Assembly (NCBI GenBank): GCA_976226885.1
Contig: OZ320313.1
Span: 116,126,001-116,190,000 of the forward strand
Source of the DNA: Iphione sp. A-MEVVRFRX5
Lineage: Eukaryota
Length of the DNA: 64,000 nucleotides
Direction of reading: 5' to 3'
The position numbers were made by a program, and so were the translations under genes. This document shows positions 1-64,000 of the stretch, piece after piece. The first letter of the stretch is position 1. Every line of letters starts with the position of its first letter. The notes under the pieces are model-generated. The model saw nothing but the letters and a program-made list of their open reading frames with translations, ran no database searches and was not told where the DNA came from.

Positions 1-1068
1 ATGTAAAAAAGAAACCCATTCCTACACTTCCATGAAATTGTCCTTGTGTTAGATGTAGTCGCACAGCCGGCAGACTGGGGTTTCTTGCCAACAATGCAAT
101 TGGCCGCATCTTCCGGCGACTAGAGGCAAAGGCAATGTCGGTAGAGAAGGATTAGAGACGGGTTGACGGTGATCTTATTACCAAATATTCCTCGACTCGC
201 TGCTTTTCCTGAATGCATTGCCCACAGGTCGATAATTAGGGAAATAGGGAGCAGGCTTATAGCCTTTGTGGAGGGACTAAAGTAAGAGAAAGAACGAAGA
301 TCTAATGAACAGTGCAGGCATTTGCTCTGAGGGGCACGCCGGTCAGATGGAAGCTGGTTTGGGGGTTGACTGTGAGGTCTCTTGACGTCCAGCTTACTTG
401 TCTTCACTTTCCCTGACGATTGTGATATCATCTGTAGGTATCTACCGATTTGATCTGTTGCTTGGCATTCTCATAACACTCTTCAGTTTAACAGGCCATT
501 CTCTGGAAGTACTTAGATTTGTGTTCCTTTAAGAGAAAGGTAGATGGGCAAGAGGAGAATCTGCACATGTACACGGCTAAGAGGGTGTATTATGTTACGA
601 AACGTATTGATCTGCTCCCATAATGTAGGTATTGTGCCTGGTACATATCCGGCGAGTTGCAACTTCACCTGCAACTTAATGCTTGCGCGGGCTGCAACTG
701 ATGGTGTTACATGGCGCGTTTAATGGGACGATATAATCTCATGACTCAGCTAAGGTCAGGAAGACGAGGTTTTGACCTGCAGGCATGGTTGATGTATGAT
801 GCTTGGTGGGTGGTTCAGCTTAGTGCAGAATGTAAAGTGTCAACTTTCGTGGAGTTATTTTGTTAAATGTGTACTCTGTACATGTGTCCCCCGTAATTTC
901 ATCCGTACATATGACCTTTTACAATGTAATCAGTATGGCTTGTTATTTTATTTTTGATAGGCGTGTATCTACACAAATGTTCTTGTCTTACCTGTTTAGC
1001 ATGATCTTTTAAATATGATGCGAATGTGCTCTGACACTGTAGTAAGGTTATTATTCTGAAGAGTCATC

Positions 1069-3800
1069 TCAAGTTCAAGTTCAAGTTTTTTATTGAGCAA
1101 AGCAGTAATCCCTATGGATGATATTCGTACAAGGCTCATTTGGTGAAATCAAACAATTACAGATTTATTTGACACAAAGTCCATTTAATGTAATAGATTA
1201 AGTCGTGGTATAGTCTAAGACATAGATGTGGCAGAATAACTAGGACAGAGTCCTATGCAGTATCCGTCAGGTCAAATATTAGCAAGTCCACACAAGTTAC
1301 AACATTAGGTCGTTTTTAGGATGTGTTTGCTCCTTCGTAGGTATGCCTTCAACCGCGGTCTTGGGTATCCTCATACCCTGGATGGGAGACAGTTCCAAGC
1401 TCTGCCTCCTATATAGTAGCAGCTCATACGGTATTTGGCCCCATTTACCCGACTTTTTATCGGGAACCTGGGGCCAGCACTTTCCCTAGTCACGCGCCCT
1501 GTCAGTGGCTGGGCACCCTGCAGCATCAATAGTCCCTGCATAGAAAGTATTAAAAAATAATACATGTGCTCATTCACAGTCATGATACCCATGTTATTCA
1601 TATACTCAAGGACATCTGCTGATGATACTGGCTTATCCAGTATACATCTCTGGACCCTTTCACAAGGCAATTACTGAGCTTCTGCATCAGGGCTTTAGAG
1701 CAACACACCTTAAAATGCTAACCCTATGTCCAGCTGTGAAAGGAAAAATGCATTAAACAACATCAACCGAGTTTTCTCATTTAACTACCATTTCACTCTC
1801 CTGAGTAGATACATGACGGAGTTCATTTTTCATAACTTGTACTCAACAGCCAGATCAAACTGCAGACAATCATCCAGTAGGAAGCTGAGGAAATTGAAGT
1901 TCCTAACCTTCTCGAGTGGCATGCCACCCAAGTTAAGATCCAAGTCAAACACGTTTGCCCGCCCAAGACACATGTATTTACTCTTACTGCGGTTTAAAAC
2001 GACCATTATCCTTGCACCAATCTACTACTGCCTGCAATGTATGTTGACATTTGTGATGCAGTGCAAGGGGTTAAATTTCTTTATTCGATAAACTTACCAA
2101 AATAGTTCCTGTGCCTACCAAATTAGAGTTCCTTTTTGTACATGAGTACCTCTCTTCCTAAGTTGTTCGGTAGGTAGAATATACAGATGTAGGAATATGG
2201 TAGGGTTTGCAGTATACATAAATTATACTGAAGGATATTTCCAGTGAGTGTTCTACTATTGGCACCATCTTGATCAATCATAGAAAGCACAATGGGAAGC
2301 CCCATGATGGATATGGCTTCAATAGGGACATGGCGGGTAATAATGATGATTGGGAGAAGAACAAATCCTTTTTGTTCTTTATTAAAAGAAGCCTCTAACA
2401 GGGACGCATCCCAAACAGGGACAAATTGTGACAGAACCAAGGATGTCCTGATTAACGATTTTCCACTGTATTCATCAGAACCTAATACATGTATAAAGTT
2501 TTCCCACTCAGAAACTATCCATACCGTGAGTGAAAGCAGCATTTTTAAGAGTTAAACGTGGTGCATGAACTCCGTCTGTAAAGCAAAATTATGTAGCATC
2601 TCTGAGGGTTGAGAGAGGGAGGGATGGGCAGTGACCCCGGAAAGCGTAGATCCATGAGGTCAGAGCGAAGGCTGAGGGACTAGCAAGGAGTTCGGCGGGA
2701 CAGAGGGCGGCAGAGGGCGGTCAGGGCAAGGCGAGATGTTAGCTGTAAGCGTACCCGTAAAGCTGTCCTATTGAATGACCACTAGCCAGATGAAAGGAAC
2801 CGCTTGTGCGGATATTAGGGAGGCGGAATATGTGAGGTCAATATTCGGTGGAGACCACAGGTTTGTCTATATCGGCCATCCTCCATTTTGTGTTCAAGCC
2901 CCTCCGTCGTAACCAACTTACAATCATTAGCTTGCATGCCATCTGTGTTAACTCACAGAGATTGTGACACATATAAAGACACCAATTGCAAATAGGGAGG
3001 TGAATATTTCGTCGGAATGTTCTTGCTGCCCTTGCCAATATTACGGTATAATATCTAAGTTTACATGAAGGGCATGACCCCTTGCTTTGTTTCATATCTC
3101 TTCAGCGTAAATACTGCACTCTAAGCACGACCATCATCATAATCTCGCAGAAGCTACATTTATGGGGTGGGTTTCAGACTATTGCATAGCGTCGATAGCT
3201 TTGCTAGAGGCTCAAACTCAAATTGCAGCTGCATGATATTCCATAGCAAGGATATCGAAACGAAGCCAGTATGAGACTCCCACGTGGTATCGCATTGACA
3301 TGCACATATAAAACTATGTCATTCCAGGGCAAAACAATCAGAAATATTTCACGGGAAGATGGTGGTTGGAATGTAAAACCTCACGGTCGGGTCTTCGCTG
3401 ATCGATTGACAGTTTGAAGAATGCCGTACCTGTCTCCTGCTCGGCCTCTCTCGATCTCTATTGGTACCCATCGATGTGGAATAATGGCCTGACACAAAGG
3501 CCGCTTCTCTCACGTGTTCTGCACACTGTGCCTGATGCCTGGTTTTCTCCTTATTTGCCCACGTCCGTAGGAGTTTGCTTCTATGTGGCTATTTCTCTCA
3601 TCTAGCTCTCTCTAATTCTTACTCTGGGTTTCTCACCCTTCTTTTGGGATGGTAGACGCCAGATGAGGCAGGACTCTGGCGAAATACAGGGAGCGGCTGT
3701 GCTTTATGATGGTCTACTACAGGGCTCAGCTGTCCTCATCCGCCACACTTTACGAGCAACAATGTGTATTCCTGACCCTTTTTCTGATACATGGCTCTGG
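1069..3800 (-). mobile_element. Decayed, 5'-truncated L2/Crack (CR1-group) LINE
   Basis: 3' tail AATAAAAA(ACTTGA)3 at 1069-1094. C-terminal YYIGGRAWNCLPSRV; LNRSKSKYMCLG..LEKVRNFNFLSFLLDDCL (RT end); YAFRGHC (QxGFRxxHS-like); KWRMAD..EY*PHIFRLPNI (WKxA..NYRPISLLP-like). Many stops and frameshifts; 5' limit approximate. Confidence 0.65.
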
Positions 3801-6800
3801 TCGATTAATGAAAATAACGACCTGAGAAAATAACAGAACTACAAAAATCGAGCGTCGCAGCTCTTGATGAAGTATCTGTGGAAACATGATCTGGAGATCA
3901 CATTTGCGAGAGGCTTGCTATAATGAATATGAACCGTAAAATATAATATCTGAAATAGATAAAACTAGCTACGAACGAAACCATTATGTTATCAGTAAAT
4001 CAGTGTTACAAGATTTGAATTGCCTTCCTTGGAAGAATACAAATTATTTTAATTAAAAATTAACATATAGGTTATAATCTACATGTTTACTGTAATTTGG
4101 TAACATTGCCTATTTCGCTTTTAACCTGATATATCGAGACATTTAGATAGCATTTGTACAATGCGGACGTCTTTATTCAATGCCAACATTCTGTTCAACC
4201 GCATCATTTCAAATAGAGACCACAAAATGCATCGTTTCGCCTAAATGAATGTCGCGCCCAGGTCAAGAAAGGCTTATTATTTATACATGACAATGTGTCC
4301 TTAATTCGTCCTGCTTCTACCTTTGCTGTGATTTGATTTTTACCCTGTTGCCTACCGTGATCTCTCGCTTGATGTAATTTGGCCGCAGCAGTCGCACATC
4401 GTTCTGTACGATCAACATAAACGAGCCGTGATGCAATTTACCCTTACGATTACGTGCCCCAGACGATTGTATCCCCACAGCTAGAAATCGTGAGGTCTAT
4501 GGTGAAACATGTGAAATATGAGCTCGAAATATAACACAATATCCAATACAATTGCAACAGTGTTTCATTTCATGTTATTATATTTATCTCTGCATTGTGT
4601 GATATGCATGTTCGCACGCACATGTTCCACCAGGTAATTATGCCACAACAAGAGGTGTATTCAGTACCTGTGATACATTTTCAATCCAGGGCTAATGAAT
4701 ACATGTGTATAAGCTGATACAGAGAAAAGAGTTTGTATAACCATATTTTGCCTTATATCTTATATCGCCAACAATAAGAAATACTAAACTCACATTTCTA
4801 CATTTGTCAGCTATTCTCGATACCTGCAAATGTGCGTGTTGATCAGGCAAGGTAGATATTTCAAGTTTAAGTCCTTTTTTCATGAAAGTCTATAACTCAC
4901 AGCTATATAAAAAGCTTCGTGCAAATGCACACAATTGCAGCAAGAATTCTGATATTTTACTAATTAGATTATATGTAAAGATACATACGCATGGACATTG
5001 CCCCCTCGTCCCTCTCTCTCATCTAGTACTACTAGAGCCACTACTTAAACTAAAACGAACATCGTAACCATTGGAACTGTTCCCAATACACTCAAAGTTC
5101 ATTTCTGTGGACAGGGCTCCGATACGCAATAGGATGGTCTTTATTGGGACGTTCCATCCTCAGAGGGAAATGAAGGCGCTTACCAAGTTCCTTTCCATCT
5201 CCTGCAAAGGAAACCACCGCCTCAACACGTGATACAATTTCAATTCATTCTATTCTCTGTTTCCGCGCGATGAAGCGGCCTCTCTCTTTGGTAGCACGGA
5301 ACAGCGGGATTCTCTTCCGTCGTGCTGCCGTGGCGATTGGACTCTACTGTCCGCTGTCTTTGTTACCTCCTCTAATTGGTTTGCCTAATACCCTAGCGGA
5401 GGTATTCAATTAAAGGCGCATTGATTTGCGCCACGCTGCAAAACAAAAGATTTGTGTCTTGTCGCGTTAATCCACGTGGTATTCACCGATGGGGATGCCC
5501 TGTGCAGGCCAGCAGAGGGAGGAACTGCCTCCAAGACAGCCATGGTCAACACCCGACTTTGCCGCAGTCAGAAGTAAGCTCGGCAAGTTTTCTTCTTGCA
5601 CGATTTTTTAAATAAATAAGATCAGCATGAAATCTCTTTTCTTTCTTGAGAGTGGTAAACCCTAGTTACTGATAGCCTTTTGCTAAGTGATTCATTTCCA
5701 CGAACCAATCATGCAATCTCTAGTAATATGATAAGTAATGCTGTGCTTCAACTCTCTAAGTGGTTCTGCAGCTATAGCGAAAAATTAAATTACCCTCGAT
5801 TCTGCTAATTGTATATTAACAAAATATGATATCTCTAAATTTGGTTCCAAGCTATAATAGGAATTGTGATTATCTCATTAATCTATGTAGTAATAGGACA
5901 ATGTTTGTTCAAGCGGCCCGCATACATATTGATCGTAACATTTGTATCACTTTCAACAACCCAACCAACGCGATCTGACATGTTGGAACATTGTGAAAAT
6001 TGAAATGTCCTTCGCATGGTACCTACTATAGTGTTAAAGTTTGTCCTTTCTGTAAATCACTCATTCCTCAGGGTTTCCTTATTACTGAAACCTGATTTAA
6101 ATAGTACAAGATCCTGTAGCCTACAATCGTGTTGTGATTAAACAATATACTACGAAAGGAACGTACACTTGTCATGAACACTTTGACACTTATCTGTGAA
6201 GGTTTTGTCTATAAATACTGTTTGTTTTGGATATAAATACTGTTGGTATATAACCTTCCAGTGTAATAAACGTTTCTAATAAAATGTTGCAACACACGCC
6301 CATTACAAACTGAGTGTAGGCTCTTGGACATTTCATAAGGTACATCTCAATAAAAATATGCTGCTAAATAATTGACGTGCAATTTAATAATGATAAGTTT
6401 ATTGCTTAAGCTATTAAGCTATTAACCTGATAGTTATTTCTTCTCCTAGGGGAGATTTATATGTGTTTGGGGTATCTAAACACCCTATAGATTTTTTCAT
6501 CAGTGTGTCCTTTAACTATAAAATCAAATGATCGATCTGGTTGTCTATAACTCACCCTCTTGGAACACAAACATATTAAATATATACGTTGTTGTGTCAT
6601 TTTACAATTTCATATAGTGCATCAACACATTTCTCGTAACTACAGTGGTATTATATAAGTGCGCTGTTTGCTCTTACAGTGGGAGTGTATGGATGTACTA
6701 CACGCCTCTACAGTGGGAGTGCGATCTGCCTTTTCTCATTGGTGCACTACATATAACATGTATATAAAGCATGGACCACTGCCATGTGGCTTCATTTACC

Positions 6801-8499
6801 ATGCTGCTGTCAATAATTCCCTCCTGCCACACCCGTCCGGCATCGATGACTCAAATTTCGGTTGAATTTTATTATTTACTTGTTATATCATATTGATATT
6901 TATTTTTTAAATTTCCAACAAAAATGCTTTCCCCAACCAGTCCTAGTAAGTTGCACAGAGACATCGTCAAAACAACGAATATGTTCCAAATATTCTTAAA
7001 CATGCTATGATTTACAAATGATATCTCAACAAGGACAAAAAGAATCTATATCATGCGAATCTCATTCGGGGAAGCCATCGAAAACAAATTTTGGTTTATT
7101 ATTTCGAATGCCATCGTACAGCAGGAGATTTACATTGGAAAGGTCCCCAGCATATTGTAAGTGACTATAATTCTGCCTGTGGCTAAACAAGAAAACCTAA
7201 CTAACGTGCTTGCATTCTCCTGACGTCAGGGCAAGTACAAGGGAAGAGCTTTTCGGTGGAATTTCAATGGGCAATCCATACATCTACCGTGATGTTGTGT
7301 GTGGATCTTCTTGTCATGCAAACAGGAATGCACCAACCCCCCCAGACGTCGGCACCCTTCCCTTAATTGTTGAAGCTGAAGTACCTGTACAGCAATATGC
7401 CAATGCAGCAAAAAAAAGAATGCCGCAATTATTTTTAAAATTCTGTATTTCAACAACAAATGCATAGTCCGATGAAAGCAAGCTTCTCACAATATAGCTA
7501 ATAAATGGAGCGGAAGGTTCAGTGAGTCTCACTGAGGGTTATACTAATAAAGACGTTGATCACGTATGCCTGTATGCGAGCCGCCGAGACATGTCAAACG
7601 TTGATGGGACCTTGGGCGGCGCCTACCAAGGTTGAGCCCGATATAAAGACGGCTCACTTACTGCTCGACTGGCTCACTTACTTATTCACCGCGTCACAGG
7701 TCAGCCATGCGGGGTGCCGTTACCGCGCGCCACAGCTCCTCTACATAATTTAAACATGCGCCCAAGGCATGGATGCGTGCCTGCCGTCTCTGTGTCACCC
7801 TGCACAAACAGAGGAGAACCTGGCGGTCAGTGGCAGCCTGGGCGCCGCAGCACAGTCACAACCAGACGACGGCAAACATGTACATCCTCGCCGCGTCACA
7901 CCTCCAATGGAGAAAACACGCAGTGAACATAGCACCCTGTCATCTTCTATTCCATGGTTCTGTAGCTCACTGACGGATGAATACGTCTTTTGCCTCACCT
8001 CCTGAAATCGCATTATGTATGAAAATAAATCTTTTCTGTTTGAGGCTATTTACATATTCTCTTTACTGCTAATTAGGTCACTTTTGGGCTGCGTTCTCCA
8101 AAATAAAGCATACCTCCTATCAAATTGTGATAACCTTGCTTTAACATCGATGTATTTTTTCCTGTATTGAATAGGATATACATGTAACAAAATAGATTCA
8201 TTGTTTTTAATTGCAGTATCTTGCACAAGAGAACGTTTTCCAATTGAATCTCAAATAAATAAATTCAACGAAGCATCATTGTATAATATTGTACATGTAC
8301 ATGTATTTTATAAGTTTATTTTCGTCATTAATCGCCAGTGGTTTTTGCCATATAGATTCTACGGAGAAGGCTATGTACCCTCAACGAATGGATTACTCCA
8401 TACCGAGAGTATAGTCAGCAATGCAGTAAAGCCCAAACCTTCAATCGATTATCTAGTGTCGTTTCGTTATATTTGGAATTCTCACCATGATAGGCGTCT

Positions 8500-11400
8500 T
8501 TCTGCGAGCTGTATAATCCCGATCTAACCCATTTTGACCGTTTTCAGCAAGTACCGCGATGCGACCACTCGACGACGAAATTCTGAGGTTGTGACTTCGG
8601 ATTTGGTAGAATGGCACCGTCTACCACCAGGGGAATACATATGATTCTCGTGTCACTTTTCGTGGCGCCGGTCTATCTCAGAGGTAACCTGGGTCATTAT
8701 TTTGAATCTCTCGGTTGGCAATTTGTAATTGAAATTTTCAAAGGATTGAAACTGAGATGAAAACGACAACTCTAACCGGACAGAGGGCGCAGGCCGTCTC
8801 CGGCTCAGGGGAGATAAGTAGAGAAACAATCGCTTGGAAAGTATTCGCTTGTCCGCGGCATCACTCCCTTCGTGTGTTTTCACGGGAGCAATTCTAGGCC
8901 ACCCAGCTGGACGGTCTGAACATACAGGCCCATGGTGCACAAACAGGGAAAAGTCCGATGGAACTGTTTTATTTCCAAGCGCTGAAGAAATAATTATTAT
9001 TCACTGAATGATCATCGTGTATTGTGAAGTAGATAATGCGTGAATACGAGGAAGGTCACTACATATATCCCACTACTAGTCCTATTACGGCAAGTCGTTT
9101 TTTTCTGTGATGACTAGGATTTTTAATATAGAGTCTGTATAAAGAATGTTCCTTCGGATGAATTAATAAAACAAAGTACACCAATTACACAATGTTCATG
9201 GTTGTGTATGTTAGCTGTATACGCATAATCCCGTGTTCAAAATAAGGACTGCACTGTGTGATTAGCTAACGACCGTCGATAGAGTATTTCGGCGCCCACT
9301 GATTTCACTAAGAGGATAACTTCAGATACAAAGGACCAGAAGAATGGAGCGATAACAACAGACTCTATTCCATCATTTTACAACTAGCATCAAGCCATGA
9401 ATTGCTCTAGGTTATCTCCAGACCTCACAACCAAATGTTTTTTTTTGTCTGCCCCTAAGTCAATAATTCTTCATGATACTCACGTCAAAACCACCCTCAT
9501 GATCACAGCCCCTGCTATGTGTTGCTCTCACATAAAGTGCTTCAGTGAGAAACCGATGCTGTTGAGCATTGGTTTCTATGCAAAGATGGTTGACGTTTAC
9601 TGTGGGTCCCTCTCCTTTCAAATTCTCTTGGCTGTGTTTAATCCGCAGTCATAATTATAGACCGCGTGAAATGAGGAGGAGTCTCTTGCCAGACGGCCGG
9701 TCTAAAATGAGATCGATGACTGGTCGGGCTACCCGTGGCACGGGTAAGGGACGGGGGTTGGGGTTATTGGCGTGCCCCTCCTCGAGTCACCAGGTACTTG
9801 GCAGTACGAGCGTGTAATAGGGTCCTAGAGAGAGGATACTGTCTGTAGCAACAGCTTCTCACTCACATAGTAGAAGCGTGTAATGCCATTTCAAATGGTA
9901 AATACTGACGTATCAATTTCGAAACTAGTAGGACGAGCTGTAGAGGGAGGAGAACAAGGAGAACATAAAGAAGATGATTTCGGAAAAGTAGAAGACGGAG
10001 AACGGTAGGAAAATGAAAACATATACAGTACCTGATTGGATGGTACGTGGATCAAGGCCGAACCAATTCGCGGCATTCCATTTAATGGCACATGTCGAAG
10101 TCCACAATGCTTGCGTCTTGTTAAATGCAAGTATCGACGTGCTGGTCAATGCTGGGGAGCGAAATTGGCGAAACCCTAGCTGTTTAACAGGTTGGGCATA
10201 TAGGTGCAGGGATGTATAGAGGATGTGAACGAGGGAGCGCAATACTGGGCGACAGGTGCTATTGAAACGCCTCAGATCGGCTCAATAGGCAATCGATGGG
10301 AGCAGAAACGTGTCTGGCACACATCGACTTATCCAGTGAATGCTTTGAAACCCCCCGGAGTACATAACGCTGACCGATTGTTCCTCTTTCACTCGATGTA
10401 TGTCTCTATGACTGTCTTCTCAATAGTGGTACCATCATTTCATTTCCGGAAAAAAAATCGATCGCCACGTGATACTACAAGACCTGATAGGAGGTTGCAA
10501 AAAGCCAAGAGTATAATCTGGAAATCGTAATCGTATCGGTAATATCCTTAACAGAATCCAACGTAATCAGCTTTTGATGTCTAGTATCCCCTCCATCCCT
10601 CTTTGGAGAAAGTGTGCTGCTTACTCAAAACAATTCCGCGAAATTCATCAATACGAATCTTTCATAAGCAGGTGCAGCTTCACATAAACGCAATACCGCT
10701 GAGAAAAGGACGTTGTCTGCTGTCCATTGCTAATGAAAGAAGGCTAAAGCCGTTTGATTACAGCATATGTTATATTTCGATGGGATAAAGCCTCTCACAG
10801 TATAAATCTTTCAGACAAAAATATTGTAGAGTCTCGGCGCATCTATACGGGAACAAACACACATTATATCGCCAGTGTCCTACTCTGCATAGTGTTTATT
10901 TTTCCCAAAGCAAATACTAGCATAGAATTAGCTTTAACCTCTACAAATGAACTATCCCGCCTGGAATTGTTTGGATTCGGACATTCACAAGTGTAAAAAC
11001 ATTTTATTTGTGTGACACACTATGGAAGCATGTCAGTGGGCTACAATGTGTACACTCTGTAAAATTATGTCTTGTGAAAATTATTTATATGTATCCACCC
11101 GTGTACAATACTTATGACACCAACATTAATTGTTTTTTTCTATGGAATGAGGAATAGAATTTTTTGTCAAAATGGCTGTGGAAGCTTGGTTTGTCCACAG
11201 TTTGTACTGTGTTTCATATGTACACTTTGTTTGATGGGTCATTCAAACGGATGAACAAATGAATTTATTCTGAAAATAACTTATGACAGTAAGTATAGGC
11301 CTACGTTGGTATAATTGTATCTTCTGAAAAAAAACTGCCTGCAGTTTACTTTTCCTACTGCATAAATATTGCTGTATATGCAGAACTTATAGTCCATACA

Positions 11401-13400
11401 ACACAAACAATACATCTTGTACTAGGTGTCCAAAATGTATTTGTATATATTTGCCTGACCTCTAATTACCTCGACAAATGAGAATCATTTTGGCGTATGT
11501 TAAGCAGTATATCCCACTTAAACCACCCCTGCCACCTCTCTCTATATATCCCTACCATACCCCCGAGGACATCATACCATGTATTTGTACTGTTGGCCAT
11601 GCATTATGATTGTTGATTGTCCCTCAGACATCATATCGTGTAATTGCAGGTCCTCGTACTTTATCTAATACATGTACATAAAACGTTTCTGTACCCCTCT
11701 GCGCGAATCCAAGGGTGAATTAAATATATACATTTTATATATGTTAGATATAAAACATGAAATACAGTGTGGGTGGAATTACCAATGCGTAGCCGAGGTC
11801 GTCTAATCAAGCTGGTTTGAGTTTTACAGGCCATAATAACGAGTTTCTACATTTAACTTAGAGATTGCAACACCTCAAGCCAGAAGAAAAAACCTTCACC
11901 ATATTTTGTGTGCAGCATAACAAACACCACACCTATTTTCATCAGAAGACCTTCACTAGGTACCCCCGAAGGATGGATGGGACTATCAGCGAAAAAGGTA
12001 ATACTTCCATCCTCTATGCCAAAATATAACCACATACACATACATGTACGTCATCATATTTAAATTATATCGGTATGTCAGGGGCATCAACGTTACTGTA
12101 TTTTGGCTTGGCTGTGGCCGCTTGAGTTTGCGGAAAAGTTTGTTCAGTTGCTGGGGTATACGTTAATGTGTCCGTGGAGAAGCGTGCTTCCTTTTTCAGC
12201 CCTGGCGAATGTGAACACTTCTGCCTGTTCGCTGTAGATACAGCAGCTAACAGAGATGGACAGGATAAGTCACGCTAGGCACTAGTTGACGACTGTAATT
12301 TGCATGTTTCAGCATTTTCTGCAAAAGGGATAGACTCTGAAGCCCCCTAACTGTACCCTTTATGATGAGTAGCTCGGAAGTTTGAAAGCTTCTGGGAATA
12401 ACATTCTAGACACGACCACTTACCTTCCTGCCCTCCCCCACCCCCACTTCCCCACATATGTGGACGAAGGCGGGCTCATGGAAAAGAATACAAAACTTTA
12501 CGTTTCTGGTTCATTAAAACTTCAAGAGTCTCCACTGCAGTGTTGTGCTGAAGCCGTCCCTTTGAATTTCAAATTGGCAGAACCGGAAGCGTTGATCGAG
12601 AATTTTGTCGCATATCTTGAAATAACTACATATTCAAATTGCTATTAAGAATAACAGAGTTGCTAACGCTTACCTATATGCTTCCATGTCCTCTGAAAGC
12701 TTCCCGTCTCTTGCAGCATGGAAAAATGACTCGTTTTCACTCCGAGCTGGTGCTCTGTTGCACATCTGTCCTGTCCTGGCAGGACTAGTCAGACTGGTAT
12801 CAATCATGCGTGTTTACCTGTTTGTGCGATCGCAACTCTTTACGCATCTCGATGTAGTAGTAATTTCAACTCTCTGTCGTTTTTCAGTCTTACTAATATT
12901 CTCTTTTTGTTCGATGCGTGCGCTAAGATAACGCCGCTAGACATGAGAGAAGAGCCATCTCGGGAGTCGCCTCACCTGCCTGCCACCTAGAGAATAGTGC
13001 ATCGCATGCCCGACTGGGAGAAACAGTACAGAGGCCATACAGGTGCTGGCGAATGGTGGCTGTGGAATGTGCTCTGTGGTCGATGATCATGCGCTCATCG
13101 ACTTGCACCTAGTAATCCGATGTGTGGAAGCGCGATTGTTTCCTGTTTGCTTAGTCTATGACCTGGTGCAGTTACCACATGGATACACCCATATACAAGT
13201 TGCTAGGTATTTTTTAAAGTTGTTGTCTTTGTACTGGAACTTTTATCTGATATCATGTGTTTCCTTAGACATAAGAGGAGTTTTCACCGGACTGTTTTTT
13301 CCCATCGACCAGTTGGACTCTTCTGGTTAATTACGCCCTGCTGGTGAGCCTATGATCGATATCAGTGTATTAGAAAACCTTGCATATCTTATTTAAATTA
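8500..13400 (-). mobile_element. Highly decayed, possibly near full-length CR1-like LINE
   Basis: Remnants in the expected order: PHD-like YPCGNC (about 13175), KKRILVRL (ORF1), LHGHINV and MWLYFGIEDG (APE start, about 12000-12200), GTINNHNAW (GDFN-like), QLGFRQFRS (RT, about 10170), KRLFLYLSPLSRRR and NYKLPTE (C-terminus, 8700-8840). Motif matches by eye only. Confidence 0.45.
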
Positions 13401-15499
13401 GATATTATTTTTGGGGTAATATCCCTGCCCACTGAAAGATGTCTTCAAACCCCCTATAAAAAAGATTAATTTGATTTATTGTTGCATCCTCGAGCAATTT
13501 CTTTCCGTTTTTCCGTGTGCACGCACTTTCCATTCATACCATGGGAGTGCATTAATATGTTGATAGGCTTCAGAGGGTTAAAGAAGGTAAGAGTGGTAAA
13601 TGGTGTGGTTGAAACCAAATAAACAGCTTCTCAGCCATGTTCTTAGAGATTATGGTACATAAATACCCCCACTGGATGCTAATCTAATGCGTAGGTATGC
13701 AAATTTTGCCTACTGTTTGAATACACTTATTGCGTGTTTAGCTACAGTTGCTTTTATTCACATGCATAGGTGAGAGATGAGGTGAAAGAGAGCACTTGCA
13801 AAAAGATGTAGAATCAACTTTTCTCTTAGTACTTTCTTTTTTGGTTTTGAATATGGTACTCCAGTGTAGAGCCCCGGTGCACCTGTGCAAACTCTGTCAT
13901 TGGGTGTTCCTCGCACATGAATACAGCCTACACACATTAGAGCCTGATCTGACTCCTGGGCTTGAGAAGATTGTTCCATGAGTTAGAGTCAAGCAATCAT
14001 CCTAGTTATGTTAATTGGGTGTCACTTATTGAATATAGGGTTGTCTTCCTCTTCTTTTTTTGTCTATAAAAGAGTCTAAATTGCATGTTTATTTTCATCA
14101 TTTGTGTGGTACCTTCCACCATCCTATGGGGCCCTTGGTGCCACAAGGGCTGTATGCATGTGTGGACACGTGAGGTTCCCCTCTCCAATGGGTAGTATGT
14201 GTTTATCCTGTTCAATAGTAATATAGTCAAAGGAGTCATGCTAAGAAGGATGTTCTGTTGGAGAGGGAAAAAGGTCCAGTTGCTGCGGTTTTGACCTTTA
14301 TGGTCTCATCATGCACCAAGGGGTCATAATCCTATCAATATCTATGGTAAGTCCTCAAGTAGGGATGCAGGACTAGTTTGTCATGGCCACTGCTTAAAGC
14401 AGTAAGAACAAAAAAACTATCTTCATCTTTTAAAAGGAGCAACTTTAAGAAAAGACAACAGATAGTTCCCTCTAGATTATAATGTAAACAGACACGGCAA
14501 TCGAGAATATTTGGACACTTGTACATGGATAAGATTCCTGTCTATCTCTACGAATAGAATAACAGTGGGGACATCATATCACTGACTTACAATTACCACT
14601 TTCTTTGTAATCTTAAGATAGAATGTTAGTGGTTCTGATATAGATGATTTAGATAATTATGTTGGTACAAGTTATGGAGACCATCTGTTAAGTTCTCTAA
14701 CGAAGCCGAGTTTCCGACTGAAAGCACGTATCGAACGGCCAATATCAACTGAAACTTAGCTTTACACGTCGGGGCGTGCTAAGGATATTGGTTTTAACTC
14801 AACATAAAACGACAAGCGACAAGAGCGCAATATTGCCCAGGAGAGCGATAACACAAAACGTTTTCTACTTACCTACTTCTACAGGCTATGTTTCCTATGA
14901 GTGATATCACTGCTATTGGGGCCTTTATGCAGTCTTCCTTGTCTGTTTGGTATTAATACAGTTCTATGACTTTCTGCAAAATTCGTCGAATAAAACTGTA
15001 GACCCTGGCATATACCATAGTGGTAAGAGCAGTTAGACCTCTGGCTAATTGACCTTTACGGAAAACGGCTTGTGTCAGCAAACTGCGGGTAAGATGTACT
15101 GATCCTCTTACGTCCAAAGGAAATAGATTGTATAAAAAAATATCTAGGTCGTCACGACCTCTCGTTGGATTGGCAGAACTTGGAAAGTCTTTATTTCGGT
15201 ATGATCCCCTCTATGACATGCTACTCAGACAAAGTTCTATGATTCTCACTTAATTAGGTATAATCTAGATTGAATATACTTTGGTCGGTGGTCATATCAA
15301 TTAGAGCCTGACATTAATCTTGCTTTTTGATGAAACATAAGCACAGTTGGAATTTAGTACATGCAAACTCATTACCAGGGAACATCTAAGCTCGGGTAAA
15401 GACGCTATGCATACAAAATAGGGTGATCACCTAATTATAACACATGCAGCCAAATGAGAAAATAAACATACAACATGATATACCTGAAGAGCGTAGAAT

Positions 15500-16750
15500 T
15501 TCTATTTTCTTATCCTTTCAGTGGCGAATGAATGTCCTTTATACAATCACCTTTATAGGCCACTAGACAAGCCGCGATCTGTAGGCATGGCCATTTCCAG
15601 AGCTGTAGATAATGTCACTCTCGTTAATGGTCGGTTCGGCTTTGGTATGCCCCATCATGATAAAGATGATCATCCGGACAGGCTTAAGCCGGTCTCCAAT
15701 TGGTTGTCACTCAGCATGTCACATGACCGATGACATCACGTGCGATCTGTAAGCGCGACGGTGCAGCCCGCCAGCAGCAACCAAGGCACTAGTTCGACCG
15801 GGTGTGCGCCCAGTCCCACGGCGTCTATCACTTCAAATTAAAGCAGGTCTGTTGGATAATTCGTTTTGCCCATATAAACACACTGCAGATAACAGGCTGC
15901 GACGATCAGTGTAAATTCTGTCCAAACGTTTGTGCTGGCGAGAAACGACCCCTGGCACGATCCACGTAGTTGACCGGCCCCGCAGCAACACTAGCACAAA
16001 GAGGGAGGAAAGCGATTTTTATTTTACAATAAACCATGTTGTAGTGGAAGCCACCTGCGCAGTAACATGAATGGATGTTCCCTGCTTAAAGTAACTTTCT
16101 CTACCGCTCCGCAAATTCCCTTGATTAGATGCATACTCTGTTCGTACTTCTTGCCAAAGGAACAAAAGCAGTCACCCCCGGGGTCACTTTCATTCAGGGC
16201 AATGGACAGTTATTCTACCCTTTCGCGACAAACAAACAAAAGAAGACAATATTTCCTATCGAGATGTTTGAAATCGTCTCTACCTGCCATTAGCCACGGG
16301 TAGATCAGTCAGTTATCTTTCCCAGTCAGTGTTTCACTTAGCACGGTTCGCATCCAGCCGCTTTGTCTAGTAAGTTGTTAGCGGGGATCTCTCTCAAAGG
16401 TTACCATGATATGCTAAACAACACGACAGCGGAAGTGGAAGAGGGACATTACATACTGGTATTTATGACTGTGTGTTAATATCAAACTGCAGTGCCAATG
16501 TGGTACTTTACATCCTTATCAAAATAAGATAATCGCATTTATATCAGATCCTTCACTAAACAGTGTGCTCTGGTTAACAGTTCTTTTACTTTCCCTCTAG
16601 ATGTACGAATGTTAGCCACAAAAATCAAATTGATACGACACTTTGCTGCATCGTAGCTGAAATTTTTAAATCGGAAAGGGATTGCCATGATGCCCACTAC
16701 GAATGGCCTTTTAAAGTAGAAAGTTATACGCCTTTATTAACGGTTTGTGA
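15500..16750 (+). mobile_element. Decayed CR1/L2-group LINE RT remnant
   Basis: ISRAVDNV (SKAFDxV-like), NQGTSSTG (PQGxxLG-like), PGVTFIQ, TNKRRQYFLSRCLKSSLP (KxxxRLYFLRRLK-like), in the expected order. Confidence 0.4.
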
Positions 16751-17799
16751 TATGATTCCCCTGCGTGATCTTATGTTACAGTTGTATAAATATCCTGAGT
16801 TAAGTAGGCCCTTTTCTTTCCTAATGGATTTAAACCATAAAATGTCGTAAGTGTCCATTGTAATGGATCATTTTCATGAAAAAGTCTGACAAGCGAACTC
16901 GAAAAAGTAATGACTGATCTAAAGTTGACCTTTAAAATGAAAGGCAGATGAAGGCGATTATCCGTGCTGATCAGGACATTTCTTTAAGTATTCCAAACAT
17001 CCATCTTAAAATATGAAATGGCATATTCTGTAGCCAAAGCCTAATCCTCTTTTAATGGATAGATTAAGTGTCAATTGCATGTCCAAGTGCTGACAGGCGA
17101 AATCGGCCATTAATCGTGCTCATACCCAAATCCATTACCCTCTGGTTTCCTACAGTTTTTCGTTTGTAATACATTTTACTCCTTATAGCTGTCTTTCCTG
17201 GTCCCGCATTGGTGTATGAGTGAGATTCTTGCAGTGTTTACCCTCGTGCATTGAGGTCTGTGATGCACAGAATTATAACCTAGCGGTTTTTACCTCCGGG
17301 TTTCTCCCATGAACATTTTCATCGCGACAAGTGCAGAGCGGTAGCCTTAGTTGACGTACGTAACTGGTGAGTCGTAAAAGACCAAAACCTCATCATGTAA
17401 GACTCGGATTCTCTTTAAATTACATTCGGTAGAAGTATAAAATGTGACCTCCATATTTCATAATTGCTTTAAGCAAATTAATGGTCCCACAACCCTGAAA
17501 GGAGGTTTTACCAGGTGTTGGTAGAAAAAAATTGGCAAATACATGTATATTTTCATTTGTAACATTCTCTATTACCATTGTGATGTCAACGTACAAGTTG
17601 TGTTGCCTAGAGAAGTAGTTTCTAATGCAAAGGTTTGTGCAACCTTCACGTGAGATTAGCGTATCTATGAGATTATGCATGACATGTCTGTACCCAGAAA
17701 GGTCAATGTCCTTTTTTTTCGCACCGTAAATTTTCGATGCCTTCGCGAACGATGATGGATCATCTAGCCATGAAAGCCGTATTCAAATGAGTGGCCATT

Positions 17800-18600
17800 T
17801 AGCCTTACCCTTTACATCCTTTGAGAGATACATAAAGAGCCAATCATTGGATCAGCCTCCTTTCATAGGCGCCCAAGCGTTGTCTATCAATGTCATGTGG
17901 AAACGTCTTGACCCCCATCCTTTTTTTATTTCAAGTAGGGGTCCTTTGGTTCATCCGAGGACCATGAAATGGCTTTGCTATCATTCCGAGCTCTCCCCCG
18001 CCCCATTACCACAGGGAACGGCCAATGCCGCTTCCCCGAGGGATCTATAAACGACAGGTCGCGCGTCTGGACACATCCCGGTAGCAGTGTGGAGTAAAGA
18101 CGCGGCAGGCAGATAGGTCCAGGCCTACCTCTAAACACTTGGCTATCTCTCCGCGCCGCATCCCCGCTGGTTTCCCTCCATCGCCCAACTGGATGATAGG
18201 GGAGGAGTAGGGAGTGATGAGGCTGATAAGGGGCGACCATCCAGCACCATTCGGTAGGGTCTCATGCCAAAGTACTGTGCAAAGCCCGCCCCCCTCCCCT
18301 CCACGCCGCAGGGCCCCAGTCCAGTCGGCCAGACCGTAACATCACCAGAGACGCTCTGGCTTAAATTCAGAGATGACAGGCATGCCAAGTTGGTAAAGAT
18401 GTTTGGGTTGCGAATGAGTTGAACCGCATCAGCAGGGAATGGGAGCACGCAAAGCAATAGTCTTGACCCGAGTGCGCCGCAGCGATACCGTTTGCTTATA
18501 TACAAGCACTTACAGCTGCGAGATAACGTTACAGGGCCTGGCTGAAATGGAAGGGCGTCAGTAAACATAGCTGACGTGATACATCTTTCCTTTTCAACTC
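17800..18600 (-). mobile_element. Decayed CR1-like LINE RT C-terminal remnant
   Basis: LPFQP..CKCLYISKR (FNxxKCxxLxI-like), followed by MEGNQRGCGAER (LExVQRRAAR-like). Confidence 0.3.
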
Positions 18601-21600
18601 ATCGGGTTGCCTTGAACGTGTCACGCGGTTCGAGTTTTTTTCCCTTCCAGTTTTTCTGAAGTTAGAAGAAACCTTATGGATTAGTTCATAGTCAAACACC
18701 TATTTTCCTTGGTTATTACCAGGTCTGATACAACTTTCGAGTCAGCAAAATGAAAAAAAGTTTCCTGTTTCCAGTGTGAAACGGAATGCAGGCTAGCGAT
18801 GGAAAACCTCAAGAGATATGAATGCAAACTTACGCACAAAGAAAATGAAGCGAGTCGTACATGTATTCCTCTTTTCCTTGTACATACAGAGGGAACATGT
18901 AGCATATAGTCGAAACCTAGTCTAATGCAGACAGGCATCGTGCGCCAGGCAAAAATGGACGGTGCTAGCTATTTCGTGCCTACCCGAGGACTTTTCATGC
19001 AGTACATTTTTGTCACTGTCCCGGACGTTCCTGACGAGTTTCTATCTTATCTCTAATCTCAGTGCTCTTTAATGCAAGTATCATTGACTGCATGGGCGCA
19101 GTGCACAGAGTTCACTTCTGACGGAATATCGACTTTTAGCCTCATTTTGTACAGACTTCTCCCGAGCAAAAGCCGACTTAGAGCAGCCAGTGGAATGTAA
19201 CTCATGCTCGTCACATACACCACTTTGGATCACCTAACCAACTGGAGACATTGAGATACCCAGTTTGATGAATGCGCACTAGGTGCGTGCATCTAACCAT
19301 TATTTAAGTGGTGCCTGGCCTGACGGGCAAGGTATCTATCCTGTTGCTGCTTTTCTATTGTACCTATGCGCGCAGCGGTATCATCTCAAATCGTTTCTTA
19401 CTCTTGTTTTACCCCACAATAGATTCTAATGTGCGGAACGGAAACAAAGAAATCAAAGGAAAGCAGATTCGATTCAGTAAACAAACCATGATATCCAGCC
19501 TTTCAGAATGCTGTAAGTAATCTGCGAGTCTCTAATTCATAACTGTATCCGTGCGCGTTCGTCAATTGTGTTTGTGCCCGTTCGAGACACAATATGAATC
19601 AAATAGTTTTTGTCCTAGTCAGACCTAATTTTAAATGCATGTACTATCATACGGAATTGCAAGTGATTATCTTTAATAACCTGACGAACAATCAACGGAA
19701 ATCATTAAATTTGTTTTTATATATTTACTACAATGCCCAATGCTAAAGTATGATTCCGGATAAGGTAGAAGGAAGATCACAGATCAAACAGATAGTCAGA
19801 ATGGCACCGCCTCATAACCCTCCTTTCCATATACTACTATGAAGAAGGAGGGTCCAACAAAGAAAGACCATGTATAGGAAGGCCAAGTACTCGTGCATCT
19901 GTAACAGTCCGTGTCCTGATAATGTCATCCGAATGTCCAAATCCCTCTTATTGGGCTGCCACAGTAGTGATGCTCTAGGTCGTGGAACATTTCTGTTGAT
20001 TTATACGAGAAGTTTGAGAGATTAATCCACGTCGGAGAATTCAATTTGATTTCTTACGATTTTGCAAGGTTGGCGGTTGCCATCTGATTTATCTTTTGAA
20101 GACATTCCTCCTGGAACGTGTTAAGACGTGAATTTCTCAAGGTTCATTCTAATATTGTAAATAAGCAGAGGGCTTGTGTAAAAGCCTTTACTCTGACATG
20201 GGACCATTACCAGGCTGAATTATAATGGAAAAAAGAGGACAAATGCAGCTCAGTCGCTAGGGTAGGACAATGATGGAATGCCTATGCATTTCAATATTCT
20301 AGATAATATAAAAATATTTACTGTGAGCGTTTTTTACAGTGAAAAACCGATGTTTATGATATGACAATATCTGTTTAAAAAAAAAAAACTGTACCACCTG
20401 CATGTAACGTGACATAATTTGTTTTACTGCATGGTAAAACGTTGCATATAACAGGTATAAACATGTCAGGCAAAACGTGTTTAAATGTAAACACTTGTTT
20501 TAGAGTGTACCTTTAAATCAATTTGAAAGAAATACTCAAATTGCACTGCATTGTTTGATCCACAAAAGTAAAGTACCTTGTAATTGTTGGGCCAATGAAT
20601 ATAAAAGTATTACTATTTTTATTAAAAGACACAAAAACCGAGACATTTTAAAGATAATTTTCCTCAGTACCATTGCTATCGATTGAGATAGGCTGAAAAT
20701 GGTGCAAGTAGGCCGATGTCAGGATATGCAGGTCGTTAACAGGTGATCATTCCTATTTCTCCCAGAGGTAACATATCAAACACATAACTGTTGAAGTTCT
20801 TATAAATTATAAAAACAATTTAGACCTATTATTTTTAATACCTTTAAATGCATTTTACACCAAGAGCGTTTTTGAGGCAACTGACCAAGCAGAAATTGCA
20901 CAAATTGTGATGAATTGAATAATTCAAATGTCAATACCCCTTGAAAGAGTTCTAGCGTCGCGATGGGTGGCACTGGTCCTTCAAGAGGCAGCATCCGCCA
21001 GCCATTAGGAAGTAGGCTCTGAAAGGCCCCTGATTTCAGAAGCAGCTCGATCCCTTTGTGATCCATATCACTTTGTGTTGTTACGGTAAAGACATTTGCT
21101 AGGATGGGTCACTAAGGGGGTCGATGCGAGAAAAAAAAATACTATACAAAAGTGGAGCAAGGCCGGAACTCGGCATTAGCATTGCCATGGGTTTCTGGCA
21201 ACTTCGTCGGCCTCTGGCAAGGCAAAGCCTGCGGACACGGCCCGCGCATCCTTTATCATTACCTCGACCTTTTATGCCAGAGGTGGTCGCTATGGCCAAT
21301 CAGAGCGGGCGTGTTTGGCAGCGTGTCGCCTACTTCCGTGGACGCTCTGTGGTTGTCGGCTGACTGAGCCGGGTCGTCAGGCTGGCTTTTCGGGGAATGG
21401 CGCGTAGAAATAGTTGATGGGGGTGGTTTCTGCAGGCCACAAACGGACTTCCACACATAATGACCGGTTCAGGGCCCTGTGCTGCCAACCAAACACCTCT
21501 GTGTACCCTGCCCCCCTTTACTTTTCTATAACACGCCTCGTTAGAGCGCGGACACTGGCCAGACAGCCAGTGGCTTACCGCTTCGATTGGACACAAATTA

Positions 21601-24600
21601 TTTCTCATTTCAGGCCTATTTTCCGGTCGCCAGTCTCGCTTAAAGAGCGCTAATTCCTAGATGAAGACCTTTCGTCTACCAAGCTCAGATGCACATAAAC
21701 AGTATTAATACAGAGAATTACTCAGAATAGGCCGGATTAATTTTTTTTTGCTCCATAGATGTTGCAAATGTAACACAGTGTACTGGTTAGACTGCTCAGC
21801 ATAAAAGCAAGAAACTATTGACTGGCTAGTTGCCTCGTGTCTGTCAGGATTAATATTATTGAGAACAAATGAAGTATTCGATCTATGGAGACGGTATCTT
21901 GCATTTCATGAGGGTGTGGACGAATCTGGAAAATTTCACATACATATGTACATGTCTACCGTTCCACCCAACACCTCCATTGGTTATCAATTGGAAAAAT
22001 CAAGTCAAGGCGTATAGATGTCCTGCAATGTCATTTGACGCCCTCCTACTAGGTTCCCGAGGAGATGGACAGCAAACCCAGCAGCTCACTGATGTGACTA
22101 GAGAAATACGTGACAAAAAGGCCAATTTTAGGTGTCATATGGCAATATCTGGTGTACTTTACTCAGGACAGTTTTGTCTTGTACCCTCGAGCTGCAAAGT
22201 AGTCTGATAAATCTTACTTATCTCCAGTGGTAAAGTTCCTATATCTGGCTGTATCGATTAACACTTTTCGTTCTGAATTACCTAAATTCGTGAATATTGC
22301 GAGATCCATAGATTAATGATAGGACCCAAAAAAAGGTTTTTCAATGCGTGCAAAAATGCTGTAAATTCTTTCCGATTCGACTGTTTCCAACCAATGGCTA
22401 TATGCTTCTTTGGTCGGCTGGTTCGATTTTCACACCGGAGGGATGGCACTTCTCCTCGTGCTTTCCCCTCCACCTGCTTTGTGGTACAGTATGCTTCAAA
22501 GGACTGACATTACCCATCGCCTAGGCCCGTAGCATTAAGAGGTCAGGCCTACTGGGACATTGGATATGAAAGACCGAGCAGTGACAAGGCTCGGGGCAAA
22601 AACCCAATAGAAAACTCTGGCTCTTAGAGCGGGTCATGTTTGTTGCCGCCTGACCTCGAGGGCTTACAGAAAATGCGAGCGCATATATAACTTTTCAGAA
22701 GATCTTCATTTTTTCCAACTGGTAAGAACAGATCGTTTGGGCGTGTGAAGGCTTTTGTTCTGAAGTTGTTACACAACCTATTAAAACAATTGCCGGATGT
22801 GAAATTGAAAGATCAGCAGGCATTCCTTTTGCGTGATTATTCAGCTTTTCTATGATCATGAACAAGGTCCTACTGATAGATAAATAAAGAAATTGTATAA
22901 TATATGCAGCAAAAGGTATTAAGAGCAACTGTTTTCAATCAAAAGGAGAAAATATATGCAAGGTCTTTTACGGTTCCTGAAGTTTCCTTACATCAGGAAA
23001 GAGACAGAGATAAAGATACCAACACACAGATACACAAAGAATTATGTTCTTATTTAATAACATTCCAGTGCAGGTGGTTAAGGTGCTTGAATTATTTTAT
23101 ATTGTAAATATTTTACCAAACATGTGTATTATCCGATACGTAAAGCATGTGGTTGCATTGTATGCACATCTCCTGTCCAGAATAGTATTTCCCTAGACGT
23201 AGTCCTTTAGATCTATAGGGATAAATGAGGAAACTGTACAAAAACTGCTACACAGGTACACTGTTTATAGCAGTGTGTTAACTGATTTTAAGGCTAATAC
23301 TGGGAACAATACCAATATTTCTTTCTTACTAGGTGTTCTTCCTTATATTGATAAAGAACATGCTTGTCAATATATCATATATAAGTATTTATCATTGCTC
23401 TAACGTCGAGAGGAAGATACATTATGTTCTGTACGTGCGTGTTCAGATAAGGGAAAATATCTTGAGTGATAGACTCAACATTAAGTGATTAATATGTTCT
23501 TCTTCGTTTAATTACTAACTCATTATATACACAGTACATTGATAAGGCAAATATCTTTAATCTGTACGTCGTCCTGAAGACAGTGGATGTTGAATAACGA
23601 TTTCACTACCCGGCTCAAGATGTGGAAAAGATACGCTTCCAGGCACTTTTTAATCCATGAGCGTCAGGGCCTGCTGCTGTCTTGAGTTTTTTTTCTAGTC
23701 TCCAGTCTGACGGTTCGATGTAGTTGTCATGAAATCTACCAGGGCCACAGGCATATATGTCTAGCTTTTTTGATTAAAGAATCACAACAATCAAGATAAA
23801 ATTGACATGTCAGGCGGGCATATTGGTAGCTTAAAACACCGCCGCACTGCCAGGTTACATTCTTGTCCATGTCATCTTTGTCTCTTTTTACTATCAGGAT
23901 GCCTTCCTCTCCATCGTTCTTGTCTGAAATAATATGATGGGGAAAATACTCTGCATCTCTTTCTTCGGATTCAGCGTGGGACATAATTATGTCCTTATAC
24001 TCACCAATGAATTAACGTATTAAGGTACAATAGTGGACGAAGCTATCATAGTTTTGAAATATTGAAGGCATCAAGTTAAGCACACAAACTTAAAAGTCTA
24101 ACGGGCATATGTAGCTACAGCCGCAGCTATGTCCAGGTAAATAACGTACCAACAGTGACTGTTGGTTGAGCCTTTCCCTCGAGGTATGCGTCAGCATGTA
24201 AAGCCTAATAGAAATGTTCCAGCGACTGAGGCACTAGGTTGGTGACTCCGGAAATACCCACTTCTACCGGTCGACCCATTTATACCTTACAACTAGTGCA
24301 CCCGCATCTGGGAGTAACCGTTAGTAGCCATTACACTTCCATCAGAAACGGTCGTCTGAAGACGGCGCCTGGACAAGGAAGAGGAGGAGGTCGGGGTTCC
24401 TTTAACGCAGGGGGTAGGGGCAGCCCTGGGAACTGTAGGCTAACCCTTATAGCAATAAGTGTGGATCGCCCCCACGATCGCGCCGTGAGAGCCAGCACAA
24501 TGCCTTCATTGGCGATGATCACAGGAAAATCTTGGAAGCACAAGTGACACATTCCTAAGTCCTCGTTAGGGAAAGGACCGAGCAGAGAAGCGATGATCAG

Positions 24601-27423
24601 CCGAAGCCAAGCACTGCTAGTGTTAGATCTTAACTTTTCTTGCCTAATATTACTTTGTTGACTAAAACTTCAAATGCAGCCGTTTTTACAGTCGATCCTG
24701 TTAGCTCTGCCCGCTGTACCATCTTGACTCTGACAACCAAGTCCACAGCGATTTTTTAAACGTTATCTTGTTGTCCTCTCTGTATGGTAAATCTTTTTAA
24801 AAAAACTATAAGTGGTAAAACCTGAAAGTGCGTCTTTGCTTCCCCTGTGTTGATCCTACAGCATATGTGAAAGATGCATGTTGCTCTGTTGTGAGACGGC
24901 ATCATCAACCAGTCATGCTAGCCCTTCCTGGTTGGTATAGCCCTTGGATATTCCATTAGAGATGCCGCGGAACTCCTTCGCCGCTGCTCTCCTAGCGTTG
25001 TCAGCACAGGGGTTGGCCTGATGACGTGACATGGGATCCGTCGCCTTGAGCCTTAAAGCGGAGGCTGAAGTCCGCGTGAACCGGCAAACGCCGCCGGCCG
25101 TCGCCCTTAGAGTAGGGTTAGCGGGTGCATCGAGGCCCAAGCACCGGCGGCTTACGAGCCTCTAATGGGGAAACGATCACGAGAAAAATATATCCTTCAA
25201 GAGAGACCTGTAAAAGGACACGAAACCTATAAGCCTTGTGGTATTGTGGTGAACAATCATTTACCAAGATGGGTCGGGAAAAGAGCAGACAGCATCGGCT
25301 GATCGATGGCGAAGCAAGGGCACGGGTAATCTTCTGAGTCGTTTTAATGAAAAAGGGATAACTGGCAATTTTGTCATCGTTGAATAGGACATAATCTAAC
25401 AATGCATATAGGAACAGTAATATGTTGCAATAAAGGAAACACGATTATTGGTATTTAGGGACGAGCTGGAGGATCCTAGTGGCAATTTTATAAACTAATA
25501 TGCTGACAGATATTGTTTTGCTCAAAATCAGGAACCTTTATCCTCATAAATTTGTATTATACCTCATTCTCTTCCTTATGGCATATTTGGTGTGTTTTAT
25601 ATTAAAATCTGACAATAGTAACTGGTACTTTTTTATCTGTCTTTAACTGTTCCATAAGAATAACATTACAGAATATTTCTATGGGTGACATCATCAAATT
25701 GAGCTATGATAAGATTTTGTGGTGAAGGTAGCATTGAAACCATATATTTTTATATTTTTATCTTAATCAATACATATATTTAAACTTAAATAATGTATTG
25801 ATTACCATTGTTAGTCAGGTTTTGAACTTATGACATGAATTGTCTCCAAGATGACTACTTCAGCCATTTACTTCAATGTTAACCTCTATCGGCATCCTTT
25901 TGATGGTCAATGCTGGATAAATGAGCAATGATACCCAACGTTTTTTCATTACTTGCATTACAAATGATGCATAAAATATATCTGTGAAGTTTGAAGAAAG
26001 TCCATTGTCTACTTATTTTTGAAGCCACCTCCAGCTCTTGGCCTTAAGCATTTATGGAATCCCACAAGCATGTGTGGAACATGCGTCATGGAAGTTCAAC
26101 ATGTGCCTATGCCAAAATATGCGTTTTAACAAATGTATTTGGTAAAATCATGCATCCAACTAAGTGAGTCTGGAAATGATGTGTAGCAAATAATAAATGT
26201 CCTTGTGCAGATCAGGTTTCAGATAAAGCAGACATTTACTCAATAAATTCGTTTACCTCTTTACAGTGCCGCCTTAAGTGCATGTGGCAATGTCAACCAA
26301 TGAAATAACAGAATAAATACATCGTGCCTTGAGTTACTGCATAACATTAAGTAATATGGAAGTTGAATTATTTCTAAGTTTCCCATCCGCCTCACCTTTA
26401 CCAAATAGACTAGTACAAACAACGAGCCAGACGGAGCACTCATCTAGGCAGAATGTAACTCCGGTTTAAGTCACCACAGTACACATATATCAAGTAGCAT
26501 TGAGTAAAACGAGGCCTTTTTAAGCGTTATGTAACATTCAAAAGCGAGGAAAAGCGGATTATATGCCATCCTTCTACACAAAACAATTGTAAAAAGGATA
26601 AAGATTCCCAATGAGCAATAGTGGTTTGAAAGTGCTGAAGGCCAGACCTAGTGATAGTCATTGGGACCCATTATTGTGACATCAAAGACAGCTGTACCAT
26701 ATAAGTGGGACTGTCCATGAATGCCTTCTTCCAGGCAGAATGCTGTGAAGTATGAATTAAAACCCCTTAGTATGAAATGGCGGATTAGCATCACTGCGAC
26801 GGGATCAACGTAGTGAGCGACTCTCAAAAGCGAGGCAATCGTCCCATTACAACAATCGCACAGCAATTAGTTTAAGTCGCCGAGCTTTGCAGACTTTATC
26901 AACCACCCAACTTATTCCATTCGGGACTGGTCCTAGAAAAAGGCAGCAGACTCAAAGCTGATTACTTCAGAGGCTGTGGCTGTCTCCACTCGGCTGTGCC
27001 GGGCCAGGCGTCTCCAAGACTGACGACGACTGCTCCGTCTCACTGTGGCCTCGTGTCCGGACGCTTCACGCATCTCTGCTCAGCCTCGACTATCTGCCGC
27101 AGCTTCCATTGACGTGCTGGCTCTTATCTCGCCTACAGACCGACTCTGAGCGGACTGTCAAAACGTTTGTAATGTAAACACGTTATGAAATTAAATAGTA
27201 AGCATCGCGAAGTGCCCGTTTAGCGACAATCCGCCAGATAGCAGCCACTGGCTATAGGGGACGCTCAAAAGGCTTCGCGCTGCATATGAGCTTTCAACCT
27301 CAATCAAAAGGCGAAAATTATCCATATTGTAGTCCATTTGGGGGCTATTCAACACCTGTCGGTTTTTAACTTATTGCTGCAAAGAGAAGAAAGAGGAACC
27401 ACCTCTACACTGACTAAAGCTCC

Positions 27424-27425
<2 letters not shown>

Positions 27426-27469
<44 letters not shown>
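27426..27469. repeat. (CT)22 microsatellite
   Basis: Perfect dinucleotide run. Confidence 0.98.
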
Positions 27470-27471
<2 letters not shown>

Positions 27472-30400
27472 ACCTTTTATGTGCAGTCTCCCGGCCTAGC
27501 CTTCTATTCCCATGATTAAATATGTCACTCAGCCTGATACACCTAAAGCAGCACGGGCCTCAATAAACTCTTCCCAGACTAACAACGCTTCACCGTTTAA
27601 AACTATTAAAGACCAATGAGAGATTCAATAAATCTGATTTGAGTGAACAGCTACTGTATGACAGAGAACAGTTACCATCCATTTGACAATTTGATTGACC
27701 ATAATGGCTTACAAACGGATTGTAGGCTGCGAATGCTGCCAGCTATGACACAGTGTCGAAAATATTATGATGGTCTAATTCCCACAAAATATCACCTGTG
27801 GACATTTAGGATAGGTATGTGTTCTATGATGTATCAGGGAGAATAATCCCTTTGGGCGTGATATTCAAATTGGATAGTGCACAGTTTGACTCAAGCTTAG
27901 CAGCTACGTTGTCAGTATATTAAAGCGAGTGGCTCCTCGGTAGTCATTCCATTTAGGTGGCCGCTATGAGTGAGGATGTTGACATGTCGTGATCAGTCAT
28001 CCCCTAACACCCTATATTCCTGAACCATCAATCATTGCGTACGACTGGGAGGGGAATGTCCATGTTTCGTCTTCTTGCTATGCAATTCTTTTTGTCAAGT
28101 GCGAAACAAAAAAGGATCTCCTCATCCTCTCGAAACCTCCATCCAGTACTGGAGAGTGCATCAAGCAATCAGAAGACAAAGGAGCCCAATTAGATTTAGG
28201 CTCTAAGTCACGAGGCGTTCCCTAATACCCCCTTCAAATGAATTGCTTAAGGAGGCTCTAATGAAGTACACTAGATTAGAATTTAAGAACATTTGAGTCA
28301 ATACTTCGATGTGTGCTTCCTAGGTGAGTGGAATATTAAAAGACTGCCTACTTCTTATCTCCTTAACTTCTACAAACCTGATGTCGCTCTAGGCCGAGGG
28401 GACTTCGGCAAATGGGTTCCATTGGACAAGTCAATTATAAATCGATAACACGCAGCTGGGTATTCGATTTGCCTGATTACATTAAATTTGGAACCCGCTG
28501 TCTAGAGGGGATTACCTCCCATCTCTGCTATGGGACAGAATTGAATGGAGCAGTTAATACCAGTAAAAAGTCTATGGACCATCGGGAGAAAGGAAATGTG
28601 TTCCCGTATAGTACACTGGGCAGTTAGATTTCTCATTGTTGGCGGAACTTCACAATCCTTAAACACCTGTTTATTTTGTAATTGTCTACGGCGTTGCACT
28701 CTATCGGTGCTCCGCATTCCTAGCCTGGATCCTTAAACAAGATCAATATATTATCAAACTAATTAATGAAATTCATCAAGAGTCCAGAATATAATATTCT
28801 TAAGGAAATATAGAGATACATGGTTTAGTTCAGATGCAAACCGTCAAAACACCTAAAGTAATTATTCAGGGATCGGATTTATAAATTTTTAATAAAACAA
28901 TACTGGACTATTGCTTGCTGTGTAATGCAATTTCCTGATATTCTGATGCTTACGCTTCTACGGGATTGCCCATCTTACTTATCGCTGCTTGCCGGTAGTT
29001 TAGAGATCCCCTGAGATGCACTGAAAGCCTTCGGCACACTCCAACTTGACCCGCTAAAACATATCTGATAGTACCCATTGCCCGGCGGGGAATGCGTTAA
29101 ACTTGTTATGTTAAGGGATAGAGAGCCCTGAACACATGGTCTTGGCGCTAAACGCAAGAAGCTCACAAGATGTCGTGCTGTCGGGGGAGATCTGAGGGAG
29201 CTGCTCCATAACACACCAGGAAATGATGCGGATGTGGTGGCTAGCGCACCTGATTTATCATTAACGACCCAGCAGTGGGTATGCTGCATCCCCGGGGGGG
29301 CCGATATTAAACCCGTCTAGACATTTGTCTCGTCGCCATCACCCAGCACGCTGTAATCGGGCAGCTATATGACTGAATCAAGTATTTGTTTTGACCTTTT
29401 TACCTCATATTTTTACCCATTGGACATTGATAAAGTAAGTATTTCAGCAATTCTCGTACTTCTTGGGTCTCTAGGTGAGGTTATTAAAGGGCGTCAGTAT
29501 GAAATCAGTTTTTTATTACACCTAGCGGTAGATAATATGAGCCACCGGGGAAGTATGAATGAAATGCTGGCTTAATAACCTCAGAACAGAGGCATCGCTC
29601 AGTGAATCGTACATGCCGTTTTATTTGTCCGATTTTTGTGCACTGACCTATGTGGATCGGGTTAATTCACATGGAGCGTGAGGGTGGGTGGCTCCAGTCT
29701 ATCTGACCATCCAGACATCAAGGCTGTGCGGCTGTGCGGGTAGCAAGCGTGTTTGTGGCCAATAGGGTGGTGGGTAGCCACGTTGGTAGTTTACAGTCAC
29801 GCCGCAAATCCATCAAGGGTGGTCGCTAGTTGCAAAGCTGGCCTGTTGGAGCAGTGTTCAAGGTTTTCATGAACAAAGAGCCCTATAATTACGTATCTCT
29901 GACATTCTCATTGAGGTGCTGTCTAATCACGGTTGGTGTGCAGGAAATTAACGATACTTGTTAATGGCTATCATGTCTGCTAACAGTATGAGCATACCAG
30001 AGGATAAACGCATTGCTTTATTGAATAAACCGTTCGGTCCGTGGTAGCACTGAGATCTTGAGGAATTCTAGCCCGTTCCTAGACCTGCCAGATGAATCTC
30101 ATAACTAAGGGTTTCCGACATTTTTATCTTGTTTGAATCAGCTCTGTATACATCCCCCCATATGTCTCAAAATATCTAATTTTATATCATCATCATATCG
30201 TATCGTCTGAGGTTTTGCAAACTGGTGAAGAAGCCTTCAAAACATTAAGGTTTCATTTTATCCAGAATTTCAACTACGAATACTGCACTTTTTCATGGAA
30301 ATAATTTGGGACCCAGTTGGCATTCGATCTTCCTGGGAATTGTCCCGACGAGCATTTAATCGTCTTTAATATCCCGTTTACCATGGAAAAATATCACGGA

Positions 30401-33329
30401 CTATACTCTCTACATTATTTCACTTGGTTAGCGTTCCTTCCTTCTGTCTCATTTTGCCGTCATGGCGGCAACGATGCGGATCCTTCGGTTCACACATCGA
30501 CTTGAGTTTCAGCTCGGTGCCGCACGCTGGGAGGTCCGGCTTCTATCTGTGTTCTACAGATAAGCCTACTTTGACAGTTTACTCGCGCTTTTGCATCATC
30601 TGCGTAAATCATGGGATGTACACTTTCACTGACAAGAACTCAAAAACAGACGGGAAATAACTGAAGATGCACATGCGGAAAGTAAGCTTGAAAGTACCAC
30701 CTTCGTTTTAAAGTCGTCGTTTTGTTACGTTTACCATCCATCCAACCAAAAAAAATATGACTGAAACAGATCACATATAACTCCAAACCGGAAAGCACTG
30801 ACGTACCACACAAACACACATAGTAAGAGCGAATGACTTGTTCCAGCAGCCGCAGTGAACCTTCCCTTTTTGCTGCATGCCTCCACTGTAAAGTAGTCGG
30901 CTACGGTAATAGTATATTCCATAAATTTCAATTTCTTATTTGGAAATATTTGTTCTGTTGAGCTTGATACGTATTCGTTTTGCATATAATTATATGAATA
31001 GGTAACAACAATGAAAAGTCTGTAATTCCTTTGTTCATCTCATGATTGTAATAAATTGAAAGAAATCAAATATAAATAAACCCATTTACGTGTAAATCTA
31101 GTGGTTCATCAAATGGAAAGCCATATAACACCACAGACTGTAGACCACGTCATATCAAATACCTGCTCTGGTGACACTAGATGTGTTTACGTTTATCTTC
31201 ATAAATCCTATCATAATAATTAAGTGGCGGTGGACGCCAGGCTGTATCATACAAAATACATCATGCCGGAAGTTAATCGTGGAGATTCTCGTACATGCGG
31301 GCTGCGTTTTAAGATGACAGTGAGTACGCTCAAAAAAGAGGGCACACTGCAATCGATTTAATGAACACGCATTGGCCAACACCAGATCCTGGAGGGTAGA
31401 AAAACCCTGCTGCAGATTTTGTCACGCATTCTTTCGTGGAGGACCCACATAACCACCCAGTTACCATAGCCAGATCAATCACGTGAGCCTCAATTTGATA
31501 ACGAGAAGAGACATTGTCGCCCGCCATGAGGAGAGTCTCTCCATAAGAAAAGTTTGCTTCCCTCGGGGCCCTCGAGCTTAATGCTGACATTAAAAAGAGT
31601 CTTGTAGTTTGGTCGCCACGTGGGCAATTGTAAAACACAGTACCACCTTGCTACGTTCAACACTTCAGTGTGGCTTTTGGGAGCAGCCAACTGAAAAATA
31701 CTTCAGTACATCCAAAACCAGAAACTTTCGCAGCCACGAACTTTCAAACCTGTTAGGAATACGGATTTGCTTCAGAACCAAAGTATACCACACTTGGTTG
31801 AATACTTTCCTGTGTATTTATTTAATTCTATATTCAATTGCATTTAGGTGATTTATTTCGCTCTAATATCAATACAACGTATGGTATACCGAAAGGCGTG
31901 CTTCTCGTGAACTCGAAGTGTGAAATATTTGTTTCTCCTACACTTGATTTTAATTAAACTCTCGATTTGATTGGAGAATAAGCAGCATATCACTCCTTGT
32001 TATGGTCCCCAACATCTGTTTCTGGTGCATTTCCTGACTCTGAAAGGATAATGGTAAACAAGCAGAAATCCTCGTTGTATCTAGAGAGGACATTACGGCA
32101 AACGGTGTACCAGATCTCTCCTATACTAGGAAAGCACAGCACAGGACGCCCTTGCTGTACGAAAGACCTCCGCCCTGCTTCCGGCATATGGTCATGGTTG
32201 GGTAGCGCCTGGGCGCAGACTTCCATCGGGGAAAGTCAGCATGCAAAGCCGGCGGCGATCGACACTGATAAATCTGGGGCAACTCCTCGAGGGAAGGCGC
32301 CGGCCGCAAGTGTTCACTCGTTGATACGGGGGGCCAGGGATGTCACCTGGGGCCAAGACCCCGCCAGCTTGTGGCACTATCATATTACACACCCGGGCGA
32401 CACGTGTAGCCATCGATCTTGTCTATCTGTCTGGCTGCGAACCCGGTGCGGACCCGCGCCCGTTCGGCGCCATCCTCCCTCCAGTCTGACGATCGGCGCC
32501 ACCTCCTTCCGATGCCCTCGTTTTCCGTGCTGCAAAGCAGCAACCCTTGAGGAAACCAGAATCCTACCCACAGTTCACACAGGCATGTCCCAATCCTGGG
32601 ACTTGGAGAAGTACTGATAAGGAGTCGTATTACAAATCGTATCTAACACAGCGCCATGACGATTAGAAAGCGCGACTGATCTACGAGATAGCTGATAATG
32701 TCATAGGTCCGCCTGGGAGTGGCGTAACGGAGATGGACATTTGAGGTCTATTGGACGCTTATCTAGATGCTCGTGCTAAACGAATATTGCATTGACACAC
32801 TTTTGTTAGGATGGCAAGGAAGGTTTCAAATGGAAATAGAACTATTGATGTAGTTTGCCAGAATGTTATTTGAAGAAAGCAGGAAGCATTGTTGTAATTT
32901 ATTGAACAAATATGTAGATAATCGTATTGACTCAAGTGTCTTAGGATGGCGAGTAGAGTTCCAAATGGAAATAGAACAGAGCTTTTGATCGAGTTTGACA
33001 AGATTAAGTTAATCCAACCATTTAGAAAAACCTTTAAAAACTGGTTTATTTCAGAATAAATACAACACTTCGAGATGTACATATGCCAGAGATCGAGGTA
33101 TATTTACATCTTCATCTCCCTGTTCCTGGAATTCCCATTGTCGGGGGGGGGGGGGGTTCTTCTCAGAACCACACCGTTCCGACGTTCGTGGTTTGGCTTG
33201 ATCTTCATTAATATGTAATAGGTTTGTCTCTCAACTTTCTTTCAGTGACTTTGAAGAAAGTCTACAAATGTAGACAACTTCATTATTAAGATATGTCAGG
33301 GGGATCATTACTATCTGTATGAGAGATGA

Positions 33330-33900
33330 CTATAGACGTATCATGCGCATACATATGCACCGTAAGGATGTCAAAATGCAGACAGCCCTTTGTCCTGAGC
33401 AACATTGCCCTGATTTCTTGTCTGTTCTGATTACTCATCTGTCATGCAAATGGCACTTGGCTGTATAAACTACACAGTAAAATGACACTCCGTCAATGCT
33501 ACCGTAGGATACAGAAGGACAGTCCCTTTTTAAACGAAAAAGTGCATGCCCCTAGGCATTCGGATGGTTTTGACAATATCCGTACTTTCTAAAAGAGAAA
33601 GTAGCGTTTGTCCAGAAGAGGTAAAAGACTGAAATACTGGAGACAAGGCCATCCTTGGTTTTGTTGCCAAAAGTAGTTTCTGACAGTTAGTATTACTGAG
33701 GGAGTTGACAACATAGAAAAACTGTACTTAGTTCTTTTCGACACGGTCTCAATGGATATGTCCCCTTCTTGAATAGCTGGTCTTTAAGTGAGTCTATTTT
33801 GTAGCGACTAAGAGCGGAAGGTAGTAGTGCAAGAAATGGTCAATAGGGATTTTTTTTTATCATTCCAGCATCTCTGGTGTCCTGCTTAGCGTAGGAGGAA
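33330..33900 (-). mobile_element. Decayed non-LTR retrotransposon RT remnant
   Basis: GCLSPFL, IQEGDISIETVSKRTKY and later C-terminal-like segments; weak motif matches. Confidence 0.3.
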
Positions 33901-34699
33901 GGGTGAAAGGCAGCCTATGCATGTATATGTTATTCCAAGTTAATAAACCGTTTTGAAATTATTGGCAACATCATGGAAGCTCTGTGTACCACTGGACCTT
34001 TTTTACACACATTTTGTGTATGGCATTATCATCGTTTTAGAAGAAATTGAAGATAACGAAAATACCATTCAACAATATAGTTTAATTATCAGAAAGCTCA
34101 TGTATAATTCCCAAGAAAACACTATTTAAAAAAACGTTATCCCAGGATATTATTACAACTCACATATTTCCGAATTGACAACATCAGTTCGCGGTGTAAA
34201 TATGGTACTCGGTAATGTTAGACGAAAAGGCACGAAATGGCTTTGTAGGTTGCATCCAGAGCTGGAACTGGGCATCCAGTGTTCCTCCGAGAACAAATAC
34301 GAGCCAAATGCTTCCGATTAGGGTCACGTATAACGTATTTAAAGCACGTCTTACTGGCACGTTGACGACTGATGAGGGCAATATTTTGGCGAGCTGGCAG
34401 CCTGCGAGATACCTACTCCCCCAAGCATCACGGACTGTGCATAACCTAGGTTAACGCCGTCAGTGAACTGACCATTTCGTTAGGATATATGCATACATAA
34501 AGAGGAATCCATAAATTGCGCTCTATCAGCCGTTGTGCGTTTACAATGGTACCTGAGATGTGTGCCTCCTAAACGACACTAAGTGGTCTTGATTCTGAGA
34601 GGTTACAGCATTCGAGACTGCTTTGGCTCCATTTTGCTATGATTGCAGTAGTTCTAAGTAAGCAGCAAATTGTCACCAGTTTACATCAAAATACATGTA

Positions 34700-34829
34700 C
34701 AGTGGAATATCTTTTTGAGAACAGAATGCTTGATTTCTTATATTAACAGTTACCTATTTGAGACCAAACTCACTATTAAGACCACTTTTGATTAGAACCA
34801 AGGGGTGGTCATAAATAGGGTTTCCACTG
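34700..34829. mobile_element. Tc1/mariner-pogo-type MITE
   Basis: TA-CAGTGGAA ... TTCCACTG-TA terminal inverted repeats with a TA duplication; internal GACCAC/GTGGTC inversion. Confidence 0.75.
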
Positions 34830-37008
34830 TATCTAAACAAAACATTGACACAATTGGTTGACTGAGACTTCTTTCATGAGTCAGATATTGGCAAAAATAG
34901 TGTGAAGGGACAAAAAATGCATGGGAAATTATGCCTCATTCCAGATATTGCTCACTTGGTAGAATCATTTGAGATGTTATCGCAAGAGCACTACGAGACC
35001 GAATTCTATGCTCAATTTTGGCCACTGCTCAAAGTTTGTCTCCCGTACATCGTATCTAAGCTGGAAGCAACCCAGGTAGCTTACCTATTTCCACTGGAAG
35101 AATATGAAGCGGTATGATGATATTGAAATGTCCACAGTTAACAATGGCAGAACACGACTATACATGTCCACTTAGTGAAGGGTGTTCTAATTTCTCTTTT
35201 ACTTCCAACAAAAAATTGAAATACGATACTGCATCTCTCGAGTATGTAAATGTTAAGTATGTTACTCAATCCTACTTTAAAGCGACCGCATAAATTATAC
35301 ATGCACTTTTTATGAACGATTTGCTACATACAAAGTCTGTCCATGTGTCAAAGCAAAATTTCATCGTAATCACAACACAACGTAACATGAAACATATAGG
35401 TAACGACATATAAACCCGACGATATCTGTAATGTATATAACTATGAGCCAAACATACTCGACTGAGATAAATTCAATGTTACGATCATATGGTATGTGAT
35501 GACAAATTCCTTAACCCTGTTTCCACTCGTGTACATATAAAATATACCACAGCATACGGTATTGCTTTCCCTCTCGTTTGAATAAGAAGAAATGTCACTT
35601 GATAACATACTGTTTTGGGGGTAAAATTTCTTTTTCACGTTTAAGAGAGCGTATTGGTTGTGGTATATAAAGCATAAAATTGAAGGATGTCAATTCTCAC
35701 ACAAAGTCAGCACGTTATCATTGCATATGCTACGGTTTTTAAAATTCATAACCTTTAAATAAACGTTTCAATATCTCTTTTCATTAAAAAAAAGGCTTTC
35801 AAAAAAGGGGGAAATAAAATATGAAAAGTGCAGTTTCGGGCTGCTAACGAGCAACAGAGAACTGTCCGTAACATTCCTTCTAATAAATGACTCAGAAGTC
35901 CGTTGAACGCCGCCGGGATTAGTGGCTAACCCGTCCCCTGATCCCAATATACTGGCTAACTACATGGCAATTGCCACGAATTATGATGTAACTTAAAGGG
36001 AACTATTAAAGAGGTACTATGAATGCGTTTTAATGTAACGTTTTGATACTTTCAAGTGTCGATAAACAATAAAAGTATTGAGTATTATTAAATAATATAT
36101 TTTAATTTAGAAGTATTTCTATGAACTATTTTTGCATATTTCTGTGAAATACTTCCTCACAGGTACGCTTTCATTCTCCTCATGAGAGTATTTTCCAGCC
36201 GGCACTGTACTGCCACACTGTGGAGTCTGTATTTCTCCAATCAAAGCAGGACAAAGGAGAGCAAGCATACAGACAGGGAATATGCTGACACAGAAATCTA
36301 CCCTAAATCGTTGTGCTATGCAGCTATATTGCCATGTACTTCCACTACAATGAAGCTCATATGGTACTTTCCATAATCGCAATGGATATTTTCAACCTGT
36401 GCACAATGACTTCTTTTACTGAACAAAACACTAAATAACTAAATTACACAAACGGATTCCTAGGTTGTGTATTATCGATCCCTAGCCAACAAGTTATTGC
36501 TTGCATGGTTTCGGTGAGATATACCAATGGGTAATTTTTGGCAATGGTGGGCTCTACAATCTTTCTGGCAGTTTTACTTTCTGCAGACACTACATCTTGG
36601 TTACACTCGTTCAAAGATCACAATGCGAGTACATGTACCTTTCAAGCACATATGAGAGAAATATACACGTACGTTCCTAAACTGTGCATGTGTACAACGT
36701 ACATGTGTACATACTTAAACCCATCTGTTCTTTTAAAAAAACCTCTAACATCTTGTGTCATCTCAAGGACATTAGTTTTGAATAAATAGCTTACTCGATA
36801 AAATATAATTTCGTTCAAATGTTATGCATTTATAGGGGGGGTTTTAAAAGGCACATTCTAAATAAGTCTAAGCGGCGTCTAACAAGACTGACGTGCTGTA
36901 ACGGTGGTGGCAGTGTAGATCAACTACAAGCGAGCGATTGCGGAGGAAAACAAGACGCAAATATAAAGGGGAAGGGAAGGACGACTCTCCTCCCCCTTTG
37001 GCATTGCT

Positions 37009-37203
37009 TCACTCGCGTAGCATGCTCTCCTTCCAAGCGGTCCATTTGCCTCGTAGATCCTGCTTCACTTGATCAGACTCGAAGATGCAGTCGATGGCTG
37101 CGTAGGACAGCTGCCACAGCTCGTCACGTGACAGCCCAAGGGCTTCATGAGCATGCACAAACTCCTGTGACAGTGTAGTATCGAAGACTCCTTTGTCGTC
37201 GGT
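37009..37203 (-). CDS. ADAL: ADAL terminal coding exon (TDD metal-binding motif, stop codon)
   Basis: TDDKGVFDTTLSQEFVHAHEALGLSRDELWQLSYAAIDCIFESDQVKQDLRGKWTAWKESMLRE* matches the ADAL C-terminus TDDKGVFATHLSQEY.... Strong acceptor ctttcttctctatcccacttag; phase 0 continues ...HPCIIC. Not in the supplied ORF track. Confidence 0.9.
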   Translation of the reverse strand, partial: TDDKGVFDTTLSQEFVHAHEALGLSRDELWQLSYAAIDCIFESDQVKQDLRGKWTAWKESMLRE

Positions 37204-37477
37204 CTAAGTGGGATAGAGAAGAAAGGGCCAAGTTTACTTAAAATGACAAAAGTCGACCGGAAACAGTGTGTGTAAATTAGAGCGTTCAGACCGTATCTCT
37301 GCATGACTGGAATACAAAGAACGAGCTATTTTTCTAAGGACAAAAGCTAAAGGTTCGTAATCAAAGAGTTCCTTTCCAGAATGCGGCCCGGATTGTCGAA
37401 CCAAGGAGAAGACATATTCCTTTGTAGTTTTATTGTTTATCACTGAATAAAAGTTAACGTTTCCATTTCTCATTTCT

Positions 37478-37632
37478 NNNNNNNNNNNNNNNNNNNNNNN
37501 NNNNNNNNNNNNNNNNNNNNNNNNNNNNNNNNNNNNNNNNNNNNNNNNNNNNNNNNNNNNNNNNNNNNNNNNNNNNNNNNNNNNNNNNNNNNNNNNNNNN
37601 NNNNNNNNNNNNNNNNNNNNNNNNNNNNNNNN
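37478..37632. other. Assembly gap (155 N)
   Basis: Run of N. Confidence 1.
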
Positions 37633-40481
37633 ATATTTAAAACAGAATTACAGACAAGTACATATAAAAAGCTAGTTCGCCCCTGATAGGCAAACGCACT
37701 TACTGAACAATGGCTACATTTTGTAAACACCATTGCATTGTAAATTCATTAGCAAAAACATGCCAAGTGCCTCCGCAGGGAAATTTGCAACGGAAAACAG
37801 GATGTCGTGCACAGAAATCAAATGCCTTTGAGTGCGGGCGTACATCATTACATATTGATATATTTGCCAGTCGTTCCCACAATAGAGTACACGTATACAG
37901 CGTGTGAGTAAAAAAAACATTGTTTTTTTCTTATATGTGCATACATTTTTAAAATATCGTTCTTTCGTCGCTGTTTTTAAAGCAATAGAACACTTTACTT
38001 TTACAAGAAAACGTGTGAAACTAGCAAATATACATCAGAGTAGCACTGCTACAAGAATCTAGTGAAGAAATATTCTAAAAAGAAAAATCAGTTAACTAGC
38101 GCGTCTCCTTTTTTTAAACGACAAAAGTGGTAAGAGCTAAGTCGTTCACTTTTGTACACCCAACGTCAGTGGATTGGACATTTAAAAAATCTTAGGCTAT
38201 TTAACACGCTACTTTCAGATCGCCTCTACGTGTGCCAACTCCTGAAAGGAGAGTACCACGCCATGTTAACACCTGTAAGATTTGACGGCATCGACCGGCG
38301 AGCCACGTCTTCCTGGCCTTCTGCAAGGCAAGTCCGTTAAAGTTGCAGTGAATCATTTTTATGTATCTTTTATTTAACATGAGAACATATACATATAAGT
38401 ACGTGTTACCCAGGCCTTCCATTTTTCCACATCAACAACCTTACCTAAAAAGAATCTATTTACAGAAAGTTGATACAGTGTTGACTATGATAATGAAGAT
38501 AAATAGAGAGTGAAAGTGGATTTGGTAGTCAATAATCATAAACTGCCCATACCATCTGTACAACCGCACAGAGCTTCTTGCTGATCATATCTACATGTAC
38601 ATGTATTTCAAGTTGCACAGAGTCGTTGCATATTGCGAGGATAAGTATCGATGTAGACAGCGTCTACAGTCACGTCCAGCTAACCGATGCCAATTCACAT
38701 TTTAGCATAATACATACGGATATCTTCTTTTTATCATAAGTTGTACTTATCTGAATGCCTGCTGGGCTATAGAAACCGGCCCTTAGATGGTTTTTCAATG
38801 CGTGCGTATTCATGCACTCCGGGAAACACATAACAACCCAGGATATGGACTGAATGTTTTTATTTTTTTTCTTTTTTGGCTATGGGTAACCATGAGATGC
38901 ATCCACAGAGACAACATCGCATAACCCACCACAATGGGTGGCAGTTATGAATGGAACTTTTGAGAGAATTCACAATCAAGGTAGCATCTGCAGGGTACAA
39001 ACAACACCAACCACGTTTTCGATTAATTTAGGATATGGATTGAACACTGGTGCCTTCCCATGGGTGCGCCATTCGAGTATACGTGTGCATATCCAAGAAA
39101 AACTATCCAGAATTGATGACTTATCCTAGACACACACATATAAACCCTGTGGATTCTCTACCAACCTGGGCATCGGGCGACCATCTGTGATCAATTGAGG
39201 TTATTCACTGTCCCACAGAATCAGAACAAAATAATACACCCGCCTGTGTGTGCCTAAAATACAGACATTGAAACCCTGCCTTACTTGGTAAGTTGACCCG
39301 GCTTTACACACACGCGACGTTTTTTTTCAATGTATGCACACACGCATACACATATTTAAGTGCATTGCGTAGTGACATCTGGTAGTATTATATTCTAATA
39401 ATGGGTCGTGCTCAGGACTATGGGTAACACGGATGATATTCAATCTGCGAAATACAGCGTGGCAGGCAGCGCTGCCGTGCGCCAAAGGGAAAGACTAGGA
39501 TGACGAGCGTCAAACAGCCCGATCTGGCGAGGGCGATGCCGAGGGGTCAATGGAATGGTTTGACAGGCAGCAACAAGGGCAGCGTTATGCCTATCAGACG
39601 GAGGGGAGGGGGCTTAATGTGAGGCATCTGGCAGCTGCGACGGCCCCAGGTGGAGGCCGTGCCAATCACAGCAGGTGTGAATCAGGTGTGAGCGGGCCCT
39701 AACGGTACAGCCGTCATGCGGCAGGAGGGGGGGGGGGCAGCGGTAGGCCGCTTGACCGGCCCCTCTTCATGTCAATATCTGTAGAGAGGAGGATGGTGGA
39801 CGTAAAGTGGCAGGGAGATGGCAGTGCCGGCCGCCAGCTGTCACGGCTGACTGATGCCTTGTCACCTTCATCAGGCTGGCTCCCACCATGCCACTTCCTT
39901 CGGGATCCTATCGATCCACGTCACTCGTCTACAACCAACAACTGTTCCCACATTCGCCTCCGCCATCTCCATCGCCTTAAATCTCGTTATGAGTAAACGC
40001 TGTCAGCTGATGGGTGATGGCTGAGTTGCTCAGCGGTCAAACGCGATGGTACCATAAGTCTGTCAAAAAGAGTGAATGAACACTGTCGTGCCTTCATTTT
40101 TTTCATACCTGGGCATCAATAAGACAACTCTAGCAACGACATATCGCTAACATAATGCGCTCGCAATATCACATCAGAAGAGCGTGTTTTAAAAATCTCC
40201 TGAAGATTTACTAAAAAGATGGAAGTTAAAGCATTTACGGATTCTATATAGAAAAGGGGTCTTATGACACTGCAAGCATACAATTACTAGCTTAACCTTA
40301 GGCTGTACTATGGGGATTCGCAATTGGCACCTGCAGTCTCCTGCCGTGGTTTTTGTAGAAAATAATGGCCTGCTTGTAGTGCCCTAATGACTGTCCAGCT
40401 CATGTCATTTGCGCATCAATCAACAGTGAGCTCTTCTTGTGGCTGAGCAGCTCGCAGAATGGACAGCGCGCGCGGTACCTA

Positions 40482-40718
40482 NNNNNNNNNNNNNNNNNNN
40501 NNNNNNNNNNNNNNNNNNNNNNNNNNNNNNNNNNNNNNNNNNNNNNNNNNNNNNNNNNNNNNNNNNNNNNNNNNNNNNNNNNNNNNNNNNNNNNNNNNNN
40601 NNNNNNNNNNNNNNNNNNNNNNNNNNNNNNNNNNNNNNNNNNNNNNNNNNNNNNNNNNNNNNNNNNNNNNNNNNNNNNNNNNNNNNNNNNNNNNNNNNNN
40701 NNNNNNNNNNNNNNNNNN
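40482..40718. other. Assembly gap (237 N)
   Basis: Run of N. Confidence 1.
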
Positions 40719-41129
40719 GAATGACGTGCAAATTGCAAGTAAGAGATTAAAGTGCATCAGCACGCGCCGGCATTTGGAATAAATCTGTATTTTTGTCAGA
40801 TTGGGCTGACGAAATATGGCCCAACTTAACAGTGGGCGCTTGTGACAGTGGATCCTGTTAGAAACAGAACGCCATAAAAAAAGGTGAGGTTCAATCTATA
40901 TGCTCGAAGTGGTGTTGGCCTCTGGTGGCCTTCAAAGGAACTACAAATAAATCACTGCCAAGACTCCGTAGTCCCACGAAGCACCATCCTATCTAATACC
41001 TGTTTCTCAAATCTCTCTGAATTACAACAGAAGTCAATTACCAATGCTTATATTCATTAATCTATCACATACTTTCACTCGAAGTATCACTAATCCGACT
41101 GTAAAAAACGGTGAAGCAGAAACAATATA

Positions 41130-41219
41130 CAGTGGAAAACCTCTATTTAGGACATGCTTGTGTTTCCCCAGAAAGGTCCCAAACTGAAACATGTCCTTAT
41201 TTAAGACGTCTTCCATACG
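41130..41219. mobile_element. Degenerate Tc1/mariner-pogo-type MITE
   Basis: TA-CAGTGGAAAACCTCTATTTAGGACATG ... CATGTCCTTATTTAAGACGTCTTCCATACG-TA; internal AGGACATG/CATGTCCT inversion; same terminal type as 34700-34829. Confidence 0.6.
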
Positions 41220-41229
41220 TAGCAAAACA

Positions 41230-41960
41230 CAATCTCGTCCTCGAAGAATTGCCAGTGCAAAGGACATCATCTTCATCATTACCAACCAACTTGATAAGAT
41301 GTCACTGTCTAGACCATATGGTGTAGTGTTACATAATGGGCTTTCGCCCTTTATGTACTTAGCACAGTCATTTGGATTGTTCTTCGGGATGTTCTTGTTG
41401 TCGGCAAAGTCAAATCGTTCGGTATCATAGTGTCCGTTAAACGTGCTGCATTGGACTTGACTGTATGCTGGGACATTGTCACCACTGTCCTTTATCGTTG
41501 AGATCGTGTTGTCTGTTGACACATTGGAATACGTTAGCTTGCGAGGAAAAGTCTTGTTAGTTCTGCGGGATGGGGCACGCAGGGGTGTTGGTGGTGGTGG
41601 GACAAGCTGCTTGGCGGTTGGTTGTGACGTCGCCTGTGTTGACCTGTTTTCTGTGGAAGTCGGTCGCATGGAGGTGGAGCTGTTGCTTATGCTGGGCAGG
41701 ATGTTGGAGGTATCCAGTTCCTCTGTGTTCCCACTGGTTGCTGAGTCAGACAACTGACCCATCAGGGTTAGAAGGTTGTTTGTTGCTTGCTCCTGTTCGT
41801 CATCTTCGTTGATGATGATCGGGTCGGTACTGTTTTTTGGTTGCTTGTTAGGGTGGGCAGGTTCGGAAGTACTGGCACCCATGCCGAGTTCTTGTCTTGT
41901 CATGGACTCTAATGGTTGTTTCCAAGGGGCAGGAATTGTAATTTGGCTTGGATGGAGCAT
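41230..41960 (-). pseudogene. Diverged, zinc-finger-less paralogue of the PLE accessory ORF (part of an older element)
   Basis: The first true ATG is at 41960 (ggcaacATG): MLHPSQITIPAPWKQPLE..IINEDDE..ATNNLLTLMGQLSDS..FPRKLTYS..YGLDSDILSSWLVMMKMMS aligns motif by motif with the 42420-43424 ORF. Interrupted at its 3' end by a MITE. Confidence 0.7.
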
Positions 41961-42019
41961 GTTGCCGTAGTTCAAATTACATGTCGATCCCAAATTTCAG
42001 TTTAAAACTGCTCTTATAT

Positions 42020-42383
42020 ATCAAGTGAAAGCAAAACCAAAACACAATTTCCAGAACTTCTTTGTATTCAGTAAACCAAATAGTCCAGTAGATCAAACTC
42101 AAGCTTTCGACAGTCAACCTGTCTTCATCAGGAGTACATGTGGTGTATTCAACATACCGCGAAAATCTGCCTTATATACTCATCGGTTGCTAAGGTATCC
42201 AAGGATAATTACAGTTCTGCAGTTAAGATTTTCCTTGAGTATGATTTGTCAATAAAAATTAATTATGGATAATTGTTAAACTGGGATCAAAAATGCAAGT
42301 GAAGTACTATGTGAAGGGGTAAATGTTACAACAGTCCAGTATCACAGATGATTATGTTGCCAAATGTCTCGAATAAAAAATTA
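42020..42383 (-). repeat. 3' pseudo-LTR (364 bp)
   Basis: Direct repeat of 46434-46797; I counted 3 substitutions by eye. Confidence 0.97.
42097..42135 (-). ncRNA. Minimal type I hammerhead ribozyme (PLE type), second copy
   Basis: Identical to 46511-46549. Confidence 0.88.
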
Positions 42384-42599
42384 CTTCAAAACAGCCCCCT
42401 GTGTTGTATATCTGTATATTCACCAGTTGACACCAAACTTTAATCGAAACATTATGAGGATGTCCCCAGCAAGATCCGGGGACATCATGCGCGTCATAAC
42501 CAACCACGAGTTAATCATATCTCTGGACAGTCCGTATAGAATGTCTTTCGGTGGTTTCGGACTAGGTCCCTTGGGTTTTACATAAGGCGGCAGACTGAC

Positions 42600-43424
42600 C
42601 TATTGGCTTTTGTCGGCAGTGGTTGGTTCGAATGTGGTAGTGTGAACGAAGTTAGCTGGTGTACTCGTATAATTACATGACTTACTGTGAGAGGGGGCTG
42701 TTGGATTACAACTATTAGTACTGTTGGTTATAGAGGAAATATCTGAATAAGTCAGTTTTCTTGGGAATCCCTTGGTTGACGGTAACGGAGGTGACCGTCC
42801 TGGTGTGCTTGGGGGTGGTAGCGGCGGTTCTGGTTGTTTGGCAATGATGTCGTTTGGGACTTCTGCTGGTTCACAACTGGGTCGGCTGGAGGTGGCGCTG
42901 GTTGAGACCGATGGTACGATGGTGCTGCTGTTATCCGTTGTTCCCGCCTCTGTGGTGTGGTTGGTGTTGGTTGACTCGGACAGTCTGCTCATCAGGGTTA
43001 CGAGGTTGTGGGTAGCAATTCGTTGCTCCTCGTCGTCGTCATCGATTATGACTGGTGCCGTTGATGTTGAAGCCTTTGGTTGCTTGCGGGCAGGGAGTCC
43101 GATTGAACTTCCACCTGCCTGCAGTTCGGTGTGTGTTGTTGCTTCTAACGGGTGTTTCCAGAGTTCAGGAACATGTATTTGACTTGGGTGTAGAGTGTTC
43201 ATGGTGTTATGGCAATTCTTCACATGGCGTAAGAGCGATGATCGGGTGCTGTATGATTTTTCACAAAACGGGCACTCGTGTCGTTTTTTGCTTGGGTCTT
43301 CATGTGCCATGGTTATATGTCGTTTTAGTGATTTGTAGCCCATAAAAGTCAAAGTACAGATGGTGCATTGGACGATGGGGCCAAAAGTCTTTTTCGGAAC
43401 AGTTTTGGCAGTGCTGATGTCCAT
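42600..43424 (-). CDS. Accessory ORF inside the PLE: two C2H2 zinc fingers plus Ser/Thr/Pro-rich region; homology continues past the TAG to 42420
   Basis: ATG 43 nt after the EN stop and preceded by an in-frame TGA. CTIC-x12-H-x4-H and CPFC-x12-H-x4-H fingers. Downstream motifs are shared with the paralogue at 41230-41960. Confidence 0.8.
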   Translation of the reverse strand: MDISTAKTVPKKTFGPIVQCTICTLTFMGYKSLKRHITMAHEDPSKKRHECPFCEKSYSTRSSLLRHVKNCHNTMNTLHPSQIHVPELWKHPLEATTHTELQAGGSSIGLPARKQPKASTSTAPVIIDDDDEEQRIATHNLVTLMSRLSESTNTNHTTEAGTTDNSSTIVPSVSTSATSSRPSCEPAEVPNDIIAKQPEPPLPPPSTPGRSPPLPSTKGFPRKLTYSDISSITNSTNSCNPTAPSHSKSCNYTSTPANFVHTTTFEPTTADKSQ

Positions 43425-43467
43425 AATATTTCAATTAGATTCTTGCCAGCGTGTACGTGCGTGTGGT

Positions 43468-44067
43468 TCACTCGCGTATGTTGAGGCCTAGTGGGCGGTA
43501 CATTCGTAAGATGCTGATCCATGCCTCCTCCAATCGGAGGCGTTGGTTGAGGTCACATGCTGTTGTATCCAAATGTTGGATTGTGACGTCATTTGATTGA
43601 CATGTGGCGTTGAAATGCAGGGCGACTGGTTTCAACTCACGTAAGTTGGCGATGTCATTCAGATGTTGAGTGAGTCGGCGGTGGATGGAGTTGCTAGTTT
43701 GGCCTACATACATTTTATTGCATCTTTTACAATGTATGCAGTACACAACATCACATGTTTGGCAGGTAGCATATCCGACCGTTCGGATTTTGCGGGAGTT
43801 CGTTGACGATGTGACATAGGAGGTTTGGATTATGCGCGGGCAAGTGCGACATCGTGGTTTGTTGCATGGGTGCGTGCCATTTTTGCTCTCTGGTCTTGGG
43901 TGTTCTGCTTGTGTCAGAATTTCTCTTAGGTTCTTCCCCCGTTTGTGTGCTTGGATGATTTTGTGTTGGAGGAATTCATCATTGCCGTGTGATTGTTGCA
44001 GGATGTCATGGGCATGTTTGAGTGCGAGTGAAAATTCCTGTTGTGAGGGTTGGTGGTATGTTTTCAC
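43468..44067 (-). CDS. PLE GIY-YIG endonuclease with Cys-rich linker
   Basis: The frame extends upstream as KVIPYVKTYH (the IPFVxTYHP-type motif). Contains CNKPRCRTC, VVYCIHCKRCNKMYVGQT, RRLTQH, ALHF, RLEEAWI and GLN; the catalytic R/E/N positions appear intact. Confidence 0.93.
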   Translation of the reverse strand: MKTYHQPSQQEFSLALKHAHDILQQSHGNDEFLQHKIIQAHKRGKNLREILTQAEHPRPESKNGTHPCNKPRCRTCPRIIQTSYVTSSTNSRKIRTVGYATCQTCDVVYCIHCKRCNKMYVGQTSNSIHRRLTQHLNDIANLRELKPVALHFNATCQSNDVTIQHLDTTACDLNQRLRLEEAWISILRMYRPLGLNIRE

Positions 44068-44075
44068 GTACGGGA

Positions 44076-45830
44076 TTACTTTTGATGTTTGGTTTGGTTT
44101 GTTGCCAGGAGGGCTTGTCTGTTCGTGTGGCGTACTTGTCGGAGTGTTTTCAGGAGTAGCTTTTTGGGATAACCTCTTGTGACGAAGTATTGGATCATGT
44201 TTGTGGCATGTTGTTCGAATTGTTGGATTTCAGTGCAGATGGAGCGGATGCGAAGTAGTTGGCTGTATGGTATGGAAGTTTTTTGGTGTGTTGGGTGGTA
44301 GCTGGTGTAGTGTAGGTAGATGTGGGCATCAGTGGGCTTAGTGTACAAAGTGGTTGCCAGTTTGCCTTTGTGTTTGTATACTGTGGTGTCGAGGAATGTG
44401 ATTTCCTGCTGGCAGTATTCATGCGTGAACTTGATTGTGTTGTGTTGAGTGTTCAGGTAATTTAGGAATGTTAGTAGGGCTGCTTCCGGACCTCTATATA
44501 CCATGAAGATGTCGTCAATGTATCTTAGCCATACCAGGGGTTGTGTTGGTGCGTTTTGTAGTAGCTTGTCTTCCAGTTGTCCCATGAAGAGGTTGGTGTA
44601 GTTTGGTGCCATTTTGGTTCCCATTGCTGTGCCTTGCTTTTGGTGGTAGTATTGTTTGTTGAACTTAAAGGTGTTGCAAGTGAGGATGAAGTGTATTAGT
44701 CGTAGGATCAACCAGGTGTGTGGAGTGTCTTGGGTTCTCGTCATCAGGTAGCTACGTGCGGCGATTATGCCGTCTTTGTGCGGGATGTTCGTGTAGAGAG
44801 ATGACACGTCCACAGTCAAGAGATAGTCATTGGCTTCAATGTCGATTTTCTGTATTTGGGTTATGAAGTCCTTTGTATCCTTTATGTAGCTGGGAAGGGT
44901 TTTCACGAAGGGAACCAGTAGTCGGTCTACGTAGGCTGATATTTTTTTGGTAGGTGAGTTGCATGCTGCTACAATTGGTCTGCCCGGGTTGTTTGGTTTG
45001 TGTATTTTGCTGAGGAAGTAGATGTTCGGTGTGTTGTAGTTTTTCACAATAAGGCATCTTGCTTCTGTTGGTAGGAAACCTGAGGATATACACTCGGACA
45101 CAAATTTCTTTATTGCATCGTTGTAGGTTGCTGTGGGGTCCGAGGGGAGTGATTCATAGTGATCGGGTTGTGACAGTTGGCGGGATGCTTCTGCTTCGTA
45201 ATCAGTGGTGTTTTGGATTACTACCGCTCCTCCCTTGTCTGCTGATTTTATTACTATATCTGGGTTGTTTGCCAGGGACTTCAGAGCAATTAATTCTTCT
45301 TTGGTGATGTTTGATTTGGGTCTGTGTAGGGTTGTTTGTTGGATGTGCTTCTCTAAGGTAGTTAGGTAGCAGTCAATGTATTTGTCTTTCCCAGGTTGTG
45401 GTGTCCAGCCACTTGAGCCTTCTAGACCCCAGAGGGGTGAGTTATGTTGGGGTTTGTCTGTGTCTTGAAATAAGTGTTGTAGTCTGATTCTGCGTGCGAA
45501 CAGGTAGAAGTCTTTGAGTTCATGTACTGGATGTGGTGTGTGTATGGATGGTATGAATGAAATTCCTTTATTCAGAATTGATTTTTCAGCATCAGTGGGG
45601 GTGTGTTGGGAGAGGTTCACGACTATTGTTGGTTTGGTGCTGGCCGGTTTGAGTTTGATGAAGCGGCGATTTTTCTTGTGCGTCTGTTCTCCAGGTCTTG
45701 TTGGAGTGCGGTTTCGTGCTGTTCCAGTAGTTCCAGGATTCTCTTGGTTTCTTGTTCTCCGATCCGTGTTTTGGAGTCGTCTATTATGGTCTGGCATTCT
45801 GTTTCCAAGATGCTTGTTCTGTCTTCCCAA
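44076..45830 (-). CDS. PLE reverse transcriptase (with thumb)
   Basis: VVNLS..KGISFIP; IKSADKGGAVVI; TVDVSSLYTNIPH (motif A); QKQGTAMGTKMAPNYTNLFM (motif B); WLRYIDDIF (motif C); FLD; LYTKPTD..YLHYTSYHP. The listed start is a TTG, and real homology begins near 45650. Confidence 0.95.
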   Translation of the reverse strand: MGRQNKHLGNRMPDHNRRLQNTDRRTRNQENPGTTGTARNRTPTRPGEQTHKKNRRFIKLKPASTKPTIVVNLSQHTPTDAEKSILNKGISFIPSIHTPHPVHELKDFYLFARRIRLQHLFQDTDKPQHNSPLWGLEGSSGWTPQPGKDKYIDCYLTTLEKHIQQTTLHRPKSNITKEELIALKSLANNPDIVIKSADKGGAVVIQNTTDYEAEASRQLSQPDHYESLPSDPTATYNDAIKKFVSECISSGFLPTEARCLIVKNYNTPNIYFLSKIHKPNNPGRPIVAACNSPTKKISAYVDRLLVPFVKTLPSYIKDTKDFITQIQKIDIEANDYLLTVDVSSLYTNIPHKDGIIAARSYLMTRTQDTPHTWLILRLIHFILTCNTFKFNKQYYHQKQGTAMGTKMAPNYTNLFMGQLEDKLLQNAPTQPLVWLRYIDDIFMVYRGPEAALLTFLNYLNTQHNTIKFTHEYCQQEITFLDTTVYKHKGKLATTLYTKPTDAHIYLHYTSYHPTHQKTSIPYSQLLRIRSICTEIQQFEQHATNMIQYFVTRGYPKKLLLKTLRQVRHTNRQALLATNQTKHQK

Positions 45831-46252
45831 TATTCTTGCAATAGTCTGGTTAGTTTGGAACCGAGTTCAGTTAGCGCAGTTTCCCATCTCATCTGGAACC
45901 TCGTCGAGATTTCTGGTATTTGCGGGGATATTGTTGGTTGTAGCCCTTTCGGAACGGTGTTGTTGGTTAGATGTGTACACATAAAAGTGTTGTGGTGTTT
46001 GGCAGTTACGATTCCTTTTTGGACCTTTTTCAATGTTTTGAATATAACAAGTGCTTCATTATGGAGGCCTCGTGCCGTGTTTTCACTTGGCGGCTGTTCG
46101 GGGTCGTTTGGCGACTCAGGCGGTGTTGGTTGGGCGCCTGATGACGTAGTAGCGATTGTGTTTGTCGTTGTTTGGGAACCGTTGTCGGCGACGTCTAGTT
46201 CTTCGTTGGTGTCGGTCCTTGGTCGTTTGGAATTTGGTTTATTAGTGTTCAT
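45623..46252 (-). CDS. PLE polyprotein N-terminal segment (frameshifted from RT)
   Basis: ATG-initiated 209-aa ORF with HHNTFMCTHLTNNTVPKGL and LENRRTRKI, resembling the conserved N-terminal region of PLE ORFs. Overlaps the RT frame by a -1 shift. Confidence 0.75.
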   Translation of the reverse strand: MNTNKPNSKRPRTDTNEELDVADNGSQTTTNTIATTSSGAQPTPPESPNDPEQPPSENTARGLHNEALVIFKTLKKVQKGIVTAKHHNTFMCTHLTNNTVPKGLQPTISPQIPEISTRFQMRWETALTELGSKLTRLLQEYWEDRTSILETECQTIIDDSKTRIGEQETKRILELLEQHETALQQDLENRRTRKIAASSNSNRPAPNQQ

Positions 46253-46510
46253 TGTGATTGTGCCCTGTGGGGTGGTTGCTCAGACCTTGGGGCAGTGGAT
46301 CCAGGGGATGCTCGCGGGTGACTGGCACGTTAGTGTGTTTTTATGCTGTTGTTCGGCCGCTGCACACTGCCGGGTTTTGGGCTGTTCGGGAAATAGTGGA
46401 TCCAGGGGATGCGTTTGGTTTTCGGTGGTCAAAATCAAGTGAAAGCAAAACCAAAACACAATTTCCAGAACTTCTTTGTATTCAGTAAACCAAATAGTCC
46501 AGTAGATCAA

Positions 46511-46549
46511 ACTCAAGCTTTCGACAGTCAACCTGTCTTCATCAGGAGT
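46511..46549 (-). ncRNA. Minimal type I hammerhead ribozyme (PLE type)
   Basis: ACUC CUGAUGA A GACAG GUUGA CUGUC GAAA GC UU GAGU: stem I ACUC/GAGU, stem II GACAG/CUGUC, palindromic helix III AAGCUU. Confidence 0.88.
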
Positions 46550-46585
46550 ACATGTGGTGTGTTCAACATACCGCGAAAATCTGCC

Positions 46586-46592
46586 TTATATA
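46586..46592 (-). promoter_or_regulatory. Candidate TATA box of the 5' pseudo-LTR
   Basis: AGTATATAAGGCAG about 37 nt upstream of the hammerhead. The same spacing is seen at 42172-42178 and, in the other family, at 47073-47080. Confidence 0.4.
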
Positions 46593-46812
46593 CTCATCGG
46601 TTGCTAAGGTATCCAAGGATAATTACAGTTCTGCAGTTAAGATGTTCCTTGAGTATGATTTGTCAATAAAAATTAATTATGGATAATTGTTAAACTGGGA
46701 TCAAAAATGCAAGTGAAGTACTATGTGAAGGGGTAAATGTTACAACAGTCCAGTATCACAGATGATTATGTTGCCAAATGTCTTGAATAAAAAATTATAT
46801 TTTTCTTATATA

Positions 46813-47200
46813 TGCTCTTCTTCTTGTAAATTATTAACCTTCTGCGACAGACAGACTTCTGTTTATCAGCCAAAGAAGTTACTAAATTAAGTTTTGTATT
46901 ATATACATAACCATGTTGTTGAATAAAGGCTATGAACCACAATGTTTCCACAGTTTGGCATTTATTCAAGAAACAGTATACATGTATATTGATATGGTGA
47001 TACACGAGCTTTCGAGCATCAAGTGCGCTCTTCTTCAGGTGACCATATGAGGTGCAACCATTTTGGCCTCTGTTTATATACTAGACCGTAGTCATGTTAT
47101 GAGTCCTTGGCAACCAATCAGGAGGCAGGATTACTGTTGCAGTACAGCAGCAAAAGATAGTAACTGTTGTGATTGGTGGAGTAGATATATAGAGTATAAT
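46813..47200 (-). mobile_element. Pseudo-LTR of a second, older PLE family (boundaries approximate)
   Basis: On the minus strand: ATTGG box, TATATAAA (47073-47080), hammerhead (47003-47041) and AATAAA (46961-46966). Same layout as the young pseudo-LTR but a different sequence. Confidence 0.55.
47003..47041 (-). ncRNA. Minimal type I hammerhead ribozyme, different family
   Basis: CAC CUGAAGA A GAGC GCACUUGAU GCUC GAAA GC UC GUG: stem I CAC/GUG, stem II GAGC/GCUC, palindromic AGCU, cleavage triplet CUC. Confidence 0.78.
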
Positions 47201-47249
47201 ACTTAATTCAAGGTATACATAACCAGTGTAGACCCCACGTCACAGCACA

Positions 47250-47871
47250 CGACCACAGTAAAATAAAAACTGTGTTTATATTACAGTGTCAAGAAAAACT
47301 GCAAACATCTATTACATATGGCAAAGAAACATAATCTCTATATCTGGTGCCATATTGGAAAAAGTGCTGATTTATGAGGGCGGCTAGTCAATAACATGCT
47401 GATTTGCACCTTAAATACAACATCATGAGCACTTTTATGAGTAGAACTTAATTTACACTTCACAGTGTTCATAATTTGGTGCTCTGAAAGGTATAAGTCC
47501 GCCTGGATAGTGAAAATGACAAGACAACACGATGGAATTACTTTGAAATTAAGCATGAATAACAAAACTACCTGAATCAAAAAGTCTATTTTCTATACAG
47601 CAATTAAACTGTGGAATAGCCTGGAACTATTATATAGAAATATGGAAAACATGCTCGATTTAAGAAATGTATACATTTTTGTCATTAAGATATCATACAG
47701 TCTAATTTGTATTTTAACTCAGTGGTTTGGTTCCATTCAAATTTTTCATCTTATTGTGAAAATATACGCTAGTATATATGATACCCGTTTTTCTATGTAT
47801 GTTTATGTCTTAATCTATCATTACTGTCGTCGTCATCGTCATCAATCATCATCATCAATCATCATCATCAA
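47250..47871 (+). mobile_element. 3' fragment of a CR1/L2-group LINE with (ATC)n tail
   Basis: ALKGISP then FYTAIKLWNSL (47591 onward), a typical C-terminal WNxLP motif, ending in an imperfect (ATC)n tail at about 47826-47871. Confidence 0.55.
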
Positions 47872-50800
47872 CGATGTGCTATCATATGTGTCTTATAAAT
47901 ATATAGCCAATATATTGAGTTCATACTATACATAGTCAACTGTTACGTAAAATATACATGTACTGGTTTTCAGCAAAGGTGTGTGCGGTGATGTTGCCAG
48001 AACTGCATGCTTCATGATAACTGATTTTTTTTCAATGAAACATTGCCTGTATATAATAACTGGATGTGTGTCATAATGTCCATAAACTTCATCAAAATTG
48101 TTTGCTGAAGGCCTGGTTTCCAAATGTGCATTTCATGTTTGTTTTTTCAGTCAAATTCAGCGACTTTTGCTATTATTTCCATAAAATTCTCTGGATTTCT
48201 GTCTGGTTACCCATCTGGTTTCCTGTTGGTACGAGAAACATGCATGCCTGGGGATGTAATCAACTGCACGTTTGGAAACTGCGCTTAAATTAATATTGAT
48301 ATAATTGGTCTTCACCTAAAATAAAAGGAGTTTTTCCGAAGACAATATTTCTCTTTATACATGAGACCACAGTCTTAGAAAATACATAACAATACTCACT
48401 CGATTTCTGTCCATTCTCGCCATTCCGACCATTTCAGCTCGAAACAGAATGGTGGTCGGAAATAGCGACCCGACTCTACGAACTTTCGAACCTGGATGCT
48501 GCATGAATTTGGAAGGAGAGCTAAGAACTCAGGAGAACTGCTCAACAGCTAGAATTTTCATTGGGCCATGTTCCTGCTTACAACCAAATCACTAGCTTTC
48601 GGGTTGATCATACCCATTCGTAAGGTGTAGGTGTAATCTGGACGATGTTCGTGCATCAGGTACACTGTATAATCGTGGCAATACGTAGCAAAATAACCCA
48701 CCACACAGGTTTATTTACATTTTTACAATTTTATACTATGATGTATGTATACAGGGCGTACCGGTACGAAAGAAAAAAATTTAACGCGTCCCCTAGAATT
48801 ATTGCTGCTTTCCCTCGTGATATCCTTGAATGAGGTCCGATAGTTGTCTTCCAAGTAAGTAATTTCGTGGAAGCTTGGTAAAGTTTGTTAAGGTTCTAGT
48901 TGTCCATACAGCTCGCCAATCACAGTCACCGAAAGCCGCCCAAAGCCCCGTTCACAGCAGGAACCATTGTTGCGCGCTGTCTTGCACAGCGCCGAGAGAG
49001 TGGACCCAATAAAGGTCAATCAGCGAAGTGTTTGAGGGCACTTGGATGTCATGTCGCCGAGCGCCTCTTCCTGACTGACATAGTCACAATAATCCGCTCA
49101 GCGACCCTCCCTCCCAACCACCCCACCCTACAGTCAGTGTACGGGTGGGGGCGATGAGGGGCCATCCTTTACCACCTACGTGCCATGACAATCTACTCTG
49201 ACCATCCCCTTCACTTCTACCACCTCTTCAGCAACTACTGTTACAACCCGGACTATACCCGTTCCAAGAATCATTGTTACTGGTGCTATAACCTAGAGCC
49301 AGAGGTGCTCAGATAGGGGATCTCCAAACTGCTCGCTGAGCAGCTCGGCCAGCGACACAAACGTTTCCGGCTACCGTCAATCCTAATGCTTTGTCGGCTC
49401 CATTCTGTCCCCAAATTGGCGCATATAGCTGCCCATGTGGGTAGGACAACGGTCGAAAATGAGCAGCCAGCTGTGAGCTCCAATAAGGGTGGGAGGGGAG
49501 GGAGTAGGGTGGGGCGGACTGACGGCGACCACACATGGCGAGGGCACAATCACGGAAAGCGTCCAGAATAGGAAGGCTTCTGGCTGGGGCCGGGGTGGAG
49601 CACAACAGTCGACAAGAAAAGGCATTAATCCACATGCCTCTCGAGATGATGAACCCAACATATCGACGGGCGTGATCCTAAAAATGCGTTAATATTTGTG
49701 AGGCCAGGGAATACGTGACATTTCTCTAGACTACTCGAAAAGCAAAAATATTAAGCCATCGTCCGAGGTGGGGTCTTTCCAGTGACAAATTGCGACCAAG
49801 GGACACTGCAGTGCTTCGTACTTAGGAGACTGGAAGGAACTGGAGCTAGAATTCACTGCCCGACAGGACTTATTCAGTCAAAACTGCGCGTTCTGTCAAA
49901 GCCGCCCGTCGCTCTGTCCAGTGGCAATGAACAAAAGAAGTGCATCAATTATTCTCATTTGGCCGAATAATCTGGGCTACAAATAGCTTTCATTTTTACT
50001 GCAACTAATGTGATTAATCTCATTTATCGTGCCAATTTGAAAACTATGAATTAGGTGTCACTTTCATTTAAACAACGGCCATTTCCAAGACGGTAGCCTG
50101 CCTGGCTAACTTGTAATAACAGCTGGTAGGACCATAGTCTTCAAGGACTGCAAAAGCACTTTCAAGCTTCAGCGGGTTAGTCCGTGTCTGCTTGCTACTG
50201 TCGACACAGAATGAATGAATCACCTAAACTACCAACTGGGTACATGTACTGTCGACCTCCAGAAATAGAGGTACACGTAAGTAATATCAAGCAGAGGAAT
50301 CACAGGAGTTAACACTAAATACATGTAGGTACCACACCGAGTCACATTGATTAAAGACGCTTAGTAAAGTAACGCCAGTCCGGCCTTTCCAAAGCGACAG
50401 GTGTAGTCAACTCTCAAATTCCATTTCCTAAATTCGACCCAAATTCGGTGTTTGGTCCATGATGTTTTCAAACGGTATTAACAGCAGAAATGATTCTTTT
50501 ATATCGACATAAATGGTGGCTGTAATATATACATTTACGTACATGTATGTTGTAAGTTCTATTCATTGATTAGGTCAACCCTCATAAAAAAATACCACAA
50601 CTCCGGGTGCAGCTTTGGTGTTCTCTACTTTAGAAGTGAGCTCGCTTTGAAACGTCCCATTATAATGAATAATTCTACTATAGCGTCTCAATCAGGGCCG
50701 TTCTGTGTTTGGGTATCACCGCGAGTGCGATCGAGCGGGCATGGCGGCCGCCGCTTGGGAATGGAGTCTTCCCGGCTCCGTCGTCCTCTAACCATCGGGA

Positions 50801-53800
50801 GCCATCATCGTCCCATCTCTATCCACGTGAGCCGGAGCAGATGACTACGAATCATTCTGCACTATTCTACCGCCGTCCAGCCAGAGTGACTGAAGAGAGA
50901 TCGATATGAGTTACGACGGAAGTCTATTTAGGACTGGCGTCGTTGGATGAGCGAAGACCCAGCGACACTCTTTGCTTTAAGTACCAGCCTCTTATCGGTC
51001 TACGGGGTCTGGGATTACACTTTATGTTCAATATATTGCACAATTAAACTTGGAACAAGCCATGATACTCAAAGTATCATTTTTTCCTGATGGGGTGGTA
51101 GGATGCCTGCCGATGATTGGGTCGGGATAGTTGTCATTTTCTTTGGAAGACCTGCTGGGTAGAATGCATGTAGTATGGACTGTGTGGTGTTCACCAGAGA
51201 CGTGGCGTGGGAAGTCAGTGAGGTCACTTCATCTACGTCAAATATGGTTTGGTAGCACAATTTGTCTGAACTGAAGCCCTGCAAGTCGCGACTATGAAGT
51301 GTGGCTCAAGTTGCCTGTAGAACAGATGCAGCGAACATATCGTTCCCTTGGCTCAATGATGACCGTGCATCTTTGTTATATTCTTCCTGCCATTCTCTGC
51401 TCAGCGTTCCTAAAAAATTTTCTCAATTTCCCCTCCCGAGATGCTCATGGGTGTCCTAGTCGGAATAGCTTCATGTGGGATGAGCGAACGAAGGGGCACG
51501 AGCGCTGGTGATAGTTGCATAATACGGATATGAAAACAGGCGAGGAGAAACAGAAATGGACTGGTAAGATAGAAAAAATGAACGATAAAGAGAGTCCCGA
51601 CAGCAAATGAGAAAAAGAGAGGCGGGTACAAGAAAATATGAAAAAGGAAGAAAGAAAGAAGAAATCCTTTGGCTCCTTCAAAATGAATGTTATGTGGCAA
51701 AGCGAAATTTTCTGCTATTCCGGAACAGAATTGCGCAAACCAGGAATCCCAAATTAGTCTATGCTGGCGCAAACGTTCTGGAATTAGGCAAAAATTATAC
51801 ACATGTTGAAGTGGAATTACACTATACTGGAACTACGCTCTGCTATTCCGCTCGCTCAAAACTGGAATCTGTCAAATTTTGGACACCATATGATGGATGA
51901 ACTTGTTCTACATGTATAGGGAACTCACCTCCTGAACGCTCTCATTGCTATTATTATATATGCCTATTATAACCAATATTATTTTGATTCGTTGCTTCAA
52001 TGGTGTACATGTAAACGGAAAGGTGGATCTATTACACAGGGAGAATGTCTGCACAGGGCAGCAGTTGTTGAAGACTCGGCGGGGCCGAATGTATGAAGTC
52101 ATTTCAAAGCTTGCTGCTGTGCAGCCATCCCGGAGGCGCCGTGGAGGCCACTGTCAATGTTGACTCTGGTAACACCGGGACATATGGTGACGCTCTACCA
52201 CATTTTTGCCAACTCCTTCCGCCATCAATCGTTTTCCTCTGACAGCTACCGTGTGGGAAAGGCGGATATAGCACGATAACAGAGAGCCCTCTGTTCCATC
52301 ATTGTAAAGCAATCACAACGGCGCACCCCTCTGACCAGGAGAACCCTGATCAGTCATCTTTACCCCCTTAGCTCTTCGTCCGCTTTGCCGGCTGCGGCAC
52401 ACAACGTCGGACATCGCCAGCGAAAGAGTGGCGCCGACCAAAAATGGATTTCCCCTCCTCCTCCTGCTCTCAGGCTAGTTTCCCAACTCCAGACCATCCG
52501 TCCTCTTGCCAAGGTATCTTCCATTAATGTGAGTGTTTATTTACCTCGTCGTTACTCTCGTGCGGTGGACGTCGGCTGCACGCACGCACGCGCGCGCGCC
52601 CTGCGGTACTAAACTGCATGCACGTGGACGTGCTGTTTACATACATGTGCCTCGCCTCGGGGCGGATCGCGGGATCTGCACGGACCACCAGCGGACACGT
52701 GTACACGTGTACGTGTAGGTGTGTGGCTAGAGTCGGGACCACTCGACCGAGCACATGGCAACCACTACACTCATGTCTCCGCCGCCATGCCCTGAGGGAA
52801 AGAGACTTGGGAGCATGGCCCCCAGCTGTGTCCTCGGACCATTTGCTCATTAGGAAGAAAAGCATGAGCTCCGGTAAGACCTCGAGCAACTCTCAGATCC
52901 CCGCCAGGGAACTATCTGGGGAAGATGGCCCACTGTTACAAGACTGTCGCGGGGGCGTCAAATGGACCTTCTGTTCTGGTGATGTTGCATTAACATTTCG
53001 TATATCATACACATATATCTAGTTGTCATGTAAAAAAACACCAGTGCTTGGGGGGTATAGCTGGGGCTGTCTTATACAGTCAGACTTGGTAGTCTGTTTT
53101 TGAAATGACATTAGGGGAACACTATAACATATACTTTTAAAACTGCAGTAATTCACGGACACCATGAGGACTTGCAGCTTAGCTTGAAGTGTGCCCAGAT
53201 TTACTGATATAAGTAAAATATTTTAATGCTTTTTACAAATACATGTACATAACAACATGTATGTACCTGTACATGTATACATGTCCATACATGTACATTA
53301 TATAAATGGATACAGTACAGTTTAGATCCTGCTACCTCTAGCTCAGTTCATGCCGTCTACTTATGCAGACATCAACATGGAGAAAAATGAAACGAGCCAC
53401 AGGTTTGAGGGAAAGGCTGAGTCCTTCAGTTTTAATATAGGTCATTGTGGACTTGCAATTTGTGATATTTATGCACATTCAGTTTACCATAGAATGATGG
53501 AGAGGCACATTCCACACCCTACCTGTTCCAAGGTGTCCGCTGGTACAAACCTCATCCAAATTTAAAAAGTCGTTATCTCCATAATGGAGATACCGAAAAC
53601 GCGCGGAGTCGTCCAACCGGTAATTACCTCATAGTAAGCAAGATATACGAAAAAAAAAAGACACAAAAAATAGGAGGAAATTTACAAGACCGCTCGTTGT
53701 AAGAACAAATGGCACACTGTTGGGAGTTCAGTAATGATTCTCACGGACCGGACCTGCAAGCGGCGGAGTGGCAATGACCGGCTGTTAGGGAGGACAGTAA

Positions 53801-55262
53801 AGACGTCCGCCAGGGAGACACAGGAAGGGGGCGGCAAAGCGGCGCTGGTTAGCTAGACTTTCTAATGGGAAAGGCATGTTATTGTGAACGGCTGCATCCA
53901 AGCTGGCTTAGGGTGAAGTGGCATACCATTAGGCCAATAAGAGTCCATCATAGAATGCCCCGTCTTTGCTGGGCAGGAGGAATAGGCGGGGGAGGGATGG
54001 TGGGGGGGGGGCATTGTCATATGGCCCCCTGTGGTAATTGGCGCCTTAGATAAACAGTCATCCAATACCGTGCAACATAGGCCCGTCAGAATGGTCGGCG
54101 GGCACGTTTTAAATGTTCTTTACTGCATTCACTTAAACAAATAACCGGACGGGTTTGCACTTAAACGTTCACCATGTATTCAAATGGATTTTTTTCTAAC
54201 AAAATGTATCCGGAAATAGAGTCTAGGGACTGCTCAAGATTTATGGACACTGCAACTTGGCGTCGATTCATGGCCCATTATAGTTTTTATTTATTTTCTG
54301 AAACAAGTAATGTTTCTCTCTCCGTTTTTCTTTCGGCTTAATAGTTTGCACGGGCATAAGCTTTCAAACTCCATTAGAACGAAGAAAGTGGCTAGTTCGA
54401 CTGGTCCGAAGTCTATATAACACAATTAAACGAATACCCTTTAAAGCTTTTCCAATATCCAGGCATTTATCTTAAAGAAACCGGGGCTTATTCAATTTGA
54501 AAGGATCTTCATCAATGGCATTGGTTTGGACACCTCGCATAAATAAATCCCGCCTATTGCTGGATTGTACAAGCCTGGCGAATCGGCATTCGATGTTGGC
54601 AGCATCTTAGCCGACACCCTTCGCTAGACTTGGAGTAACTCAGAGTAACTCGGCACTATGAAGACAGCAGTGCGCTATACCTAGGTGGTGGTCAGTCACT
54701 GGCAGCCCTGAAAGAGGATTAGAGGTAAGCACTCCCCCAGTCCATCCGACAATCAATCTTACTAAGCTTCTCCTGCATGGACTCACCCCTAAACCCGAGA
54801 GCCTAGTTTTTTTTGTGGATTGTAGGGTTTACTGCCTATAGCAAGGTGAGAATAGCGCTGCGTGTCCCGAAAGAATGCTACAATAGTGAATGCTATGGAC
54901 AGCGATACGGACGCTCATGAAGGAATGCCGTTCGCTTCATAGCTTCATGACTTCTTCGCAAACAAAAATCAAATGCATGTATGTGTACACGTAAAGGCAT
55001 CGAGGCATCCATATATTTCTTAGTCAACAGAAGAGAATGGGTAAACATTGCTGCGAGGGTTGGGCGGAACCAACTCCCCCCCCCGCCCCGAGGAGAAACT
55101 TTCCACCAGTTCCAACGAAACGTTGTCACATGAGGCTTAGTGGAAAGTAACGTATACACATACGATGGCTTTAGCCGAACACCAGTGCACAGAGTTAAAA
55201 ACAAAAACAAAAAACAAGAGTGTGGACCTATGAGGTCTATTGTCCCCCACCATCAACTGCTT

Positions 55263-55335
55263 AGAGAGAGAGGGAGAGAGAGGGAGAGAGAGGGAGGCAG
55301 AGAGAAAGAGAGAGACAGTGTGTGTGTGTGTGTCT
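55263..55335. repeat. Compound (GA)n/(GT)n microsatellite
   Basis: Seen directly. Confidence 0.95.
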
Positions 55336-55419
55336 GTGGTGTCTTTCTCTCTTTACAACCACCTTGATTGGCATCTTGTTTTGGGGTTGGTTGGCTAGAC
55401 TTGTTTAAGTCCTTCAGGT

Positions 55420-55560
55420 TTACAACTCTCGGTTCTGCATGACTAAGCACAGCACCCTCGGTTCTGCCTCACTGAGCACCAGACCTTTACAAACCATCGG
55501 TTCTGCATGAGTGAGCATAGCACCCTCGGTTCTGCCTCACTGAGCACCAGACTGCTACAA
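55420..55560. repeat. 68-bp x2 minisatellite made of alternating 29- and 39-bp subunits
   Basis: TCGGTTCTGC starts at 55429, 55458, 55497 and 55526. Confidence 0.9.
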
Positions 55561-56660
55561 GCTGATAGTAGTTGAGGAGAGATATTGATGAGTGTGTATG
55601 TGCATGGTCAGACCTAGGAACCCCTGAACCAGGTATGTATGTTTGTAGGTGTGTCAGCAAAAGAGTAAAACTGGCATAATTTCACCTTCAAAATACTTGG
55701 ATTACTACCAGAATTACCCAGTGCCATGGGGCCATATATACCAATATAATATATTAAAATCAGTTCTTTTGATTGAAGGGTTTGAGACTTATACGACCCA
55801 CTGGATCATGACGGATGGTCGGGACACCAGCCCGTAGCATTCCTAATGTCCCCCCCCTCTATGAGGTGGGGGACAACAACAGCCGCTAGAGCCATGCGGA
55901 CCAGTACTTTATTTTATTAAAAGTAAAGATTTGTGGTTGTGTACTCCTGTTCAGGGATGTCGTCACATACTTTTATGGGTGGTACCAATGTAAGGGGAAA
56001 ATTCTTGGTAGCAGTATACTGTCCACTAACAAACCTATAGACTTAGAGCCCATATTGGCCTATTCGTGTACAAAAAAAATACATGTACATGTACTCAAGG
56101 AACGAGAAACCAAACTTAAAGAAGAAAAGGGACTTGTCTCAGAATGCCAGTAAATTTACCTGGATCATTACAAAAGAAGCGCTGCATTTCCTGCGTGCAA
56201 TTCACGGCAGGTTTACGCCCTCAATGCACAATTTCTGGCAAACTGTGACCAAGGACAAATGCTTCGGCTCAAATGACTCCACGGTGTGAAGCAGGATGCA
56301 ACTGGGCCTCTCGAGTAATTTCCTGCCTGATAATGTGGCTGAGAACAAAGGTCTGGATGCCAGGAGATGCGACCACTGATTGCACAGAGACAATGTTCTT
56401 CTGGCTACAAGCACCTGGGACCAATTACCAGGCGACACTTACATGAATAAAGTCAACATGGGTTTTTAAAGAGAGAAAGTGGAATAATTACGAACAGAGA
56501 CACGCGCATTCATACTTATCCAGCGAAGGAGAGGAATACACTAATATATATATAACACCTGTGTTTTATAACATTATTATTATCTTCTTTCCTTTAAGCA
56601 GGTACAGATCATACATTTTCATGGGTCTAAATGGTTCCTGTCGGGAAGGTTGGTACTTAC

Positions 56661-56761
56661 GCATATAATGCAAGGATGGCGACGTCCATACCAGAAGCCT
56701 AAGTGGTGGTCGTCATACTTCCGCACTGTCTGTAGGCAAACGTTGGACGTCAGGCACGCCT
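56661..56761 (-). CDS. ADAL: ADAL internal coding exon
   Basis: (E)ACLTSNVCLQTVRKYDDHHLGFWYGRRHPCIIC versus ADAL ELCLTSNVKSQTVPSYDQHHFGFWYSIAHPSVIC. The phase 1 start matches the previous exon; donor gtaagt. Confidence 0.92.
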
Positions 56762-57372
56762 CTTGAATCAGTAATCGGAATTAAGTTAGTGAAAATAAAT
56801 TGGGAAGAAAAGGACAACAGGGAAAAAACGGACTGAAAATGAAACGAAATGAAAGGGAATCTGTCGTGAAAATATGATTAAAATTAAACGGTTAACATGA
56901 TTATAAGGGCTTTAAGAGTACAGACCAGACGACTTTTAGGATGTGAATACTGTCCGACAGGATCAAACAAGGCCAGGCATGCATCGTCCTGTGGAACAGT
57001 GAACCATCAAGGCACCGTCACCTCACTTTACCTCCAGCTCGTTGACTGAGAACTGTATTCTCTACACAGTAGTTTCCCTCACTAGGCAAGCCACCTCATC
57101 CAAATCAGGTGGAACTACTGGTACCTGGATTGGTGAGGTGTCTCTGTACATATACCTAATTCCACAATGAAGTGTAAAATTAAGCGCGATTCGGAAGCAA
57201 TGTCGATAACAAGCGTAACAGGTCAAGCATACATATGTTACATTAGTTAAAGACGCTGTCAAGAAAAAAAAGATTGCGCATGTGGCTTTTGGAGAAATGC
57301 AACCTTCTGCTAACAGGTGGCTTCTTTGCATGCGCACGAACATGAAGGTGAAATGGTTTTACATACACTAGG

Positions 57373-57445
57373 ACACACACACGCACTCACGCACGCACGC
57401 GCACGCACACACAAACACACATACACACACAAACAAATACACATA
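57373..57445. repeat. Imperfect (CA)n/(CACG)n microsatellite
   Basis: Seen directly. Confidence 0.9.
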
Positions 57446-58064
57446 AAAGCCGCGGGGTTGCGCTGGATTCTCATGGGATATTAGTTATTCCCCTTAGCGC
57501 ACGCTACATTAGAAGTTGGAAAAAAAAACTTTCGCTTTAGTTCAACTCAGCAGTGTGCTATTTAATAATAATGGCCATGCCACTGTGCACTAAAGGACAC
57601 TCCTCATTGTCACTGGCAGTATTTATAAGCACAATTTACTGACACGAAGCCTCACTTGACCTGCTACACTTCGAGCTCCCAACCACCTGGTTGAGTATAG
57701 ATCATACACGGTGGATTTCATCTATACATTTAGATAACGTTTTATACATACTTCTGTCTTTTATATAATCGAATTGCAATCAACTTTATGTTCACGTTTC
57801 AGAAAATAAGCACTGAGCACTCTAAAAATCGATCAAAAATCCAGAATAGTGGCTCAGCAGAAACAAAATTCATAAGAATTGTTCTGAAGGCTGTTAGTGA
57901 TACATTAGGATCGACAGGCATGACTAGTAAAAAAAAACAAAATTAATCATTACTAAAGCTGAATATCCTTCATAATGACAAGGACTAACACGCTAAACGT
58001 TCCTACCCTAAAACTGTCGGCGAGACGTTGAACTGGAGGAAACATCATATATATAAGCACTGAC

Positions 58065-58203
58065 CTATAGGTACTTTATGTTTATCCATGAGCTTCATGA
58101 TGGCTTCGTTTCCACCGTGCTCCGGTTGAAGGAAGGTCCCGTGACCGAGGCGATCTGGAGGGAGTCCCAGCAGGGCTTCGGTCTCTTCATTCGATCCTTT
58201 GAT
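58065..58203 (-). CDS. ADAL: ADAL internal coding exon (DRxGHG motif)
   Basis: IKGSNEETEALLGLPPDRLGHGTFLQPEHGGNEAIMKLMDKHKVPI plus 1 nt. Acceptor ctgcgtag, donor gtcagt, phase 0/1. Confidence 0.93.
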
Positions 58204-60021
58204 CTACGCAGATGAGTGCGATGTATACTTTAAAAAGATGTCATTCAGAATCCCAACGATATGGTATTGAGGCCATATCAAACCTGACTTCCATATTTAT
58301 AAAAAAAAAAATAAAAAAATTAAGACAAGTTAAGTTGCAAAATATCTGTTAGTCCTGTAAGAATGAGCCGCCTGTCGGATTGTCAGGATATAAATCACAT
58401 TTTATTGACCTTCATGTGACATTAATAAGTGCCTCAGAGAAGTTGACACTAGCCTCTCACACTTTCGCATCATACTTCTCAATATGGAAATCCATATGCA
58501 GAGATTACCGAATGCTCAAGAAACAAATTTTCATATCTTAATGCAGTCTAATGGAACCAAATGACTTAAACTAACATAATTGAAGATCTCCTATTCGAAC
58601 AGACCTGATGATTTTACAGCAAAATGACCTAGTTCGGTAATAGGCGAGGGCCAACTGTATTGACGTTGACAGTGTTCATAGAACGGGTTTCTAAGACCTC
58701 TGTTCTATTCGGAACTAATGTGAAAGGAGAAACGGTTATGTTTCTATATAAACGAATCCTCTTTGAAATAAAATTCTTTATTACAAATAAATTGAATTTC
58801 TGTACTGATTTTGTGGGTTGAGGCCACTTTCCACTGATGTTTTAGAACAGGACCTACGAAGAGTAAACTGCATCCACATACATGCACATGTATATGTAAC
58901 TTCATTAGAATCAAGGATTAATTTTTTTAAAACACCAAGTCGAAATTCTTTAATTTCATTCTGAATTGCCGCATCTCTAATAACAAAGTTCCCTACATCG
59001 AAATGAATTCACATGTACTTCGCGATGCCAAGTTCATCTGTATAATCAAGTCGGATTGTAATAACATGTATAGGTAAACCAACCGAGTAGCTGAAAGCAT
59101 CTGTACAGTACGAACATTCAAAGAACAATCAATGTCGTTTAAAAACCAGATAGCTAATGTTTCCTACATTCCATTAGTTCAAAAAGATGACAAATGGCCC
59201 CCTCCCCCGGGTACATGTATATGTTGTTATATATGTCACTGTTCCATTTTGTGGAGGGAAACATTGTAGACTGGCATGCTAATGAAGTGGGCAATTCAAA
59301 CGATGGGATGCGCGCATGGATTCAAGGCAAGTCTTTCAAATTCTCTCAGAGGAGACTTTGTAAGAACTATGCTCAAAATGCGCTATTTTCTTAACACCAA
59401 TTAGATAACAACGCCCGGAGCGAACAGGAGCCCGAACAGCCAGCATCACGCTTCAACACACCCGAGGTAACAGAGGACAGTCGGCGCCTATAGCGGGTGT
59501 TTCCCCGCCGAGCAGAGGCGGACCTGTACAACCCAAATAAGCGGACTTCCTTACATCAAAAAGCACAAGGCACTAATTTGCCCCCCTTTAGGCCGCCAAA
59601 CGTACTTGCGTATACGTGTATCTTGTTCCATTATGCGTAAACGTGTCGATGGTCTCGGCGCGTGAGGGTTACCCAAATACGCAAGCTTTGTTTAGTTAAC
59701 TGTCCATTCTCCCTTTTGAAAGAAAATGTTCTTGTGCACTGCATACTTCTGCAGCACTTCTGGGCTGTTTTCATTTCATTATCTGTCTGCGCGAGTAAGC
59801 ATTTCTCAGTCACGCCAACGTGGCAGGAAACCCCCCTTTTAGCTGGAGTTCTTTGAAAATAACCTCGTCGTGCGGGCCCCACTGAATGGATCAGTGACGA
59901 TAGATAGCTCGGCAGATGAGCCACCATATGGGTGGATGAGAACAAGCCTGGAGAGAGTGGTGGAATGCGCGCGGTGGGAGCTTACTAAAGTGTAACAATT
60001 CTGAAAAGTGAAAAAGAATAC

Positions 60022-60102
60022 CTCGGCCAGATGGAGAGCCAGACGTAGTCCTCGACGCTGCGCCTCTCTCAGGGCTGGCAAATAGACGCGCGCATCATTC
60101 GT
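60022..60102 (-). CDS. ADAL: ADAL internal coding exon (HxxE catalytic motif)
   Basis: TNDARVYLPALREAQRRGLRLALHLAE. Acceptor tttctcttcgctttacag, donor gtattc, 81 nt, in frame with its neighbours. Confidence 0.9.
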
Positions 60103-60410
60103 CTGTAAAGCGAAGAGAAAATGGTGCTAAATTATCAAATTCACAACGCAACCTACAGGATATCTTTTCAGTGAGAATGGTTTTATTCCACATTAACCGT
60201 ATCTTGCAAATGTCTAAACGTTTAGGACGAAGACATCGGTTCTACTCGGTCAAAATGTGTTCTTTTCGGGAGGAAACAGAAAGGTAAAATTTATACCTTC
60301 CCAAGCTTCAACAGACGTGTGGTTTTGACGTTAAATACGGCAGACCAATATTACAAATGAAAACTGCTTTCTAAGTTCTAACGGCAATGTAGTTGAAAGA
60401 AATTTCTTAC

Positions 60411-60710
60411 AGCAGGGTTTCCACTCAGATCCACGCCAACTACAATTCCGCCGGTCTTCTGCCGAAAGTCGTCTGCTAACTTTACAACAGCCATGGCGTC
60501 TTCCTCCGTGTGACGGCCTCTATCGATGGCCAAGAGAAGTCGCACTTTGATATCAAGACCCAATTCATGGCTCTCTTCAATGGCTCGTAATACGTTCTCG
60601 ATGTAAGTCACTTTCGTCATTCCCGTGCTGGGCACCTCTCTTGGTGTGGTTCGTAGCTCAAGGTACTTGACGTTGTCGTCGGCGAATTCCTTGATCACAT
60701 CTTTTGTAAT
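60411..60710 (-). CDS. ADAL: Adenosine deaminase-like protein (N6-methyl-AMP deaminase), internal coding exon
   Basis: Translates ITKDVIKEFADDNVKYLELRTTPREV...VVGVDLSGNPA, closely matching the ADAL segment VTKDVIKEFADDGVKYLELRSTP...GLDLSGDP recalled from the human protein. Acceptor ttctatttag, donor gtaaga, 300 nt, phase 0/0. Confidence 0.93.
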
Positions 60711-63700
60711 CTAAATAGAAAGACTAGCATGATACGATACATGCATATGTTACGTACACGTTTTCCGTAGTTACCTGTTTTAATATAGACAAAACGTCCA
60801 GAATGTTTAAAGAGTTACAAGTCGACGTAGTCAGGCAATAAACTGATAAAATGCTCGAGTCCAATATGAAAATTAGATATGCTTCCGCTGGCAGTAGACT
60901 ACCCATGACTCAACACATTCATGGAAGAATGGCAATTGCAGGCATCGCAGGTTTGAACTGTACTTTTCGAAACAATTCTTTTTAATGACCCTAATCAAAA
61001 ACTGCTATTTTAGTTTTTGCTCTCCTACCACATGTTATGCAACTGAAAATATTACATAGGGAGGGCTTGCTGTTTCAAAGAGTTTTAATGTATTTACAAA
61101 ACAAAACTTTCGGTGTACACGTACATGCGATTGCAGCATCCATTACTTATTTCGGACCATTTATTATTCCTCCATAGAACACCTCAAAAATAAGTTGCGA
61201 CAACTGGTACGGAACTCTGTATTGCCAGAGCATCTCACTTGAATAAATCCATTCCAGCAGTATGAGCCGAAAGAGGGTGCACGACTTAACTATTAAAGAA
61301 TCACATTCAATGAAACGGTGACCACCCTGCAAAAGAAATGCAGACAGTATTGCTGTAAGGACAGGTTCGGTTTTGTTAGGGTGGACACATTCCCACAAAC
61401 GCAATGCTGCCTTTCCCACGCCACCAAACCTCGGGCCTCTGTCTCTCTTTCTGGTCATGTTTCGCAGAAGCAAAACGCCCTTGCTACGGGGAAAACTGCA
61501 TCTCAAACAGTATAAACACCTCTTATCCCACCATGTCAGGTCCTAACAGGGTAAATGATGATCTGTTTGCTTTCATATCGATTGAAGGCATTGCCTGTGA
61601 AAGAATTTAAAATACTGAAATAAGAGTGTGCCTTTAGAGCATGAAATAATACCGCAGCCCCGACGCTAAATGAATCTCATATCGCTTCGTGCGGAATATA
61701 AAAAGTGTCTATGTTAGATCATTTATCATCAACATTATTACAAACGGTACCAATGGTAAAATAAGAGATCATAATTAGCAGCAATTTCATCCTCTGCTTC
61801 ATTTCCTTTGTCTAATTTCTTAAATATACGAAAGTTGCAAGGAGTCGGCACCGGGAAACTATAAAAGCACAAGAGATATGGTGCATTGGATGGGCGGGAG
61901 TAAACAAAGATAACGCATATGGATATAGAATCGCCCCAGGGTGCACGATCTGTTCACGGTCAGCGTTTTATAATTTCTCTCTGTCAATAACGAAGGCCAA
62001 TGAAATCAGTAAATCGATCGTGGCGAGCGTAGACTGTAAACACTGCTCAACGGAATCGGGCGCTGTGAAAGGATCATTGACAAAAACCAACGCTCGGTGA
62101 CCTTAAAAGACCAAACGCCCTGCAATGACTTTGTGAAATTTCAAGGCACGAGCCAAGACCAAAAATTGGAGACATTACACGGTGGGAAGAAACCGAAAAC
62201 TTGGCCATTAGAGTGATGGAATCCATCTTTCATCTTCACACCCGCAGCAAAGCAATTTCCCCTGGATCTGCCATATTAACTGCCTTGTGATCAACCTGTG
62301 AGATCTATAGAGGTAATATAGCAACACAAGAGTGGCTGAACGATAGCATTATCCCAAAGTTCCCATATCAAGTATACTTTATGAAACAATGTATTTGGTT
62401 CATAGAACTTATGGTCATGCCAAAGTTATCGTTTGCCTATGGCCGAAACATGCAGTGGCAATTAAGAAAGGTACTTACGTAGAATCGACACAACAACTTA
62501 GAATGCGTTGTAAATTGTGCAAAATTTCATAAAGCTGAGCACTTCAACATTTGGTAAACATACAGTGCGTAACCTGCAAGCGGATCTTAAAATCCTTGTA
62601 TTTCATTCTTACATTACCCTCTGCAATTAATCACCTCAAAAGTCCTTTGTGAAAATCAGAGAAAGTGTTCACAGAAAAGGGACTAGTGGTGCCATCTAGA
62701 GTTCGTATAGTGTAAGAACGCGTGCTTTCTTGCCAGCGCACGATGTATGCCTCGATAAAATTTGGTCTTGAAGCCAATTTGTCACCGAAAGGAAATGCTC
62801 CTTCCAGCATATTTTGTTGAAATTGCATACAGGTCTTTCCCTTTTCCACGTCGATTCCCGTCTTTGCTAAGAACAATCCAACTTGAAAGTGTTCGACATG
62901 ATGAATAAATTTGTTAGTATAACCTGTTAATATTATAACGTGACAAAAATATTTCACAAAATAAATTGATTTTTCCTGACGTAACAGAAACCCCTCAAAA
63001 TCTACCAGATACAACCAAGCTGTTGGTTCTGACTAAGGCTCTGTGGTACTCCCCGTTGACGGTGGGCATAGCTGTACAGCCCCTGGTGAACAGCTCATTC
63101 ATAAGGAGGCTATTCAACTACTTTGCGCGAATCTCCTCGATACCTCCCTATCTTAGGTATTCCCGACTGACCTGCTTCGAGTCAGGCTCTTAACAACAGC
63201 TTCACTTATCTACCTACAGTACATCCCCATCGACTCGACGATGTCGGCAAGTTTCTATATACTGCATAGATATTTCCCTGGGGAGCTGCATGGCACGTCC
63301 CGATAGCCAGGCTTGAGCCTGTTTTCTCTCCGATTTCTATGTCTTTAAAAGTATTTTTTCAGCCAGGTGTCATTTCAATTGAGGAGCTAGTAGTCTACAA
63401 AGACAGGTAGTGATCTCCAAAATGAAGGCGTCAATTCCAAAACCAAAAAATTAAACATACCTGACACCTCTTGTATTAATTTTGTTACACAATTATTCTA
63501 AAAGACACAAACAAAAAACAAGTTATCCATATCCACACTGTATTCCGCCATTCAGTGGGAAGAGCGAATTTCCAGTTTTTACACTATTTAAATAAGGTGT
63601 AAGTTTAATCAATTTAATCACTTCGTTGAGTTAAATCGGAATAAGCCCCTTTCATCTTGGAAGTGTGTATCAAACGGGAATCCTGCATTCTCTTTAACGG

Positions 63701-63763
63701 TTTTGATCTGGATTCACTTTGTATTCATCCCAACGCCCATAATAATTCAAGCCAAAGCCAAAA

Positions 63764-63800
63764 TCTGTCTGTCTGTCTGTTTGTCTGTCTGCCTGCCTGG

Positions 63801-63880
<80 letters not shown>
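63764..63880. repeat. Compound (TCTG)n(TTTC)n(TC)n microsatellite
   Basis: Seen directly. Confidence 0.97.
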
Positions 63881-64000
63881 CTTCTCTTTCCATTACGGTT
63901 CTAAGAAAATGTAATCTTGATCAAGAAACACTAATGTTTCCCTGGTAACTGTGTCCCCAGAATGCAACAAAAATGCTTTCGGAAACAAGTGCTTCGTATT

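What the first reader, a model, noticed from the sequence alone, without database searches (positions are those of the whole stretch)
42420..43424. Penelope-like element carrying an extra downstream gene (two C2H2 zinc fingers plus an unrecognised domain) inside its pseudo-LTRs
Seen: 43 nt after the GIY-YIG stop, and still inside the 3' pseudo-LTR boundary, lies an independent ATG-started ORF with two canonical C-x2-C-x12-H-x4-H fingers, a Ser/Thr/Pro-rich linker and conserved blocks (LHPSQI, WKxPLE, NLxTLM, FPRKLTYS, SWLVM). Established: EN-containing PLEs (Penelope/Poseidon, Neptune, Nematis) normally encode a single RT-EN ORF; multi-ORF PLEs are mainly Athena/Terminon types. Inference: this is a Neptune-like lineage with a dedicated accessory gene, for example a DNA-binding targeting factor, a transcription regulator of the pseudo-LTR or an anti-silencing factor. 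I do not know of a description of this arrangement.
Basis: partly seen in the sequence, partly recalled or inferred. Interest (0 to 1): 0.88.

Follow-up and report, generated by a model that had tools for sequence, protein, structure and literature searches.

The report
Penelope-like retroelement with extra zinc-finger gene
This jumping gene (a Penelope-like retroelement) carries, after its reverse transcriptase-endonuclease gene, a second conserved gene for a two-zinc-finger protein that is kept by natural selection in many copies and in related elements of other animals, a layout not described for this class.

Summary
On the minus strand lies a 4.4-kb Penelope-like element (PLE) between 364-bp pseudo-LTRs. 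Its gene order is ORF1, RT, GIY-YIG endonuclease, a 43-nt spacer, then an ATG-started gene with two C2H2 fingers (ORF3). In this copy ORF3 has an in-frame stop at codon 275, so the SWLVM block lies beyond it. Sibling copies read through to 334 aa.

ORF3 is not a one-off capture. In this 1.18-Gb genome it sits directly 3' of the endonuclease in 28 of 30 close loci and 13 of 20 distant ones. It is intact (317-372 aa) in 20 of 29. It is under purifying selection (dN/dS 0.07-0.18), as strong in the fingers and C-terminal helices as in the endonuclease.

The same layout occurs after PLE endonucleases in Argopecten, Ruditapes and two unnamed public assemblies.

The model shows two zinc fingers, one helix, a C-terminal helical hairpin and about 58% disorder.

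The papers I could search describe EN+ PLEs as single-ORF. I read ORF3 as an element-encoded nucleic-acid-binding cofactor. Its function, expression route and exact clade are untested.

This scan had already noted the same layout elsewhere in this genome.

The parts
46434..46797 (-). 5' pseudo-LTR. It is a copy of the last 364 nt of the element.
   Evidence: Direct repeat 99% identical to 42020-42383, spacing 4414 nt.
46519..46545 (-). Hammerhead-ribozyme core motif in the 5' pLTR.
   Evidence: CTGATGA, a 5-bp stem (GACAG/CTGTC) and GAAA. It is followed by the palindrome AGCT, and ACTC/GAGT flank it as a possible helix I (read). Rfam gives no hit.
45623..46252 (-). ORF1 (209 aa). It overlaps the RT ORF in the -1 frame.
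   Evidence: The same overlap is seen in all six copies analysed. No Pfam family.
44076..45830 (-). Reverse-transcriptase part of the RT-EN gene. In this copy it is cut off from EN.
   Evidence: Pfam RVT_1, E 3.8e-13. Intact relatives have one RT-EN ORF of 795-799 aa. Stops and a frame change occur at about 44068-44078.
43468..44067 (-). GIY-YIG endonuclease part, with a CX4CxxC linker and CCHH motif.
   Evidence: Pfam GIY-YIG, 27.2 bits, cut-off 22.6. The motifs CNKPRCRTC and VVY-CIHC-YVG are read from the translation.
43425..43467 (-). 43-nt spacer between the EN stop and the ORF3 ATG.
   Evidence: The spacer is 41-50 nt and variable in sequence in the other subfamilies. The ORF3 start reads ATGG in all twelve, mostly with A at -3.
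42600..43424 (-). ORF3, open part (274 codons plus an in-frame stop at 42600-42602).
43209..43373 (-). Two C2H2 zinc fingers of ORF3 (residues 18-72).
   Evidence: Pfam. The profile matches two-finger DNA-binding units of CTCF, TZAP, ADR1 and Tramtrack. AlphaFold2 gives beta-beta-alpha folds with pLDDT 84-87.
42420..42599 (-). Rest of ORF3 after the premature stop (59 codons plus the natural stop). It holds the conserved C-terminal helical hairpin (SWLVMTRMMS...LKFG).
   Evidence: The sibling L002 reads through to 334 aa.
42020..42383 (-). 3' pseudo-LTR and 3' end of the element. It starts 36 nt after the natural ORF3 stop.
   Evidence: Three independent insertions (window, L002, L003) lose similarity at about 42020-42022.
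42105..42131 (-). Hammerhead-ribozyme core motif in the 3' pLTR.
   Evidence: The same core lies about 1297 nt after the ORF3 ATG in 8 of 9 copies of the two nearest subfamilies.
41034..41993 (-). Neighbouring 5'-truncated ORF3 of another subfamily. It lacks the fingers and abuts the 3' end of the main element.
   Evidence: 46% identical to ORF3 residues 73-231 and 87% identical to the L011 subfamily.

Best explanation
ORF3 is a real, element-encoded accessory gene of a deep lineage of endonuclease-containing Penelope-like elements whose EN has the Neptune/Nematis-type motifs.

The full element reads: pLTR, ORF1 (about 210 aa), RT-EN (about 795 aa, overlapping ORF1 in the -1 frame), a short spacer, ORF3 (about 335 aa), then the 3' pLTR with a hammerhead core.

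Shown. ORF3 is inherited together with RT-EN. It is kept open and is under purifying selection. Its product has an N-terminal pair of C2H2 fingers with conserved base-contact positions, a short conserved (P)WK...E motif, one amphipathic helix, long Ser/Thr/Pro-rich disordered linkers and a conserved C-terminal helical hairpin.

Inferred.
- ORF3 is translated from its own conserved ATG, in a good Kozak context. Translation would come either by re-initiation or internal initiation on the full-length RNA, or from a shorter RNA.
- The protein joins the element's ribonucleoprotein.
- The finger pair would bind one conserved nucleic-acid target, either the element's own RNA or cDNA end or the target DNA.
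- The helices and short motifs would contact the RT-EN, itself or host factors, helping retrotransposition of the RNA that encodes it.

The window copy itself is dead.
For: Linkage.
- EN and RT lie directly upstream on the same strand in 28 of 30 loci.
- The same holds in 13 of 20 loci of much more distant ORF3 families, whose EN is only 49-57% identical.
- 28 of the 121 scored EN hits have a finger hit or 42 lying 100-300 nt downstream.

Intactness. 20 of 29 loci keep a 317-372-aa ORF with both fingers.

Selection.
- ORF3 dN/dS is 0.07-0.18 at dS 0.2-0.9, against 0.01-0.10 for EN.
- In the closer pairs (dS 0.2-1.9), the fingers and the PWK motif have dN 0-0.02 and the C-terminal hairpin dN 0.01-0.05. 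The disordered parts run at dN/dS of about 0.1-0.5.
- Divergence ranks agree between ORF3 and EN, which points to vertical co-inheritance.

Other organisms.
- A two-finger ORF follows the EN stop in L039 and L073 (Logan ERR14368249), and in L040 and L072 (ENA ERZ25767047).
- It also does so in Argopecten irradians (L042) and Ruditapes philippinarum (L043).
- hhalign gives 95% probability through the fingers and the PWKxPxE motif.
- A Pecten maximus protein is 52% identical to the Argopecten ORF3.

Structure. AlphaFold2 with 26 sequences gives confident fingers, a helix at 127-150 and a hairpin at 300-329.

Finger pair. It matches DNA-binding two-finger units (CTCF 1.4e-10, TZAP 4.9e-10, ADR1, Tramtrack). 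Contact positions are conserved across families: G, K/R, S/A, K/R in finger 1 and N/T/S, S/A, S/T, R in finger 2.

Separate start. The frame of ORF3 relative to EN differs between subfamilies, and the ATGG start is conserved.
Against: - No RNA or protein evidence: no RNA run was listed. Expression and its route are therefore inferred.
- No partner was found. The RT-EN with ORF3(120-335) co-fold gave no answer.
- The contact residues are mostly small or basic, which fits weak or non-specific binding, RNA binding or protein binding as well as DNA binding.
- ORF3 changes 7-8 times faster than EN at the protein level between subfamilies. This would also suit a factor in conflict with the host.
- Three related PLE loci (Ixodes, Ylistrum, Saccostrea) showed no such ORF.
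- I could not test whether all PLE clades of this genome carry it.
Confidence: 0.55

Rival explanations
1. ORF3 is a counter-defence or regulatory factor. It would be a two-finger protein that binds the element's own pLTR or host chromatin to drive transcription or block silencing. It would not be part of the reverse-transcription machinery.
For: - The finger pair resembles those of transcription factors.
- The disordered linkers evolve fast. ORF3 dN is 7-8 times that of EN between subfamilies, as expected in a host-element conflict.
- The short conserved motifs in disordered regions look like docking sites for host proteins.
Against: - The base-contact positions of the fingers are conserved across families whose pLTR sequences differ, which argues against each family binding its own promoter.
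- The folded parts are under purifying selection, with no sign of diversifying selection there.
- No repressor or activator domain was found.
Confidence: 0.2
2. ORF3 is passive cargo. It would be a host zinc-finger gene picked up once between the pLTRs and carried along, as PLEs in the rotifer Adineta vaga carry host genes.
For: PLEs are known to mobilise host genes framed by their terminal repeats (PMC3846280). A Pecten homologue is annotated as an ordinary host protein.
Against: - ORF3 is linked to RT-EN in families whose EN is only about 50% identical, and in other animals.
- dN/dS is about 0.1 within active lineages.
- It keeps a fixed position, a short spacer and a conserved start.
- No intron-bearing host paralogue was seen. 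The non-finger profile finds only PLE-linked proteins among 1.84 billion representatives.
Confidence: 0.04
3. ORF3 is not a separate gene. It would be a C-terminal extension of RT-EN reached by stop-codon read-through or frameshifting.
For: The spacer is short (2-75 nt). In some subfamilies the ORF3 frame is open upstream of its ATG and overlaps the EN end.
Against: - The frame of ORF3 relative to EN is 0, +1 or +2 in different subfamilies.
- The EN stop codon varies (TGA, TAG, TAA).
- The spacer sequence is not conserved.
- The ATGG start is conserved.
Confidence: 0.03

Closest known systems
Canonical EN+ Penelope-like elements of the Neptune and Nematis clades (Arkhipova 2006; Craig et al. 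2021, PMC8557442)
   Same: - RT followed by a C-terminal GIY-YIG EN with a CCHH motif and a CX2-5CxxC linker.
- Pseudo-LTRs made by a partial upstream copy.
- A hammerhead core in the terminal repeat.
- 5'-truncated and head-to-tail copies.
   Different: Those elements are described as having a single RT-EN ORF (abstract of PMC8557442). That paper holds no mention of ORF2, a second, additional or downstream ORF, or C2H2. Here a conserved ORF of about 335 aa with two C2H2 fingers follows the EN, and a separate ORF1 precedes the RT.
Athena elements and Terminons (EN-deficient, multi-ORF PLEs of rotifers)
   Same: PLE-type RT accompanied by additional ORFs. An ORF1 may be separated from the RT by a frameshift (Fig. 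1 legend of PMC8557442).
   Different: By my own knowledge they are telomere-associated, mostly lack EN, and their extra ORFs are of other kinds (coiled-coil ORF1, GDSL esterase and others). The element here is interstitial and EN+, has pLTRs, and its extra gene lies 3' of the EN.
Adineta vaga Penelope elements carrying host genes between terminal repeats (PMC3846280)
   Same: A non-RT gene lies between PLE terminal repeats.
   Different: There, intron-containing host genes are mobilised in trans, without lineage-wide conservation. Here the gene is intronless in this clade, linked in cis to RT-EN, conserved across families and species, and under purifying selection.
Accessory nucleic-acid-binding modules of non-LTR retrotransposons: LINE ORF1p, and the N-terminal C2H2 plus Myb of R2 (own knowledge)
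   Same: An element-encoded nucleic-acid-binding module that serves the RNP or target recognition. A bicistronic RNA with a short inter-ORF spacer, as in L1.
   Different: ORF1p lies 5' of the RT and has coiled-coil, RRM or CCHC domains. The R2 fingers are part of the RT protein itself. ORF3 is a separate 3' gene with two C2H2 fingers and is mostly disordered. No sequence relation was found.
Two-finger C2H2 DNA-binding units (Tramtrack, ADR1, TZAP Znf10-11, CTCF finger pairs)
   Same: The profile of the ORF3 finger pair aligns over both fingers with E of 1e-10 to 1e-5.
   Different: ORF3 has H-x4-H spacing and an 8-9-residue non-TGEKP linker. It has mostly small or basic contact residues. There is no similarity outside the fingers.

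Membership tests
Penelope-like element, EN+ (C-terminal GIY-YIG) | PLE-type reverse transcriptase | tested here: met
   Pfam RVT_1, E 3.8e-13. There are 3297 homologues at E<=1e-10. Of the best 120 listed, all carry PF28514 and PF26215, 118 carry RVT_1 and about half carry GIY-YIG. The DKG motif (SADKGGAVV) is read.
Penelope-like element, EN+ (C-terminal GIY-YIG) | GIY-YIG endonuclease C-terminal to the RT, with a CCHH motif whose two cysteines lie between GIY and YIG | tested here: met
   Pfam GIY-YIG, 27.2 bits, cut-off 22.6. VVY-CIHC-...-YVG and HRRLTQH are read. RT and EN form one ORF in intact relatives.
Penelope-like element, EN+ (C-terminal GIY-YIG) | Pseudo-LTRs (direct repeat formed by a partial upstream copy) | tested here: met
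   A 364-bp direct repeat, 99% identical, spacing 4414 nt. The 3' boundary is confirmed by three insertions.
Penelope-like element, EN+ (C-terminal GIY-YIG) | Hammerhead ribozyme in the terminal repeat | tested here: inconclusive
   The core CUGAUGA, 5-bp helix II and GAAA, plus the AGCU palindrome and ACUC/GAGU, are present in both pLTRs. No Rfam hammerhead match was found at E<=10. The strict core was not found in the more distant subfamilies.
Neptune / Nematis clades | Extra CX2-5CxxC zinc-finger-like motif in the RT-EN linker (PMC8557442) | tested here: met
   CNKPRCRTC lies upstream of the GIY motif (translation).
Neptune clade specifically | Placement with reference Neptune RTs in a phylogeny | not tested
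   No named reference sequences (Repbase) were available. The nearest outside RT-EN proteins are 53% identical and unnamed.
C2H2 zinc-finger proteins | C-x2-C-x12-H-x3-5-H motifs folding as beta-beta-alpha | tested here: met
   zf-C2H2_4 at 35.8 bits and zf-C2H2 at 31.2 bits are both above their cut-offs. All 26 family members match. The AlphaFold2 model gives strands 16-18 and 25-27 with helix 29-40 for finger 1, and helix 60-70 for finger 2.
Host gene transduced by a PLE (A. vaga type) | Gene framed by PLE repeats without linked RT-EN, found as a sporadic capture with a host paralogue | tested here: not met
   Linked to RT-EN in 28/30 and 13/20 loci and in other species. dN/dS is about 0.1.
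Athena / Terminon multi-ORF PLEs | EN-deficient and telomere-associated | tested here: not met
   An EN is present and the element is interstitial on a 179-Mb contig, at about 116 Mb.
LINE ORF1p-type chaperone | Encoded 5' of the RT, with a coiled-coil plus RRM/CTD or CCHC knuckles | tested here: not met
   ORF3 lies 3' of the EN. Pfam, the PDB profile search and the Atlas give only C2H2 matches.

The most novel reading that the evidence does not exclude
A large, old branch of endonuclease-containing Penelope-like elements, found in this animal, in bivalves and in other animals, is tricistronic. Its third gene would encode an essential two-zinc-finger cofactor that recognises a conserved nucleic-acid target, such as the element's own 3' end or hammerhead region, or the DNA target. 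On this reading the 'single-ORF' picture of EN+ PLEs is incomplete, and PLE retrotransposition uses a dedicated binding protein encoded 3' of the enzyme.
Probability: 0.4. Interest if true: 0.8.

Novelty: new variant of a known kind. Interest (0 to 1): 0.72.

Why it matters
PLEs are the least understood class of retrotransposons. They are the sister group of telomerase RTs, and their endonuclease-bearing members are treated as single-gene elements.

A conserved, selected third gene changes what must be explained about how they copy themselves. Open questions include who binds the RNA, who picks the target, and how a 3' cistron is translated in an animal cell.

It also gives a concrete, small protein to test. 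On the practical side, such ORFs are being annotated as host 'uncharacterized proteins' (for example in Pecten maximus). They inflate zinc-finger gene counts in PLE-rich invertebrate genomes.

Tried and rejected
- **Word-indexed search with full-length ORF3:** no hit.
- **ESM Atlas:** only generic C2H2 clusters, and nothing for residues 120-333.
- **Pfam and PDB profile searches:** nothing beyond the fingers.
- **RNA evidence:** no run was listed.
- **Complex prediction, RT-EN with ORF3 120-335:** no verdict, score 0.00. This is not evidence either way.
- **Metagenome scan with ORF3 motifs (after a refused first try):** five loci, all ordinary multi-finger proteins with no PLE beside them.
- **Rfam on the pLTR and on nine loci:** no hammerhead model match.
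- **Search for an in-phase slippery heptamer in the ORF1/RT overlap:** none conserved.
- **Fold search of the ORF3 model:** not run, because 58% of the model is below pLDDT 50.
- **More genomic copies:** So I could not test whether the PLE families nearest the tick query, or those with open frames of about 1000 aa, carry ORF3.
- **Host species:** not identified.
- **Masked stretches:** the N-runs at 37470-37733 and 40480-40720 were left untouched. The second would hold the expected hammerhead position of the neighbouring truncated copy.
- **Rejected readings:** chance ORF, single host-gene capture, and EN read-through extension.

Full report
**Anatomy.** The feature lies on the minus strand.
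- A direct repeat of 364 bp (42020-42383 and 46434-46797, 99% identical, spacing 4414 nt) frames the element.
- Between the repeats, in element orientation, come ORF1 (45623-46252, 209 aa, no Pfam family), an RT ORF (44076-45830, RVT_1) and a GIY-YIG ORF (43468-44067).
- A 43-nt spacer follows, then an ATG-started ORF (42600-43424) with two C2H2 fingers.
- The EN carries CNKPRCRTC ahead of the GIY motif and two cysteines between GIY and YIG. These are the linker and CCHH motifs that Craig et al. 2021 (PMC8557442) give for Neptune and Nematis.
- Each repeat holds a hammerhead core: CTGATGA, a 5-bp stem, GAAA, then the palindrome AGCT, with ACTC/GAGT as a possible helix I. From my own knowledge this is the minimal, dimer-type hammerhead reported for PLEs. 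Rfam did not score it.

**State of this copy.** In this copy an in-frame stop sits at codon 275 (42600-42602).
- The remaining 59 codons, with the SWLVM block, follow in the same frame.
- Two siblings whose ORF3 protein is 96% identical read on at that codon. One of them has a 334-aa ORF.
- RT and EN are also split by stops and a frame change here. Intact relatives have one RT-EN ORF of 795-799 aa.
- The three insertions of this subfamily lose similarity at about 42020. This fixes the 3' end of the element and places ORF3 inside it, 36 nt before the 3' repeat.

**Is ORF3 part of the element?** A six-frame search of the host genome (1.18 Gb) gave 137 scored matches out of 2603 first-look candidates.
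- In 28 of the 30 best loci, EN and RT lie directly upstream on the same strand, with a spacer of 41-50 nt in the twelve copies where it was measured.
- 20 of 29 loci keep a 317-372-aa ORF with both fingers.
- The loci fall into subfamilies whose EN is 80-90% identical at the protein level while ORF3 is only 37-68% identical. The order of relatedness is the same for both.
- A search with a foreign ORF3 (from L040) pulled out still more distant host families. In 13 of these 20 loci an EN only 49-57% identical to the window's clade lies directly upstream.
- By coordinates, 28 of the 121 EN hits have a finger hit or 42 lying 100-300 nt downstream, although only a small share of candidates was scored.

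**Selection.** Pairwise Nei-Gojobori estimates on intact natural copies were used.
- ORF3 gives dN/dS of 0.07-0.18 where dS is 0.2-0.9. For example, L014 against L016 gives 0.042/0.540 and L026 against L027 gives 0.045/0.255. EN in the same loci gives 0.01-0.10.
- By region, in the closer pairs (dS 0.2-1.9): the finger pair and the HPSQI/PWK..E block have dN 0-0.02, and the C-terminal hairpin dN 0.01-0.05. The disordered linkers run at dN/dS of about 0.1-0.5.
- Differences laid down after insertion would be neutral, so these values show selection on the active lineages.

**Other organisms.** The nearest outside RT-EN proteins are only 53% identical.
- A two-finger ORF follows the EN stop in six outside loci:
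  - L039, 337 aa, spacer 54 nt.
  - L073, same Logan run as L039, with the EN C-terminus just upstream.
  - L040, 393 aa, spacer 75 nt, missed by the gene caller.
  - L072, same ENA assembly as L040.
  - L042, Argopecten irradians, 219 aa, 2 nt after the stop.
  - L043, Ruditapes philippinarum, 197 aa, 2 nt after the stop.
- hhalign links the bivalve ORFs to the host clade with about 95% probability, through both fingers and the PWKxPxE motif.
- Loci from Ixodes, Ylistrum and Saccostrea showed none.
- A profile of the non-finger part found only four true clusters among 1.84 billion representatives. All are of the L039 or L040 type.
- The Argopecten ORF3 has a 52% identical homologue annotated as an uncharacterized protein of Pecten maximus.

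**The protein.** An alignment of 26 members has these invariant positions: the eight zinc ligands, Y57, L63, E93, L145 and D320.
- AlphaFold2 (mean pLDDT 56) is confident only for the two fingers, a helix at 127-150 and a helical hairpin at 300-329. About 58% of the model has pLDDT under 50 and looks disordered.
- The finger pair aligns as a unit with DNA-binding finger pairs of CTCF, TZAP, ADR1 and Tramtrack.
- The base-contact positions are conserved across the families. This suggests one shared target rather than family-specific ones.
- Nothing else matched in Pfam, the PDB or the Atlas.

**Expression (inferred).**
- The frame of ORF3 relative to EN differs between subfamilies, and the EN stop codon and spacer sequence vary.
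- The start, in contrast, is always ATGG, mostly with A at -3.
- This argues for a separate initiation, not read-through. The 2-nt stop-start distance in bivalves suggests coupling to termination. A shorter RNA is equally possible.
- No RNA run was listed.

**Literature.**
- Full-text searches found no paper describing a zinc-finger or any conserved ORF after the EN of EN+ PLEs.
- The main survey calls them single-ORF.
- Host genes carried between PLE repeats are known in Adineta vaga, but that is a different phenomenon.

**Earlier notes of this scan.** Other windows of this genome were noted with the same layout. Two follow-ups reached the same conclusion. They also mention a promoter-like spacer and an intron in their lineages. 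In the clade studied here ORF3 is continuous and the spacer is not conserved.

**Verdict.** ORF3 is a real and well-supported accessory gene of a PLE lineage. It is a new variant of a known kind of element. Its function is inferred, not shown.

Noticed in passing
window 45623-46252 and 44076-45830 (minus); L032-L037: ORF1 (about 210 aa) overlaps the RT-EN ORF by about 180-245 nt in the -1 frame in every copy looked at. RT-EN has its own conserved ATG. No in-phase X_XXY_YYZ heptamer is conserved in the overlap. The element thus looks tricistronic.
   Followed up: partly
window 42105-42131 and 46519-46545 (minus): Hammerhead core with a palindromic AGCT in place of helix III, which would make it a dimer-type minimal ribozyme. 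Rfam models do not detect it. The same core lies about 1297 nt after the ORF3 ATG in 8 of 9 copies of the two nearest subfamilies. The strict pattern was not found in the more distant ones.
   Followed up: partly
window 41034-41993 (minus): A 5'-truncated ORF3 of another subfamily starts just after the fingers and directly abuts the 3' end of the main element, head to tail. Its C-terminal motif is broken after SWLVMMKMMS.
   Followed up: partly
P0098 (ENA): A 1326-aa PLE RT-EN protein carrying an OTU cysteine-protease domain (PF02338). This is another accessory module in a PLE.
   Followed up: no
P0127, Pecten maximus LOC117321331: Annotated as an uncharacterized host protein. It is 52% identical over its full length to the ORF3 of the Argopecten PLE, so it is probably a PLE gene. 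Its genomic context could not be checked.
   Followed up: no
G000: There are thousands of PLE endonuclease candidates (4139 at first look) in this genome. Some families have open frames of about 1000 aa, and others, nearest to tick PLEs, of about 840-870 aa. Whether these carry ORF3 is unknown.
   Followed up: no
window 37470-37733 and 40480-40720: Runs of N (masked or gaps). They were left untouched. The second covers where the neighbouring truncated copy would have its hammerhead.
   Followed up: no
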